A DNA stretch of 51,874 nt from positions 1-51,874 of the IMG/VR virus record IMGVR_UViG_3300045988_065517; one strand, written 5' to 3'. A program made the position numbers and the translations under genes. The notes under the pieces were generated by a model, which was given only the letters and a program-made list of their open reading frames with translations, had not been told where the DNA came from and ran no database searches. The DNA comes from a virus. Positions 1 to 51,874 of the stretch are shown here, one piece after another; the first letter of the stretch is position 1, and each line of letters begins with the position of its first letter.

Positions 1-99
1 ATACAGTCAGTTAAAAGGATGGCAAGTATGTTAAAAGGTAAAGGTAACCCTATGCAGATATTACAGATGATGGGAGGACAGAATCCTCAATTAAACCAA
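1..99. repeat. Terminal overlap, identical to nt 51776-51874 (circular closure or terminal redundancy)
   Basis: Direct comparison of the first and last lines of the window. The repeat starts at ATACAGTCAG and ends at TTAAACCAA. Confidence 0.95.
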
Positions 100-201
100 G
101 CATTATGTGGTGTAGTTAGATATCCAAACGCTACAACATATTCAGCTGGTTTTAGTCCTTACTTTAATACAGGATGTGGCTGCTGCGGAACAACAGTATA
201 A
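1..201 (+). CDS. 3' part of a junction-spanning small ORF (5' part at 51704-51775). Gln/Asn/Met-rich, with C-terminus ...FNTGCGCCGTTV.
   Basis: The frame is continuous across the 99-bp overlap (51776 corresponds to nt 1, which is codon position 1). AAGGAG lies upstream of the ATG at 51704. A terminator hairpin follows at 230-257. Confidence 0.5.
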   Translation: MQSVKRMASMLKGKGNPMQILQMMGGQNPQLNQALCGVVRYPNATTYSAGFSPYFNTGCGCCGTTV

Positions 202-229
202 TTAGAGCATTGTAGTATGCCAGTTAAAG

Positions 230-257
230 GGAGTGGCAATGCTACTCCCTATTTTTT
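230..257 (+). terminator. Rho-independent terminator
   Basis: GGGAGTGGC-AAT-GCTACTCCC hairpin followed by a T run (252-257). Confidence 0.7.
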
Positions 258-282
258 AATATGAGAAAGGAGAATAAGTAAT

Positions 283-690
283 ATGTTAGAAGCATATAGT
301 CAGAATGTAACAGTGTTAACTAATACGGCAATACCATTTAACTCAACTAGTATACAGAAAGGTTGTACAGCAGTCAAATCTGATTCAACTACAATACAGT
401 TAAATAAGTGTGGTGTATATATGTTAGAAGTTGATGGTTCAGCAACTGCAACTGCTGCTGGTAATGTGTCTATACAGTTAAGAAAGAATGGAACTCTTCA
501 GCCACAAGCAATATCTACTGCTACTGGTACAACTACCACAGTAGTACCTGTTGGTTTTACAACATTAGTACAAGTATCAGAAAATAATTCTTGTAGATGC
601 TGCGATAGTCCTACAGTTTTAACTATTGATAATGTTGGCGTAGGAGCTACATTTAACCAAGTAAATGTAGTTGTAACTAAGATATGCTAG
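283..690 (+). CDS. C1q/TNF-like protein resembling the BclA C-terminal domain, standalone with no collagen-like stalk
   Basis: 135 aa. The pattern TNTAIPFN...G...I.L...GVYML.V.G, followed by Thr/Val-rich beta-strand segments, is typical of the BclA-C/C1q jelly-roll. GGAG RBS. Confidence 0.5.
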   Translation: MLEAYSQNVTVLTNTAIPFNSTSIQKGCTAVKSDSTTIQLNKCGVYMLEVDGSATATAAGNVSIQLRKNGTLQPQAISTATGTTTTVVPVGFTTLVQVSENNSCRCCDSPTVLTIDNVGVGATFNQVNVVVTKIC

Positions 691-691
691 T

Positions 692-922
692 ATGAAAGAC
701 GGAGAGTTAACTATACTTGATATTCTAAATATTATGAGTTTCTTTATAGGATTAATGAATCTACAAGATAATCTGACACAAGGAGATAAGCAAGAACTTA
801 TGTCTGAGACTGATAAGCAGACCTCTATAATCTTAAAAGAGATACATTCTCATTTAGAAGAACAAGATATAAAATTAGACAGATTATTAAAAAGATTGGA
901 GGTAGTGGAGAATGACCGTTGA
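692..922 (+). CDS. Hypothetical small protein with a hydrophobic N-terminus and coiled-coil C-terminus
   Basis: ORF tightly coupled to the upstream stop (TAGTATG). Confidence 0.55.
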   Translation: MKDGELTILDILNIMSFFIGLMNLQDNLTQGDKQELMSETDKQTSIILKEIHSHLEEQDIKLDRLLKRLEVVENDR

Positions 923-1481
923 TGAAGTATTCTCAAAAATATTAGCACACGAGATAGAAGGTCTTATGACTCACGACCAGCTAGCTAACTTTTATGACTT
1001 TTTAAGTCTTCACGGATACAAGAGATGTCACGAATATCATTATTTATGCGAGTCATACTGTATGCGAACAGTACAAAGATATTATATCAATCATTATAAT
1101 AAATTAGTGAAAAAAGAACCTATTGATACTCCTAAAATTATACCTGATAGTTGGTATAATTATAGTCGTATGGATGTTGATATTGCTACAAGGCAGAACG
1201 CCCTTAAAACTGGAATATCTATTTGGATTGACTGGGAGAAGGAAACAAAGTCCTTATATGAATCAATGTATAAGGAGCTATGTGATATAGGTGAAATCGC
1301 TGCTGCTTGTAAGGTTAAGGAATTAATCTGTGATGTAGATGGTGAATTGAAATGTGCAGAACGTGAAGGCTTGAAGTTGAAAGCCATAGATTATGACTTG
1401 GATGCTATATATCTGTGTCAAGATGAACTGCACAAAAAATATAAACATAAAATAGCGAAAATTGGAGTGAATATATGCTAG
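912..1481 (+). CDS. Hypothetical protein, possibly a ferritin-like helical bundle
   Basis: 189-aa ORF with a GGAG RBS. The H/E-rich helices (AHEIEG...HEYHY) only loosely resemble ferritin-like proteins. Confidence 0.5.
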   Translation: MTVDEVFSKILAHEIEGLMTHDQLANFYDFLSLHGYKRCHEYHYLCESYCMRTVQRYYINHYNKLVKKEPIDTPKIIPDSWYNYSRMDVDIATRQNALKTGISIWIDWEKETKSLYESMYKELCDIGEIAAACKVKELICDVDGELKCAEREGLKLKAIDYDLDAIYLCQDELHKKYKHKIAKIGVNIC

Positions 1482-1825
1482 ATATTAAGGATATAGAAGA
1501 AGCAATACAAGAGTTAGAACAAGGAGAAACTACCTATACAGCTTGTAGCAAATTAGCTAGTTTATATATTGTGCGGGATAAATTGGGTGAAAAAGTTGAC
1601 TTGGTTCCTGAAAGCAATATAGACGAACAGATAGCCGATATTCAGGGCTTATTCGTAGCATATATGCGAGATAGGTCTATAGCTAATCTAAATAATATGC
1701 TGGATTCAACTTATAAGATGATAAGTGAGTTATATCACACTTGTTCTGACCCGAATGAAAGAAACATCTTTCATAAATTCATTGACAGCATATCAAGCAT
1801 AAATTCAACAACAATTATAGGATAA
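1475..1825 (+). CDS. Hypothetical protein
   Basis: 116-aa ORF overlapping the upstream stop, followed by a terminator. Confidence 0.6.
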   Translation: MLDIKDIEEAIQELEQGETTYTACSKLASLYIVRDKLGEKVDLVPESNIDEQIADIQGLFVAYMRDRSIANLNNMLDSTYKMISELYHTCSDPNERNIFHKFIDSISSINSTTIIG

Positions 1826-1856
1826 AGGGAATTTTATATTCCCTTTATTTTTTTTG
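1824..1856 (+). terminator. Rho-independent terminator
   Basis: AAAGGGAA-TTTTATA-TTCCCTTT hairpin followed by a T8 run. Confidence 0.85.
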
Positions 1857-1865
1857 AAAAAACAC

Positions 1866-1894
1866 TTGCAATTTTTAACTATATGTATTACAAT
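1866..1894 (+). promoter_or_regulatory. Promoter cassette P1 (TTGCAA-N17-TACAAT)
   Basis: -35 at 1866-1871 and -10 at 1889-1894, inside the conserved ATATGTATTACAATAT block. The conserved leader GAAGTTAAAAAA...AAGTTGAGGTAA precedes the ATG at 1936. Confidence 0.75.
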
Positions 1895-1935
1895 ATAATT
1901 GAAGTTAAAAAATAAATAAAGTTGAGGTAAATACT

Positions 1936-2238
1936 ATGACAAAGGAACAAATTTTAATGATAATTAATAAGGAAAATGAAAACAATGAAATTAAATGGAA
2001 GGTAGTAAAAAATTATCGTAACCTTATCGTGATTACAAATAATTATGATAAAGATATTGAATTTAAAATCGAAGTATTAGGTGGAAATGATATCAAAGTA
2101 ACAGATGTTAATGGTTGGGTTCATATGATTGCACTTTTGTTATTTGGCACAGACAGATGGAGTGATTTCTCAGATGTGGAAAGTGGCTTAAGAAAAGCTA
2201 TTAAATTAGTAGTTGAACATTTCTACTACTATTATTAG
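1936..2238 (+). CDS. Hypothetical early protein
   Basis: First ORF after P1, with a GAGGTAA RBS. Confidence 0.65.
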   Translation: MTKEQILMIINKENENNEIKWKVVKNYRNLIVITNNYDKDIEFKIEVLGGNDIKVTDVNGWVHMIALLLFGTDRWSDFSDVESGLRKAIKLVVEHFYYYY

Positions 2239-2290
2239 AATAATTTACTCCTGGACAAACGTTTAGGAGTAAGGATTAAGGAGGATTAAA

Positions 2291-4006
2291 ATGATTGATA
2301 TAAAAATAGATTCACCAGACAAATTGAAAGATAATATACTAATTACCAAAAGTGCTTTTGTAGCTTTTCCCTATAATGGAATGATTATAAATTATATTAA
2401 ATCCTTAGGGATTGGGGTTTATCATCCTGATACAAGGGTCTGGGAGATACCTGTGACAAGTATTATCGGATTATGTAATAAATTCGAAAATGAAGAAATT
2501 CATATATCAGGTATATATGAAGATTTAAGGAAAGAACAATTTGCAGTGGATATACCTAAGGATTATATATTTAAAACTAAGCCTTTTCCACACCAGCTTG
2601 ATGGTGTTAGATTTGGTCTAAATAAAAAAAGATTCTTGCTATGTGATGACCAAGGCTTAGGAAAAACAAAGCAGATTATAGATTTAGTTGGCTGTCTAGA
2701 AAAAACAGAAAATATTAATAAAGTTCTTATCATATGTGGAGTTAATTCCTTGAAGTATAATTGGCAGTCTGAAATTGAAACACACTCAGACGAAAAAGGA
2801 TGGGTTCTTGGAACAAGATATAGAAAAAGAACTGGAAAAGCATATGAGGGAACTAATAAGGATAAATTAGATGATTTGAATAATTTGCCTGATTGTAGAT
2901 ACCTAATTACTAATATTGAGACCTTGAGGGCAATGGCAGAGAAAGTTAGTAAAACTAAATATAAATTCCCAATCGCAGATAAACTAAAAGAGCTATGTGA
3001 TAAAGGAATAATATCTATGATAGCTTTCGATGAATGTCATAAATCCAAAGAACCAACATCACTACAGAGCCGAGCAATGATAAATGTACAGGCTAAATAT
3101 ATGGTAGCTATGAGTGGAACACCGCTTATGAATAAACCACTGGATTTATACTTCCCGCTACATTGGTTAGGATATGAACAGCATAGCTTCTATCAATTCA
3201 AGCAACACTACTGCACATTAGGTGGCTGGGGTGGTTCCGAAATCGTTGGTTATAAGAACCTTGAGGAAATAAGAGCTTTAATGAGCGAAGTAATGCTCAG
3301 AAGATTAAAGACTGAGGTTTTAGACTTACCTGAAAAAATTAGGAAGGTTGAATATGTAGATATGACACCTAAACAAGCTCAAATATATAAAGAAGTCTAT
3401 AGTGGTGTGATGAGTGAACTACAACAAATTAAATTCGCAAATAATCCTCTATCTATGATGATTAGATTAAGACAAGCTACAGGATGGACAGGTATTCTGT
3501 CCGATACAGTACAAGAATCAACTAAGATGGACAGAATGTTGCAGTTAGTGGAAGAAATTACATCAAGTGGACAGAAGGTCATTATATTCTCCAACTGGGA
3601 ATCTATGACATCAATAGCAAAGCAAAAATTATCTACTTATAATCCTGCTTATATCACAAGTGGTATCAAGACAGATGATAGAATGAATGAAGTTACCAGA
3701 TTCCAGACTGATGAAAACTGTAAAATTATAATTGGAACAATAGGAGCTATGGGAACAGGATTAACTCTTACAGCTGCACAGAATGTTATATTCCTTGATA
3801 GCCCTTGGAATATGGCATTAAAAGCACAGGCAGAAGATAGAGCTCATAGAATAGGAACGCAGGGAACAGTTAATGTAACTACACTAGTCTGCAAGAATAC
3901 CATAGATGAACGTATAGAAGAATTAGTAGAGAAGAAAGGTCATATGGCAGAAGCTCTGGTTGATGGAAAAATATCTGTAGATGATATTAATTTCCTTTTG
4001 TCCTAA
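2291..4006 (+). CDS. SNF2/Rad54-family DEAD/H helicase
   Basis: Motifs PFPHQLDGV, DDQGLGKT (Walker A), FDECH (motif II) and QAEDRAHRIGTQG (motif VI). Confidence 0.85.
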   Translation: MIDIKIDSPDKLKDNILITKSAFVAFPYNGMIINYIKSLGIGVYHPDTRVWEIPVTSIIGLCNKFENEEIHISGIYEDLRKEQFAVDIPKDYIFKTKPFPHQLDGVRFGLNKKRFLLCDDQGLGKTKQIIDLVGCLEKTENINKVLIICGVNSLKYNWQSEIETHSDEKGWVLGTRYRKRTGKAYEGTNKDKLDDLNNLPDCRYLITNIETLRAMAEKVSKTKYKFPIADKLKELCDKGIISMIAFDECHKSKEPTSLQSRAMINVQAKYMVAMSGTPLMNKPLDLYFPLHWLGYEQHSFYQFKQHYCTLGGWGGSEIVGYKNLEEIRALMSEVMLRRLKTEVLDLPEKIRKVEYVDMTPKQAQIYKEVYSGVMSELQQIKFANNPLSMMIRLRQATGWTGILSDTVQESTKMDRMLQLVEEITSSGQKVIIFSNWESMTSIAKQKLSTYNPAYITSGIKTDDRMNEVTRFQTDENCKIIIGTIGAMGTGLTLTAAQNVIFLDSPWNMALKAQAEDRAHRIGTQGTVNVTTLVCKNTIDERIEELVEKKGHMAEALVDGKISVDDINFLLS

Positions 4007-4042
4007 AAAATTTATAAAAAATTTATAAAAAATTATAAAAAA
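4005..4042 (+). repeat. Four phased A6 tracts (spacing 11, 11, 10 bp) immediately upstream of P2
   Basis: AAAAAATTTATAAAAAATTTATAAAAAATTATAAAAAA. Confidence 0.8.
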
Positions 4043-4045
4043 CAC

Positions 4046-4074
4046 TTGCAATTTTCGAGTATATGTATTACAAT
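4046..4074 (+). promoter_or_regulatory. Promoter cassette P2 (TTGCAA-N17-TACAAT)
   Basis: Same AACACTTGCAATTTT...ATATGTATTACAATATAA block as P1. Confidence 0.75.
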
Positions 4075-4109
4075 ATAACTGTAATTGATAAAGAAAAGAG
4101 GTAATAAAT

Positions 4110-4520
4110 ATGAGTAATTACAGTGAATATCTTAAAGGATTAAAGGCAAAACATATCGAAAAGTTTTTCGGAGAAGTTAAACAGAAATCTAATAAATACT
4201 TCACATTTAACCATTATGTTGATGATGATAATGTAACAATCATCACTAATAATATTAAATACATCAAGGGTAACCCAGTGCTGGTAGTTGATAATAATAA
4301 AGTAGTATATTTAAAAGATTGGTTAGTAGAGCCAGTTAGAAATTATAGCAATGGAATATATGCATATGCTGCTAAAATCAATAGAAAATTCTTTAAAGTT
4401 TACACATTTAAGAATGACTTTGAAGATATGGCATTCGAAAAAGAAACCACATTTGATGAATTAGTTGAAATAGCTAAAGAACAGGATGAAAATAATATGG
4501 CTATAGCACTAGGACACTAG
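4110..4520 (+). CDS. Hypothetical early protein
   Basis: First ORF after P2, with a GAGGTAA RBS. Confidence 0.65.
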   Translation: MSNYSEYLKGLKAKHIEKFFGEVKQKSNKYFTFNHYVDDDNVTIITNNIKYIKGNPVLVVDNNKVVYLKDWLVEPVRNYSNGIYAYAAKINRKFFKVYTFKNDFEDMAFEKETTFDELVEIAKEQDENNMAIALGH

Positions 4521-4552
4521 ACAGTGAAGTATTAGAAAGGAGGTGATATAAA

Positions 4553-4858
4553 GTGCAGGAACGTTTTTCAACCGCTAGGGCAGCACAGATTATAGATGTT
4601 TCCACCAAAACACTTAAAATGTGGTATAAATGGTGGGAAGATGATAGTTATGAAAAACCCGTTGGATTAAGTCTTCCAGAGTATACTACAGATGGAAGAG
4701 GAACAAGATTTTTCACGTACGATGCTGTGCAGGCTCTTGAAGTCTTCAAGCAGGCAATTCGCAATGAGTATAAAGGCTGTATGGCGGAATTCAATGCTAT
4801 CAATAGCTGGGGGCAGCGTGGAACAAGAATTTTAGGAAAGAAGAAGGAGGACAAATAA
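4553..4858 (+). CDS. Putative helix-turn-helix DNA-binding protein (MerR/excisionase-like N-terminus)
   Basis: GTG start with an AAGGAGGTG RBS. FSTARAAQIIDVSTKTLKMWYKWW resembles a MerR-type HTH. Confidence 0.5.
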   Translation: MQERFSTARAAQIIDVSTKTLKMWYKWWEDDSYEKPVGLSLPEYTTDGRGTRFFTYDAVQALEVFKQAIRNEYKGCMAEFNAINSWGQRGTRILGKKKEDK

Positions 4859-4859
4859 A

Positions 4860-5264
4860 ATGAGCAGACGTAATGGAACAAGTCCATCAATATTGGAACA
4901 GATGATTGACCATTATAAGGAAGGTAAGGACCAAGAAAATGCCTTAAAGAAATCCAATAATGCTCTGAATGAGAATATCAAGTCTTATATGCAGGAGCAT
5001 AACCTTAATAATGCTTCATCAGATAAATACACTGCTTCTTTATCTGTAACAAATAAAGAATCCTTGAATGAAGATTTAGCTATTGAAATTATTAAATCTA
5101 AATTAGGTGGACCTTTACTTGCTACAGTAATTAAGCAGAAAGAGTATATTGATGAAGATGCATTGGAGAAATTAATTTATAATGGAGATTTTGACCCTAA
5201 CGATTTAGTTAAGGCTAAAATAACAAAAACAATTCACACCCTTAGGGTGACTAAAAAGAAATAA
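4860..5264 (+). CDS. Hypothetical protein
   Basis: 134-aa ORF with a GGAGG RBS inside the upstream gene end. Confidence 0.6.
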   Translation: MSRRNGTSPSILEQMIDHYKEGKDQENALKKSNNALNENIKSYMQEHNLNNASSDKYTASLSVTNKESLNEDLAIEIIKSKLGGPLLATVIKQKEYIDEDALEKLIYNGDFDPNDLVKAKITKTIHTLRVTKKK

Positions 5265-5285
5265 AATATTTAGGAGGAAGTAAAG

Positions 5286-5897
5286 ATGTTAAAATGTAAG
5301 TGGGCCGGAGATGTCAATGATGAATATTGCAAAGGATGCGATGGTATCCAGATGGAAATGGAAGGTAATGTTATAAGCTGTGAAAAATGTGCAGGATATG
5401 AAGCTGGAACAGAATCTGTGCAGGTAGAAAAAACTGAACCAGATATAGCACCAACAGAAGATGATAATAATGATACTAAGGAAGACGCTGTAGAAGGAGC
5501 AATGAATCCACCAGAAGAAGAGGTACCCGCAAGTCCTACAACAGAAACTAAAAAATCAACTCAAAACAAGAAGAAAGATGAAAAGGTTAGTAAATCTACA
5601 ATAAGTACAGAAAAAGCCGAAAATAAGCCAAAATCAAAGTCTAGTACAAAAGTATCAGAGGAAAAGAAAGCAACAGAAAAAGAAGTTGAAACATCTAATG
5701 GTGAAATTAAGGTTGTATCTTTATGTTACACTTCGGGTGCAACAATTAAAAAAGGTGATAATTATTTTAAATTCATCGCTGAGGAAGAATGGGACGTTTC
5801 ACAGATTGACAATGTAGCAGATGCTCGTGAGCAGTTATGGGCAAAGTTAAATGCAGAGGTAGATGCACAGATTGAAGAATTAGAAAACATCAAATAA
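5286..5897 (+). CDS. Hypothetical protein with an N-terminal Cys cluster and a Lys/Glu/Thr-rich low-complexity middle
   Basis: AGGAGG RBS. CKWAG..CKGCDG...CEKC motif. Confidence 0.6.
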   Translation: MLKCKWAGDVNDEYCKGCDGIQMEMEGNVISCEKCAGYEAGTESVQVEKTEPDIAPTEDDNNDTKEDAVEGAMNPPEEEVPASPTTETKKSTQNKKKDEKVSKSTISTEKAENKPKSKSSTKVSEEKKATEKEVETSNGEIKVVSLCYTSGATIKKGDNYFKFIAEEEWDVSQIDNVADAREQLWAKLNAEVDAQIEELENIK

Positions 5898-5906
5898 AAA
5901 TTAATG

Positions 5907-5935
5907 TTGTAATTAGATAATGGATGTGTTATTAT
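5907..5935 (+). promoter_or_regulatory. Candidate promoter for the initiator operon (TTGTAA-N17-TGtTATTAT)
   Basis: -35 at 5907-5912 and an extended -10 at 5927-5935. Confidence 0.5.
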
Positions 5936-5936
5936 C

Positions 5937-6084
5937 GTAGTATAGACAGGTAAGATAATTAAATAAACATATTAGAAAATATAATCCTTGATATAATTAG
6001 GTGTATTCACCACATTACCTTTATGATTTGTTACCTGTCTATACTACAGTCATAAGAAGAATACACCTAATTATATCAAGGATT
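5937..6084. repeat. Two interleaved perfect inverted repeats: A 5937-5953 / A' 6031-6047 (17 bp) and B 5983-6008 / B' 6059-6084 (26 bp)
   Basis: GTAGTATAGACAGGTAA pairs with TTACCTGTCTATACTAC. AATCCTTGATATAATTAGGTGTATTC pairs with GAATACACCTAATTATATCAAGGATT. The order is A-B-A'-B'. Confidence 0.9.
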
Positions 6085-6106
6085 TTTAATTTTAAGGAGG
6101 CTATAT

Positions 6107-6877
6107 ATGGCAATATTTAGAACTCACAAAAATCAAAATTATACAGTGATGAGTAATTACCATCTGAAAGAAAAAAATATGAGCTTAAAAGCAAAAGGGC
6201 TTCTTTCAGTAATGTTATCATTACCAGATGATTGGGATTATTCACTTGCAGGTCTTGTAGCAATATGTAAAGAAAACGAAACATCCGTTAAATCTGCCAT
6301 CAAGGAATTAAAAGATTTTGGCTATATCCGTATTGATAAATTGATGCCGAACGAAACTGAATCAGGACGTATTGAATATGTCTATAATGTGTTCGAACAA
6401 CCACAGAATAGCAAACAAGAACACAAAAAACAAGGGCTAGAAAATCAACCTATAGAAAATCAACCTATAGAGAATCAAGTACAATTAAATACTAAAAAAC
6501 AAAATACTAAAGAATTAAATACTAAAAAAATAAAAAATAAAAAAAATTCTAAAAAAGATGCTAAAATCGAGTACATAACTAGGAAATGTCTTGAATATGA
6601 TTTAGATGAAAATGTTATAGAATTGGTATGCACATTCTTTAGTGGACTAATTGATAATGGTAGGCTGGTCACTAACGAAAAGATAAATGCGACTTTGAGT
6701 GTGTTGGCTAAATATAATCAGACAACGCAAATTAACGCCATACAGCTATCTTTAGATAAAGGCTATGTAAATATAAATCCTGCGTGGTTAAAAGGCGAGA
6801 ATACGCGAAATTCTAGTAGCTACAGGGTATCTACAGATGAGCAGGAATCACAGGTTGAACAGAACTTTGAATTTTAA
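6107..6877 (+). CDS. Replication initiator / replisome organiser with an N-terminal winged-helix domain
   Basis: The N-terminus ...NYTVMSNYHLKEKNMSLKAKGLLSVMLSLPDDWDYSLAGL...VKSAIKELKDFGYI is typical of Firmicutes phage and plasmid initiators. The gene lies upstream of the loader, helicase and primase. Confidence 0.65.
   Translation: MAIFRTHKNQNYTVMSNYHLKEKNMSLKAKGLLSVMLSLPDDWDYSLAGLVAICKENETSVKSAIKELKDFGYIRIDKLMPNETESGRIEYVYNVFEQPQNSKQEHKKQGLENQPIENQPIENQVQLNTKKQNTKELNTKKIKNKKNSKKDAKIEYITRKCLEYDLDENVIELVCTFFSGLIDNGRLVTNEKINATLSVLAKYNQTTQINAIQLSLDKGYVNINPAWLKGENTRNSSSYRVSTDEQESQVEQNFEF
6438..6478 (+). repeat. 15-bp tandem repeat (2.7 copies, TAGAAAATCAACCTA) inside the initiator gene, followed by an A/T-rich AAATACTAAA x3 block (6485-6560)
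   Basis: Read directly from the sequence. It encodes ENQPIENQPIENQ. Confidence 0.85.
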
Positions 6878-6890
6878 GGAGGAAAAATAT

Positions 6891-7007
6891 ATGAATTTAG
6901 GTGATATTGGATTATTGCTGCTAGCGTTAGCAGCTGGAGTTATAACCATATTAGATATTTTGATTTTGCTTGGAAAGCGAGGTGACAAAGATGAGGATGA
7001 ACAGTAA
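6891..7007 (+). CDS. 38-aa single-pass membrane peptide
   Basis: AGGAGG RBS 8 nt upstream. MNLGDIGLLLLALAAGVITILDILILLGKRGDKDEDEQ. Confidence 0.55.
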   Translation: MNLGDIGLLLLALAAGVITILDILILLGKRGDKDEDEQ

Positions 7008-7329
7008 TGACAACCTAACCTATCTCAAGAGCATAACTCTGGACCATATACCCAACGGAAGACAGAATGCAGTAAACTGCAAAGATTTAGCTTATTTGGT
7101 AGGGGTTAGTCCGAGAGTTATGAGAAAATTGATTCAGTATTTACGTGACGATGGATATCCTATATGCTCAACCACTTCAGATGGATATTGGTCGGCAGTG
7201 CTACCTGAGGAGCTCAATTCTACAATTAAGCTGTTAGAACATCAGCGAGAAACTATAGAAGCTACATTGGAATCCTTGAGGAATACCCAAAATTATTTAG
7301 GAATGGTGGAAGAAACAGATGAATATTAA
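6991..7329 (+). CDS. Winged-helix/HTH DNA-binding protein
   Basis: ATG at 6991 with a GAGGTG RBS (the track TTG start at 6970 is less likely). CKDLAYLVGVSPRVMRKLIQYLRDDGYPI is HTH-like. Confidence 0.55.
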   Translation: MRMNSNDNLTYLKSITLDHIPNGRQNAVNCKDLAYLVGVSPRVMRKLIQYLRDDGYPICSTTSDGYWSAVLPEELNSTIKLLEHQRETIEATLESLRNTQNYLGMVEETDEY

Positions 7330-7984
7330 TAAGTGTTGGTATAAAGGTAAATGCAGGAATAAATGTTCAAAAAGTTGTATTCGATATAACCTTGTATACA
7401 CATTATTTCATTTATCACGAGCTCCTGAAGCCTTATGGGAATATAAGCCTTTATCTTGTGGTGACAAGGATTTAAAAAGTTTCCAACGTCTGACTGATAT
7501 CAGTAATAATATTTTGGAATTTATTGCAGGTGGGAATAATTTATATCTTTATTCTCATAATTGTGGCAATGGTAAGACAAGCTGGGCAATGCGTTTAATG
7601 TATAAGTATTTTGATGAAATATGGGCTGAGAGCTGTCTTGAATGTGGGGCCTTATATGTGAATGTTCCACATTTTCTTTATTCCTGTAAGCGTTCTATTT
7701 CGCAAAAGGTAGAAGGCTTTGAGGAACTTTGCAATTTAATTAGTTCCGTGGATTTAATCATATGGGACGATATTGGTGATAATACAGCGACAGGCTATGA
7801 ACATCAAATACTATTACAGTACATAGATGGAAGAATTAATGCTGGAAAGAGTAACATATATACAAGCAACAGAAACTTCACTGAATTGCAGGATATGTTA
7901 GGAGAACGTTTAGCAAGTCGAATCTATAATTGCTCCACGATTATAGAATTAAAAGAAAACGATAAGAGGTGCAGCAAATGGTAG
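7319..7984 (+). CDS. DnaC/IstB-like AAA+ helicase loader
   Basis: Walker A GNGKTSW and Walker B LIIWDDIG. Located directly upstream of the DnaB-like helicase. Confidence 0.75.
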   Translation: MNINKCWYKGKCRNKCSKSCIRYNLVYTLFHLSRAPEALWEYKPLSCGDKDLKSFQRLTDISNNILEFIAGGNNLYLYSHNCGNGKTSWAMRLMYKYFDEIWAESCLECGALYVNVPHFLYSCKRSISQKVEGFEELCNLISSVDLIIWDDIGDNTATGYEHQILLQYIDGRINAGKSNIYTSNRNFTELQDMLGERLASRIYNCSTIIELKENDKRCSKW

Positions 7985-9252
7985 AATTACAGATACTTAA
8001 TAGAATACTTGAGAGAAGAAGCACATCCATCCTGCAGGATAATAATATTACAGCTGATTATTTTAATCAATATAGCGAGGAATATGAATACATAGCACAA
8101 CATATAGCGAAGTATGGTAATGTTCCTGATAAGGAAACATTCCTTTCAGATTTCCCTGAATTTGATATATTGAATGTAAATGAATCTGACGAATACCTCG
8201 TTAAGACTTTCCGTGAGGAACACTTGTATTCAAAGTCAGTTCCAATAATTACCAAGTTGGCTGAATTGTTACAGACGGATTCATATGAAGCTGTGGATTA
8301 CTTAAAGTCACATATGGACGACTTAAATATAAATACAGATTCTATAGGTGTTGATATTATAAAGCACAGCGAAGACAGATTTAATGAGTGGCAAGACACC
8401 AAGCAGAATAAAGATGTTAAATTTATTCCTAGTGGGTTCAAGGAGATTGATGATGATTTAGGTGGTTGGCACCGTGGTGAAGAATTAGTAGTGTTGTTGG
8501 CTAGAACTGGTCAAGGAAAATCTTGGGTTATCATCAAGATGCTTGAGCACGCTTGGAAGATGAAGATGCGAGTAGGGTTGGTTGAGCCTGAAATGTCAGC
8601 GAATAAAACAGGATTTAGATTTGATACAGTACATCAGAATATAAGTTCTCAAGCCTTATATAGAGGTGATGACATACAGGGCTATGATAAGTATATCAAT
8701 CATTTATCGCAGTCAGATACTCCATTCTATGTGAGCTCTTTGCGTGATTTCGATAATAAGATAACAGTTAGCAAACTTAAGACTTGGTGCCAAAATAATG
8801 AATTGGATATACTGGCTATAGACGGAATTAGCTACATTAAGGATGAACGTATGCAACGTGGTGATAATAAAACTACTCAACTAACCAATATTAGTGAAGA
8901 CCTGATGCAGTTGAGCATTGATTTGGGAATACCTATATTAGTGGTCGTTCAGTCCAACAGAGCAGGAACACAGAATGAAGATTTAGAGTTAGAGAACATT
9001 AGGGATAGTGATGGAATAGCTTATAATGCGTCTGTGGTTCTTTCAATTCAACAGAAAGAAGTAGGATTGCAGATACAGAATGTTAAGTCCAGAAATGCCA
9101 GAGTTGGACTTAAATGGGTGTATCTATGGGATACGGATAAGGGAACTTTCGAATACATTCCACAACCTGAAAAGGGTGAGCAAGATGAAGAAAAAGCTCA
9201 AGAATTAAGGAGACGCTATGCCGATGTTGAGATTAGAGGGGAGGAATATTAA
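7978..9252 (+). CDS. DnaB-family replicative helicase
   Basis: GFKEIDDDLGGWHRGEELVVLLARTGQGKSW (Walker A) and a RecA-like C-terminal domain. ATG at 7978 has an AAGAGG RBS. A GTG at 7969 is an alternative start. Confidence 0.8.
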   Translation: MVELQILNRILERRSTSILQDNNITADYFNQYSEEYEYIAQHIAKYGNVPDKETFLSDFPEFDILNVNESDEYLVKTFREEHLYSKSVPIITKLAELLQTDSYEAVDYLKSHMDDLNINTDSIGVDIIKHSEDRFNEWQDTKQNKDVKFIPSGFKEIDDDLGGWHRGEELVVLLARTGQGKSWVIIKMLEHAWKMKMRVGLVEPEMSANKTGFRFDTVHQNISSQALYRGDDIQGYDKYINHLSQSDTPFYVSSLRDFDNKITVSKLKTWCQNNELDILAIDGISYIKDERMQRGDNKTTQLTNISEDLMQLSIDLGIPILVVVQSNRAGTQNEDLELENIRDSDGIAYNASVVLSIQQKEVGLQIQNVKSRNARVGLKWVYLWDTDKGTFEYIPQPEKGEQDEEKAQELRRRYADVEIRGEEY

Positions 9253-9543
9253 ATGATATTTGTAATTGACTTTCTAAAATATGATACAAATAAAATGAAA
9301 TTAATATCAGATAAATGTGATTACAGGTATACACTGGTTAATCCATTATTTGAATATGGATTAACTTGTTTGGCTATCGATGTTAAATTATGGATGAGTA
9401 ATAAAGGACGATATTTATTAACTTATAGAAAACAAGGTATATGGTGTGCAAAATCTTTAGAAGAAGATGAGGTCAAATCTTTATTATTAAAATATGATTT
9501 GTCAAAATATGAAGAATTATTTGGAGAGTTAGAGGAAGGCTAA
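9253..9543 (+). CDS. Hypothetical protein
   Basis: Coupled start (TAAATG), 96 aa. Confidence 0.6.
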   Translation: MIFVIDFLKYDTNKMKLISDKCDYRYTLVNPLFEYGLTCLAIDVKLWMSNKGRYLLTYRKQGIWCAKSLEEDEVKSLLLKYDLSKYEELFGELEEG

Positions 9544-9544
9544 A

Positions 9545-10567
9545 ATGATAAAAATACAAGATACAATTATACAATCTGATACTCAATCAGTTTTAGATAT
9601 GCTTAAATTTGACCTTGCTCAACACGGAATAGATAGATTTCATATATTTAGACCTAATGGGTCTAATATTCAGACAAACTGTCCATTCCATAAGCAGGGG
9701 CGGGAAAGGAAACCATCATTCGGCGTGAATGGTGAAAAAGATAAATGTCACTGCTTTGCTTGTGGATGGAGCGGTTCTATAGAAGAAATGGTATCTGAAC
9801 TATTCGGTTATAATGATGCAGGAAAGTTCGGAAAAAGATGGTTAATAAAAAGATTTAATACGATTGAAATTGAAACAAGAAAAAATATAATGGAGGATTT
9901 TAGAAATGATAACAATACCTTATGTAGTAATTTGTATAATCGGGGCAATAAGCGGAGTGATAGGATATTATGTGGGAAGACACGACAAGTAAAATTAAGT
10001 GATAAAAAAGAACAATCCGAAATCACAGAAGAAGAATTAGACAAATATAGATATATTCACCCTTATATGTATGAGAGAGGATTAACAGATGAAATTATAG
10101 AAAGGTTTGATATAGGATATGACAGAGAGCGAAAAGAAATTACATTTCCAGTTAGAGACATTGGAGGAAGATGTGTCTTTGTTGCAGGAAGAAGTGTCAA
10201 AAGCAAATTTTTCAGACTCCCGAAAGAAAAGGATAAACCAGTATATCAAGGATATAGATTTGTTACTGGAACGTATAGAACAGCTTATATCACAGAATCC
10301 TTTTTAAATTGTTTGACTTGCTGGAAGTATAATAAACCTGCTATGGCGTTAATCGGGACAGGTAATGAAAAGCAATATAAGATATTGGAGAAGCTACCAG
10401 TTCGAGAATATATTTTAGCATTTGACCCAGACGATGCAGGAAGAAAAGCAACAGAAAGATTCAGAAAGAATGTACACGGAAAAATTATAAAAGAACTTGT
10501 ATATACTGATGAACGAGATATTAATGACCTACAGCAAGAATTTTTAAACTGCAAAATAATTTTTTAA
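9545..10567 (+). CDS. DNA primase (CHC2 zinc finger plus TOPRIM)
   Basis: CPFHKQGRERKPSF...CHCFACGWSG zinc finger. TOPRIM-like ITESFLN...AFDPDDAGRKA. Confidence 0.8.
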   Translation: MIKIQDTIIQSDTQSVLDMLKFDLAQHGIDRFHIFRPNGSNIQTNCPFHKQGRERKPSFGVNGEKDKCHCFACGWSGSIEEMVSELFGYNDAGKFGKRWLIKRFNTIEIETRKNIMEDFRNDNNTLCSNLYNRGNKRSDRILCGKTRQVKLSDKKEQSEITEEELDKYRYIHPYMYERGLTDEIIERFDIGYDRERKEITFPVRDIGGRCVFVAGRSVKSKFFRLPKEKDKPVYQGYRFVTGTYRTAYITESFLNCLTCWKYNKPAMALIGTGNEKQYKILEKLPVREYILAFDPDDAGRKATERFRKNVHGKIIKELVYTDERDINDLQQEFLNCKIIF

Positions 10568-10586
10568 TTTTTTTTAAATTTAGGTA

Positions 10587-10615
10587 TTTACATATTGTAA
10601 TACATATGTTATACT
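10587..10615 (+). promoter_or_regulatory. Promoter cassette P3 (TTTACA-N17-TGtTATACT)
   Basis: Preceded by TTTTTAATTTTTTTAAATTTA. The spacer carries TGTAATACA. The leader CAGAAGTTAAGAAATAACAA follows. Confidence 0.7.
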
Positions 10616-10666
10616 AATTACAGAAGTTAAGAAATAACAACAAACAGGCTTTAGGAGGTAATATAA

Positions 10667-10807
10667 ATGTATAGACGTGCGATAGTAGATGAATTAGGTA
10701 TGGTAATGTACTAGTGTAGTGAATTATCAGATGAACACATTAAAAATATCTTAATTGAATATCCCGATTGTTCAATTAGATGCGTGAAAGAAGAAAATGA
10801 TTTATAA
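10667..10807 (+). pseudogene. Small ORF interrupted by an in-frame TAG (10712-10714): MYRRAIVDELGMVMY*CSELSDEHIKNILIEYPDCSIRCVKEENDL
   Basis: AGGAGG RBS before the ATG at 10667. 15 codons, then TAG, then 30 more sense codons in the same frame before TAA. Confidence 0.55.
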
Positions 10808-10881
10808 CGTATTTTACAGAAAAAGATGAGTTTAGACTATAAAATTCAATGTGAAGCGATAACACATATAAACACTAATAT

Positions 10882-10953
10882 AGTCCTATCGCCAAATGGT
10901 AAGGCACAGGATTTTGATTCCTGTATTTATCGGTTCGAATCCGATTAGGGCTG
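10882..10953 (+). tRNA. tRNA-Gln, anticodon UUG
   Basis: Manual cloverleaf: acceptor AGTCCTA/TAGGGCT, D arm GCC-AAATGGTAA-GGC, anticodon arm CAGGA-TTTTGAT-TCCTG, T arm ATCGG-TTCGAAT-CCGAT. Close to the bacterial tRNA-Gln pattern. No encoded CCA. Confidence 0.85.
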
Positions 10954-10974
10954 TCAACCAGACTAACTGGTTGA
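10954..10974 (+). other. 8-bp hairpin directly after the tRNA, a possible processing or termination signal
   Basis: TCAACCAG-ACTAA-CTGGTTGA. T-rich tracts follow only about 10 nt later. Confidence 0.4.
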
Positions 10975-11159
10975 GTGTTTACCTTTTCTGTTTTTTCATA
11001 TTATTTACCTTAGGTTGGCTAATCGTTGGATTTTAGGTGGTTCGATTCCACTATAGCCAATTTCCTACCAGCATATAAAATAATGGGATAAAGGCAGAAT
11101 AAAGCTGTGAATATGCCTAAAAGATAAACAAGACCCACACGATAAGAAAGGAGAAAAAG

Positions 11160-11816
11160 ATGGGAAGAATTGATGTAAACGATATTGACAAATATTCAAG
11201 TGGTAATTCAAGCGAGTGGCTTAAATTACAGAATGATGGTGATGTGGCAAGAGTGCAGTTTCTGTATGACAAGTATACAGATTTAGATGCGTTCGTATGT
11301 CATAAGGTTAAGATTGGAGATACAGAAAGATATGTAGACTGTAAGCGAACATATGATGACCCATTGGATGCTTGTCCACTGTGTGAAGCAGGTATTCCAA
11401 TTAAACCAGTAATGATTCTAGCTATGTATGACCACGCAGATGGAAAGATTAAGATTTGGGAAAGAGGTAAGACATTCATTAAGAAGATTGAAGCTTTATT
11501 CAATAGATACCCTAATTTATCAAATATGGTATTTGAGATTGAAAGAAGAGGTGCAAAAGGTGACAAGAAAACTCAGTATGAGATTTTTCCAATGCCAGAT
11601 GTGGAACCAGTTGATTTAAGTGAGATTGAAAAGCCTGAATTTTTAGGTTCATTCATCTTGGATAAGACACCAGATGAAATGATGACTTACCTTAATACAG
11701 GCTCTTTCCCACAGGAAGATAATAATAATGATAATGTATCAGAACGTCGCAGAAATAATGAACCTATTAGACGTGAAGGTGGTTCAAGAAGAACAAGTCG
11801 ACGTGTAGCATATTAA
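11160..11816 (+). CDS. Single-stranded DNA-binding protein, T4 gp32-like
   Basis: EWLKLQNDGDVARVQFL, a Zn-site-like H..(x)C...CPLC, and KIWERGKTFIKKIEAL parallel gp32 EWKLKLD..AVIRFL / CPVC / FGKKIWDKI. Basic/acidic C-terminal tail. Confidence 0.6.
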   Translation: MGRIDVNDIDKYSSGNSSEWLKLQNDGDVARVQFLYDKYTDLDAFVCHKVKIGDTERYVDCKRTYDDPLDACPLCEAGIPIKPVMILAMYDHADGKIKIWERGKTFIKKIEALFNRYPNLSNMVFEIERRGAKGDKKTQYEIFPMPDVEPVDLSEIEKPEFLGSFILDKTPDEMMTYLNTGSFPQEDNNNDNVSERRRNNEPIRREGGSRRTSRRVAY

Positions 11817-11831
11817 GAGGAGGAAATATAT

Positions 11832-12086
11832 ATGATAGTTGTTGAAGGTGGAAAAATACAGTTAGAGGGGACACTGGTTGAAATTCAGGCAGAATTAAGT
11901 ACATTGATATATACATTTAATAAGCAAAATATTTTAGATAAGAAGGACCTCGAAGAAGCTATTGCTGAAGGATTTATGAGTGTAGAAGAGCTCAGAAAAG
12001 ACCCTGAAGAACGTCACGAAATAGCAAAGCAATTATTTCCAGAAGGTCACTTATTACACGATATTTTGAAGGATATATTCAGTTAG
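11832..12086 (+). CDS. Hypothetical protein
   Basis: GGAGG RBS, 84 aa. Confidence 0.6.
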   Translation: MIVVEGGKIQLEGTLVEIQAELSTLIYTFNKQNILDKKDLEEAIAEGFMSVEELRKDPEERHEIAKQLFPEGHLLHDILKDIFS

Positions 12087-14357
12087 ATGGCTCTATCTTT
12101 TGCAAGAAAAACAGTTAAAGATAAGAATATAGTCAATAAAGCTAAAAATGCTAAAACAAGAACATCAGTTCGCACAGGAACAAATTTAGCCTCACAAATT
12201 CAGACAATGACAATGATTGCTGAATCTAAATTGGCACATCATAAGGACGATTATATTCTTATCAGAACTGTTGAAGAATTAGAAGAATATAGAAAGGCTA
12301 TAGCAGACGCCGAAGAGTGTGCTATAGATACAGAAACAACAGGATTAAATCCTTTATTGGTTGATTTAGTTGGTGTGTGCTTGTATGTTCCAGGAAAGAA
12401 AGCAGCTTATATACCTGTAGGACATAAGTCACACATCACAGGACAAAAAGTAAATAATCAAATAGAATCAAAGGATTTAATTGAGTTTTTTAATAAATTA
12501 AAAGACGTAAAATGGATATTCCACAATGCTAAATATGATATAAGAGTTCTTAGACATACATTAAGAGTATATCTTGAACCTTATTGGGATACGCAGTTAG
12601 GAGCTTGCTGTATAGATGAGAATGAAAGTCACAGACTTAAAGACTTGCATTTGAAATATTGTGATAGCACAGACACCGAATCACTCACATTTGATAAGTT
12701 ATTTGGGGGAATCACATTTGATTTAGTTCCGATAAAAGTTGCTTACCTCTATGCAGCAGGTGATGCTATTAAGACTTATGAACTTTATCAATACCAAAAA
12801 GGCTTATTGAATAGAAGAGTATTATCTGGTCCTTATAATGTATTCCATAACATTGAAATGCCATTGATTACAGTTGTGGCAGATATGGAAGACAGAGGAG
12901 TATGTCTAGATTCTGAAGTGTGTGAATATTTACACGAAAAATATCATAAAATTAAGGAAGAACGACAGAAACAGGCAGATGAAGCGATAGCGATGTATAA
13001 GGAGCAAATTGATAACTATAAGATGAAGAATCCTAATCATAAGCTATCCGACCCTATTTCTTTAACAAGTCCTACACAGTTGGCTATTCTTTTTTATGAT
13101 ATTTTAGGACTTACAAGCCCTGATAAGAAATCACCTAGAGGTACAGGTGAAGAAATATTGAAACACTTTGCTAAGGGTAAAGAGAAGAATCTATGTGAAG
13201 CAATATTAGGAATCAGAAATGTAGATAAGCTCTTGAATACTTATATAGACAAGATGCCACAGATTGCTCTTGATGATGGTAGAGTACACGCAAGCTATAA
13301 TCAATATGGTGCGAAGACTGGTAGATTTAGCTCTAGTGACCCTAACTTGCAGAATATTCCATCACATAATAAAGAAATCAGAAAGATGTTCAAGGCTCAA
13401 GATGGATATGTATTAATTGGTGCAGATTATAGCCAGCAGGAACCAATGGTTACAGCCCATTTATCAAATGATAAGAAAATGCAAGATGCCTTCATTCACG
13501 GTAAAGATATATATGCTACCATTGCAGGATTAGCATTTCATAAACTTTATGAAGAATGCCTGGAGTTTAGGGAAGATGGAACAGTAAATCCAGCAGGTAA
13601 AGAAAGAAGAACACAGGCAAAAAGCATCGTATTGGGTATCTTGTATGGAAGACAAATTCCATCCATTGCCGAACAATTAGGAGTATCAACCAGAGAAGCT
13701 CAGGATATATATGATGCTGTGTTAAGAGCTTTTCCTCAGTTAGCCCAATTCATTGACGAATCACAGAGGATGGCTAAAGAGTTAGGATATGTGACTACTG
13801 CTTGGGGAAGACGCAGACACCTCAAGGATATGCAATTAGACCAGTATGATTTCAGTTATAGTGGGAATGTAACTAATTTTGACCCATTGGCTTTCGGCAA
13901 GAGTGTTTCCGTTGAAGTCCCTGAAAGCGTTAAAAAAAGTTATATTAAACAGCTAGAAAGAGCCTATGGCTGGCAAAAGAAAAATCAAATAATACAGCAG
14001 GCTTTATCTCAAGGAATTAAAATAAAAGATAATGGTGGATTCATTGCACAAGCAGAAAGACAGTGTGTAAATGCTAGAGTACAAGGTTCTGCAGCAGATA
14101 TGGCTAAATTAGCAATGATAGCGATTAATAATGATGAAAAGATGAAAGAACTTGATTTTCACTTATTAATACAGGTACACGATGAAGTTATAGGGGAATG
14201 TCCAGAAGAGAATATGAAAGAAGCTAGTGAAAGGCTTTCATATCTAATGAGAACAGCACCTAGTCATCTAATCAAATTACCTTTTAAATGTGACTGTGAA
14301 ATTACTCGAAATTGGTATGGTGAAGAAGTGGAGATTGAATTATGGAATTGTATTTAG
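12087..14357 (+). CDS. Family A (Pol I-type) DNA polymerase with a 3'-5' exonuclease domain
   Basis: Exo I DTETTGL. Pol motif A GADYSQQEP, motif B RRTQAKSIVLGILYG and motif C LIQVHDEV. Confidence 0.9.
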   Translation: MALSFARKTVKDKNIVNKAKNAKTRTSVRTGTNLASQIQTMTMIAESKLAHHKDDYILIRTVEELEEYRKAIADAEECAIDTETTGLNPLLVDLVGVCLYVPGKKAAYIPVGHKSHITGQKVNNQIESKDLIEFFNKLKDVKWIFHNAKYDIRVLRHTLRVYLEPYWDTQLGACCIDENESHRLKDLHLKYCDSTDTESLTFDKLFGGITFDLVPIKVAYLYAAGDAIKTYELYQYQKGLLNRRVLSGPYNVFHNIEMPLITVVADMEDRGVCLDSEVCEYLHEKYHKIKEERQKQADEAIAMYKEQIDNYKMKNPNHKLSDPISLTSPTQLAILFYDILGLTSPDKKSPRGTGEEILKHFAKGKEKNLCEAILGIRNVDKLLNTYIDKMPQIALDDGRVHASYNQYGAKTGRFSSSDPNLQNIPSHNKEIRKMFKAQDGYVLIGADYSQQEPMVTAHLSNDKKMQDAFIHGKDIYATIAGLAFHKLYEECLEFREDGTVNPAGKERRTQAKSIVLGILYGRQIPSIAEQLGVSTREAQDIYDAVLRAFPQLAQFIDESQRMAKELGYVTTAWGRRRHLKDMQLDQYDFSYSGNVTNFDPLAFGKSVSVEVPESVKKSYIKQLERAYGWQKKNQIIQQALSQGIKIKDNGGFIAQAERQCVNARVQGSAADMAKLAMIAINNDEKMKELDFHLLIQVHDEVIGECPEENMKEASERLSYLMRTAPSHLIKLPFKCDCEITRNWYGEEVEIELWNCI

Positions 14358-15499
14358 CCGGTGTGGATAGAAAGCATCTAATTAACTCTAAAAATGAAAG
14401 ATTGGATGATACATTATATTCTAATGCTTTATTTAGCTATCTTCAAAAGAATGATATAAATTCCTATATATATAATAGGAATAACTTATATGATATTACG
14501 ACTGATTTATTGAATAATAAAGGATATTTTTATAAAGCTATGAGATTATATTTAGCAGGAGCTGATAAATTTAGAAAGGAAGAAGTGAAACAGTATATGA
14601 AACTTTACTTAGCGGGGATGAAAGAATCTTGTGTAGATAAGATTGATCGTAATGCTTTATTTAGTTATATAGACAAAGGCAAATTGCAATTTGATAAATT
14701 AAAGGATTTCATAAAACCTGGAAAATTGTTCATTGATTCGGGTGCATTCAGTGCTTGGACGAAAGGTGCTAAGATAAACGTGAAGGAATACATTAGATGG
14801 TTGAACGAGAGAGCAGAAGATATACATCTTTGTGGACAAGTAGATGTCATTCCTGGTGATAGAGTATTTGGTGCTACATCTAAGCAGGTTAGAGAAGCTG
14901 CACAGGCAACGTGGGATAATTATCTTTTTATGAGAAAAAGATTGAAGAATCCTTCAGCTTTACTCTATACATATCACGTAGGTGAGCCTATTGAATTTTT
15001 GAAAAGGGCTTTGGAATGGAAGGACGAAAACGGCGAATATATACCTTATATGGCTTTAGGTGGTATGGTAGGAAAACCCGCTAAAATAAGGGATGTATTT
15101 CTTGAAAATTGCTTTAGAACTATAAGAGAATCCAGTAACCCTAATATCAAGGTTCACGCTTTTGGTATGACTGATTTTGAATTATTAGAAAAATATCCTA
15201 TTTATTCAGCCGATAGTACTAGCTGGATTGTGGTAGGGGCAATGGGAAATGTGATGAGTGATTATGGAAATATAGCGGTATCAAATAAACAAATACACGA
15301 TAAGAATCATTATAGTCATCTACCAACGAAAGCTATAGAAGATTTTAGTAAGATAATTCAGGAATTTGGATTCACCCTAGATGAATTAGCTGAACATAGG
15401 GATAACCGTATATTATTTAATGCTTTGTATATGCAGAAGAAAGTGAACGAATTGAATAACAAAGAAAGAAAATTCACTTTTAGAAAAAAACTTTTCTAA
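14342..15499 (+). CDS. dpdA: DpdA-like DNA-guanine transglycosylase (TGT superfamily)
   Basis: TGT-like motifs FIDSGAFSAW, YMALGGMVGK, KVHAFGMTD and YSADSTSW. Adjacent to a preQ0 synthesis gene set. The N-terminus carries a triplicated M-x-LYLAG motif. Confidence 0.7.
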   Translation: MELYLAGVDRKHLINSKNERLDDTLYSNALFSYLQKNDINSYIYNRNNLYDITTDLLNNKGYFYKAMRLYLAGADKFRKEEVKQYMKLYLAGMKESCVDKIDRNALFSYIDKGKLQFDKLKDFIKPGKLFIDSGAFSAWTKGAKINVKEYIRWLNERAEDIHLCGQVDVIPGDRVFGATSKQVREAAQATWDNYLFMRKRLKNPSALLYTYHVGEPIEFLKRALEWKDENGEYIPYMALGGMVGKPAKIRDVFLENCFRTIRESSNPNIKVHAFGMTDFELLEKYPIYSADSTSWIVVGAMGNVMSDYGNIAVSNKQIHDKNHYSHLPTKAIEDFSKIIQEFGFTLDELAEHRDNRILFNALYMQKKVNELNNKERKFTFRKKLF

Positions 15500-15504
15500 A
15501 TCAC

Positions 15505-15533
15505 TTGTATTATCTCCTTATATGTGTTACAAT
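15505..15533 (+). promoter_or_regulatory. Promoter cassette P4 (TTGTAT-N17-TACAAT)
   Basis: TCACTTGTAT...TATGTGTTACAATATATACAAGTTAAGAGATAACAAAC. Confidence 0.65.
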
Positions 15534-15580
15534 ATATACAAGTTAAGAGATAACAAACACATATAAGGAGGATACATATT

Positions 15581-15769
15581 ATGAAATTAGTAAATAACAA
15601 CAAAGGAATTGAATTTGAGGGAACTGCATATGTATACAACACAGAGGACGAAGCAAAGAAAATGCTGGCAGACATCGAAGCAGTAAGCAAGTTTCACAAG
15701 GTAGACATTCACAAAGTTCTGTTTGACACTTGTGTAGAGATTACAGAACCAGTTATGAGCATTAGATAA
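15581..15769 (+). CDS. Hypothetical small protein
   Basis: First ORF after P4, with an AAGGAGG RBS. Confidence 0.65.
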   Translation: MKLVNNNKGIEFEGTAYVYNTEDEAKKMLADIEAVSKFHKVDIHKVLFDTCVEITEPVMSIR

Positions 15770-15985
15770 TTTAAAGTTCTGATGTACAGGTTTCATATAA
15801 AGAAGGTTATAAATATTATCTTCCTGTACATTATTTTATAGCGTATGAACACATAGATTATTTGGATATTATGGAAACTTTTTTGAAGAGTTATTTATAA
15901 TAGAGATTATTAAGAAAGTGAGGAAACCACTATGAATAAAAAACCAGATTCATCGTAGTATGTCAAAAGGAGAGTTCTATTTTAT

Positions 15986-16402
15986 ATGATTGTTTTAATT
16001 GGATGTGGAAAGAAGAAAAATAATATTGAGTGTGAAGCTCGGTATATGTATCAAGGCGATTTTTTCATAACTTGTTTAAACTATGCAAAAACATTTAATT
16101 GTCCAATTTATATCTTGTCTGCAAAATATGGTTTACTATCTTTAAATACAGTTATTGCTCCATACGATATGACATTAAATAGTATGAATCGCGAAGAATC
16201 TCTATGTTGGGCTAGGTATGTCAAGCAACAGTTTGATGAAAATCATCTTGAAAACGAGAAAGCAATTTTTTTATGTGGGAAAAATTATTATAAATATTTA
16301 TTGGATTATTTTAAAGAGTATGAGTTACCATTAAAAGGATTGTCTGGGATGGGGTATCAAATTCAGTATATGAAATCAAAAATGAAAAGGAGATTATTTT
16401 AA
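15986..16402 (+). CDS. DUF6884-like protein of unknown function, embedded in the deazaguanine island
   Basis: MIVLIGCGKKK...YMYQGDFF...YILSAKYGLLSLNTVIAPYDMTL matches my recollection of the DUF6884 signature (GC..K / SAK.GLL / PYD). Its stop overlaps the queC start (TAATG). Confidence 0.5.
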   Translation: MIVLIGCGKKKNNIECEARYMYQGDFFITCLNYAKTFNCPIYILSAKYGLLSLNTVIAPYDMTLNSMNREESLCWARYVKQQFDENHLENEKAIFLCGKNYYKYLLDYFKEYELPLKGLSGMGYQIQYMKSKMKRRLF

Positions 16403-17103
16403 TGAAAGCATTAGTATTAAATTCAGGTGGTGTAGATTCAACAACTTGTGTTGCAATAGCAGTAGATAAATATGGTAAAGAAAATGTTATAACAGCTTCT
16501 TTATATTATGGTCAGAAACACGATAAAGAATTACAGTGTGCTAGGAAGATAGCAGATTATTATGATGTAAGACATATTGAAGAAGATATATCTAATGTTA
16601 TGAAGTATGCAGGAGAAGTTTGTTCCCTTGTTAAGGGTTCTAAGGATGAAATCTTGGATATGAGTTATGCCGACCAGATTAAGCAGAATGGAGAGGGTAG
16701 AGTTGGTACTTATGTACCTTTCAGAAATGGTTTACTTCTTTCTATTGCAACTGCTTTTGCAGATAGTTTATTTCCTGGAGAAGAAGTAGAAATCTTTTAC
16801 GGAGCCCACGCAGATGATGCAGCGGGTGAAGCTTATGCCGATTGTTCTCCAGAATTTGCAGATGCTATGGATAAGGCAATTAATATTGGAACTTATGGTA
16901 AGATTCATATTAACAGACCTCTTATTCATTTGAATAAAGCCGGAGTCGTAGCTGAAGGATTAAAGCTCAATGTACCTTATGAATTAACCTGGAGCTGTTA
17001 TCACGGACGAGAAAAGGCTTGTGGTGTTTGTGGTACTTGTATAGATAGAATAGCAGCCTTCAAGGCTAACGGTATTGAGGACCCCATCTCTTATGAGAAT
17101 TAG
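16402..17103 (+). CDS. queC: 7-cyano-7-deazaguanine (preQ0) synthase
   Basis: PP-loop LNSGGVDSTTC and C-terminal Zn cluster CYHG..KACGVCGTC. Confidence 0.9.
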   Translation: MKALVLNSGGVDSTTCVAIAVDKYGKENVITASLYYGQKHDKELQCARKIADYYDVRHIEEDISNVMKYAGEVCSLVKGSKDEILDMSYADQIKQNGEGRVGTYVPFRNGLLLSIATAFADSLFPGEEVEIFYGAHADDAAGEAYADCSPEFADAMDKAINIGTYGKIHINRPLIHLNKAGVVAEGLKLNVPYELTWSCYHGREKACGVCGTCIDRIAAFKANGIEDPISYEN

Positions 17104-17191
17104 GGAAAATATAGTTTTTTGGATAGCCATAGGTATTCAGGTATTAGCTTTAATATTAGCATTATTAATTTATAGATACGGAGGAAAATAA

Positions 17192-17542
17192 ATGTATTAT
17201 GTTTCTAAAAAAATGGAGATAGCAGGAGCACACCAGTTGAAATTATCTTACGAGAGTAAGTGTGAGAATCTGCACGGTCATAACTGGATTATCACTGTAT
17301 TCTGTAAATCCGAAAAATTAAATAAGGATGGTATGATTGTAGATTTTGCCAAAGTTAAGAAAGAGATTCACGGAGCTCTAGACCACAGCTTTATCAATGA
17401 TGTAGTGGAGCCCCTAAACCCTACAGCCGAGAATATAGCTAGATGGGTAGCAAGTAAGGTCACAGCCTTATGTGAAGTTGGCTATTGCTATAAAGTACAG
17501 GTTCAGGAAAGTGAAGGCAATATTGCCACATACGAGGTATAG
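17192..17542 (+). CDS. queD: 6-carboxy-5,6,7,8-tetrahydropterin synthase
   Basis: CENLHGHNW motif, about 116 aa, PTPS fold size. Confidence 0.85.
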   Translation: MYYVSKKMEIAGAHQLKLSYESKCENLHGHNWIITVFCKSEKLNKDGMIVDFAKVKKEIHGALDHSFINDVVEPLNPTAENIARWVASKVTALCEVGYCYKVQVQESEGNIATYEV

Positions 17543-17546
17543 AGAG

Positions 17547-18194
17547 ATGAGAGTTGTTGAAATATTCAAGAGTATTGATGGTGAGGGTAAGCGTGCAGGC
17601 TTACCTACCACTTTCATAAGACTATATGGGTGTAATCTAAATTGTTCCTATTGTGATACAAGATATGGGTGTGAAGATTCTAATTATACGACTATGAGTC
17701 TGGATGAGATACTAGATAAGGTTGAAGACTTAGGTGTATCTCGTGTTACTCTTACAGGAGGCGAGCCTCTTCTAAAGCCAGATGTAAAAGATTTAATAGA
17801 ACTTCTAAATCGTATGAACTATGATGTTAATATTGAGACAAATGGTTCTATAGATTTTCAACCATTTGTTAAAGGACTTGCTCACGTGTTCGTTACTATG
17901 GATTATAAATGTCCTATAAGTGGAATGGAGAAAAAGATGTATTTGCCAAACCTTAGGGCTTTACGTCAGAAGGACGTGTTAAAATTCGTCGTAGGTAGTC
18001 CAGAAGACTTAGAAAGGGCTAAATATGTTATAGAATTAGTACAGCCTAAGGCACAGATATATTTCAGTCCTGTATTCGGTAAGATAGAGCCTGCCGATAT
18101 TGTAGATTTTATTTTACAGAATAATCTAGAAAATTGTAGAGTTCAGCTACAGCTGCATAAGATTATCTGGGACCCTAATAAGAGAGGAGTATAA
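17547..18194 (+). CDS. queE: 7-carboxy-7-deazaguanine synthase (radical SAM)
   Basis: [18 protein letters not shown]...[10 protein letters not shown]. The ATG at 17547 is preferred over the track start at 17472, which lies inside queD. Confidence 0.85.
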
Positions 18195-18196
18195 TT

Positions 18197-18766
18197 ATGA
18201 TTAATAAAGAATTGATTGAGAAAAGCATTAGAAATATTTTAATTGCTTTAGGTGATGACCCGGAGAGAGAAGGTCTGAAGGAAACACCTAAAAGAGTTGC
18301 CAAGATGTATGAAGAAGTCTTCGAAGGAATGAACTATACGAACGAGGAAATTGCAGAAAAATTTAGCAAGTGCTTCAATACAGATAATAATGATTTGGTC
18401 GTTGTTCAGGATATTCCAATCTTCAGTTACTGCGAACACCATTTAGCTTTGATGTATAATATGAAGGTGTCTATCGCTTACATACCTAATGGTAAGGTGC
18501 TAGGTTTAAGTAAATTTGCCAGAATTGCAGAAATGGTGGGTAAGAGATTACAGTTACAGGAAAAGATTGGTAATGATATAGCCGAAGTTATTCAGTTAGC
18601 GACAGGTTCTAAAGATGTTCTTGTCGTTGTAGAAGGTGAACATTCTTGTATGACAGCTCGTGGCATCAAGAGCAGGGGTTCTAAGACACGAACCTCTACT
18701 ATTCGTGGAAACTTCAGGGATAACATTGAATTAAGAAAAGAAGCATATTCTTTAATGAATTTATAG
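18197..18766 (+). CDS. folE: GTP cyclohydrolase I
   Basis: [20 protein letters not shown] and SYCEHHL motifs. Confidence 0.9.
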
Positions 18767-18780
18767 GAGGATTTTAAAAA

Positions 18781-19872
18781 ATGAAAGTAGCTACACAGAG
18801 ATTTAAAGAAGCCGTAAATAAGGCAATTAAGGGAGCTTCATTTAATAATTTAATTCCTATAACAGGAATGTTAGGCATTAAATTATCGGATGGAAAGTTG
18901 CGATTGCTTACAACAGATATGACTAATACACTATGTATTATCATTGACAAAGTAGCTGGAGACAATATGGACATTACAGTAGATGCAGATAAGTTTGGAA
19001 AGTTGATTGTCAAAACAACTTCGGAAGATATTGATTTATCTGTGAAGGATGATGTACTTTCTGTTAGGGGGAACGGAACTTATAAGATTCCATTGATTTC
19101 CGATGAAGATGGTCTTGTATCTTTCCCTGATATTAGAAGCGACACATCAGAGACAGAAGATTGGTCAACAGTTAAGTTATCCAGCATAATGCAGGCTTAT
19201 AATATTAATAAGTCAGCTTTAGCTAAAACCTTAGAGAATCCAGCTCTTACAGGTTATTACTGTGATGATAAGGTAATCACCACAGACGCCAATGTCATCA
19301 CATTCAATAATTTCAGAATGTTCACAGAAGAATTTGGACCTTTATTAATTTCAGCTCAGCAGATGCAGTTATTAACATTATATAAGGAAGAAGATATTAA
19401 GGTTACAGTTGACCAGGAAACAATCATATTCGCTACAGAATCACAGGTAATTGAAGGAAGCCTTATGGAAGGAATTGAAGATTTCCCAGTTGAAGAAATC
19501 GGAGCATATTTAGATGTTGCTTTCACTTCATCCTGTAAAGTGCCTAAGGAATTACTCTTATCTGTATTAGACAGATTATCATTATTCATAGAACCTTATG
19601 ATAAGAACGGAGCTTACTTCACTTTTGGTAGAAAGGGAATTAACATTCACAGTAAGAAAGACGCTTCTGTAGAGGCCATTAACTATGTAGAAAGTAAGGA
19701 CTTTGAACCGTTCGTGTGCTGTGTAGATATTCCAATGTTGAAAGAACAGTTGCAGGCTTACCCAGAGGAAACAGTCAAGCTCTGGTATGGGAATGAAAAT
19801 GCCTTGAAGCTGGAATGTGGAAAGGTTATTCAGGTCATCGCTTTATTAGAAGATGAAAGTCTTGAAAATTAA
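18781..19872 (+). CDS. DnaN-like sliding clamp (beta-clamp)
   Basis: 363 aa. The N-terminal pattern K..F.EAV.K......N.IPITGML.I.L.DGKL.L.TTD, then ..VDA.KF..L, parallels bacterial DnaN. Clamp-loader genes are present downstream. Confidence 0.65.
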   Translation: MKVATQRFKEAVNKAIKGASFNNLIPITGMLGIKLSDGKLRLLTTDMTNTLCIIIDKVAGDNMDITVDADKFGKLIVKTTSEDIDLSVKDDVLSVRGNGTYKIPLISDEDGLVSFPDIRSDTSETEDWSTVKLSSIMQAYNINKSALAKTLENPALTGYYCDDKVITTDANVITFNNFRMFTEEFGPLLISAQQMQLLTLYKEEDIKVTVDQETIIFATESQVIEGSLMEGIEDFPVEEIGAYLDVAFTSSCKVPKELLLSVLDRLSLFIEPYDKNGAYFTFGRKGINIHSKKDASVEAINYVESKDFEPFVCCVDIPMLKEQLQAYPEETVKLWYGNENALKLECGKVIQVIALLEDESLEN

Positions 19873-19940
19873 TACAAGATATACTATAATATGAATTGAT
19901 AAAGATTATCATTTGTTTAAATACTTTAACTTTTCTTGGA

Positions 19941-19974
19941 TAGGACCTCATTTTTTAATGGGGTTCTATTTTTT
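19941..19974 (+). terminator. Rho-independent terminator
   Basis: TAGGACCTC...GGGGTTCTA stem (2 G-U pairs) followed by T6. Confidence 0.7.
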
Positions 19975-19993
19975 AATTTTTTTAAATTTATTA

Positions 19994-20022
19994 TTGACAT
20001 ATGTATTACAATATGTTATACT
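19994..20022 (+). promoter_or_regulatory. Promoter cassette P5 (TTGACA-N17-TGtTATACT)
   Basis: Consensus -35 and an extended -10. The upstream TTTTTTAATTTTTTTAAATTTATTA block and the leader are nearly identical to P6. Confidence 0.85.
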
Positions 20023-20066
20023 GTATATACAAGTTAAGAAAAACAAAGAAAGTTGAGGTAATAAAA

Positions 20067-20240
20067 ATGACAAGAGAAAAAAGAGAATTAGCAAAAAGAA
20101 TTTTAGAGATAGGAACATTTCAAGAGACAACAGGAAGTGAAGTTTACACAAATAATTTTTATACAATGCCTATGGGTAATTTAGTAAATATCCAGTATAA
20201 AAATGGTAAGATGTATGACGTTATTAATTATGGAAGATAA
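20067..20240 (+). CDS. Hypothetical small protein
   Basis: First ORF after P5, with a GAGGTAA RBS. ATG at 20067. Confidence 0.6.
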   Translation: MTREKRELAKRILEIGTFQETTGSEVYTNNFYTMPMGNLVNIQYKNGKMYDVINYGR

Positions 20241-20263
20241 TGTATTAATTAAAGGAGGAAAAA

Positions 20264-21061
20264 TTGAGCAGGAGATTATTGAATCTCATTAATAACAGTC
20301 AACCAGAACTTCCAGCGAATAAGAAGTTCCTGGTTGATTTAATGAGTTGTATTGAGAGAAGAGAAAAAGAACATAGGAGAAGAGGTTCTAATTGGTATAA
20401 ACCATCTTCACTACATTGTATGAGGAATATGTATTTCACTAGGACAAAGGCTCCACAAGATGAGCAGTTAGTGGAATATAATTCAACAGGTATGGCTGAC
20501 ACTGGTACAAGACGCCACGAAGCAATACAGGAAGCCCTATTGGATATGCAGAAAATGGGCTATGACTGGGAATATGTAGATGTAGCTGAATATGTAAAGA
20601 AGAAACAAGAATTTGGAAAATGCAGGACTTTACAAGTGAAGGAAACAGTAGGAGCTGAAACACACCTTATAGATACAGCTTTGAATATTTCTTTTAGGTG
20701 TGATGGTATCATAAGAAGAATATCAACTAATGAATATTTCTTATTCGAATTTAAGAATGTTGTATCGTTTAAATATGCACAGTTAGACGGAAAAGCGTTG
20801 GAACAACATCATAATCAGGTAATATGCTATTGTACTGCATTAGATTTGGATAAAGCCTTTATTACATATGAAAATCGTGATGTATGCACATTGGAAGTCC
20901 CTGAAATATTCGAGGTGACACAGGATATGAAAGATTGGTTGGTTGGATATATAGCAGAGTGTGAGGGTTATGTGGAGAGAATGATAGCCCCTCCAAAGAC
21001 AGACAACTCAAAGAATTGCAGATTTTGTCCTTATAAAACAATATGCAGAAAGGTGGGATAA
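20264..21061 (+). CDS. PD-(D/E)XK nuclease, Cas4/RecB-like, with a 4Fe-4S Cys set
   Basis: TTG start with an AAAGGAGG RBS. Motifs: Cys near the N-terminus (SLHC), D..FEFK, QVICY and C-terminal CRFCPYKTIC. Confidence 0.7.
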   Translation: MSRRLLNLINNSQPELPANKKFLVDLMSCIERREKEHRRRGSNWYKPSSLHCMRNMYFTRTKAPQDEQLVEYNSTGMADTGTRRHEAIQEALLDMQKMGYDWEYVDVAEYVKKKQEFGKCRTLQVKETVGAETHLIDTALNISFRCDGIIRRISTNEYFLFEFKNVVSFKYAQLDGKALEQHHNQVICYCTALDLDKAFITYENRDVCTLEVPEIFEVTQDMKDWLVGYIAECEGYVERMIAPPKTDNSKNCRFCPYKTICRKVG

Positions 21062-21063
21062 TA

Positions 21064-21507
21064 ATGGTATATATAGGAATTGACCCTGGAAAAAACGGTG
21101 GGATAGCAATTATTGGTATTCTAGGTCAATATAGTGTTTATCCTTTTTCTGAAGAATTATTAATATCAAGGTTAGGAAGCTATGCACAGCTCAATATTCC
21201 TTGCATATGCACATTAGAACACGTTCACGCAATGCCCAAGCAAGGAGTATCAAGTACATTCAATTTCGGTATGAATTTTGGCTTCATACAGGGTGTATTG
21301 AAAGCATATGGGATACCTTATGAACTTGTTACACCTCAGAAGTGGAAGAAAGAGTTTAGCTGTACAAGCGATAAAAATACATCTATTGAAGTATGTAAGA
21401 GATTATTTCCAGGTGTGAATTTAAAAAAGACAGAAAGATGTAAAAAAGACCACGACGGAATGGCAGAAGCATTATTGATAGCAGAGTATGGAAGGAGGCA
21501 TTTATAA
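21064..21507 (+). CDS. RuvC-like Holliday junction resolvase
   Basis: MVYIGIDPGKNGGIAI (catalytic Asp), LEHVHAMPKQGVSSTFNFG, and DHDGMAEALLIAEY. Confidence 0.75.
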   Translation: MVYIGIDPGKNGGIAIIGILGQYSVYPFSEELLISRLGSYAQLNIPCICTLEHVHAMPKQGVSSTFNFGMNFGFIQGVLKAYGIPYELVTPQKWKKEFSCTSDKNTSIEVCKRLFPGVNLKKTERCKKDHDGMAEALLIAEYGRRHL

Positions 21508-22166
21508 TGGCAAGTCGTAGAGAAGGAAATGTGTGTAGTTGTTATAAAAATGGAAGATGCTTAGGCACGAAAGAAGTTGAGGTGTGCAGTTGCAAGGGTA
21601 ATACCTCGATGTGCGATTTTTATCCACAAAAAAGAAATAATAAAACTGAAACTGCTGAAGATATAATGCAGAATGTGGATAATATAAGTGATACAATCAG
21701 AAGAATATCAGATGCACTTGTAAAGAAATACTGTAGTGATTTGGATAACTTTATGCAAGTTACAAGAGACATAATAACAAGAAATGGTGATATAACAGAT
21801 GTACAGTTAGAACAGGCTATTCTTGAATTAGCCAATATATTATATTTTACAGGTTCAGCTCAGGAAGATTTAGGCATTAAAGAAGACACGTGTAAAGCTA
21901 TTAGACAGGAAGTTTATCTGAAAGCTAGGGATAGTGGAAAAGGTACAGTAGCAGATAAGACAGCTAGGGCTGAATTAGCTGCACAGAGTGAAACCTTAAC
22001 CTTGGCTATATATTCAAGAACCTATAAAAAAGTCAAGTTAAAGGTAGAAGCAGGATATGAGATGCTCAACAGTCTTAAAAAAATAATGAACAGGAGAATA
22101 TCTGAATTGGAGCTATCCAATAGCCGATATATAGGAAAAAGCAATGGAATACAAGAAAGCGATTAA
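21507..22166 (+). CDS. Hypothetical protein with an N-terminal Cys cluster. Possibly a recombination mediator, judged by position only.
   Basis: Coupled ORF directly upstream of the recombinase. The helical C-terminal half is loosely UvsY-like. Confidence 0.55.
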   Translation: MASRREGNVCSCYKNGRCLGTKEVEVCSCKGNTSMCDFYPQKRNNKTETAEDIMQNVDNISDTIRRISDALVKKYCSDLDNFMQVTRDIITRNGDITDVQLEQAILELANILYFTGSAQEDLGIKEDTCKAIRQEVYLKARDSGKGTVADKTARAELAAQSETLTLAIYSRTYKKVKLKVEAGYEMLNSLKKIMNRRISELELSNSRYIGKSNGIQESD

Positions 22167-22347
22167 AGGAAAAAATTATATGGGATTGAAAAATAAAATA
22201 TGCAAGAATCCCAGATATTGGTGCAGATGCCATCAGGTTTATCTGTCAGAAAAAGACGTTCAGCGAAAACATTGTAAAGTTAGACTATCTTTTGATATGA
22301 TAGGTAGGGAAAGATGTCATCATTTAGAAGAATTAGGAGGTAAATAA
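22144..22347 (+). CDS. Small Cys/His-rich protein
   Basis: ORF containing CKNPRYWCRCH...HC...CHH. The start is uncertain (22144 or 22180). Confidence 0.45.
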   Translation: MEYKKAIKGKNYMGLKNKICKNPRYWCRCHQVYLSEKDVQRKHCKVRLSFDMIGRERCHHLEELGGK

Positions 22348-22349
22348 TA

Positions 22350-23360
22350 ATGAGTGAAGTCGAGAACCTTATTAAAACCATAAATAAAAAGATGAAGGTT
22401 GGAAGTATTCAATTAGGAGTTGAATTTAAAGAGGTAGATAAGATTCCTTTTTCATCCTGTCGACTTAATTATATGACATATGGTGGAATACCTGTTGGCA
22501 GAGTTTCCGAGTTTTTTGGTGCTGATGGAAGTGGTAAGACAACAACAGCCGAAGATTTAGCAGGACAAGCACAAAGAAAGTTCCCTGACAGAAAAGTATT
22601 ATTCGTGGATATAGAACATACCTTTGACCCTGTATGGGCTACAAAGCTAGGTGTAGATTGTGAAGAATTACTTTATTTAGACCCTGATTCAATGGGAGCT
22701 GAAGAAGTATTCAACCTTATAATTGATATAATAGATACAGGTGAGATTAGCTTATGTATATTAGATTCAATCGGTGCTATGGTATCAATGCAGGCAAATG
22801 AGAAGCAAATAGGTGAAAGAACATATGGCGGAGTAAGTATGGCACTTACAGAGTTCAGTAGGAAGATTACTCCTATTCTTGCCAGAACTAAAACAACATT
22901 CATAGGTATTAATCAAGTTAGGGACGATATGAATAGTCCTTACGGAGGAACAACAACCACTGGCGGTAAATGCTGGCGTCATAGTTGTAGCACACGTCTT
23001 GAGTTCAGGAAAGGCTACTATATTGACGAAAAAGGTAATAAGCTATCAAGAGCTTGTGAGAATCCAGCTGGTAATATTGTAGATGTTGCCTTGGTAAAAT
23101 CTAAGGTTGATAGACCAGACCGAAAAGTAGGATTTTATACGTTGAAATATCTGGAAGGTGTGGATTATATCTCAGATGCGATTGATGTTGCGATAAAGTT
23201 GGGATTAATAGAACAGGCAGGAGCTTGGTTCTCCTTAATTGATATAGATACAGGCGAGATATTGGAAAAGGTTCAAGGCAAGCCTAAGATGATTGAATAT
23301 CTCAAGAGTAATCCTGTTCAATACGAACGATTGGAGAAGGCTATCCAAAGTAAATTATAA
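22350..23360 (+). CDS. RecA/UvsX-family recombinase
   Basis: Walker A GADGSGKTTTA and Walker B LCILDSIGAM. RecA-like length and loops. Confidence 0.8.
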   Translation: MSEVENLIKTINKKMKVGSIQLGVEFKEVDKIPFSSCRLNYMTYGGIPVGRVSEFFGADGSGKTTTAEDLAGQAQRKFPDRKVLFVDIEHTFDPVWATKLGVDCEELLYLDPDSMGAEEVFNLIIDIIDTGEISLCILDSIGAMVSMQANEKQIGERTYGGVSMALTEFSRKITPILARTKTTFIGINQVRDDMNSPYGGTTTTGGKCWRHSCSTRLEFRKGYYIDEKGNKLSRACENPAGNIVDVALVKSKVDRPDRKVGFYTLKYLEGVDYISDAIDVAIKLGLIEQAGAWFSLIDIDTGEILEKVQGKPKMIEYLKSNPVQYERLEKAIQSKL

Positions 23361-23368
23361 CAAAAAGA

Positions 23369-23404
23369 AAATCTGTAACTCAGAAAAAAGTTACAGATTT
23401 TTTT
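23369..23404 (+). terminator. Rho-independent terminator
   Basis: AAATCTGTAAC-loop-GTTACAGATTT followed by a T run. Confidence 0.85.
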
Positions 23405-23423
23405 AATTTTTTTAAATTTATTA

Positions 23424-23452
23424 TTGACATATGTATTACAATATAGTATAAT
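23424..23452 (+). promoter_or_regulatory. Promoter cassette P6 (TTGACA-N17-TATAAT)
   Basis: Consensus hexamers. Near-identical to P5 over about 95 bp, including the leader AAGTTAAGAAAACAAAGAAAGTTGAGGTAA. Confidence 0.85.
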
Positions 23453-23495
23453 GTACACATAAGTTAAGAAAACAAAGAAAGTTGAGGTAATTAAT

Positions 23496-23702
23496 ATGAA
23501 CAAATTAATGAGCAAAGATGGAGTAGAATTAAAAGTTGGTGATTGGGTAAGCGATGACAGAGGTGTCTATGAAATCAAAGAGATTAACGAACACGATGTT
23601 ATCTGTGACGATTTAGAATTTAATGAAGAAACACAGGAATTTGAAGCTGTTGATTTCTTAATCAGAACAAGAGAAGAAATCGCTAATTGCCATTATAACT
23701 AA
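23496..23702 (+). CDS. Hypothetical small acidic protein
   Basis: First ORF after P6. Confidence 0.65.
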   Translation: MNKLMSKDGVELKVGDWVSDDRGVYEIKEINEHDVICDDLEFNEETQEFEAVDFLIRTREEIANCHYN

Positions 23703-23715
23703 GGAGGAAACACTA

Positions 23716-23889
23716 ATGAAGAATTTAATCATTACTTTTTTATTACTGGTAATATTGAATATACTTCCAGGGTGGAAGGTACAAGGCATTTATCGTGTAC
23801 TGGTAAATATAAGTTTATTTATATTAGTTGATGCTACTATTGTAGAATTAGAAAGAATAATTAAATATGGAAGGAGATATAATCCGTGA
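23716..23889 (+). CDS. 57-aa membrane protein (two hydrophobic segments)
   Basis: AAGGAGG RBS. MKNLIITFLLLVILNILPGW...VLVNISLFILVDATIV. The stop overlaps the next GTG start (GTGA). Confidence 0.6.
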   Translation: MKNLIITFLLLVILNILPGWKVQGIYRVLVNISLFILVDATIVELERIIKYGRRYNP

Positions 23890-24425
23890 TAGATATATTT
23901 AATAAAATTCGTAGATTTTCCAATAATATGCAATTTGAGGAAGGCAAGCCTTTCGAGATTGTTTTAGCTGGAAAAGAAGATAAAAATTCCAGTTATAAAA
24001 AAGAAAAAATGGAAGTCGGAAAATCTTATAGAATTACGGTTAAGAAATATATGACCGAACCAGCCACATCTACATTTGACTTTCATACTAAATGGAATGA
24101 TGATAAACCGATGCCTTTGACAGTGATGCAGGGTAGCATTGAAAAGGAAACCAGAGGAATGTACTATATGAAGTTAAACGGAAAAGCAGAACCTACTTCA
24201 GTATGTATGTGCTGTGGGAAGAAATTAACTAATCCAGTATCAAGACTATATGGAGTAGGTCCTGATTGTGGTGATAGAATAGGGTTAATTAGAATTGAAA
24301 CAGAACAGGAAGCTAGAGAGAAATGGGAAGAAATTTCAAAATATCTAGCAGGTATAAGCTGGGAAGGCTGGGTAATTAAGTCCGCAATTAAAGAATGGAA
24401 GGAGATAGAAGATGGAAGAAAATAG
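23886..24425 (+). CDS. Hypothetical protein with a C-terminal CxxCG..L.NP.S...G.GP.C zinc-ribbon-like motif (DUF6011-like)
   Basis: CMCCGKKLTNPVSRLYGVGPDCGDR at nt 24204-24269. Confidence 0.55.
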   Translation: MIDIFNKIRRFSNNMQFEEGKPFEIVLAGKEDKNSSYKKEKMEVGKSYRITVKKYMTEPATSTFDFHTKWNDDKPMPLTVMQGSIEKETRGMYYMKLNGKAEPTSVCMCCGKKLTNPVSRLYGVGPDCGDRIGLIRIETEQEAREKWEEISKYLAGISWEGWVIKSAIKEWKEIEDGRK

Positions 24426-24693
24426 ACTAACAGCTGAATATGTTGGAGAAGTAATAAGTGATACACAAACCAAAGGCGAAAAAGAAAGAGAGTGTACAGA
24501 TAAGATTGTAAGACTAGCGAAAGAAATAGTGAACACTTACCGAGAATATAACCCTGATGGCAATTATCTGCATATATGCTTTTCAGGCGAAAGATGGATG
24601 GTGAGTGGTATTCCAACATTGAATATAAATAATGATTATTGGGAAGATTCCTTCAAGATAAATCATACGGAGGTGATTCGTGATGTCGACTAG
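24412..24693 (+). CDS. Hypothetical protein
   Basis: Coupled ORF, 93 aa. Confidence 0.55.
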   Translation: MEENRLTAEYVGEVISDTQTKGEKERECTDKIVRLAKEIVNTYREYNPDGNYLHICFSGERWMVSGIPTLNINNDYWEDSFKINHTEVIRDVD

Positions 24694-25030
24694 AAATTTC
24701 AGTGATATACAGGAACAGCATATAGCAAGGGTTACAGGTGGCAAAACACAGAGTAATTCAGGTGGAACAAGATTCGGTGGTGGTGATATACATACAGAAC
24801 ATTTCTTCATAGAAGCAAAAACGCCAACAACGAAAAAGTCCTCTTTTTCCATTAAGAACGAATGGATTACCAAAATGCAGGAACAAGCCTTTGAGCAGGG
24901 AAAGGAAGAGAGTGTGTTAGCTTTTAGATTTGACCCAGATGCTCACCAAGATTTCTATGTATTATCTGAAAGGCAGTTCATTGAATATTTAAATTATAAG
25001 GAGAAGCAATATGGAGAATCGCATTCCTAG
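24683..25030 (+). CDS. PD-(D/E)XK nuclease, Hjc/RecU-like
   Basis: GGAGGTG RBS. E...GG.TQSNSGG..FGGGDI....FFIEAKT... fits a D-x(n)-E-x-K core. Confidence 0.5.
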   Translation: MSTRNFSDIQEQHIARVTGGKTQSNSGGTRFGGGDIHTEHFFIEAKTPTTKKSSFSIKNEWITKMQEQAFEQGKEESVLAFRFDPDAHQDFYVLSERQFIEYLNYKEKQYGESHS

Positions 25031-25193
25031 ACCACATTGCCCTTGCAAAGATTGTACACAGAGATTCGTTGGATGTCATAGCATATGCGAGGGATACATA
25101 GATTATAAGGATAAAGCAATTAGATACAACGAAGTTATAAAGAAAAAATCATTATATTATTATATGATTAACAAGAAAGGACGTAAATATTAA
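25011..25193 (+). CDS. Small Cys-rich protein
   Basis: PHCPCKDCTQRFVGCHSIC motif. Confidence 0.5.
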   Translation: MENRIPRPHCPCKDCTQRFVGCHSICEGYIDYKDKAIRYNEVIKKKSLYYYMINKKGRKY

Positions 25194-26212
25194 TGGCAAA
25201 GACAAGTTTAGCGGTTAAATATAGACCTCAGACATTCGATGATATGACAGAGCAAAAATCAATAAAAGATATATTAGAAAATCAGATTAAAACAAAGACA
25301 TTTCAGCACGGATACTTATTTACTGGTCCTGCAGGAACAGGAAAAACTACAAGTGCCAGAATCTTCGCATCAATGATTAATGATGGAAAAGGAACACCTA
25401 TCGAAGTGGACGCAGCTTCTAATAGTGGTGTAGATAATATTAGACAGATTATAGAAGATGCGAAAAAGCACCCTTTGGATGCTGACTATAAAATATATAT
25501 AGTAGACGAATGTCACTCCTTATCTAATGGGGCGTGGCAGGCATTATTGAAGACATTGGAAGAACCACCTAAGTTCACCATATTTATATTATGTACGACA
25601 GACCCACAGAAGATTCCAGATACAATTCTATCAAGAGTTCAGAGGTATCAATTTCAGAAGATAAGCGATGATGGAATAGTTTATAGGTTAGCAAACATCT
25701 GCCAAGAGGAAGGAATACATACCTATGGAGAGTGCTTATCTTATATTGCTAAGATTGCGAATGGTGGAATGAGAGATGCCATCACTTTATTGGACAAGTG
25801 CAGTTCACTTTGTGATGAACTCACTTTGGATAACGTCCTCAACATTATAGGAACAGAGAACTACGAAACATTCTTTGATTTTCTTGAGGAGTTACTAGCG
25901 AAAAAAAGTGAATGTATACATATTATTGATGATGCATATAGACAAGGAAAAGATGTTAAGCACTTAATGAAAGAATTCGCTAAATTCTTATTAGATGTGC
26001 AGAGATATATCATATATAAGAATTTCAAGTACGTTACCATTCCAGAAACAGATGATAATAAGGCGAAGCTGGACTATTTATATACCAATAAAGTGTCAAT
26101 TATGGAAATTATTGAATTAGTTGTTGACATTAATAATCAAGTTAAATGGGATAGCGACCCTAGAACATTGATAGAATTATCTATCTTGATTTATTGTGGA
26201 AAGGAGAATTAA
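25193..26212 (+). CDS. Clamp-loader AAA+ ATPase, DnaX (gamma/tau)-like
   Basis: YRPQTFDDM...GYLFTGPAGTGKTT (Walker A), IVDECH (Walker B) and the ILSRVQRY sensor (SRC-like). Confidence 0.8.
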   Translation: MAKTSLAVKYRPQTFDDMTEQKSIKDILENQIKTKTFQHGYLFTGPAGTGKTTSARIFASMINDGKGTPIEVDAASNSGVDNIRQIIEDAKKHPLDADYKIYIVDECHSLSNGAWQALLKTLEEPPKFTIFILCTTDPQKIPDTILSRVQRYQFQKISDDGIVYRLANICQEEGIHTYGECLSYIAKIANGGMRDAITLLDKCSSLCDELTLDNVLNIIGTENYETFFDFLEELLAKKSECIHIIDDAYRQGKDVKHLMKEFAKFLLDVQRYIIYKNFKYVTIPETDDNKAKLDYLYTNKVSIMEIIELVVDINNQVKWDSDPRTLIELSILIYCGKEN

Positions 26213-26213
26213 T

Positions 26214-26435
26214 ATGATAAAAGCAGGAACAAGGTGTAGAGTATTGGGTGATAATATGAATAATTTTAATCGCGGAGATATTGTTGTAACTCTTGAGAAT
26301 GATAATATCCCATACTGCTGTTTGCTTGAGAATTATGACCCTAACAAAAGTATGGGTGACTATAATTCCAATTTAGTTTATCCTTTATTTAGCTTTGAAT
26401 TGGAGGCACTGGATGATGATTGGTCAGAAGAATAA
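26214..26435 (+). CDS. Hypothetical small protein
   Basis: AAGGAG RBS. ATG at 26214. Confidence 0.55.
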   Translation: MIKAGTRCRVLGDNMNNFNRGDIVVTLENDNIPYCCLLENYDPNKSMGDYNSNLVYPLFSFELEALDDDWSEE

Positions 26436-27204
26436 TATTAAGACGTTGATGTCTTGGAGAATGAATAAAGCTGTACCACGTTTTATAATTTTATCAGGAC
26501 CTCGTGGAAGTGGAAGATTAACTCTCGCCAAATTAATAATGAAATATATTAACGCACAGGGGATAATTCTTGGTAATAGCATAAGTGATGTCAGACAAGC
26601 CATAGAATATGCCTACACCAAAAGCGAACCTACTTGCTATATCTTTAGGGATGCTGATGATATGCGACAGGAAGCGAAAAACGCTTTGCTTAAAGTGGTA
26701 GAGGAACCGCCCAATAAAGCATACTTTATTATGACGGTTCATAATATTGATAATATGCTTGGTACAATTAGAAGTCGTGGAACAGTGATAAAGATGGAAC
26801 CTTATTCAGAAGAAGAATTAAGGTCATATTCAGATGATGATTATTTATTGGACTACTGTTCCAACATTGGACAGATGCAGATTGATAAGAAAGAGCTGGA
26901 AAAGGTACAGAATTGTGTCTTTGATGTTTTAGCAGCACTGCAGGAAAAGTCAGGAACAAAGGTACTAAAAGCGTGTACACAGCTACAGAATAAGCAGACA
27001 GAAACAGATAAGATTGATGGCTTATTATTTATGCGTGTATTCGAGCGTTGCTTAGGTCAGACTGCTAGAGAATTATTCACACCAACTTGCTTATCTTATA
27101 TAAGTAGATGCAAGCAGGAGATTGACAGAACAACAATTAATAAAAAGGCAAGTATAGAATGTATGTTGATTAATATATTGGAGGAGATTAAGAATGGGAA
27201 ATAA
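26413..27204 (+). CDS. Clamp-loader subunit, delta'-like (HolB-like AAA+)
   Basis: ILSGPRGSGRLTLA, LLKVVEEPP and GTIRSRG motifs. Confidence 0.6.
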   Translation: MMIGQKNNIKTLMSWRMNKAVPRFIILSGPRGSGRLTLAKLIMKYINAQGIILGNSISDVRQAIEYAYTKSEPTCYIFRDADDMRQEAKNALLKVVEEPPNKAYFIMTVHNIDNMLGTIRSRGTVIKMEPYSEEELRSYSDDDYLLDYCSNIGQMQIDKKELEKVQNCVFDVLAALQEKSGTKVLKACTQLQNKQTETDKIDGLLFMRVFERCLGQTARELFTPTCLSYISRCKQEIDRTTINKKASIECMLINILEEIKNGK

Positions 27205-27418
27205 GGATGATATTACAGAAGCAGTTCACGGATTGGATATATTCACGAAGAACTGGTGTATGAATTGCAAAGAAACAGATGAAAAGAAAGATTTAGTTTT
27301 CAGATGTAGTAAATGTATATTCGGGTTGAAAGATGGTAGGTGTACAATTAAAACGTTTGCAAATACACATAAGCATAATTATCCAATGCACGAGTTCGGT
27401 GGTATGAGGAGGCATTAA
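27194..27418 (+). CDS. Small Cys-rich protein
   Basis: CMNCKE...CSKC...C motif. Confidence 0.5.
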   Translation: MGNKDDITEAVHGLDIFTKNWCMNCKETDEKKDLVFRCSKCIFGLKDGRCTIKTFANTHKHNYPMHEFGGMRRH

Positions 27419-27419
27419 T

Positions 27420-27770
27420 ATGCAGAGATTTCCTAGAAGATGGGATAAATTAACCTGTATTAACTTTTTACAGCGAAAAATAATAATTAACTGTATTCTA
27501 TATTATGAACTTAACGAAAATAAATTATCAGATAAGGAATATGATGAATTAAGTCATCAGCTGGTAGAATTACAGCAGGATGTTGATGTTAAGAATGATA
27601 CTCAATATGGCTATTGTATGTTCGATTTTGATGGAAACACAGGATTTGACCTATATAGTAGATTAAATGTTAAGGATAAAACATATCTTACGAATATAGC
27701 CCGAAATTTAGCTGGAAGCAGCATTGTAGTTAAACCAAAACCGAAAAAGAAGAAAGGAGGATTATTCTGA
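27420..27770 (+). CDS. Hypothetical protein
   Basis: 116-aa ORF. ILYYELNENKLSDKEYDELSHQLVELQ is reminiscent of the NAD-ligase domain Ia motif, but this is unproven. Confidence 0.5.
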   Translation: MQRFPRRWDKLTCINFLQRKIIINCILYYELNENKLSDKEYDELSHQLVELQQDVDVKNDTQYGYCMFDFDGNTGFDLYSRLNVKDKTYLTNIARNLAGSSIVVKPKPKKKKGGLF

Positions 27771-28720
27771 TGGAATTAGTTGAATTGATGAGGTGTATTA
27801 GTAATGATGATATCCCCAATTTATTAATATTATTCGGTGAGGAGCAGTGTATATTAGATATATACATTGAGCATATTAAGAAAGCTGGGAAACCAGTGAG
27901 TATTGGGTCAGTATCACAGGTACTTAACAAGTTGAGAACAAAGTCGCTGGATAAGGCGAAAAAGGTGTATATAATCAATGATGATTTAGACTTTATGAAG
28001 AACGAAAAAGCAGGAGAATCGCTGAAAAGTGCTTTGAAAGGAAAGCAGGATATAGTAATACTCCGATACCATAAGATAGATAAAAGAGGTAGATTTTATA
28101 AAGAGAACAAAAAAATCGCCGTAGAATTTACATTTTTATCCGAAAACATATTAATGAACTATATAAGAGAGAAAATCGCGAATATGAGCGATTCTGTGTG
28201 TGAACGTATTATAGAACTATGTGGTCATTCATATGGAAGAATCTTATTGGAATTAGATAAGATAGAACAGTATATGCAATGTCACAAAGAGTACAAATCA
28301 TCACCAGATAAAGCCTTTCAAGTGCTAGATAATGACGGAGCATTCTATAAGGAAATTGGTGATATTACCTTCCAGCTTACAGATGCAGTATTATCAGGAT
28401 TTCCAGATACAGCAATAGAGTTATTGGATGAAGCTAAACGAAAGGGAGAATCAGCTTTGATGATTGCATCCATTCTTTATAAAGGGTTCAGGAATATGTT
28501 CGCTTATTTAGCCTTGGGAGCAAATAAAAAAGGAGCAATGGAAAGAACAGGAATGTCCAAAGGAGACCTATATATAGTTAATAAGAATATAGGTGGTTAC
28601 AATCTAACAGAATGCCAGCGAAATATGCGAGTGTGTCAAAAGGTGGAAACAGGAATAAAACTGGGAAAATTAGATGAAGACATAGCTTTGGACTATTTAG
28701 TTTTTAATTGTCTACTTTAA
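27770..28720 (+). CDS. Clamp-loader subunit, delta-like (HolA-like)
   Basis: 316 aa. The N-terminus ...NLLILFGEEQCILD and helical C-terminal domains resemble HolA. Position follows the DnaX- and delta'-like genes. Confidence 0.5.
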   Translation: MELVELMRCISNDDIPNLLILFGEEQCILDIYIEHIKKAGKPVSIGSVSQVLNKLRTKSLDKAKKVYIINDDLDFMKNEKAGESLKSALKGKQDIVILRYHKIDKRGRFYKENKKIAVEFTFLSENILMNYIREKIANMSDSVCERIIELCGHSYGRILLELDKIEQYMQCHKEYKSSPDKAFQVLDNDGAFYKEIGDITFQLTDAVLSGFPDTAIELLDEAKRKGESALMIASILYKGFRNMFAYLALGANKKGAMERTGMSKGDLYIVNKNIGGYNLTECQRNMRVCQKVETGIKLGKLDEDIALDYLVFNCLL

Positions 28721-28765
28721 ATTATTAAGAATTTACTTTATTTTATTAAGACTTGCGTAAAAAGG

Positions 28766-28794
28766 TTTACTTTTTTGCTTATATGTATTACAAT
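28766..28794 (+). promoter_or_regulatory. Promoter cassette P7 (TTTACT-N17-TACAAT)
   Basis: ATATGTATTACAATAC block, followed by the leader CAGAAGTTAAAAAACAAGGAAAGTTGAGGTAA. Confidence 0.65.
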
Positions 28795-28838
28795 ACAATC
28801 AGAAGTTAAAAAACAAGGAAAGTTGAGGTAAACATATT

Positions 28839-29252
28839 ATGAGTAAACCAAGTTACAGACAAGATAATGGGCATTTTTGTTTTTACAATGCTAACCCAAA
28901 GAATAAGTTATCAGCAGGTGATTGTGTAGTAAGAGCTATATCATTTGCAAGTGAATTAGATTGGGATACCGTATATACAGGCTTATGTGAAATTGGTATG
29001 AAGATGAAAATGATGCCTAATGATAGAAAGGTGTTTGATAAGTATTTAGATGAGATAGGTTTCATAAAAATGAAAACACCTAAAGATGCATATGGTTATA
29101 GATACACAGCGGAACAGTTTGCAAGACGTAATCCTAATATGCTGGCGATATTGAGTTTAGCTAATCATTTAACCGTTATAAAGGACGGAAAAATAGTAGA
29201 TACTTGGGATTGTGGTTATTATTGTGTAGGAAATTATTGGGTGAAGAGATAA
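28839..29252 (+). CDS. Hypothetical protein with a possible papain-like Cys-His-Asp arrangement
   Basis: GDCVVRAI ... NHLTVIKDGKIVDTWDC. First ORF after P7. Confidence 0.45.
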   Translation: MSKPSYRQDNGHFCFYNANPKNKLSAGDCVVRAISFASELDWDTVYTGLCEIGMKMKMMPNDRKVFDKYLDEIGFIKMKTPKDAYGYRYTAEQFARRNPNMLAILSLANHLTVIKDGKIVDTWDCGYYCVGNYWVKR

Positions 29253-29263
29253 GGAGGGAAAAT

Positions 29264-29893
29264 ATGAATAGAAATTTTAGGATAGGTGACAAGGTTGTGA
29301 TTCAGCCCACCAAAACAGTAGAGGACATATACGGAAGTTATGAGCTAGTGGGAAGACTTGGAGAGGTACGTAGGATATTTACAACGGGTGATAGATGTTA
29401 TGGAGTACACATTCCTGGCGAATATAACGAATATTCTGATTCTAGTTATTTTTGGTTGGATAAATATTCTATGGAATTATTTGAAGCAGCAAAAGATAAA
29501 GATTTAGATTTACTACCATATGATAGAGTAGCCTTTGTTACAGTTGACGGTTCAGTGCAGGAATATGCATATGCTTTATATGACGAACCAGATAGTAGAA
29601 TACAACCTACTGATTATGTTTTAGTTTCGGGAAAAGCACAAGGTAAGCTTTGTTTCGTAACAAAGATTCTTCCAAAAGAAGAAGTAAAAAACGAAGTAAC
29701 AGAAGAGGTTATTTGCAAAGTTGACTTATCTGCCTACAGACAAAGACAGGATATTAAACGTAAGAAGCAGAAGTTATTAGCAAAGATGAAAGCGAAAAGA
29801 CGTGAGCTGGAAGCAAGAAATTTAGATGAACTGTATGCAAGTATGGATGAAGATTACGCAAAAATGCTTGAAGAATTAAAATCAATAGGTTAG
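29264..29893 (+). CDS. Hypothetical protein
   Basis: AAGGAGGG RBS before the ATG at 29264. Basic coiled-coil C-terminus. Confidence 0.6.
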   Translation: MNRNFRIGDKVVIQPTKTVEDIYGSYELVGRLGEVRRIFTTGDRCYGVHIPGEYNEYSDSSYFWLDKYSMELFEAAKDKDLDLLPYDRVAFVTVDGSVQEYAYALYDEPDSRIQPTDYVLVSGKAQGKLCFVTKILPKEEVKNEVTEEVICKVDLSAYRQRQDIKRKKQKLLAKMKAKRRELEARNLDELYASMDEDYAKMLEELKSIG

Positions 29894-29904
29894 GAGGAAT
29901 TGTT

Positions 29905-30303
29905 ATGCTTAATATTGAATATTATAAGGAACTATTAGTGAAATTAGGTATTATAAACCTTGATAAGTTAGCACTAGTACAAGGACAGCCACATATCTGT
30001 GATGATACAAAGTGTACTGAATGTTTATTCATCCACACTTTTTCTTGTTCTGACGAAGCCTTAAATTGGTTACTTACAGAATATAAAGAACCAGAAGTTG
30101 ATTGGAGCAAAGTCAAGGTTGATACACCAATATTGGTTAGAAAGAATGAAGATAAAGAATGGGTGAATAGATATTTTGCTAAATTTGAAGATGGGAAAGT
30201 TTATGCGTGGATGTGTGGAGCTACATCTTGGACAGTGGATGATGAATATGATGTAACTTTTTGGAAATACGCAAAACTAGCAGAAAGTGAGGTGTTAAAA
30301 TGA
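29905..30303 (+). CDS. Hypothetical protein
   Basis: AGGAGG RBS. Confidence 0.6.
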   Translation: MLNIEYYKELLVKLGIINLDKLALVQGQPHICDDTKCTECLFIHTFSCSDEALNWLLTEYKEPEVDWSKVKVDTPILVRKNEDKEWVNRYFAKFEDGKVYAWMCGATSWTVDDEYDVTFWKYAKLAESEVLK

Positions 30304-30539
30304 CATTAGATGAATGTTTGAAGGCTTTAGATTATGAATTAAGTAGAGACTTAGAGGATAGTGAGAGAATACCTATATTGCAAACAAGACTGTGGTTGAC
30401 AGAGTTGAAGATGTATAAAATAAATGAGTTTCCAAACACATTAAGTTTGGATAAGATGATTTCAAATTTAGGTGAAGCAGATAATCAGTTATGCAGGTGG
30501 CTGAAAGAATTGAAAAATTATAGAGTAAGTTGTAGGTGA
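30300..30539 (+). CDS. Hypothetical protein
   Basis: Coupled start (ATGA overlap). Confidence 0.55.
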   Translation: MTLDECLKALDYELSRDLEDSERIPILQTRLWLTELKMYKINEFPNTLSLDKMISNLGEADNQLCRWLKELKNYRVSCR

Positions 30540-30562
30540 TTTAATAAAAGGAGAACTAAGGA

Positions 30563-30799
30563 ATGAAAGAGCAGAAAGCGATAACACAGGAAGAAGCAAT
30601 CAGACGATTAAAAGAAAGCAGATTTACTATTCAGCCATACAACTATATGAACCAAGCATTAGATATGGCAATCTCAGCCCTTGAAAAGCAGGAAAAAATT
30701 TCAAGAACAGTTCTTGAAGGAAAATATTTTTGTCCAAGATGTAAATGCTTAATGATTCATTCAGGCTACTGTAAAAATTGCGGACAAAATACATATTAG
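30563..30799 (+). CDS. Hypothetical protein with a C-terminal zinc ribbon
   Basis: CPRCKC...CKNCG motif. AAGGAG RBS. Confidence 0.55.
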   Translation: MKEQKAITQEEAIRRLKESRFTIQPYNYMNQALDMAISALEKQEKISRTVLEGKYFCPRCKCLMIHSGYCKNCGQNTY

Positions 30800-30816
30800 A
30801 TTGGAGTGATTTATAA

Positions 30817-31095
30817 ATGTTGCACATATTAATTCCTATATTTGTAGGAATAGGGATTGCAACCATGTTTCTTCATATAGTTGAAATTTTAATTTTTCTA
30901 TTTTCTAAAATAAAAAAGCGAATGAATTATGAACGCAAGATTAAATTTCTTTGCAAGCATACATATAAGATTGATTCAATTTGTGGAGATGGAGAAGTTG
31001 AAGTGACGTGTTGCAAATGTGGTAAGAAAAAGTTTATACGATTTAGCTCTAAATCTCTTACAGAGTTTCGAATAGGAGGGAAGAAATGCGATTAA
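30817..31095 (+). CDS. Membrane-anchored small protein with a Cys cluster
   Basis: N-terminal hydrophobic helix, then C..C...CCKCG. Confidence 0.5.
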   Translation: MLHILIPIFVGIGIATMFLHIVEILIFLFSKIKKRMNYERKIKFLCKHTYKIDSICGDGEVEVTCCKCGKKKFIRFSSKSLTEFRIGGKKCD

Positions 31096-31189
31096 ATAGA
31101 TGCAGATAAAACAATAGAAGAATACACGCAAATATTTGTTGAAAAATTTGGAATTGAAGGCGGTGAAATGTTGAAAGTGAGGAATAATA

Positions 31190-31366
31190 TTGATTAATGA
31201 ATTAGAACAAACCACCTGCAAACGTTGTGGAAGAAAATTAAAGAATCCAAAAGCTATAGAATTAGGTATGGGTGCAACCTGCTGGAAGAAATTCATAGAA
31301 GAAGATATACATAAAAAGTTATTTAATATAGACGAAGAAAATGTTATAATTGATAAAGAATCATAA
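31190..31366 (+). CDS. 58-aa protein with a second CxRCGR.L.NP.....G.G..C motif (DUF6011-like)
   Basis: TTG start with a GTGAGGA RBS. LINELEQTTCKRCGRKLKNPKAIELGMGATCWKKF.... Absent from the ORF track because it is under 60 aa. Confidence 0.5.
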   Translation: MINELEQTTCKRCGRKLKNPKAIELGMGATCWKKFIEEDIHKKLFNIDEENVIIDKES

Positions 31367-31382
31367 GAAAGGAGAATAAGAA

Positions 31383-32594
31383 ATGAAAGCAGGAGCAACT
31401 TATAATCTAATAGTTAAGCTTCCAGAAATAACTGACGAACCTTCAGAACAGGAAATTATAGATGAAATTATATTCACTATAAATTGTGGTTCTGTTCAGT
31501 TATCCAAAGTATATCCAAATGACGTGAGTTTAGCTGGTGATATATATATTATTCCTTTAAATCAAGCAGAAACTAAACAGCTCGTGGGAAACTGTCAGTT
31601 AGAAGCTCAAGTCAATTATACAAATAAAGCAGTTCAGAAATCTTACATACAGTCATTTACGGTAAGCGACACCTTAGCAACTAAAGATGTTGATGGTGTA
31701 CCAGACTCTACACATAATTCAGAATTAATCTTACGATTGATTGGTTCATCTGTACTTGTCATTAGTATAGTACCAGAAGTAGCAGATGAGATTATTAAGA
31801 ATATGAATAAACTTTATTTAGCCACTAAACAAGCGATGGAAGATACTCAGTCTTATGGGGAGCAGACAAAATCTGAGTTACAAGTTAAACTGCAAGACGC
31901 ACTAAATAGTATTAATGATGTAGCGGTAGGACAGTTGGAAAGTATTAACAACACAGCACAGGCACAGATTGATGCAATTAATGGTGCTGGAAGAGCTAAC
32001 ATTAAGAGCGTTAATGATAGTGCTAGACAAAATATTAATAATCTTAATAACGCTTACACTGAAAATTTAAGAAAATTTAATAACAACGCAGATAATGTTT
32101 ATAATGCTAAAGTTGTAGCTTTTAACGAAGTTACTAGCAGTAAATTAACTGACATCAATAATACTGCTACAAGTCAGATTAGGGCTATTAATAACACAGC
32201 TTTAACTCAGATAAATGCTATTAATAAGACTTCGCAAAGTCAAGTTCAAAATATGACTGTAAAATATTCTGATATGTGTAGAACTCTTGGAATAGAACAC
32301 GAGGGAATATTATGCCTTCGTAATTTAAAACGAGTTTCAATTAATGTGGCGAGTTTTAAATATATAAAATTTGGAAAAATGTATATAGATTCAACTGATA
32401 AAAAGTTAATTTCAAATCAAGGTCCATATTTTTTCAATGTTGACAATTTTGGATATATAAATACAGATGAGGAATATGACATTTCATCAGAAAAAGAATT
32501 ATATTGTCAGTCAGAATACTATCACAACCCTGAACTTACAGTCTATGTAGACTATAAACTTTATAACAATTCAGAAGAAACAGTTGAAGAATAA
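31383..32594 (+). CDS. Fibre-like structural protein with an Asn/Ala/Gln-rich repeat core
   Basis: Repeats of the INNTA.xQIxAIN type at nt 31935-32255. AAGGAG RBS. Located at the head of the late region. Confidence 0.5.
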   Translation: MKAGATYNLIVKLPEITDEPSEQEIIDEIIFTINCGSVQLSKVYPNDVSLAGDIYIIPLNQAETKQLVGNCQLEAQVNYTNKAVQKSYIQSFTVSDTLATKDVDGVPDSTHNSELILRLIGSSVLVISIVPEVADEIIKNMNKLYLATKQAMEDTQSYGEQTKSELQVKLQDALNSINDVAVGQLESINNTAQAQIDAINGAGRANIKSVNDSARQNINNLNNAYTENLRKFNNNADNVYNAKVVAFNEVTSSKLTDINNTATSQIRAINNTALTQINAINKTSQSQVQNMTVKYSDMCRTLGIEHEGILCLRNLKRVSINVASFKYIKFGKMYIDSTDKKLISNQGPYFFNVDNFGYINTDEEYDISSEKELYCQSEYYHNPELTVYVDYKLYNNSEETVEE

Positions 32595-32642
32595 GAAAGT
32601 AATGGTTGAGGCAAATGAAAATCAAATAAGGAGGAGAATAAG

Positions 32643-32873
32643 ATGAATAATGATATTAATATAACTTGGGAAGAGCAGCAAGAAATACTGCGAAAATTAG
32701 AGAGTTTATATTTAGAAATAAAAAGTTATGATTATATCGGAATAAAAATAGCGACAGGTGTAGCAACTATAGAAGACTATGCGGAACAGATAACACATAT
32801 GGAAGAGTTGAGAAAACAAATTCGCGAATTAGAGGCGAAGATAAAACCAACTAACTACAAATTAATATATTAA
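32643..32873 (+). CDS. Hypothetical coiled-coil protein
   Basis: AGGAGG RBS, followed by a terminator. Confidence 0.6.
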   Translation: MNNDINITWEEQQEILRKLESLYLEIKSYDYIGIKIATGVATIEDYAEQITHMEELRKQIRELEAKIKPTNYKLIY

Positions 32874-32889
32874 CAACTACTTAACAATT

Positions 32890-32928
32890 AGAGTACAAAT
32901 CTTATACAGGTTTGTACTCTTTTTATTT
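32890..32928 (+). terminator. Rho-independent terminator
   Basis: AGAGTACAAA-loop-TTTGTACTCT followed by TTTTATTT. Confidence 0.8.
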
Positions 32929-32954
32929 ACATTTTATGCTTTTTTTGTTATATT
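32926..32954 (+). promoter_or_regulatory. Candidate promoter of the packaging/head operon (TTTACA-N17-TGtTATATT)
   Basis: Hexamers and the TG dinucleotide read directly from the sequence. Confidence 0.55.
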
Positions 32955-32982
32955 TTTATATAGTTAAAAAGGAGATAATGTT

Positions 32983-33300
32983 ATGGCAAATCAACAAGCA
33001 TTGATATATAAATTACAATTAGCACTAAAACAAAAAGGTTATATAATAAGCATAAATACAACTCAATTTTATTCGGGGGACAGGGGAAGATATATAAAAG
33101 GATATATACTAAAAAGAAATTATAAAATAGTATATAGTTCATATAGTACAATAAGAATAATTAGATATTTAGTAAACCTACTGAATATAGTAAAAACCCT
33201 TAATAAACAAGAGATTCAAAGCAGAAGAATTGATACAATAATAGAACAAAGAATGGAGGAAATATATAAATGCCAAAAACAATTAGAAGAAAGAGATTAA
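32983..33300 (+). CDS. Hypothetical basic protein
   Basis: AAGGAG RBS. Confidence 0.55.
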   Translation: MANQQALIYKLQLALKQKGYIISINTTQFYSGDRGRYIKGYILKRNYKIVYSSYSTIRIIRYLVNLLNIVKTLNKQEIQSRRIDTIIEQRMEEIYKCQKQLEERD

Positions 33301-33689
33301 AGCCAGATTATCTAAATCAAAAACAATTTGAATTTTTTGAAAATTATCTAGCCACTAATAACATTACACAGTCAGCTATAGATGCGGGTTATAGTGAGAA
33401 AACAGCTGGACAGCAAGGTTGTAGAATGTTAAAAAGTATAAAAGGGCAAAATTACATCGCGGAACGTATGGCAGAGCTTGATGAAGAAAAGGTAGCCACA
33501 GCGAATGAAGTATTAGAGTATTTAACTTCTGTAATGCGAGGTGAAGTACAGGACCAGTTCGATTTAGAACCATCATTATCTGACAGAACAAAGGCTGCTA
33601 GTGAATTAGCTCGTAGATTAGTAGATACGAAGGCTGCTGTAATTCCTGTTAAGATTGTGGACGATATTCCACGTCCAAAGGAGGCGTAA
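33270..33689 (+). CDS. Terminase small subunit
   Basis: N-terminal HTH of the Terminase_2 type (NQKQFEFFENYLATNNITQSAIDAGYSEKTA). Located upstream of TerL. Confidence 0.8.
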   Translation: MPKTIRRKRLKPDYLNQKQFEFFENYLATNNITQSAIDAGYSEKTAGQQGCRMLKSIKGQNYIAERMAELDEEKVATANEVLEYLTSVMRGEVQDQFDLEPSLSDRTKAASELARRLVDTKAAVIPVKIVDDIPRPKEA

Positions 33690-33691
33690 AT

Positions 33692-34963
33692 ATGTTTCCA
33701 CTTAAACCAAAAGTAGAATTGACTATCCCCTTAACTGAATGTATAGGTCCGGCGTTCTATAATATGCATTGGGATATTATAGAAGGAAACCATACTTACT
33801 ATGACTGTATAGGAGGAAGAGGTAGCTTGAAATCTTCCGATATTAGTATTGAGATTGTGTTCGGCATAATGCAGGATAAAGATGCAAATGCTCTTGTATA
33901 TAGAAAGGTAGCAGATACTATTGGAGATTCTGTATATGAACAGATATGTTGGGCGATAGACAAACTCGGAGTTAGTGAATTATGGCATTGCGTTAAATCA
34001 CCATATAAATGCATATATAAGCCTACAGGGCAGAAAATTATATTTAAGGGATTGGACAAGGCGAAAAAATCAAAGTCAGTAAAGACACAGTTCGGTTACT
34101 TCAAGTATCTTTGGTTCGAAGAATTAGACGAGTTCAATGGAGCACAAGAATTAAGAACAGTTCAGCAGTCAGTATTAAGAGGTGGTCCTAAGTTCGTAGT
34201 TTTTAAATCTATGAACCCACCTAGAAGCAAGACAAACTGGGCGAATGCTTATATAGAAGAAGAAAAGCTAAGACCTGATACTTATGTAAGTGAAACTACA
34301 TATCTTGATGCACCGAAAGAGTGGCTAGGTCAACAGTTCATAGATGATGCTGAATGGTTAAAGCAAATAAATCCAAAAGCATATGAGCACGAATATCTAG
34401 GCAAACCAGTAGGAACAGGAAATAACGTATTTGATAATATAACAGTAAGACCGATAACAGATGAAGAAATAGCAGGCTTTGACCACATCTATATGGGAAT
34501 AGACTGGGGTTGGTATCCAGACCCTTATCATTGGGGTAAAATGCACTATGATGCTAATAGAAGAAAGCTATATATCTTTGATGAATATAGAGCAATTAAG
34601 ACAAAGAACAGAGATACAGCTGCCTATTTAGTTGAGAATAAGGGTGTAAGAGCCCACGACTTAATCACCTGTGATAGTGCAGAGAATAAGTCTGTAGCTG
34701 ATTATAGAAGTTATGGGTTAAATGCAAGGGCAGCTGAAAAGGGTCCTGATTCAGTGCGTTATGGAATTAAGTGGTTACAATCATTAGTGGAGATTGTAAT
34801 CGACCCTATAAGATGTCCTAATACGAAGGACGAATTTAAGAATGCCGAATATGAATTGAATAAAGATGGTGAACCAACAAGTGTTATTCCAGACCGTGAT
34901 AACCATAGTATTGATATGACTAGATATGCGATGGAAAGAGTTTGGAAAAGGAAAGGAAGATAA
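33692..34963 (+). CDS. Terminase large subunit
   Basis: Walker A-like GGRGSLKSS, Walker B WFEELDE and a C-terminal nuclease-like GIDWG...D segment. Confidence 0.85.
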   Translation: MFPLKPKVELTIPLTECIGPAFYNMHWDIIEGNHTYYDCIGGRGSLKSSDISIEIVFGIMQDKDANALVYRKVADTIGDSVYEQICWAIDKLGVSELWHCVKSPYKCIYKPTGQKIIFKGLDKAKKSKSVKTQFGYFKYLWFEELDEFNGAQELRTVQQSVLRGGPKFVVFKSMNPPRSKTNWANAYIEEEKLRPDTYVSETTYLDAPKEWLGQQFIDDAEWLKQINPKAYEHEYLGKPVGTGNNVFDNITVRPITDEEIAGFDHIYMGIDWGWYPDPYHWGKMHYDANRRKLYIFDEYRAIKTKNRDTAAYLVENKGVRAHDLITCDSAENKSVADYRSYGLNARAAEKGPDSVRYGIKWLQSLVEIVIDPIRCPNTKDEFKNAEYELNKDGEPTSVIPDRDNHSIDMTRYAMERVWKRKGR

Positions 34964-34967
34964 TATT

Positions 34968-35294
34968 ATGGAGAAAAGAATATTAATATTAGGGACATTA
35001 TATAAGATTAAATATAAGAATCTAAAGGATGCTGATTATGATGGTTCCTGTGATTACACCTCAAAGACAATTATAATCAGAGCGGATAATTATAATAATG
35101 TGGGTGACTTCCAGCGAATGCAGAATAAGCAATTACGACACGAGATTATACACGCTTTTCTAGCCGAAAGTGGATTACAATGTAATTTTGAACACTCTAC
35201 AACGTGGGGTCACGAGGAGACTATGGTCGATTGGGTAGCAATTCAATTCCCTAAGCTCTTAGCAGTTTATAAGGAATTAAATATATTAGAATAA
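34968..35294 (+). CDS. Small HExxH protein, a putative metallopeptidase-like protein
   Basis: LRHEIIHAFLAESG motif. ATG at 34968. Confidence 0.45.
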   Translation: MEKRILILGTLYKIKYKNLKDADYDGSCDYTSKTIIIRADNYNNVGDFQRMQNKQLRHEIIHAFLAESGLQCNFEHSTTWGHEETMVDWVAIQFPKLLAVYKELNILE

Positions 35295-35307
35295 AAGGAG
35301 AATAAAG

Positions 35308-36894
35308 ATGTTTAGCAAATTAATTGAATGGCTCAAGGAAGCACTGAAAAAAATGGTAGGTTATAAATCCATATCTGATACGATTAATGATGTACAGATA
35401 TATAGTATTAGTGAGGATATGAGGAATGCTATTAATACCTGGAAAGATGTATATAAGGACGAATCACCGTGGTTGGATGAAGAAACTGGCATATACAGTT
35501 TAGGATTAGGAAAAGAAATATGTCAATCACTTCAACAGCAAGTTCTTTCTGAAATGAAAAGCACTATATCCGAACCTGGAAAATCCATACCAACCGATGA
35601 TTCTACAGCAGAGGAAAATATCAACACAAGAGCTACATTCCTAAATAGCCAATATCAAAGAAGATTATTAACTAAATTACCAGCTAAATTAGAGCAGGGA
35701 ATGGCAGTAGGTGGATTTATCATAAAACCGTATGTAGTTAATAATCAGATATACTTTGATTTCTGTAGGCAAGGTGATTTCGTACCTATCGTGTTTGATG
35801 ACGATGATAATATCACAGATATAGCATTCTTCGACCAGTTTACATCAGGTGAATATAGATATACGAAGATTGAAAGACAGACATTTGATGCATCAACTAA
35901 AAGAGTCGTTATAGAAAATAAAGCATTTAAAGTCAAGATAAAGAATGTAGAAGATGAAGAGTCTCAGGATGACGATTTAGGAATTGAAATTCCGTTAGCA
36001 TCAATTAATAAGTGGGCTAATATATCAGAAGAACCAGTTATTATTGAAAATGTTGAAAAGCCACTATTCGGTTTCTATAGAGTACCTTTAGCGAATAACA
36101 TAGATTTAGATAGTCCTTTAGGAATATCCATATTTAGTCCAGCTATTAAGTTGATACATAGGGCAGACGAACAGTTCAGCCGACTTGATTGGGAATATGA
36201 TGGAGGTCAAATGGCTATTGATGTAGATGCAGATGCAGTACATTTTAGTCAGGGCTATTATGGAAGTGTTCCTCAAATGGATAAAGTTAGAGATAGACTA
36301 TATCGTACATTAGACTTAGGTGATGATGATACATACAAGGCATTTACGCCTTCACTTCGTGATGCCAGCTATTTATCTGGATTAAATAGATATTTAATGC
36401 GTGTTGAAGATTTAGTTGGATTATCAAGAGGAGCGTTATCTGAAGTAGAATCAGAAGCCCGAACAGCGACGGAAATGAAAATACTTAAGCAGAGAGCTTA
36501 TATCACTATTCAAAGAAATCAAGAAGCACTTGAGCAGGCTTTGAATGACGCCGTATATGCTATGGATGTATTAACTACCTTATATGAGTTAGCTCCAGAC
36601 GGAATATATACGACTACTACAGATTGGAAAGATAGTATCTTAACCGATACGGACACAGAATTGAGCCAAAAAGTTCAATTATTAGATGCTAATATATTAG
36701 CTAAATATGAAGTCCGTGCTTGGTATACAGGTGAAGATGAAGAAACAGCTAAGGATATGATTGAGGAGATTGAGGATTCAAGCTCTAATAAGATGATGAA
36801 TGACTTATTTAACCAACAGCCTGAAAATCCATTGGAACCTAATGAGGATGAAACAGGAGAAGGTGAACAACCAGATGCTGGTGAGGAAGAGTAG
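35308..36894 (+). CDS. Portal protein
   Basis: 528 aa with an acidic C-terminus, immediately after TerL. SPP1-gp6-like size and position. Confidence 0.75.
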   Translation: MFSKLIEWLKEALKKMVGYKSISDTINDVQIYSISEDMRNAINTWKDVYKDESPWLDEETGIYSLGLGKEICQSLQQQVLSEMKSTISEPGKSIPTDDSTAEENINTRATFLNSQYQRRLLTKLPAKLEQGMAVGGFIIKPYVVNNQIYFDFCRQGDFVPIVFDDDDNITDIAFFDQFTSGEYRYTKIERQTFDASTKRVVIENKAFKVKIKNVEDEESQDDDLGIEIPLASINKWANISEEPVIIENVEKPLFGFYRVPLANNIDLDSPLGISIFSPAIKLIHRADEQFSRLDWEYDGGQMAIDVDADAVHFSQGYYGSVPQMDKVRDRLYRTLDLGDDDTYKAFTPSLRDASYLSGLNRYLMRVEDLVGLSRGALSEVESEARTATEMKILKQRAYITIQRNQEALEQALNDAVYAMDVLTTLYELAPDGIYTTTTDWKDSILTDTDTELSQKVQLLDANILAKYEVRAWYTGEDEETAKDMIEEIEDSSSNKMMNDLFNQQPENPLEPNEDETGEGEQPDAGEEE

Positions 36895-36903
36895 AGGTAA
36901 TAT

Positions 36904-38016
36904 ATGATAAGTAGCACGAGACTGAACCAAATAGCATATAAGATGGCTCAAGCATTCGAGGAAATAAATGACGAATATATTGAATTAATGGCTAAGCACG
37001 TCAAGGATATGGGTAAACTATCTGCTACAGATATGCATAGGTTGGAACAGATGAATAAGATGGATGCTAATATAGCCCATATCAATAAGAAGCTAAGACA
37101 GCGGTGTAATTTAACTGTATTACAACTTGATAAGCTGTACAAAGAAAGTGGATTATCATTATATGATGATATGGATGTGTTCTATTCCGCTAAAGGTGTT
37201 GAGCAAGTTCCATTTGAACAGAATAGACGTATACAAGAGTATATTCAGTCAGTAAATTCACTCACCTATGGAACCTTTGAGAATTTATCACGAACAACTG
37301 CAATATCTGAGAATTATAGAAAAGTGGTTGATAGAAGTGTATATGCAGTTTCCTCAGGAATGGAGAATTATCAGGCAGCCATAAGAAAAGCACTTGTTAA
37401 AGCATCCACAGACGGAATGCGTGTTAAATATGCGAGTGGATATACAAGAAGATTAGATAGTGCTGCTAGAATGAATATATTAAGTGGTGTCAGACAGGTA
37501 AATCTTGGAATAAGACAAATCACAGGAGAACAGTTCGGGGCAGATGGATATGAGATTTCTGCTCACGGACTCTGTGCAGAAGACCATCAACCAATTCAAG
37601 GAAAACAATTCAGCAAGAAAGAATTTGCTAAATTGCAGGCATCTTTAGCAAGACCTATAGGAACATTAAATTGCCAACATACAGCCTATCCTATAGTGCT
37701 AGGAATAAGTCAACCTGCTTATAGTGATTCGGAATTGAAGGATATGTTAGATTATTCCAACGAAAAAATAACGCTTCCTAATGGTAAGATAGTAAGCAGA
37801 TATCAAGCTTCACAAGTGATGCGAAACATAGAAACGAATATTAGATACGCTAAGGATTCCTTTATTGCAGGAAAAGCTAGTGGTGATGATGTTATAGTAA
37901 ATAAGGCTAAAGCTAAAATAAAAAGAAATAAAGAGTTATATTCTAGTATAGCAACTAAAGCTGGATTACAGAAACGAACAGAACGTATGAGAGTACCAGG
38001 ATATACAGGAAGATAA
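36904..38016 (+). CDS. Head morphogenesis / minor capsid protein (SPP1 gp7 / Mu F-like)
   Basis: Position after the portal, 370 aa. Confidence 0.6.
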   Translation: MISSTRLNQIAYKMAQAFEEINDEYIELMAKHVKDMGKLSATDMHRLEQMNKMDANIAHINKKLRQRCNLTVLQLDKLYKESGLSLYDDMDVFYSAKGVEQVPFEQNRRIQEYIQSVNSLTYGTFENLSRTTAISENYRKVVDRSVYAVSSGMENYQAAIRKALVKASTDGMRVKYASGYTRRLDSAARMNILSGVRQVNLGIRQITGEQFGADGYEISAHGLCAEDHQPIQGKQFSKKEFAKLQASLARPIGTLNCQHTAYPIVLGISQPAYSDSELKDMLDYSNEKITLPNGKIVSRYQASQVMRNIETNIRYAKDSFIAGKASGDDVIVNKAKAKIKRNKELYSSIATKAGLQKRTERMRVPGYTGR

Positions 38017-38019
38017 ATA

Positions 38020-38204
38020 TTAATAACTTTTGTTAGTAATGTTAATAACTTTGTTAATAAGTATTTTTATGTTAATAACTTACATAAAATGTTAATAACT
38101 TTTGTTAATTGTGTTAGTAATGTTAATAAGTAAGAATAAACCTATTAACATTACTAACATTTTTATTAACTTATTAACAAATCACTATTTACAAATGTTA
38201 GTAA
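38020..38204. repeat. Array of about 14 copies of GTTA(A/G)TAA in both orientations, including a 17-bp inverted repeat (38112-38128 / 38143-38159)
   Basis: Forward GTTAATAA at 38041, 38053, 38071, 38091 and 38122. GTTAGTAA at 38032, 38113 and 38197. Reverse TTATTAAC at 38163 and 38171. CTATTAAC at 38142. TTACTAAC at 38151. Confidence 0.9.
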
Positions 38205-38213
38205 TTTGTTATA
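38187..38213 (+). promoter_or_regulatory. Candidate promoter of the scaffold/capsid operon (TTTACA-N16-TGtTATAAT)
   Basis: Hexamers read directly. One GTTAGTAA copy lies inside the spacer. Confidence 0.55.
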
Positions 38214-38281
38214 ATAGTAACGTAAATAAAATCCAGAGTGAAGAAAATTCGCTATATAAGATATTTTAGGAGGAAATTAAA

Positions 38282-38926
38282 ATGAAGAATATTTACAGTA
38301 TCTTAGAGAAATTTGGTATCACAATTCCAGAAGACAAAAAAGAAGAGTTTGACAAGTTGGTCTTGGAAAATTATAAGACAATAGCAGAAGTACAGTCTAT
38401 ACAGGATAAGCTGGAAAAAGCGGAATCAGAGCGTGACAATTATCACACTAAATATGATACGGACATCGCTCAACGTGATAAGGATTTAGCTGATTTACAG
38501 AAGAAACTCAAGGATGCAGGCGATAATTCAGATGAATTGGAAACTGTCCGTGGCGAACTTGAAACACTAAAGACTAAATATGGTGATGACAAGAAAGATT
38601 GGGCAGCTCAGCTTAAGAAACAGCAGTATGAATTCGCCGTAAAGCAGAAAGTAGGTGGTATACAATTTACTTCAAATGCGGCTAAAGAAAAATTCATAAC
38701 TGATGTATTAGCACAGGAATTAAAAATGGATGGAGACACACTCCTTGGATTTGACGATTATGTTAATACATATAAGGAAAAAGATGCTGGAGCATTCGTA
38801 GTAAAGGACGACAAAGGTGACCCAAAGCCAAAGCCTTCATTTTCAGGTCCTTCTAATAAAGAAGACCCAGACCAGAAGAAAGGCGAGGAAATTGAAAAAC
38901 CTAAAGAACGTCCATTAATTTGGTAA
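38282..38926 (+). CDS. Scaffolding protein
   Basis: Charged coiled-coil protein directly upstream of the capsid gene. Confidence 0.7.
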   Translation: MKNIYSILEKFGITIPEDKKEEFDKLVLENYKTIAEVQSIQDKLEKAESERDNYHTKYDTDIAQRDKDLADLQKKLKDAGDNSDELETVRGELETLKTKYGDDKKDWAAQLKKQQYEFAVKQKVGGIQFTSNAAKEKFITDVLAQELKMDGDTLLGFDDYVNTYKEKDAGAFVVKDDKGDPKPKPSFSGPSNKEDPDQKKGEEIEKPKERPLIW

Positions 38927-38951
38927 GATTTTTTAAAAAGGAGATTAAGAA

Positions 38952-39833
38952 ATGGCAGAAACAACAAGAATTACATCGTTGAATGTATTATTAGACCCAT
39001 CAGGAAAGATGCTTTTATCTGAAGCCTATGATGGAGTGCTTCAGAATGTTCAGAAAGCTACTATTTCGGGCAAATTGAAGAATACAGACTTATCTGGTGA
39101 CCCTACAGCAGGTACAGTTGAAGCTAAAAGATTCGCAAATGCCACATCGAAGGCATATGGTTCAGCCCGAACAGCAGGAAAAGGTAATTATGTAAAGGGT
39201 AAGGATGTTACAATCCCTATCGACACAGATAGAGAATTCGTAGAAGAGATTGAACAGAAAGACGTTTCACTTTTAGGTGTAGACGGACTTATTGCAAAGC
39301 GTTCAGCTAATCACGCGATGAGAATGGCTGCTGAATTAGACTCAAAATTCTTTGAGGTAGCAGCTACTTCAGGAACTAAATTCACGCCAACTAAAACAGC
39401 TATTCAGGATATAGTTGAAGAGGCTATCGTGACACTTGAAACATTAAAGACAGACTATATTGACGGAATTGATAGAAGTCTTATGTCAATTACATTTGAC
39501 GCTGAAACTTACTCAAAGATGAGAGCTTATCTGGATACAGTAACTAATACTAATGTTGATACGACTAGTGAAGAGTTCTTCACATTCCACGGCGTTAGAT
39601 GCTATAGTTCAGTTAGACTTCCTATCGCTGTTGAGGGTAAAAAGACTACTACTACTAGATTTATCCTTCAGGTAGATGGTTCAGTAGCACAGCCAGTAAG
39701 AAGCACACCTTATGCAGCTGAAAAAATTCCAATGTCAGAAGCATATGCGATTGAATTATTCTTCTACTATGGAACTAAAGCGGTCACACCAGAAACAATT
39801 CTTGTATATAATACAGAAGTAACAGCAAGCTAA
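38952..39833 (+). CDS. Major capsid protein
   Basis: 293 aa, positioned after the scaffold. AAGGAG RBS. Confidence 0.7.
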   Translation: MAETTRITSLNVLLDPSGKMLLSEAYDGVLQNVQKATISGKLKNTDLSGDPTAGTVEAKRFANATSKAYGSARTAGKGNYVKGKDVTIPIDTDREFVEEIEQKDVSLLGVDGLIAKRSANHAMRMAAELDSKFFEVAATSGTKFTPTKTAIQDIVEEAIVTLETLKTDYIDGIDRSLMSITFDAETYSKMRAYLDTVTNTNVDTTSEEFFTFHGVRCYSSVRLPIAVEGKKTTTTRFILQVDGSVAQPVRSTPYAAEKIPMSEAYAIELFFYYGTKAVTPETILVYNTEVTAS

Positions 39834-39853
39834 TGTTAGTGTGAGGTATTAGG

Positions 39854-40006
39854 ATGAAAATTAGATTACAAAGAGGTGGGATTGTTGAAACCGACAATCC
39901 TGATGTAATAGAACAGTTCCTTAAATATGGAGGAGAAGAGATTAAGAAAAAAGCTACAAAGGCACCTAAGAATTCTGTGTCCTCCCAGAGTGATGAGGAA
40001 GCCTAA
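39854..40006 (+). CDS. 50-aa hypothetical protein
   Basis: GTGAGG RBS. MKIRLQRGGIVETDNPDVIEQFLKYGGEEI.... Under 60 aa, so absent from the track. Confidence 0.5.
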   Translation: MKIRLQRGGIVETDNPDVIEQFLKYGGEEIKKKATKAPKNSVSSQSDEEA

Positions 40007-40028
40007 TTAGCTAAAGGGAGGTTATTAG

Positions 40029-40409
40029 ATGGAACATTTATCATATGAAGAATATGTAAGTCTTGGCGGTAAGGTTGATATTGATAGCTTCCCTACTTTA
40101 TTATTGGATTGTGAGATTTACCTTGATAAGATTACAATGAGCAAGATTAATAATACACATTTTACTCCTAGTATTAAGCGTTTAATAGTGAAATGTATAG
40201 AAGTCTTGCAGGAAAATAATGAAGCAGATGCTTCTATTTCAAGTTATTCCGATGGTATTGAAAGTATAAGCTATAATACAGCTGAAATGGGTGAAAAACC
40301 TACAGAATCAAAGATATATAACTTATGCAGACTATATCTTCCACCTGAATTGATGTACAGAGGAAAGCGAGGATGGAAAGATGCAAGGTCCAATAACTAT
40401 TTTAAATAA
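40029..40409 (+). CDS. Head-tail connector (gp6-like)
   Basis: Size and position after the capsid gene. Confidence 0.55.
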   Translation: MEHLSYEEYVSLGGKVDIDSFPTLLLDCEIYLDKITMSKINNTHFTPSIKRLIVKCIEVLQENNEADASISSYSDGIESISYNTAEMGEKPTESKIYNLCRLYLPPELMYRGKRGWKDARSNNYFK

Positions 40410-40791
40410 ACTAAAACACCAAGATTCGGCTACAGGACTTGATGTGTGGTATAAGACCATACTCAAGGATATTAAATATGCTAATACAAAGGTGACAAAT
40501 GTAGTCGGAACTGAAGTTAGTATTGGTCAATCTTTTACAGTTTTAATTCCTTTCACTGGTAAGTATTTGCCTTATTCAGAATGGAAAGATAGTACACAGA
40601 AAGATACGAGATACACAATCAATCAAGGCGATTATATTTTTCTTGGAAAAGAATTAGAAGAGGAAGTCACTCCTAATAATATAATGAAGCTAAAGACTAA
40701 ATATGAACCTAATGTATGCGAAGTTCGTTCAATAGAAGAAGTTCCTCAGAAGTATGGAGTTAAGATTCAACTTAAGATTGCAGGAGTATAG
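40381..40791 (+). CDS. Head closure / head-tail adaptor protein
   Basis: Position in the connector module. Confidence 0.5.
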   Translation: MQGPITILNKLKHQDSATGLDVWYKTILKDIKYANTKVTNVVGTEVSIGQSFTVLIPFTGKYLPYSEWKDSTQKDTRYTINQGDYIFLGKELEEEVTPNNIMKLKTKYEPNVCEVRSIEEVPQKYGVKIQLKIAGV

Positions 40792-40795
40792 CAAT

Positions 40796-41134
40796 ATGGG
40801 AGTTAGATTAGAATTTACTAGGATTCCTAGAAAATTAGATAAGATGTGCAAGAGTGAGAAGATTGGATTATATATGGCACAACAAGCTGAAAGGTTAATG
40901 GCTCCATATGTACCAATGGATACAGGTATGTTGGTTGATAATACCACAGTAGAACCTTTCAGAGTAACTTACAATTCTACTTATGCTCATCACATATATG
41001 AAGGAACCAGTTTAAATTTCAATAAAGAAAAGCATCCACTAGCTACAGCACGATGGGACCGTGCTATGAATATAGCTAAGGCGGGTCAACTTGCTACTGA
41101 GGTGACTAATTTTATTAAGAAGAATGGATATTAA
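40796..41134 (+). CDS. HK97 gp10-like tail-completion / minor capsid protein
   Basis: APYVPMDTGMLVDNT...YAHHIYEG motif. ATG at 40796. Confidence 0.55.
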   Translation: MGVRLEFTRIPRKLDKMCKSEKIGLYMAQQAERLMAPYVPMDTGMLVDNTTVEPFRVTYNSTYAHHIYEGTSLNFNKEKHPLATARWDRAMNIAKAGQLATEVTNFIKKNGY

Positions 41135-41136
41135 GT

Positions 41137-41571
41137 ATGGTTAATAGATATGAGAAGATTTCCAAGTGGTTAAAAGAATATACACCGAGATTCAGGTGGA
41201 TATACTTTAATGTTACTAACAGTGAAGCTGACAATCTTTCACTAAACAGCGTGCAGAATGAAAGGGAGTTAGATAAGTTCATTGATGGTAGTCGACGAGT
41301 GGAATTTTTATTTGCATTAGATTTAGTTAAAGAATATGATACAGGAACAAGCTCAATTAATCTTGAAGCTAATCGTGAATTTGAAACTATTAGCGAATGG
41401 GTTGAGCTAATGAATAAAGAGAAACATTTCCCAGACTTTGGGGAAAATGTGCTTATAGAACAAATAGATGTTCTTGAAACTGTTCCTAGCGTGACAGTTG
41501 ATACTCAGGCAGGTATGGCTAAATATCAAGGGCAGTTCAAGATTACTTATATGGAAATGAAAGGAGAATAA
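41137..41571 (+). CDS. Tail-completion protein
   Basis: Position upstream of the major tail protein. Confidence 0.45.
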   Translation: MVNRYEKISKWLKEYTPRFRWIYFNVTNSEADNLSLNSVQNERELDKFIDGSRRVEFLFALDLVKEYDTGTSSINLEANREFETISEWVELMNKEKHFPDFGENVLIEQIDVLETVPSVTVDTQAGMAKYQGQFKITYMEMKGE

Positions 41572-41572
41572 G

Positions 41573-42085
41573 ATGGCAAACGCAATGAAGAAGCTAACAA
41601 AGGACCAGTTCATTCCATTCCTTGATACTGCCGAAGATAAGACATACAAGGCAAGTGAATGGGCTAGAATTGATTTATCCACGATATTCGAGTTAGCTAT
41701 TAATCCACAATCAGAATCAATGGATTATATATGTTATAAAAATGCAGTGGAAGAAGTTATGAGTAACCAGCCAGAGTTACCTCAGGAGATTGCTTTATAC
41801 GAAGGAAATCCTTTATATGATTATATGGCGGAAAAATTATATAATCTTCCAACAGGTGATGAATGTAAGGTTCCATTCCTTCTTTGCTTTGGTGGAACAA
41901 CTGCTAGAGCTTGGAGAGGCATTTGTACTTTACTGCTTGATAACTTATCCACAACAGATGGTAAATTATCATTCTCAATGAAGATGGGTGGAGATATTGA
42001 GTTAGGTACTTATGCTATTACAGCTGGAAAACCTGTATTCACACCAGCAGAAGCAGCATCAACAAAGAAGTTATCTATGAATTAA
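41573..42085 (+). CDS. Major tail protein
   Basis: 170 aa, positioned before the chaperones and tape measure. Confidence 0.6.
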   Translation: MANAMKKLTKDQFIPFLDTAEDKTYKASEWARIDLSTIFELAINPQSESMDYICYKNAVEEVMSNQPELPQEIALYEGNPLYDYMAEKLYNLPTGDECKVPFLLCFGGTTARAWRGICTLLLDNLSTTDGKLSFSMKMGGDIELGTYAITAGKPVFTPAEAASTKKLSMN

Positions 42086-42108
42086 TACAAATATAAGGAG
42101 GACAAGAT

Positions 42109-42513
42109 ATGTATTCAATAGTATTTAATGGAACAGAGGTGAATCTCCCTAATTATAGCTTTACAACAGCTAATAAAATTGAGGAGATTGAAATAAGCAA
42201 CAACAACGCAGGAAAGAAATTCAAAGATAAATGTAATCTGATGTATAAGTTCGAATCCGAGCTTATTGGGAAGCAACAGTTATCCGAGTTGATTGGAGAT
42301 TTCAATGATTGTGACCCTAATGACATCAATCTTTTATATTTGAAGATTGTGGCAAGCTATCAGCAACCAATAACGGATTATAATAGTGAAGCTACTGAAT
42401 CAAAGATGAATGATGCGAATTTATCAAAATTACTGGAAGTGCTGAATGCTGTATCTAATATTTCCGATAGTGGAATATTAAATGGTGAAAGCAAATTCAC
42501 TGTTGTGAAATAA
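42109..42513 (+). CDS. Tail assembly chaperone
   Basis: Position. Confidence 0.5.
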   Translation: MYSIVFNGTEVNLPNYSFTTANKIEEIEISNNNAGKKFKDKCNLMYKFESELIGKQQLSELIGDFNDCDPNDINLLYLKIVASYQQPITDYNSEATESKMNDANLSKLLEVLNAVSNISDSGILNGESKFTVVK

Positions 42514-43085
42514 TGATAGACCTTAGGAATAAATCCTTACCAGATACCATTACGGTTAATGGTAAGGATTTTTTAATAAAAACAGATTTTCGCTTATGGC
42601 TGAAATTTAGTACAATGATAGAAGAAGAACGACCATTAGCTGATTATTTGTTTTTACTAGAAGATGTGGAAGGGAATATACCATTGGAGAATTTCTTTCC
42701 ACAGTTAATGCAGTTCTATACAAATCCTAATTCTACTCCGAAGAATATTAATAGCACTTCCACGGATAGAATTTTGGATTATATAGAAGATGGAGAATAT
42801 ATTATAGCTTCATTTATGCAAGATTATGGAATAGACTTGACAGAAGTGGATATGCACTGGCACAAATTCAAAGCCTTATTTGCTGGATTGCGTGATGATA
42901 CTAAGATAAAGCAGATAATGTCTATGAGGTCTTATAGGAAAAATAAAAAATCCTATGAAGCACAATGCGAGGAAAATAAAAAAGTTTGGGCTTTACCATA
43001 TCACACACGTCAAGTATCAGCTGATACTATGGATGAAATAAACGAGCTATTCTATAATAGTGTATATCAAGGAACAGAAACATAA
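42513..43085 (+). CDS. Gp15-family tail assembly protein
   Basis: LPDTITVNGKDFLIKTDFRLWLKF, typical of the phage Gp15 family. Located upstream of the tape measure. Confidence 0.55.
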   Translation: MIDLRNKSLPDTITVNGKDFLIKTDFRLWLKFSTMIEEERPLADYLFLLEDVEGNIPLENFFPQLMQFYTNPNSTPKNINSTSTDRILDYIEDGEYIIASFMQDYGIDLTEVDMHWHKFKALFAGLRDDTKIKQIMSMRSYRKNKKSYEAQCEENKKVWALPYHTRQVSADTMDEINELFYNSVYQGTET

Positions 43086-43114
43086 ATAGATAGAAAGAAA
43101 GGAGGAACTGTAAT

Positions 43115-45445
43115 ATGGCAGAAGGAGAAGGCAAGGTTGTAATCGATACCGAACTAGATTCCTCTGGCGCTAAAGATGGTATTAAGGGATTAAGTTCCTC
43201 TATTGCTTCCTCAGCTGGAGGAGCAGTTAAAAGTATAGCAAAAATAGGTACAGCTGCTATGGCAGTAGGTGCAACAGCAACCGCTGCTTTAGTTAAATCG
43301 TCCGTTGACGCTTATGCTTCATATGAACAGCTACGTGGTGGAATTGAGACACTTTTTGGAGCTGGTGGTCAATCAGCTAAAGAATACGCTAAGTCCGTTG
43401 GAAAAAGCACAGATGAAGCAAAAAAAGACTATCAGCAGTTGATGAATGCTCAGAATATAGCCTTGAAGAATGCCGATAAAGCATATAAGACAGCTGGGAT
43501 GTCAGCGAATGATTATATGGAAACTGTGACAAGTTTCGCAGCTTCACTAAAGCAGAGTACAAAGAACGAAACTGAAGCAGCAAAATCAGCCAACCAGATA
43601 GTCATTGATATGTCAGATAATGCCAATAAGATGGGTACTGATATGACGATGATACAGAATGCTTATAATGGGTTCGCTAAGCAGAACTATACGATGCTGG
43701 ATAACTTAAAGCTGGGCTATGGTGGTACCAAGACTGAAATGCAACGATTATTGAAAGACGCCGAAAAGTTATCTGGACAGAAATATGAGTTAGGTAACTT
43801 CAAGGATATGGCAGAAGCTATTCACGTTGTACAGACAGAGATGGGAATCACAGGCACAACAGCAAAAGAAGCTAGTACAACTATTGAAGGTTCAGTAAAC
43901 TCCGCTAAAGCTGCTTGGGAAAATCTTATGGTTGGTCTTGCTGATGATAATGCTGACTTTGATAGTTTAGTTAATAACTTCGTAGATTCAGTAAGCACAG
44001 CAGCTTCAAACATACTTCCTAGAATTGAAACCGCTCTTGGTGGTATTGGTTCACTTGTAGAGAAGCTATTACCTGTTATAGTTGATGCTATACCTGGATT
44101 GATAGAAAATCTATTACCTAGTTTATTATCATCAGGTACAAATATAGTACTTACATTAATACAAGGAATTGCTTCAGCAATACCAGCATTATTGAATGTA
44201 CTTCCAACAATAATAACCCAGATAGGAACAACACTTAAAACTGCAGCTCCACAATTATTTACCTCATTGATGGAAATATTGTCTCAGCTTGGAACTTTCT
44301 TATTAGAAAATATTCCGATACTGATGGATTCACTGGTTACAATGCTAAGTGAAGGTTCAATGCTTGACAGTATGGCAACAATGGCTACAAATCTTATAAC
44401 TAACCTTATAACAGGGTTAACTCAAGCCTTGCCTCAGTTATTGAATGGAGCTATACTTATAGTTACTAACTTATTAAATTTTATAATCCAGCAATTACCA
44501 ACAATAATCCAAATGGGTCTACAGTTAGTGGTAGGATTAGTTAATGGTATACTTCAAGCAATACCTACATTATTGGCGGCATTACCACAGTTAATAAACT
44601 CACTTATAAATGCTTTATTAGATGCTATTCCAATGATTATAGATGCTGGTGTTCAGTTATTAACTTCGCTGGTTGACAATCTACCAGAAATAATTGATAC
44701 TATAGTTGAAGTTATTCCAGAAATTATAACTAATCTAATTAATGCAGTACTTGACCATTTACCAGATATTATAGATGCTGGATTTAAACTTATAACTTCA
44801 CTTGTAGATGCACTGCCAAAAATTATTATAACTATAGTAAAAGCAATACCTAAAATCATTACAGGTATAGTTGGTGCATTAGTTGATGCTATTCCTAAGA
44901 TTATCAGTACTGGTGTTAAACTATTAGGTTCACTTATAACTAATCTACCTAAGATTATTGGTAAGATTATAACTGCAATACCAGATATTATAAAAGCCTT
45001 AGTTGATGGTTTTGGCGACTATTTAAGTGATATGGCTGATATAGGTCTAAACTTAATTAAAGGATTATGGAATGGTATTAAAGATGCAGGTGCTTGGCTA
45101 AGAGATAAGATAAGTGGATTCTTTGGAGGCGTTGTGGATAGTATCAAAGACTTCTTTGGTATTGCTTCACCTTCAAAACTTATGAGAGACCAGATTGGTA
45201 AGTTTATAGCTCAAGGTATATGGGTAGGTTTTGACCAAGAAAATCCAATGGACCAGATTAATGATGAACTTAAGTATGGTATGAAGAAACTTGATACTAC
45301 AATGACTTTAAGTGGTGGGTACTATGATGGTATTGACTATGATAAAATGGGAGAAGCAACTGTTGATGCTTTTGTAAATGCTAATATTGGTGTATCAGTT
45401 GGAAATAGACAGTTTGGAAGATTAGTAAGGGAGGTAACAGTATAA
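43115..45445 (+). CDS. Tape measure protein
   Basis: 776 aa, Ala/Gly/Ile/Leu-rich with internal repeats. Position. Confidence 0.85.
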   Translation: MAEGEGKVVIDTELDSSGAKDGIKGLSSSIASSAGGAVKSIAKIGTAAMAVGATATAALVKSSVDAYASYEQLRGGIETLFGAGGQSAKEYAKSVGKSTDEAKKDYQQLMNAQNIALKNADKAYKTAGMSANDYMETVTSFAASLKQSTKNETEAAKSANQIVIDMSDNANKMGTDMTMIQNAYNGFAKQNYTMLDNLKLGYGGTKTEMQRLLKDAEKLSGQKYELGNFKDMAEAIHVVQTEMGITGTTAKEASTTIEGSVNSAKAAWENLMVGLADDNADFDSLVNNFVDSVSTAASNILPRIETALGGIGSLVEKLLPVIVDAIPGLIENLLPSLLSSGTNIVLTLIQGIASAIPALLNVLPTIITQIGTTLKTAAPQLFTSLMEILSQLGTFLLENIPILMDSLVTMLSEGSMLDSMATMATNLITNLITGLTQALPQLLNGAILIVTNLLNFIIQQLPTIIQMGLQLVVGLVNGILQAIPTLLAALPQLINSLINALLDAIPMIIDAGVQLLTSLVDNLPEIIDTIVEVIPEIITNLINAVLDHLPDIIDAGFKLITSLVDALPKIIITIVKAIPKIITGIVGALVDAIPKIISTGVKLLGSLITNLPKIIGKIITAIPDIIKALVDGFGDYLSDMADIGLNLIKGLWNGIKDAGAWLRDKISGFFGGVVDSIKDFFGIASPSKLMRDQIGKFIAQGIWVGFDQENPMDQINDELKYGMKKLDTTMTLSGGYYDGIDYDKMGEATVDAFVNANIGVSVGNRQFGRLVREVTV
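44624..45019 (+). repeat. 3 x 132-bp (44-aa) tandem repeat inside the tape measure gene
   Basis: The units AIPMIIDAGVQLLTSLVDNLPEII..., HLPDIIDAGFKLITSLVDALPKII... and AIPKIISTGVKLLGSLITNLPKII... start at 44624, 44756 and 44888. Confidence 0.85.
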
Positions 45446-46692
45446 TGGATATATACTATATTAATTCACAAGGCGAGAAATTAGATTTAGTTACCTACCC
45501 TTATCTAATGCTTGCCGATACAGATTTATTTGACTATACTTGGAGTAACACAACCAAAGGGACAAGCTTCCCTAGAATAAGTTCTTTTAGTCGAAGTATG
45601 GTTCAGAAAAAGATTAAGATTAGAGTTAAAGGGTTGAATGACCAAGATTATCTAAATAACATAGAAAAGATTACTGCTTTCTTTGATGCTGATGTAGTTA
45701 AGTTATCACCTGGCAGATTATATGTAGATAATTACTATTTAGATTGCTATATATTTGCTAGTTCTAAAAGCAGTAAGTACTTGATGGTTAATAACTCAAC
45801 AGTTCAGTTTACATTGTTATCACCTGATGGTAATTGGAAGACGTCTAATATATTCCATTTTGGTAAATCCACAAGCTCAGATGTAGATAATGGTATGCCA
45901 AGTACAAATATTGCACTAAATAAATCCGTTACTGCTTCAGGTTATGAAAATGTGGCTAGTTTACCTATGAATGTAGTAGATGGAGATTTAGGAACAAGGT
46001 GGTCATCTAACTTTGCAGATGATGCTTGGGTAGCTATTGATTTGGGTGAGCAGTATTATTTAGAAAGCATAAAGATATACTGGAAAACTGCTTATGCAAC
46101 AAACTATAATATACTTGTATCTAATGATGGTATAAGTTGGTCAACACTTAAAAGTATGAGAAATATGTCTGGTGGAACAGACGAGATAGTATTAGAGGGT
46201 GTAAACTATTATAGATTTATTAAGTTTCAAGGTATAACTAGAGCACTCCCAGCATATGGTTATTCCATATATGAGTTTGAAGTTTATGGTAAAAGCACTT
46301 CATCATTTTTAGACTATCCATTAGATTATTTATATGACTATACTAATGATATAAGGATAAATAGTTTAACTAATGATGGTTATGCTGCTTCTGATTTTAA
46401 ACTTACAATATATGGTAAATGTAGTGACCCACTGATAAGTATTGGAGATTGGAATTATGGTGCAACTGATGTGGATTTAAGCACAGGCGAAAAACTTATA
46501 ATTGATTCCGTAAATAAGAAAGTTTATAAGATAACTGTAACAGGTGCAATAGAGAACCTATTTAGTCACAGATTAAAAGATTTCTATGCTTTTCAAAAGA
46601 TTGCAGTGGGTCAGAACATAGTTGGTTGGAATGGAGCATATGCTTTTGATGTTGAGTTATTTGAAGATAGGAGTGAGCCAAAATGGACTTAA
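45445..46692 (+). CDS. Distal tail protein (Dit) with an inserted F5/8 type C (discoidin) carbohydrate-binding domain
   Basis: Position after the TMP. NIALNKSVTASG...VVDGDLGTRWSS...AWVAIDLG...I.IYW....A..Y.I.VS.DG..W matches the discoidin signature. Confidence 0.7.
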   Translation: MDIYYINSQGEKLDLVTYPYLMLADTDLFDYTWSNTTKGTSFPRISSFSRSMVQKKIKIRVKGLNDQDYLNNIEKITAFFDADVVKLSPGRLYVDNYYLDCYIFASSKSSKYLMVNNSTVQFTLLSPDGNWKTSNIFHFGKSTSSDVDNGMPSTNIALNKSVTASGYENVASLPMNVVDGDLGTRWSSNFADDAWVAIDLGEQYYLESIKIYWKTAYATNYNILVSNDGISWSTLKSMRNMSGGTDEIVLEGVNYYRFIKFQGITRALPAYGYSIYEFEVYGKSTSSFLDYPLDYLYDYTNDIRINSLTNDGYAASDFKLTIYGKCSDPLISIGDWNYGATDVDLSTGEKLIIDSVNKKVYKITVTGAIENLFSHRLKDFYAFQKIAVGQNIVGWNGAYAFDVELFEDRSEPKWT

Positions 46693-48599
46693 TCTATACA
46701 GATAGTAATAGAGTAGATTTAGGAATAATTCCAGAATATAAGATTGACTTAGCTTTTGGTAAAGATGAGAATGACTTTGAGATAGAATTAGCTATTGATA
46801 ACGCTTGTCTAGAGCCTAATAACTTTGTATATTATGAGAATACTCAGTATGGCGGTATTATTGATAATGTAAACCCGGACACAAGTTCTGAAACTGTTAA
46901 ATATAATGGAAGAACCTGGCACGGAATAATGGACAGTAAAGTGGTCAGCCCTGATAAGGGGCAAGACCATCTTACTTTGAACGGGGAAGCCAATGTAATA
47001 ATCCAACAATTATTAGTTAGGGTAGGTTTAACTAGTTTATTTACAGTAGTCACAGAAGATAGCAATATAGTAATAAATAACTATAATTTTCCAAGGTATA
47101 TAGGATTGTATCAAGGTTTAAGGAAGATGCTATATGAGTTTGGAGGTAAACTAAACTTAATATTCTTTAATGGGAAAGTTATATTAAGTGTGTCCCCTTA
47201 TGTTGACTATAGCAAAGATGAAGAATGGGATACTAGTGAATTTGCTATGGCAATAAATAAGCATTTTAATCCCGTAAACCATCTATATTGTTTAGGTTCT
47301 GGAGATTTAAAAGATAGACACGTTATTGAGTTATTTACTGATGGAAATGGTGGTATACAACCTTACTCAACTATTGATGAACCTTATATGGACAGTCAGT
47401 ATATATTAGACTCAAGAAATCAAGTATTTACCGGGTTATTAGACAGAAGTCAAGTGTATGATTATAATGGAGCACAAACCGCAGAGAACTACGAGAAAAT
47501 ACAAGAGAAACCACAGAGCTGGGAACAACCTTATATATTTACTCAGTATTATATATATGATGCTACTTCTAACTCATATAACCAGATAGAAAGAGAATTT
47601 GATGAAGTTTATGAGAATCTTACAACTAAACCTCTTGACTGGAATTGGAACTACTCTTCATATTATTATAAAGATGGAGAAAACTATAAAAGTGTAGATG
47701 ATAGTTTATTAGTTGTAGACACTGACTATCTTAAACTTGATGGAGAACCTGTTGACTGGAAGAAAAATTATAAGAATTACTTTGAGTATTATAGTGATGG
47801 AACACCTGAAGGAACTGGTTATAAAGCAGTAGAACCTTATAAGTATACAAAGTATACTAAACAGACTATTAAACCATCAGATTGGTCATCTAATAAAGGT
47901 AATTACTATGTTAAAGTAGAACATTGGGAATACACTTACACTATTAAGAAAAAACGTAGTGGTGTGTGGGATAAATGGGAAGCAACTTATAAATATAAAA
48001 TACCTACTTTTAATAAGAAAGATTATAAGATTAGTCTTAAATCTTCAAAACTGGTAAAAACCGAGTATGTTAAGATTTTTGACTTAGTTAAAAAGCCAGA
48101 AGACTACTTAGATGAGAAACCTACACCTAAAGTTAAGATGTCGGATTTTAAATCTTGGAAAGACTCTAAGTATGCACCATTTTATACAGCGGTAAGTAAA
48201 GAAAGAGCTCCAGATTTCTATGCTAAAACTTATTACTGGAAAAATGAAGCAACAAGCAGTCCAGAATGGGTATCAGGAAAGTTTTATGCTAAGACAGAAA
48301 AAGAGATAATACCACCATTTATAACTGGATACTATTATAGGAAGGTTTATGATAACTATGCTGACTTAGTTACCAATGGTATTGCAAAACTACAAGAATA
48401 TTGGAGTTTAGATTCAGTTACTATTTCTTTAACTACAGATGAGCAAGAGTATGATGTTGGAGACGTGGTAGGTGCAACTGAGAATATTACTAAAGTTGCA
48501 ATAACTTCTCAGATAACTAAAAAAATAGTCACTATAGAAAATAATAAGATATCAGTCCAGTATGAGCTGGGTAATGATGATACAACTAACGAGTATTAA
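46683..48599 (+). CDS. Tail-associated / baseplate hub protein (Tal-like)
   Basis: Position after Dit. The N-terminus MDLIYTDSNRVDLGIIPEYKIDLAFGKDENDFE is typical of siphovirus tail proteins. Tyr/Lys/Trp-rich C-terminal half. Confidence 0.6.
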   Translation: MDLIYTDSNRVDLGIIPEYKIDLAFGKDENDFEIELAIDNACLEPNNFVYYENTQYGGIIDNVNPDTSSETVKYNGRTWHGIMDSKVVSPDKGQDHLTLNGEANVIIQQLLVRVGLTSLFTVVTEDSNIVINNYNFPRYIGLYQGLRKMLYEFGGKLNLIFFNGKVILSVSPYVDYSKDEEWDTSEFAMAINKHFNPVNHLYCLGSGDLKDRHVIELFTDGNGGIQPYSTIDEPYMDSQYILDSRNQVFTGLLDRSQVYDYNGAQTAENYEKIQEKPQSWEQPYIFTQYYIYDATSNSYNQIEREFDEVYENLTTKPLDWNWNYSSYYYKDGENYKSVDDSLLVVDTDYLKLDGEPVDWKKNYKNYFEYYSDGTPEGTGYKAVEPYKYTKYTKQTIKPSDWSSNKGNYYVKVEHWEYTYTIKKKRSGVWDKWEATYKYKIPTFNKKDYKISLKSSKLVKTEYVKIFDLVKKPEDYLDEKPTPKVKMSDFKSWKDSKYAPFYTAVSKERAPDFYAKTYYWKNEATSSPEWVSGKFYAKTEKEIIPPFITGYYYRKVYDNYADLVTNGIAKLQEYWSLDSVTISLTTDEQEYDVGDVVGATENITKVAITSQITKKIVTIENNKISVQYELGNDDTTNEY

Positions 48600-48611
48600 A
48601 GGAGGTATATT

Positions 48612-49457
48612 ATGGCATTAGAATTAGTTACAGGTTATGTGGGAAAACCTCATATAACTTCTCAGCAAGATGCAACACTAAATGCTGCTGCACTTGAGAC
48701 AACAGGTAAGTATATTATTAGTGTTGGTAATTCTTTTGATTACGAACTGGAAAGTAATACACTTATTAAAATCAACAATGGTTATGCCATCAACCAAGGA
48801 AGATTGATGGGAATGGTAAACCACGACTATGAAGAATTAGAAATAAGCACAGGAATAAGTGGAGCTAAAAGAAGTGATTTAGTAGTTATCCATTATTCTA
48901 AAGATTCAACTACAGGAATAGAAAGTGCAGAATTAAGAATAATTGAAGGAACTGCTGGCGAGGATTATGTGGACCCAGAATACTTAGACAAAGATTTGCT
49001 TAACGAAGATAATCTGGAAGATGACTTAGTACTGTATAGAATCAACATAAATGGGTTAAGTGTTGAATCCGTAGAATTAGTTGCTAATACCTGGTATTTA
49101 GATACTGGAAGGCGTGAAGACTTGCTAGATACTTCCGGTGTGAATTATGTATCAGGACCTCCAGAATATACCCAAGAACCTTTCTATATGAGATTAGAAG
49201 GTAATAAATGTACTATAGGAGGTACTAGATATATTTCTGCGTCTACAGATAATAGTAATCCAACAACTATAACTTTTGATAAAAAATATGCTCCTAAAAC
49301 TTATAGAAGTCGGATTAAGTCAAGAAGTTATATGACTACTGAGATTAAAGACTATATCACTATTACTTCTGAAGGTAAGATAACAGTATGGACTACTTTT
49401 GGTTATCCAATGCAACTTGACTTAGAAGAACTTATAGGAACTTATACTTTAGATTAA
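48612..49457 (+). CDS. Tail fibre / receptor-binding candidate
   Basis: Last structural ORF before the lysis genes. No recognised motif. Confidence 0.4.
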   Translation: MALELVTGYVGKPHITSQQDATLNAAALETTGKYIISVGNSFDYELESNTLIKINNGYAINQGRLMGMVNHDYEELEISTGISGAKRSDLVVIHYSKDSTTGIESAELRIIEGTAGEDYVDPEYLDKDLLNEDNLEDDLVLYRININGLSVESVELVANTWYLDTGRREDLLDTSGVNYVSGPPEYTQEPFYMRLEGNKCTIGGTRYISASTDNSNPTTITFDKKYAPKTYRSRIKSRSYMTTEIKDYITITSEGKITVWTTFGYPMQLDLEELIGTYTLD

Positions 49458-49516
49458 AGCTATACAATTTAGCTAAGTTTTGTTATAATATTTAAAAAGA
49501 TAGGAGGTAAAATACT

Positions 49517-49714
49517 ATGAAGTTATCTAAAGTAACAAAGAAACAAATTATTGATGTTCTTATTAGAACAGGAAAAACTTTTGTGGTAGCAGGAATAGTA
49601 TCAGTACAAGCTTTGGGTGATGTTGATGCTAAGACAGCAATTATTGCTTTTGGTTCTGCAGGACTTACTGCCATCTGGAACCTTATTATTAAAGCATTTA
49701 CTGAGGAGGAGTAA
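49517..49714 (+). CDS. Holin
   Basis: 65 aa with two hydrophobic helices and a charged C-terminus (TEEE). Directly upstream of the amidase. Confidence 0.65.
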   Translation: MKLSKVTKKQIIDVLIRTGKTFVVAGIVSVQALGDVDAKTAIIAFGSAGLTAIWNLIIKAFTEEE

Positions 49715-49717
49715 GTT

Positions 49718-50227
49718 ATGAAGATTTATAAGAAATTAGCAAAAAGTATATCTTATTCTAGTATTAAGAGAAAAAGAAAAGATGTAAAGTATATAGTGAT
49801 ACATTATACTGGCAACAAAGGAGATACGGCTAAGAATAATGCTATATATTTTGCTACTAATAATACTCGAGAAGCTGGTGCTCATTTCTTTGTTGGACCA
49901 AAAGGTGCAGTTTGGAGAAGTATTCCTATGAATAGAACAGCTTGGGCAGTTGGTGGTGACCAAAGATGTGGTAAATCTGGAGAAGCTACATATTATGGTA
50001 AGTGTACTAATGCAAACTCTGTTAGCATTGAGTTATGTGATTGCTTAACATCTTACACATCTAAACAAGCAAAATCTGTTAAGAAACTTATTAAGTATAT
50101 CCGTAGATACTGTCCTAATGCTAAAACTATAATTAGACATTGGGATGTAAATGGCAAGAACTGCCCAGCTCCTATGACCGGAAAGAATAATGCTATGTGG
50201 GAAAAATTTAAGAAGGAGATTAACTAG
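49718..50227 (+). CDS. N-acetylmuramoyl-L-alanine amidase (Amidase_2/PGRP-type endolysin)
   Basis: IVIHYTGN, AHFFVG, NSVSIELC and HWDVNGKNCP motifs. Confidence 0.85.
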   Translation: MKIYKKLAKSISYSSIKRKRKDVKYIVIHYTGNKGDTAKNNAIYFATNNTREAGAHFFVGPKGAVWRSIPMNRTAWAVGGDQRCGKSGEATYYGKCTNANSVSIELCDCLTSYTSKQAKSVKKLIKYIRRYCPNAKTIIRHWDVNGKNCPAPMTGKNNAMWEKFKKEIN

Positions 50228-50490
50228 TGACTAGCGAGATTATTGTAGCTTTGATTACTTGTGGTGGTACACTTTGTGGTGTATGGTTGCAGAATAGAAA
50301 GCATAATAGAGATATAACTGAACTTATTGAATACCGAGTTAGTAAGCTTGAAGAAAAACAAGACAAGCATAATAACTTAATAGAAAGAGTATATGAAATA
50401 GAGGGAGCTATAAATCTATTAGATGATAGAGTAAAAGCAGCAAACCGTAGGATAAAGGATTTAGAGGAGGACACAAAAGATGGAAGATAA
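50227..50490 (+). CDS. Membrane-anchored coiled-coil protein, a lysis accessory candidate
   Basis: GTG start overlapping the amidase stop. N-terminal TM segment followed by a heptad region. Confidence 0.5.
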   Translation: MTSEIIVALITCGGTLCGVWLQNRKHNRDITELIEYRVSKLEEKQDKHNNLIERVYEIEGAINLLDDRVKAANRRIKDLEEDTKDGR

Positions 50491-50737
50491 CACCTTAGCA
50501 ATGGAATTACTTCATCAGTTAAAATCTAATATGAAGAAGTGGTTTATAGCATTTATCATAGTTTTGATTATGTTCTTTGCTAGTAATATTGCTTGGCTAT
50601 ATGCTTGGAATTTACCAGCAGAAACGTCAACCACAACTACAACATATGATGCTAATAGTGAAGATAATGGTAATGCTATTATAAATGATAGCGGAAAGGT
50701 TAATGTAAATGGCGAAGGCAACGAAGACAGTAACTAG
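50480..50737 (+). CDS. Single-pass membrane protein
   Basis: WFIAFIIVLIMFFASNIAWLYAW TM segment and an Asn/Thr/Gly-rich tail. Confidence 0.5.
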   Translation: MEDNTLAMELLHQLKSNMKKWFIAFIIVLIMFFASNIAWLYAWNLPAETSTTTTTYDANSEDNGNAIINDSGKVNVNGEGNEDSN

Positions 50738-50819
50738 AACTGTTGTAAAAAGGACTAGACGTCCAGCTAGACGGACAGTCACAAGACGACCTACAAATAG
50801 AAGAAGGAGAAGGGCATAA
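50709..50819 (+). CDS. 36-aa extremely Arg-rich ORF overlapping the preceding gene end
   Basis: MAKATKTVTRTVVKRTRRPARRTVTRRPTNRRRRRA, with a GGAAAGG RBS-like sequence upstream. Coding status is uncertain. Confidence 0.35.
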   Translation: MAKATKTVTRTVVKRTRRPARRTVTRRPTNRRRRRA

Positions 50820-50820
50820 T

Positions 50821-51021
50821 ATGGTTATATCAGATTTCACAAAACCAGAATTAGATTACTTACGATAAAACTGTAACTTTGTAAATCTGGAAATAGATTT
50901 ATTTGAAAGACGAAGCCAAGGTGATACATTGGAAACAATAGCTGATGACTTAAATATATCTATTGATTATGCACGGAAACTTAGTCAGAAAGTCAATAAG
51001 AAAATTATACAGGTATTATAA
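50821..51021 (+). pseudogene. Sigma-70 region-4-like HTH regulator ORF interrupted by an in-frame TAA (50866-50868)
   Basis: MVISDFTKPELDYLR*NCNFVNLEIDLFERRSQGDTLETIADDLNISIDYARKLSQKVNKKIIQVL. The HTH lies in the distal part. GGAGAAGG RBS. Confidence 0.55.
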
Positions 51022-51045
51022 TCCCATTACATTTTAATTACATTT

Positions 51046-51086
51046 AAGACGCATTTTAACTACATTGTTAAGTGCGTCTTTTTTGT
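51046..51086 (+). terminator. Rho-independent terminator
   Basis: AAGACGCA...TTAAC-loop-GTTAA..TGCGTCTT followed by T6. Confidence 0.85.
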
Positions 51087-51133
51087 TTAGAATTTAATTA
51101 TAAACAAAACACAAGTGAGAAAGGAGAACTGGT

Positions 51134-51265
51134 ATGGATAGAGAATTCTTAAGACTGCTAATGCAGAAAGAAGGAATACAAGACATACCAGTTCTTCATA
51201 TTATAAAGATACTTGTAGCAATAGCGGAGATAAATGATGATACTAACAAGAGAAGAATTATATAA
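51134..51265 (+). CDS. 43-aa hypothetical ORF
   Basis: AAGGAG RBS 7 nt upstream of the ATG. Confidence 0.45.
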   Translation: MDREFLRLLMQKEGIQDIPVLHIIKILVAIAEINDDTNKRRII

Positions 51266-51401
51266 GTTAGACCCTTTAGTGTTAACTAGAGGATTATTGG
51301 AATTTAATGAATATATAAGAAAGGAATTTGGTAATGATGATGAACGGAAATCCAATGATGATGAATCCACAATATCCAGTAAACAACTTTATGGGGAGTA
51401 A
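51234..51401 (+). CDS. 55-aa hypothetical ORF overlapping both neighbours
   Basis: ATGATG start after GGAG. MMILTREELYKLDPLVLTRGLLEFNEYIRKEFG.... Confidence 0.35.
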   Translation: MMILTREELYKLDPLVLTRGLLEFNEYIRKEFGNDDERKSNDDESTISSKQLYGE

Positions 51402-51756
51402 TCCAAATTTTCCTACTAATAATTTTGCTGGTATAACACCTGTTCAGAATGAACCTGTAAATAACTTAATAAGGGTAACTGGGATTGATGGTGCAAAAGC
51501 ATACCAGATGCAACCTAATAGCACAGTTGCGCTATTTGATAGCAGTGAAGACATTATGTATGTTAAATCCACAGATGGTGCAGGTTTTCCTACTATAAGA
51601 ACTTTTTCTTTTAGTCCTATAGAACAGAAACAAGAAGTAGCACCAGTAGTTGATTATATTAGTAGAGAAGAATTTGAAGAATTTAAAAAGGAGATGAAGC
51701 AGTATGGCAAGCAGTCTATTCAGCAATCAAAATCTAAACCAAAACTTACAGAGTAG
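51334..51756 (+). CDS. Hypothetical protein with a Met/Asn/Pro-rich low-complexity N-terminus
   Basis: MMMNGNPMMMNPQYPVNNF..., followed by a globular segment IRVTGIDGAKAYQMQPNSTVALFDS. The ATG at 51334 is preferred over the TTG at 51328. Confidence 0.55.
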   Translation: MMMNGNPMMMNPQYPVNNFMGSNPNFPTNNFAGITPVQNEPVNNLIRVTGIDGAKAYQMQPNSTVALFDSSEDIMYVKSTDGAGFPTIRTFSFSPIEQKQEVAPVVDYISREEFEEFKKEMKQYGKQSIQQSKSKPKLTE

Positions 51757-51874
51757 CGGGTTTAACCCAGAAGCAATACAGTCAGTTAAAAGGATGGCAA
51801 GTATGTTAAAAGGTAAAGGTAACCCTATGCAGATATTACAGATGATGGGAGGACAGAATCCTCAATTAAACCAA
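51704..51874 (+). CDS. 5' part of the junction-spanning small ORF (continues at nt 1-201 through the overlap)
   Basis: ATG at 51704 after AAGGAG. The full product would be 90 aa: MASSLFSNQNLNQNLQSSGFNPEAIQSVKRMASMLKGKGNPMQILQMMGGQNPQLNQALCGVVRYPNATTYSAGFSPYFNTGCGCCGTTV. Confidence 0.5.
   Translation, partial: MASSLFSNQNLNQNLQSSGFNPEAIQSVKRMASMLKGKGNPMQILQMMGGQNPQLNQ
51776..51874. repeat. Second copy of the 99-bp terminal overlap
   Basis: Identical to nt 1-99. Confidence 0.95.

Follow-up and report, generated by a model that had tools for sequence, protein, structure and literature searches.

A viral 7-deazaguanine DNA modification island with a short DpdC-like protein predicted to hydrate dPreQ0

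Which base would the 7-deazaguanine genes of this virus leave in its DNA? The window, that is, the whole stretch of 51,874 nucleotides analysed, carries a plus-strand block of dpdA, queC, queD, queE and folE, flanked by polA and the sliding-clamp gene. The earlier note had described these genes at 14342-18766, with two extra ORFs between dpdA and queC, and had taken dPreQ0 as the default product unless the unassigned ORFs added a further step. All of these ORFs, including the two intervening ones, are present among the translated ORFs of the plus strand:

14342-15499, plus strand: dpdA, 385 aa, phage DpdA1-type DNA guanine transglycosylase (PHROG 887)
15581-15769, plus strand: unassigned 62-aa ORF; its ribosome-binding site, AAGGAGG, is strong
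15787-15888, plus strand: decayed remnant, C-terminus of a 176-aa ORF of relatives
15986-16402, plus strand: DUF6884 gene ("mini-DpdC"), 138 aa (PF21818, E 1.5e-35)
16402-17103, plus strand: queC, preQ0 (7-cyano-7-deazaguanine) synthase (PF06508, 1.4e-52)
17192-17542, plus strand: queD, 6-carboxytetrahydropterin synthase (PTPS, PF01242, 1.9e-29)
17547-18194, plus strand: queE (TIGR03963, 2.1e-85, 285.8 bits, cutoff 260.1)
18197-18766, plus strand: folE, GTP cyclohydrolase I, step one of the preQ0 pathway (PF01227, 5e-66)

The gene identities given by the note hold, as judged from profile matches and from a structural model with the TGT fold. The preQ0 pathway is complete, and its genes reach, or almost reach, curated Pfam and NCBIfam cutoffs: QueC scores 156.9 bits on TIGR00364 (cutoff 150.3), FolE 240.9 bits on NF006826 (cutoff 162), and QueD, with 88.7 bits on TIGR03367, lies marginally below the cutoff of 89.25. 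The translations contain a PP-loop SGGVDS and a C-terminal Cys cluster in QueC, a CxxxHGH motif in QueD and a CxxxCxxC motif in QueE. In the ORF list queE starts at GTG 17472; since the TIGR03963 match opens at residue 26 of that ORF, the true start is most likely ATG 17547. Five adjoining genes of one pathway, with E-values from 1e-29 to 1e-85, cannot be a chance assembly, and related contigs repeat the dpdA/que block. Going by the established functions of these families, FolE, QueD, QueE and QueC would convert GTP into the free base preQ0.

Insertion of this base into DNA would be the task of the dpdA product. This protein matched PHROG 887, 'queuine tRNA-ribosyltransferase' (E 7.5e-49); its core spans residues ~105-372, and its N-terminal ~100 residues contain three repeats of a M-x-LYLAG...NALFSY module. 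In tblastn comparisons it matched the DpdAs of Dp-1 and MS1 (E 1e-47 and 4e-54), Iggy (E 4e-26) and 9g (E 6e-23), as well as those of Vid5 and Rosebush. Over the core, it shares 30-41% identity with its counterparts in 9g, Iggy and Dp-1, phages in whose DNA dPreQ1, dPreQ0 or dG+ has been measured (PMC6884629; PMC10484667). The core of the AF2 model was confident, and its best ten PDB matches were all TGT-family proteins (E 1.6e-6 to 6.5e-5). Alignment by hhalign with bona fide, NCBIfam-verified bacterial DpdA (96.1% probability) paired D132, H272 and D291 with the invariant D103, H243 and D265, and both catalytic Asp motifs are kept (D132 in FIDSGAF, D291 in SADSTSW). The 14342-15499 product is a phage DpdA1-type enzyme of TGT fold and groups with the DNA-acting phage DpdAs, apart from the tRNA TGTs. 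Homology to validated phage DpdAs suggests that it would swap guanine in double-stranded DNA for preQ0 by means of D132 and D291, without a DpdB-type ATPase, none being encoded in the window. DpdA-based exchange of G for a 7-deazaguanine as a means of restriction evasion, which the earlier note had proposed and which is read here as post-replicative, is well supported.

It is very improbable, in our view, that the island leaves DNA unmodified and instead raises the supply of queuosine precursor, or modifies tRNA, improving the translation of phage genes. Such a role is suggested by the database annotation of most DpdA homologues as 'queuine tRNA-ribosyltransferase', and for phages that have que genes without DpdA, an increase of host Q levels has been suggested (PMC6884629). 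However, besides the grouping of the protein with DNA-acting enzymes, a Pfam profile search of DpdA did not match the TGT family, and the DpdA family alignment shows no conserved zinc CxCxxC...H motif. Moreover, dpdA is part of the replication module, with polA on one side and the clamp gene on the other, and a DNA-binding DUF6884 protein is encoded alongside it.

The nearest experimentally studied DpdA comes from Streptococcus phage Dp-1 (E 1e-47; 62% of the query aligned, with 41% identity) and raises the question of preQ1. Dp-1 DNA contains dPreQ1, and DpdA preference has flipped several times between preQ0 and preQ1 (PMC10516641). Reduction of phage-made preQ0 by a host QueF, followed by insertion of preQ1 as in Dp-1, nevertheless seems unlikely: Dp-1 and Flasso encode their own QueF-type enzyme, none occurs in the window or in the DUF6884 islands, and a DpdC-like, nitrile-directed enzyme would be left without a substrate. 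When the window was searched with the proteins of relatives, neither QueF nor Gat-QueC nor an ArcS-like gene was found, in agreement with the note, and YhhQ/Vut_1, ParB/DpdB and GIY-YIG were likewise absent.

The 138-aa ORF, whose stop overlaps the queC start, encodes a DUF6884 protein; DpdC has itself been described as a DUF6884/DUF328 protein (PMC12235509; PMC12839542). Six PADLOC DpdC models matched the phage protein (best E 1.9e-8). The closest profile was PDC-M57A, which matched over the full length (E 2.8e-38), with 129 bits versus 32 bits for DpdC. For comparison, 21 bona fide DpdC proteins were defined as neighbours of NCBIfam-verified DpdA/DpdB; five sampled from them gave 1e-56 to 1e-98 on PADLOC DpdC. 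Alignment of the window DUF6884 family with the 21 sequences by hhalign gave 98.0% probability (E 1.9e-13, 111 columns), and CxxxK, LYxG, LSAxxG, PY and W motifs are common to both. Residues C7, K11, Y22, L44-S45-A46, W75 and Y101 are invariant in the window family. With 138 aa versus ~310 aa for DpdC, the phage protein is without the ~35-aa insert that follows CxxxK and without the entire C-terminal domain, which has invariants of its own (R215, R285, C292, R296, F297 and an 'ACEQxRF' motif). The AF2 model (pLDDT 95.3) had YaaA (5caj) as its only PDB match. Sequence and model thus point to a protein with a YaaA-like DNA-binding fold, whose homologous region in DpdC is the N-terminal domain, which looks catalytic. 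PDC-M57A members ~44-46% identical to the window protein are paired or fused with GIY-YIG or HNH nucleases and have no que genes nearby. The DpdC models match these nuclease-linked members about equally weakly, and the similarity to DpdC is therefore at the superfamily level. In our literature search, no account of a DpdC from a phage was found.

We then turn to the neighbourhoods of this gene in viruses. The first five metagenomic relatives looked up (44-88% identity) all lie inside DpdA/que islands of variable gene order. DpdA was located within 10 kb of the DUF6884 gene in 49 of 80 IMG/VR viral loci, usually 0.5-1.5 kb away; 57 of the 80 have some Dpd or que gene near the short DUF6884 gene and 23 have none. 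Clustering at 60% identity left 30 clusters, of which 26 show the Dpd/que link. Among isolates, Fusobacterium phage phiFN37 carries ParB-like, DpdA, DUF6884 and YhhQ together, Acinetobacter phage HD01 carries DUF6884, QueE, QueC, QueD, FolE and DpdA, and a 'YaaA' overlaps DpdA in the archaeal virus HRTV-29. Myxococcus phage Mx4 encodes a full-length DpdB (E 5e-123) that carries a DUF6884 domain as a fusion. The isolated phages Caulobacter W2, Bradyrhizobium BDU-MI-1 and Streptomyces Ponzi have DUF6884 with no Dpd/que neighbour. The viral DUF6884-DpdA linkage is tight and recurrent. QueF was present in none of the 80 loci, no QueC among them had the length of Gat-QueC, and DUF6884 was not found in the QueF-bearing relatives Dp-1 and Flasso. 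The distributions of QueF and DUF6884 appear complementary, QueF likewise consuming the nitrile.

Because the DUF6884 ORF is homologous to DpdC and tightly linked to viral DpdA, dPreQ0 as the end product is probably incomplete, and the proviso of a further step would apply to this ORF. Bacterial DpdC converts preQ0-DNA to ADG-DNA in vitro and does not require DpdA/B (PMC10164549). We infer that the phage protein, a predicted dPreQ0-DNA nitrile hydratase, would convert dPreQ0 in DNA to dADG; its invariant Cys7 and Lys11 may work through a thioimidate intermediate. The final base would probably be the amide (dADG) rather than the nitrile (dPreQ0), and we give about even chances to the full course of preQ0 insertion by DpdA followed by hydration by mini-DpdC. 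Such a virus-encoded system would act on the phage's DNA once replicated, rewriting its guanine. The modified DNA would withstand restriction enzymes and, possibly, further defences for which G or the nitrile side chain is the signal.

It is possible, though we hold it doubtful, that dPreQ0 is final once DpdA has inserted preQ0, the DUF6884 protein being an accessory that leaves the side chain unchanged: a DNA-binding base-flipping helper replacing DpdB, a shield or processor of abasic intermediates, or an anti-defence decoy. The abasic intermediates would be products of mass base exchange. In E. coli, phage DpdA1 inserts preQ0 by itself (PMC6884629, Table 1), and dPreQ0 is the endpoint of many phages with DpdA and preQ0 (CAjan, Rosebush, Iggy). 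An accessory role would also fit the missing DpdC C-terminal domain, the pairing of the short family with nucleases where que genes are absent, and the DNA binding of DUF6884/YaaA proteins; the B. subtilis DUF6884 protein YfjM is linked to abasic/RNA lesions, which pulled it down (PMC11701544). Yet a generic DpdA helper should occur in QueF/Gat-QueC islands too, and among the 80 loci it was seen in none of these. The residues common to the phage protein and DpdC are invariant and active-site-like, and the sole superfamily member with demonstrated activity in the pathway is a nitrile-to-amide enzyme.

The known phage DpdA1 and preQ0 islands (Escherichia phages CAjan and 9g, Pseudomonas phage Iggy, Streptococcus phage Dp-1/MS1, Bacillus phage Flasso) share all five enzyme families with the window. 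Dp-1, MS1 and Flasso also resemble it in setting: dpdA there lies in a replication module, ahead of DnaN and a Cas4/RecB-like nuclease, as it does in the window. None of these islands has a DUF6884 gene or the ~100-aa repeated N-terminal extension of the window DpdA; conversely, the window is without the QueF of Dp-1 and Flasso, the Gat-QueC of 9g and the precursor transporter of Dp-1 and MS1. The bacterial DpdA-DpdB-DpdC module (Salmonella Montevideo; Yuan et al. 2023, PMC10164549) likewise combines a transglycosylase with a DUF6884-domain protein, and the chemistry proposed here, preQ0 insertion and then hydration to ADG within DNA, is the same. Related phage cassettes (ParB_N, DpdA, DUF6884, Vut_1) resemble miniature DpdB-A-C modules. 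The window differs from the bacterial system in having neither DpdB nor the restriction genes dpdD-K, in a DUF6884 protein less than half as long as DpdC, and in a DpdA that lacks the zinc motif and reaches 24 bits on the NCBIfam DpdA equivalog (cutoff 200). Bacterial Dpd labels ~1 in 1000 nucleotides as self (PMC10164549), whereas phage DpdAs measured elsewhere replace ~0.1% to ~30% of G.

Campylobacter phage CP220-type genomes (DpdA3 + QueC*) end in dADG, the product predicted here. For these, the proposed route is that a QueC paralogue halts at free ADG and DpdA3 inserts it (PMC10516641); the window has a canonical QueC, and the amide would form on DNA. DUF6884 was not found by tblastn in Campylobacter phages. 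In the PADLOC candidate defence system PDC-M57, a DUF6884 'M57A' is joined by a GIY-YIG 'M57B'. The invariant residues of PDC-M57A and the window protein are identical, but the window has DpdA and QueC as neighbours in place of the nuclease; in a rough NJ tree, low-GC phage proteins with a DpdA link make up a clade whose sister is the GIY-YIG-linked group. With E. coli YaaA (DUF328, PDB 5caj) and B. subtilis YfjM, the window protein has in common a 'cantaloupe' alpha/beta fold (TMq 0.61, Foldseek E 1.4e-4) and a profile match that spans the LSAxxG region. YaaA differs in size (~260 aa, with an additional ~85-aa N-terminal segment) and in its role in peroxide stress, unconnected to 7-deazaguanine. 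Against the cutoff of 204 bits for the YaaA equivalog, the window protein reaches 15.

The other intervening ORF, of 62 aa, is probably outside the pathway, and the proviso of a further step would not extend to it. It had no match in Pfam, NCBIfam, PHROGs or PADLOC, and the closest relatives have no homologue, another ORF of 148-176 aa occupying the position. In relatives the 176-aa ORF sits between dpdA and the DUF6884 gene. Residues 144-173 of its product gave a tblastn match in the window, 34 aa long and 47% identical (E 6e-4), at a place with no intact ORF. The 62-aa ORF adjoins this decayed remnant, and both would be bystanders.

The island lies between a DNA polymerase gene and a clamp gene.

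Features of the 7-deazaguanine island in the window
12087-14357, family-A DNA polymerase gene (polA), 5' border of the island
14342-15499, + strand, dpdA, ORF of 385 aa
15581-15769, + strand, ORF of 62 aa
15986-16402, + strand, DUF6884 ORF of 138 aa (PF21818, E 1.5e-35)
16402-17103, + strand, queC (TIGR00364, 156.9 bits, cutoff 150.3)
17192-17542, + strand, queD (TIGR03367, 88.7 bits, cutoff 89.25; Pfam PTPS, 102.5, cutoff 22.4)
between queD and folE, + strand, queE (TIGR03963, Clostridial type, 285.8 bits, cutoff 260.1)
18197-18766, + strand, folE (NF006826, 240.9 bits, cutoff 162)
18781-19872, DnaN-like clamp gene, 3' border of the island

All four enzymes of the preQ0 pathway are encoded and pass curated thresholds, QueD being marginal on TIGR03367 and clear on the Pfam profile. 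The set described in the earlier note, a DpdA-like gene with queC, queD, queE and folE, is present as ORFs with family matches at or near the curated cutoffs, and the two extra ORFs that it placed between dpdA and queC were both found. The TIGR03963 match leaves out the first 25 residues of the queE ORF as listed and starts at residue 26, so this gene most probably begins with the ATG at 17547, four bases past the queD stop. When homologues from related phages were used as queries over the whole window, no QueF, YhhQ/Vut_1 transporter or ParB/DpdB was detected, and a window-wide homologue search of the same type revealed no phosphoribosyltransferase, dCMP deaminase or GIY-YIG gene. QueC is just 233 aa long and is therefore not a Gat-QueC fusion; the absence of QueF and of a fused QueC, already remarked on from the sequence, was borne out. 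As a whole, the island is a member of the well-known phage DpdA1 and preQ0 systems. The replication module of the window resembles those of Dp-1, MS1 and Flasso (primase, PolA, clamp, Cas4-like nuclease, RecA and clamp-loader subunits), the close relatives are uncultivated metagenomic Caudoviricetes of ~55 kb each, and megablast of positions 12000-20000 against GenBank phages gave no match. A terminator-like hairpin (19938-19971, 15 pairs and a T-run) lies 3' of the clamp gene, with a sigma-70-like promoter close to consensus on either side (19862-19890 and 19994-20022, each 11/12). These elements suggest that the block from polA through dpdA and the que genes to the clamp is one transcription unit; overall, the promoter and terminator scan did no better than on shuffled sequence.

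The 385-aa protein matched PHROG 887 (7.5e-49) and no Pfam family. In tblastn searches it matched 238 phage records, with E-values of 1e-47 for Dp-1, 4e-54 for MS1, 4e-26 for Iggy, 6e-23 for 9g, 1e-24 for Vid5 and 5e-6 for Rosebush. The DNA of Dp-1, Iggy, 9g, Vid5 and Rosebush has been shown to contain 7-deazaguanines (PMC6884629; PMC10484667). Since phages with DpdA2 (nt-1) or DpdA4 (HVTV-1) gave no tblastn match, the window protein belongs on sequence grounds to the DpdA1 group, nearest to the Dp-1/MS1/Flasso branch. Searches of the PDB with the single sequence and with a profile HMM found nothing, and only fold comparison gave matches. In the AlphaFold (AF2) model, residues 105-372 form a confidently predicted core (pLDDT mostly 80-96), and the ten best PDB matches of the model were all tRNA-guanine transglycosylases with the TIM-barrel fold of the TGT superfamily, including ArcTGT (1iq8, E 1.6e-6), QTRT1 and bacterial TGT, all at a probability of 1.0. 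Residues D132 (FIDSGAF) and D291 (SADSTSW) are invariant among 42 homologues, and we take them to be the equivalents of the TGT catalytic aspartates D102 and D280 (TGT numbering).

For comparison with bacteria, 79 dpd loci were retrieved and verified with NCBIfam models (DpdA 538-547 bits, DpdB 459 bits). Profile-profile alignment of the phage and bacterial DpdA families gave 96.1% probability (E 2.9e-9), and D132, H272 and D291 of the window protein aligned with the invariant D103, H243 and D265 of bacterial DpdA. The window protein nevertheless scored 24.2 bits on NF041059, the bacterial DpdA equivalog model (cutoff 200), against 538-547 bits for true bacterial DpdA. The phage family has no equivalent of the invariant C388/C390/C393/H415 of the latter (a CxCxxC...H zinc motif), for which reason we class the window protein, as judged from its sequence, as a probable DpdA in the phage sense, outside the bacterial equivalog. 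The original call of a TGT-superfamily DpdA-like gene thus holds on the PHROG match, the tblastn matches to validated phage DpdAs, the TGT fold and the alignment with bacterial DpdA. The island very probably puts some 7-deazaguanine into DNA. That it serves tRNA instead is extremely unlikely.

The N-terminus of DpdA (residues 1-103, window 14342-14650) contains three copies of one module, each with Met first: MELYLAG at aa 1, MRLYLAG at aa 67 and MKLYLAG at aa 86, with NALFSY occurring twice. The copy number in homologues ranges from one to about five, and AlphaFold was unable to place residues 3-102. The repeats look like a serial duplication of the 5' end of the gene, start codon included. 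In two close relatives (L007 and L009), the polA-dpdA junction is the exact insertion site of a GIY-YIG homing endonuclease, and such insertions might have driven the duplications. An internal start at M67 or M86 was ruled out, because M1 is preceded by a better ribosome-binding site and homologues of full length are common.

The earlier note had allowed that the unassigned ORFs might add a further step to the pathway. The two turned out to be unlike each other: this may hold for the 138-aa ORF, a DUF6884 protein with homology to DpdC, and fails for the 62-aa ORF, which was rejected as a pathway component as it is conserved in no relative. The latter has a good ribosome-binding site (AAGGAGG), and no homologue was found in Pfam, NCBIfam, PHROGs, PADLOC or related contigs. 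Close relatives have an unrelated ORF of 148-176 aa at its position, and window 15787-15888 is a decayed 34-aa remnant of their 176-aa ORF; an 8-codon mini-ORF also lies between dpdA and the DUF6884 gene (15933-15959). We treated the stretch 15500-15985 as a variable, decaying spacer.

The AlphaFold model of the DUF6884 protein (pLDDT 95.3) had a sole PDB neighbour, the DNA-binding protein YaaA, and no DpdC structure was among the PDB fold matches. A PDB search with the sequence gave chance matches only, and a profile search gave YaaA (E 0.009). Only the fold is common to the window protein and YaaA/DUF328, whose architecture is of ~260 aa: the window protein scored 15.3 bits on the NCBIfam YaaA model (cutoff 204) and did not match PF03883. 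Among 50 homologues, C7, K11, Y22, L44-S45-A46, W75 and Y101 are invariant. Among them are those of CxxxK and LSAxxG, the motifs that the Pfam curators propose as the active site of a DNA-binding, base-flipping protein (PMC11701544). In bacterial Dpd systems, DpdA and DpdB insert preQ0 in DNA, and DpdC alone then makes ADG-DNA in vitro (PMC10164549); DpdC has been annotated as DUF6884 (PMC12235509) or as the related DUF328 (PMC5699537, PMC12839542).

Searching plasmids by tblastn with the DUF6884 protein returned short 'DUF6884 domain-containing' genes only and no annotated DpdC; DpdC sequences were reached through the DpdB domain of Myxococcus phage Mx4 and a genome scan. Six PADLOC DpdC models match the window protein (best E 1.9e-8). 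Reciprocally, ORFs of ~305-340 aa adjoining DpdB in bacterial dpd loci match the phage DUF6884 HMM, and the five of them sampled were bona fide DpdC by PADLOC, at full length (1e-56 to 1e-98). Alignment of 21 DpdC ORFs with the phage family (hhalign) gave 98.0% probability and E 1.9e-13 over 111 columns, from positions 3-115 of the phage-side alignment (A1 numbering) to DpdC positions 5-165. The positions in common coincide with the invariant ones, namely the CxxxK, LYxG, SAGxG, PY and WW residues.

Motifs aligned between the phage DUF6884 family and bacterial DpdC
CGKKK in the phage family, CT(S/N)RK in DpdC
MYQG in the phage family, LYxG in DpdC
ILSAKYGLL in the phage family, V(L/A)SAGxG(L/F) in DpdC
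PYxxT in the phage family, PYxLT in DpdC
W75 in the phage family, WW in DpdC

The two differ in length. DpdC (~310 aa) has an insert of ~35 aa after CxxxK and an additional C-terminal domain of ~150 aa with invariant R215, R285, C292, R296 and F297. The window protein has neither; at 138 aa it stops at the end of the DpdC N-domain, short of the full-length architecture, and on the DpdC models it reaches at most 32 bits, where true DpdC scores 188-328 bits. The main rival explanation is that dPreQ0, the nitrile base predicted by default in the earlier note, is the end product, the DUF6884 protein being a non-catalytic or lesion-handling accessory. We regard it as possible but not favoured; the truncated architecture is compatible with it, and the alignment of the invariant residues with those of DpdC points the other way. 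Our preferred reading is a three-step one, and we consider it an even call. Free preQ0 would be made by FolE, QueD, QueE and QueC; DpdA, without DpdB, would swap G in phage DNA for preQ0; and the DUF6884 protein, as a putative mini-DpdC, would hydrate the nitrile on DNA to the amide dADG, possibly through a Cys7 thioimidate. The first two steps are based on family function and homology to tested enzymes, and the third is an inference.

The gene neighbourhood of DUF6884 bears on this assignment. In the window, DpdA lies one ORF upstream. An identical DUF6884 protein is encoded on one IMG/VR contig, and the first five metagenomic relatives (88, 60, 55, 55 and 45% identity) all lie within DpdA/que islands, the linkage holding even where the gene order is altered. 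Among 80 IMG/VR viral loci, DpdA was found at most 10 kb from DUF6884 in 49, usually as the adjacent gene, and one or more Dpd or que genes were nearby in 57; at 60% identity, 26 of the 30 DUF6884 clusters are linked to Dpd/que. Association with DpdB, of which the window shows none, took the form of ParB_N neighbours in 26 of the 80 loci and of a fusion in Mx4. No Dpd or que partner was seen in about one quarter of the viral DUF6884 loci or in phages like Caulobacter W2. None of the 80 loci had QueF or a QueC long enough for Gat-QueC, and DUF6884 is missing from Dp-1 and Flasso, two relatives that do carry QueF. This complementarity, seen in a redundant sample without a background rate, is the pattern that two alternative nitrile-consuming enzymes would show. 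Production of dPreQ1 through a host QueF is kept alive by the closeness of the window DpdA to that of Dp-1; we consider this very unlikely.

The pairing of DUF6884 with Dpd genes recurs in isolated viruses of unrelated lineages. The order is ParB-like, DpdA, DUF6884, YhhQ in Fusobacterium phage phiFN37, and DUF6884, QueE, QueC, QueD, FolE, DpdA in Acinetobacter phage HD01. In Mx4 (OK085710.1, L020:5663-7471), one ORF joins the DUF6884 domain to a DpdB of full length (PADLOC E 5e-123). The GenBank CDS Mx4_p14 begins at 6068, leaving the fused DUF6884 part unannotated. A 91%-identical copy of the Mx4 DpdB domain, in an ORF that also has a DUF6884 domain, lies on the chromosome of Myxococcus sp. 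Y35 (L024), presumably in a prophage. In the archaeal Halorubrum tailed virus 29 (HRTV-29, genus Dpdavirus; L021 14251-15376), a gene annotated as 'peroxide stress protein YaaA' overlaps DpdA; as we analysed it as a DUF6884 protein, the annotation is probably misleading. With the queries used, DpdA was not found in Mx4, Caulobacter W2, BDU-MI-1 or Ponzi, a search that very divergent DpdAs could escape, since HRTV-29's own DpdA went undetected by the HMM used.

DUF6884 proteins also occur beside nucleases. The window protein scored 129 bits (E 2.8e-38) on the profile of PDC-M57A, the DUF6884 partner in the PADLOC candidate defence pair PDC-M57, versus 32 bits on DpdC; the window has no GIY-YIG gene and hence not the M57A and M57B pair that defines PDC-M57. 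Clear instances of the pair occur in bacterial contigs, on a plasmid and as genuine fusions. Two comparison loci (L017 7001-8048 and L108 6001-7055, the latter beside AbiEii) match the M57A/M57B models or the same GIY_YIG_3 family. L110 (5453-6429) and the plasmid locus L105 (2587-3914) combine DUF6884 with a GIY-YIG gene, five others (L133, L134, L136, L137 and L139) encode DUF6884-GIY-YIG fusions of 459-474 aa, and on a Burkholderia plasmid (L103) the neighbour of DUF6884 is an HNH endonuclease instead of GIY-YIG. Some nuclease-linked proteins share ~44-46% identity with the window protein. DpdC models match nuclease-linked and DpdA-linked DUF6884 proteins about equally weakly, and the resemblance to DpdC is therefore at the superfamily level. 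In a rough NJ tree, the DpdA-linked clade of low-GC phages is sister to the GIY-YIG-linked clade. HD01, HRTV-29 and Mx4 fall outside the low-GC phage clade, which suggests several independent recruitments of DUF6884 to Dpd components.

The PDC-M57 pair could be a reader of 7-deazaguanine DNA. A wider reading, which we consider rather unlikely as a whole, would make short DUF6884 proteins general modules for recognising and processing preQ0 in DNA, the invariant Cys and Lys attacking the nitrile of a flipped-out 7-cyano-7-deazaguanine. Phages, and bacterial DpdC with its extra domain, would hydrolyse the adduct to the amide dADG, hiding the nitrile, and bacterial or plasmid DUF6884 with GIY-YIG or HNH (PDC-M57) would act as modification-dependent restriction that cuts dPreQ0 phage DNA. 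The phage mini-DpdC would then serve two ends, tailoring the base and countering its own bacterial cousins.

The tailoring enzymes named in the phage literature searched are QueF, Gat-QueC, ArcS2, QueC*, DpdL, DpdM and DpdN, and DpdC is described as bacterial only (PMC10516641; PMC6884629). We rejected the identity of DUF6884 with a published phage tailoring enzyme: DpdM is DUF3109, DpdL a QueD paralogue and DpdN a formyltransferase. Phage dADG has been attributed to a QueC paralogue (Campylobacter phages), a promiscuous ArcS or spontaneous oxidation, and its mechanism "remains poorly explained" (PMC8306585; PMC6884629). The literature searched held no phage DpdC and no link of DUF6884, DUF328 or YaaA with DpdA in phages, though an earlier description elsewhere is possible. 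If the mini-DpdC assignment is true, it would provide a simple enzymatic route to dADG in many, mostly uncultivated phages, including human-associated ones, assign a role to a domain that has had none so far, define the minimal catalytic core of DpdC and offer a lead on PDC-M57. The identity of the side chain matters in practice, because recently described defence glycosylases tell 7-deazaguanine variants apart (bioRxiv 10.1101/2025.10.29.685425). Modified DNA also bears on restriction mapping, nanopore base-calling and phage therapy design.

Two variant arrangements were observed among the DUF6884 loci. A recurrent compact cassette without que genes consists of a ParB_N-like gene, DpdA, DUF6884 and a Vut_1/YhhQ transporter (phiFN37, L003 5706-8015; L107 4762-7028; ~20 IMG/VR loci such as L119, L127 and L142), and resembles a miniature DpdB-A-C module, one supplied with preQ0 by salvage from host or environment. 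In two distant relatives of the island (L012 8514-10140 and L014 8241-9965), polA is interrupted by GIY-YIG homing endonucleases, and additional genes lie between DUF6884 and queD. One ORF is phosphoribosyltransferase-like (VDDIxDTG motif, Pfam E 5.5e-5), another encodes a dCMP deaminase, and there is also a DUF3268-PTPS fusion, which as a second QueD-like protein recalls DpdL. Islands of this type may make a different derivative.
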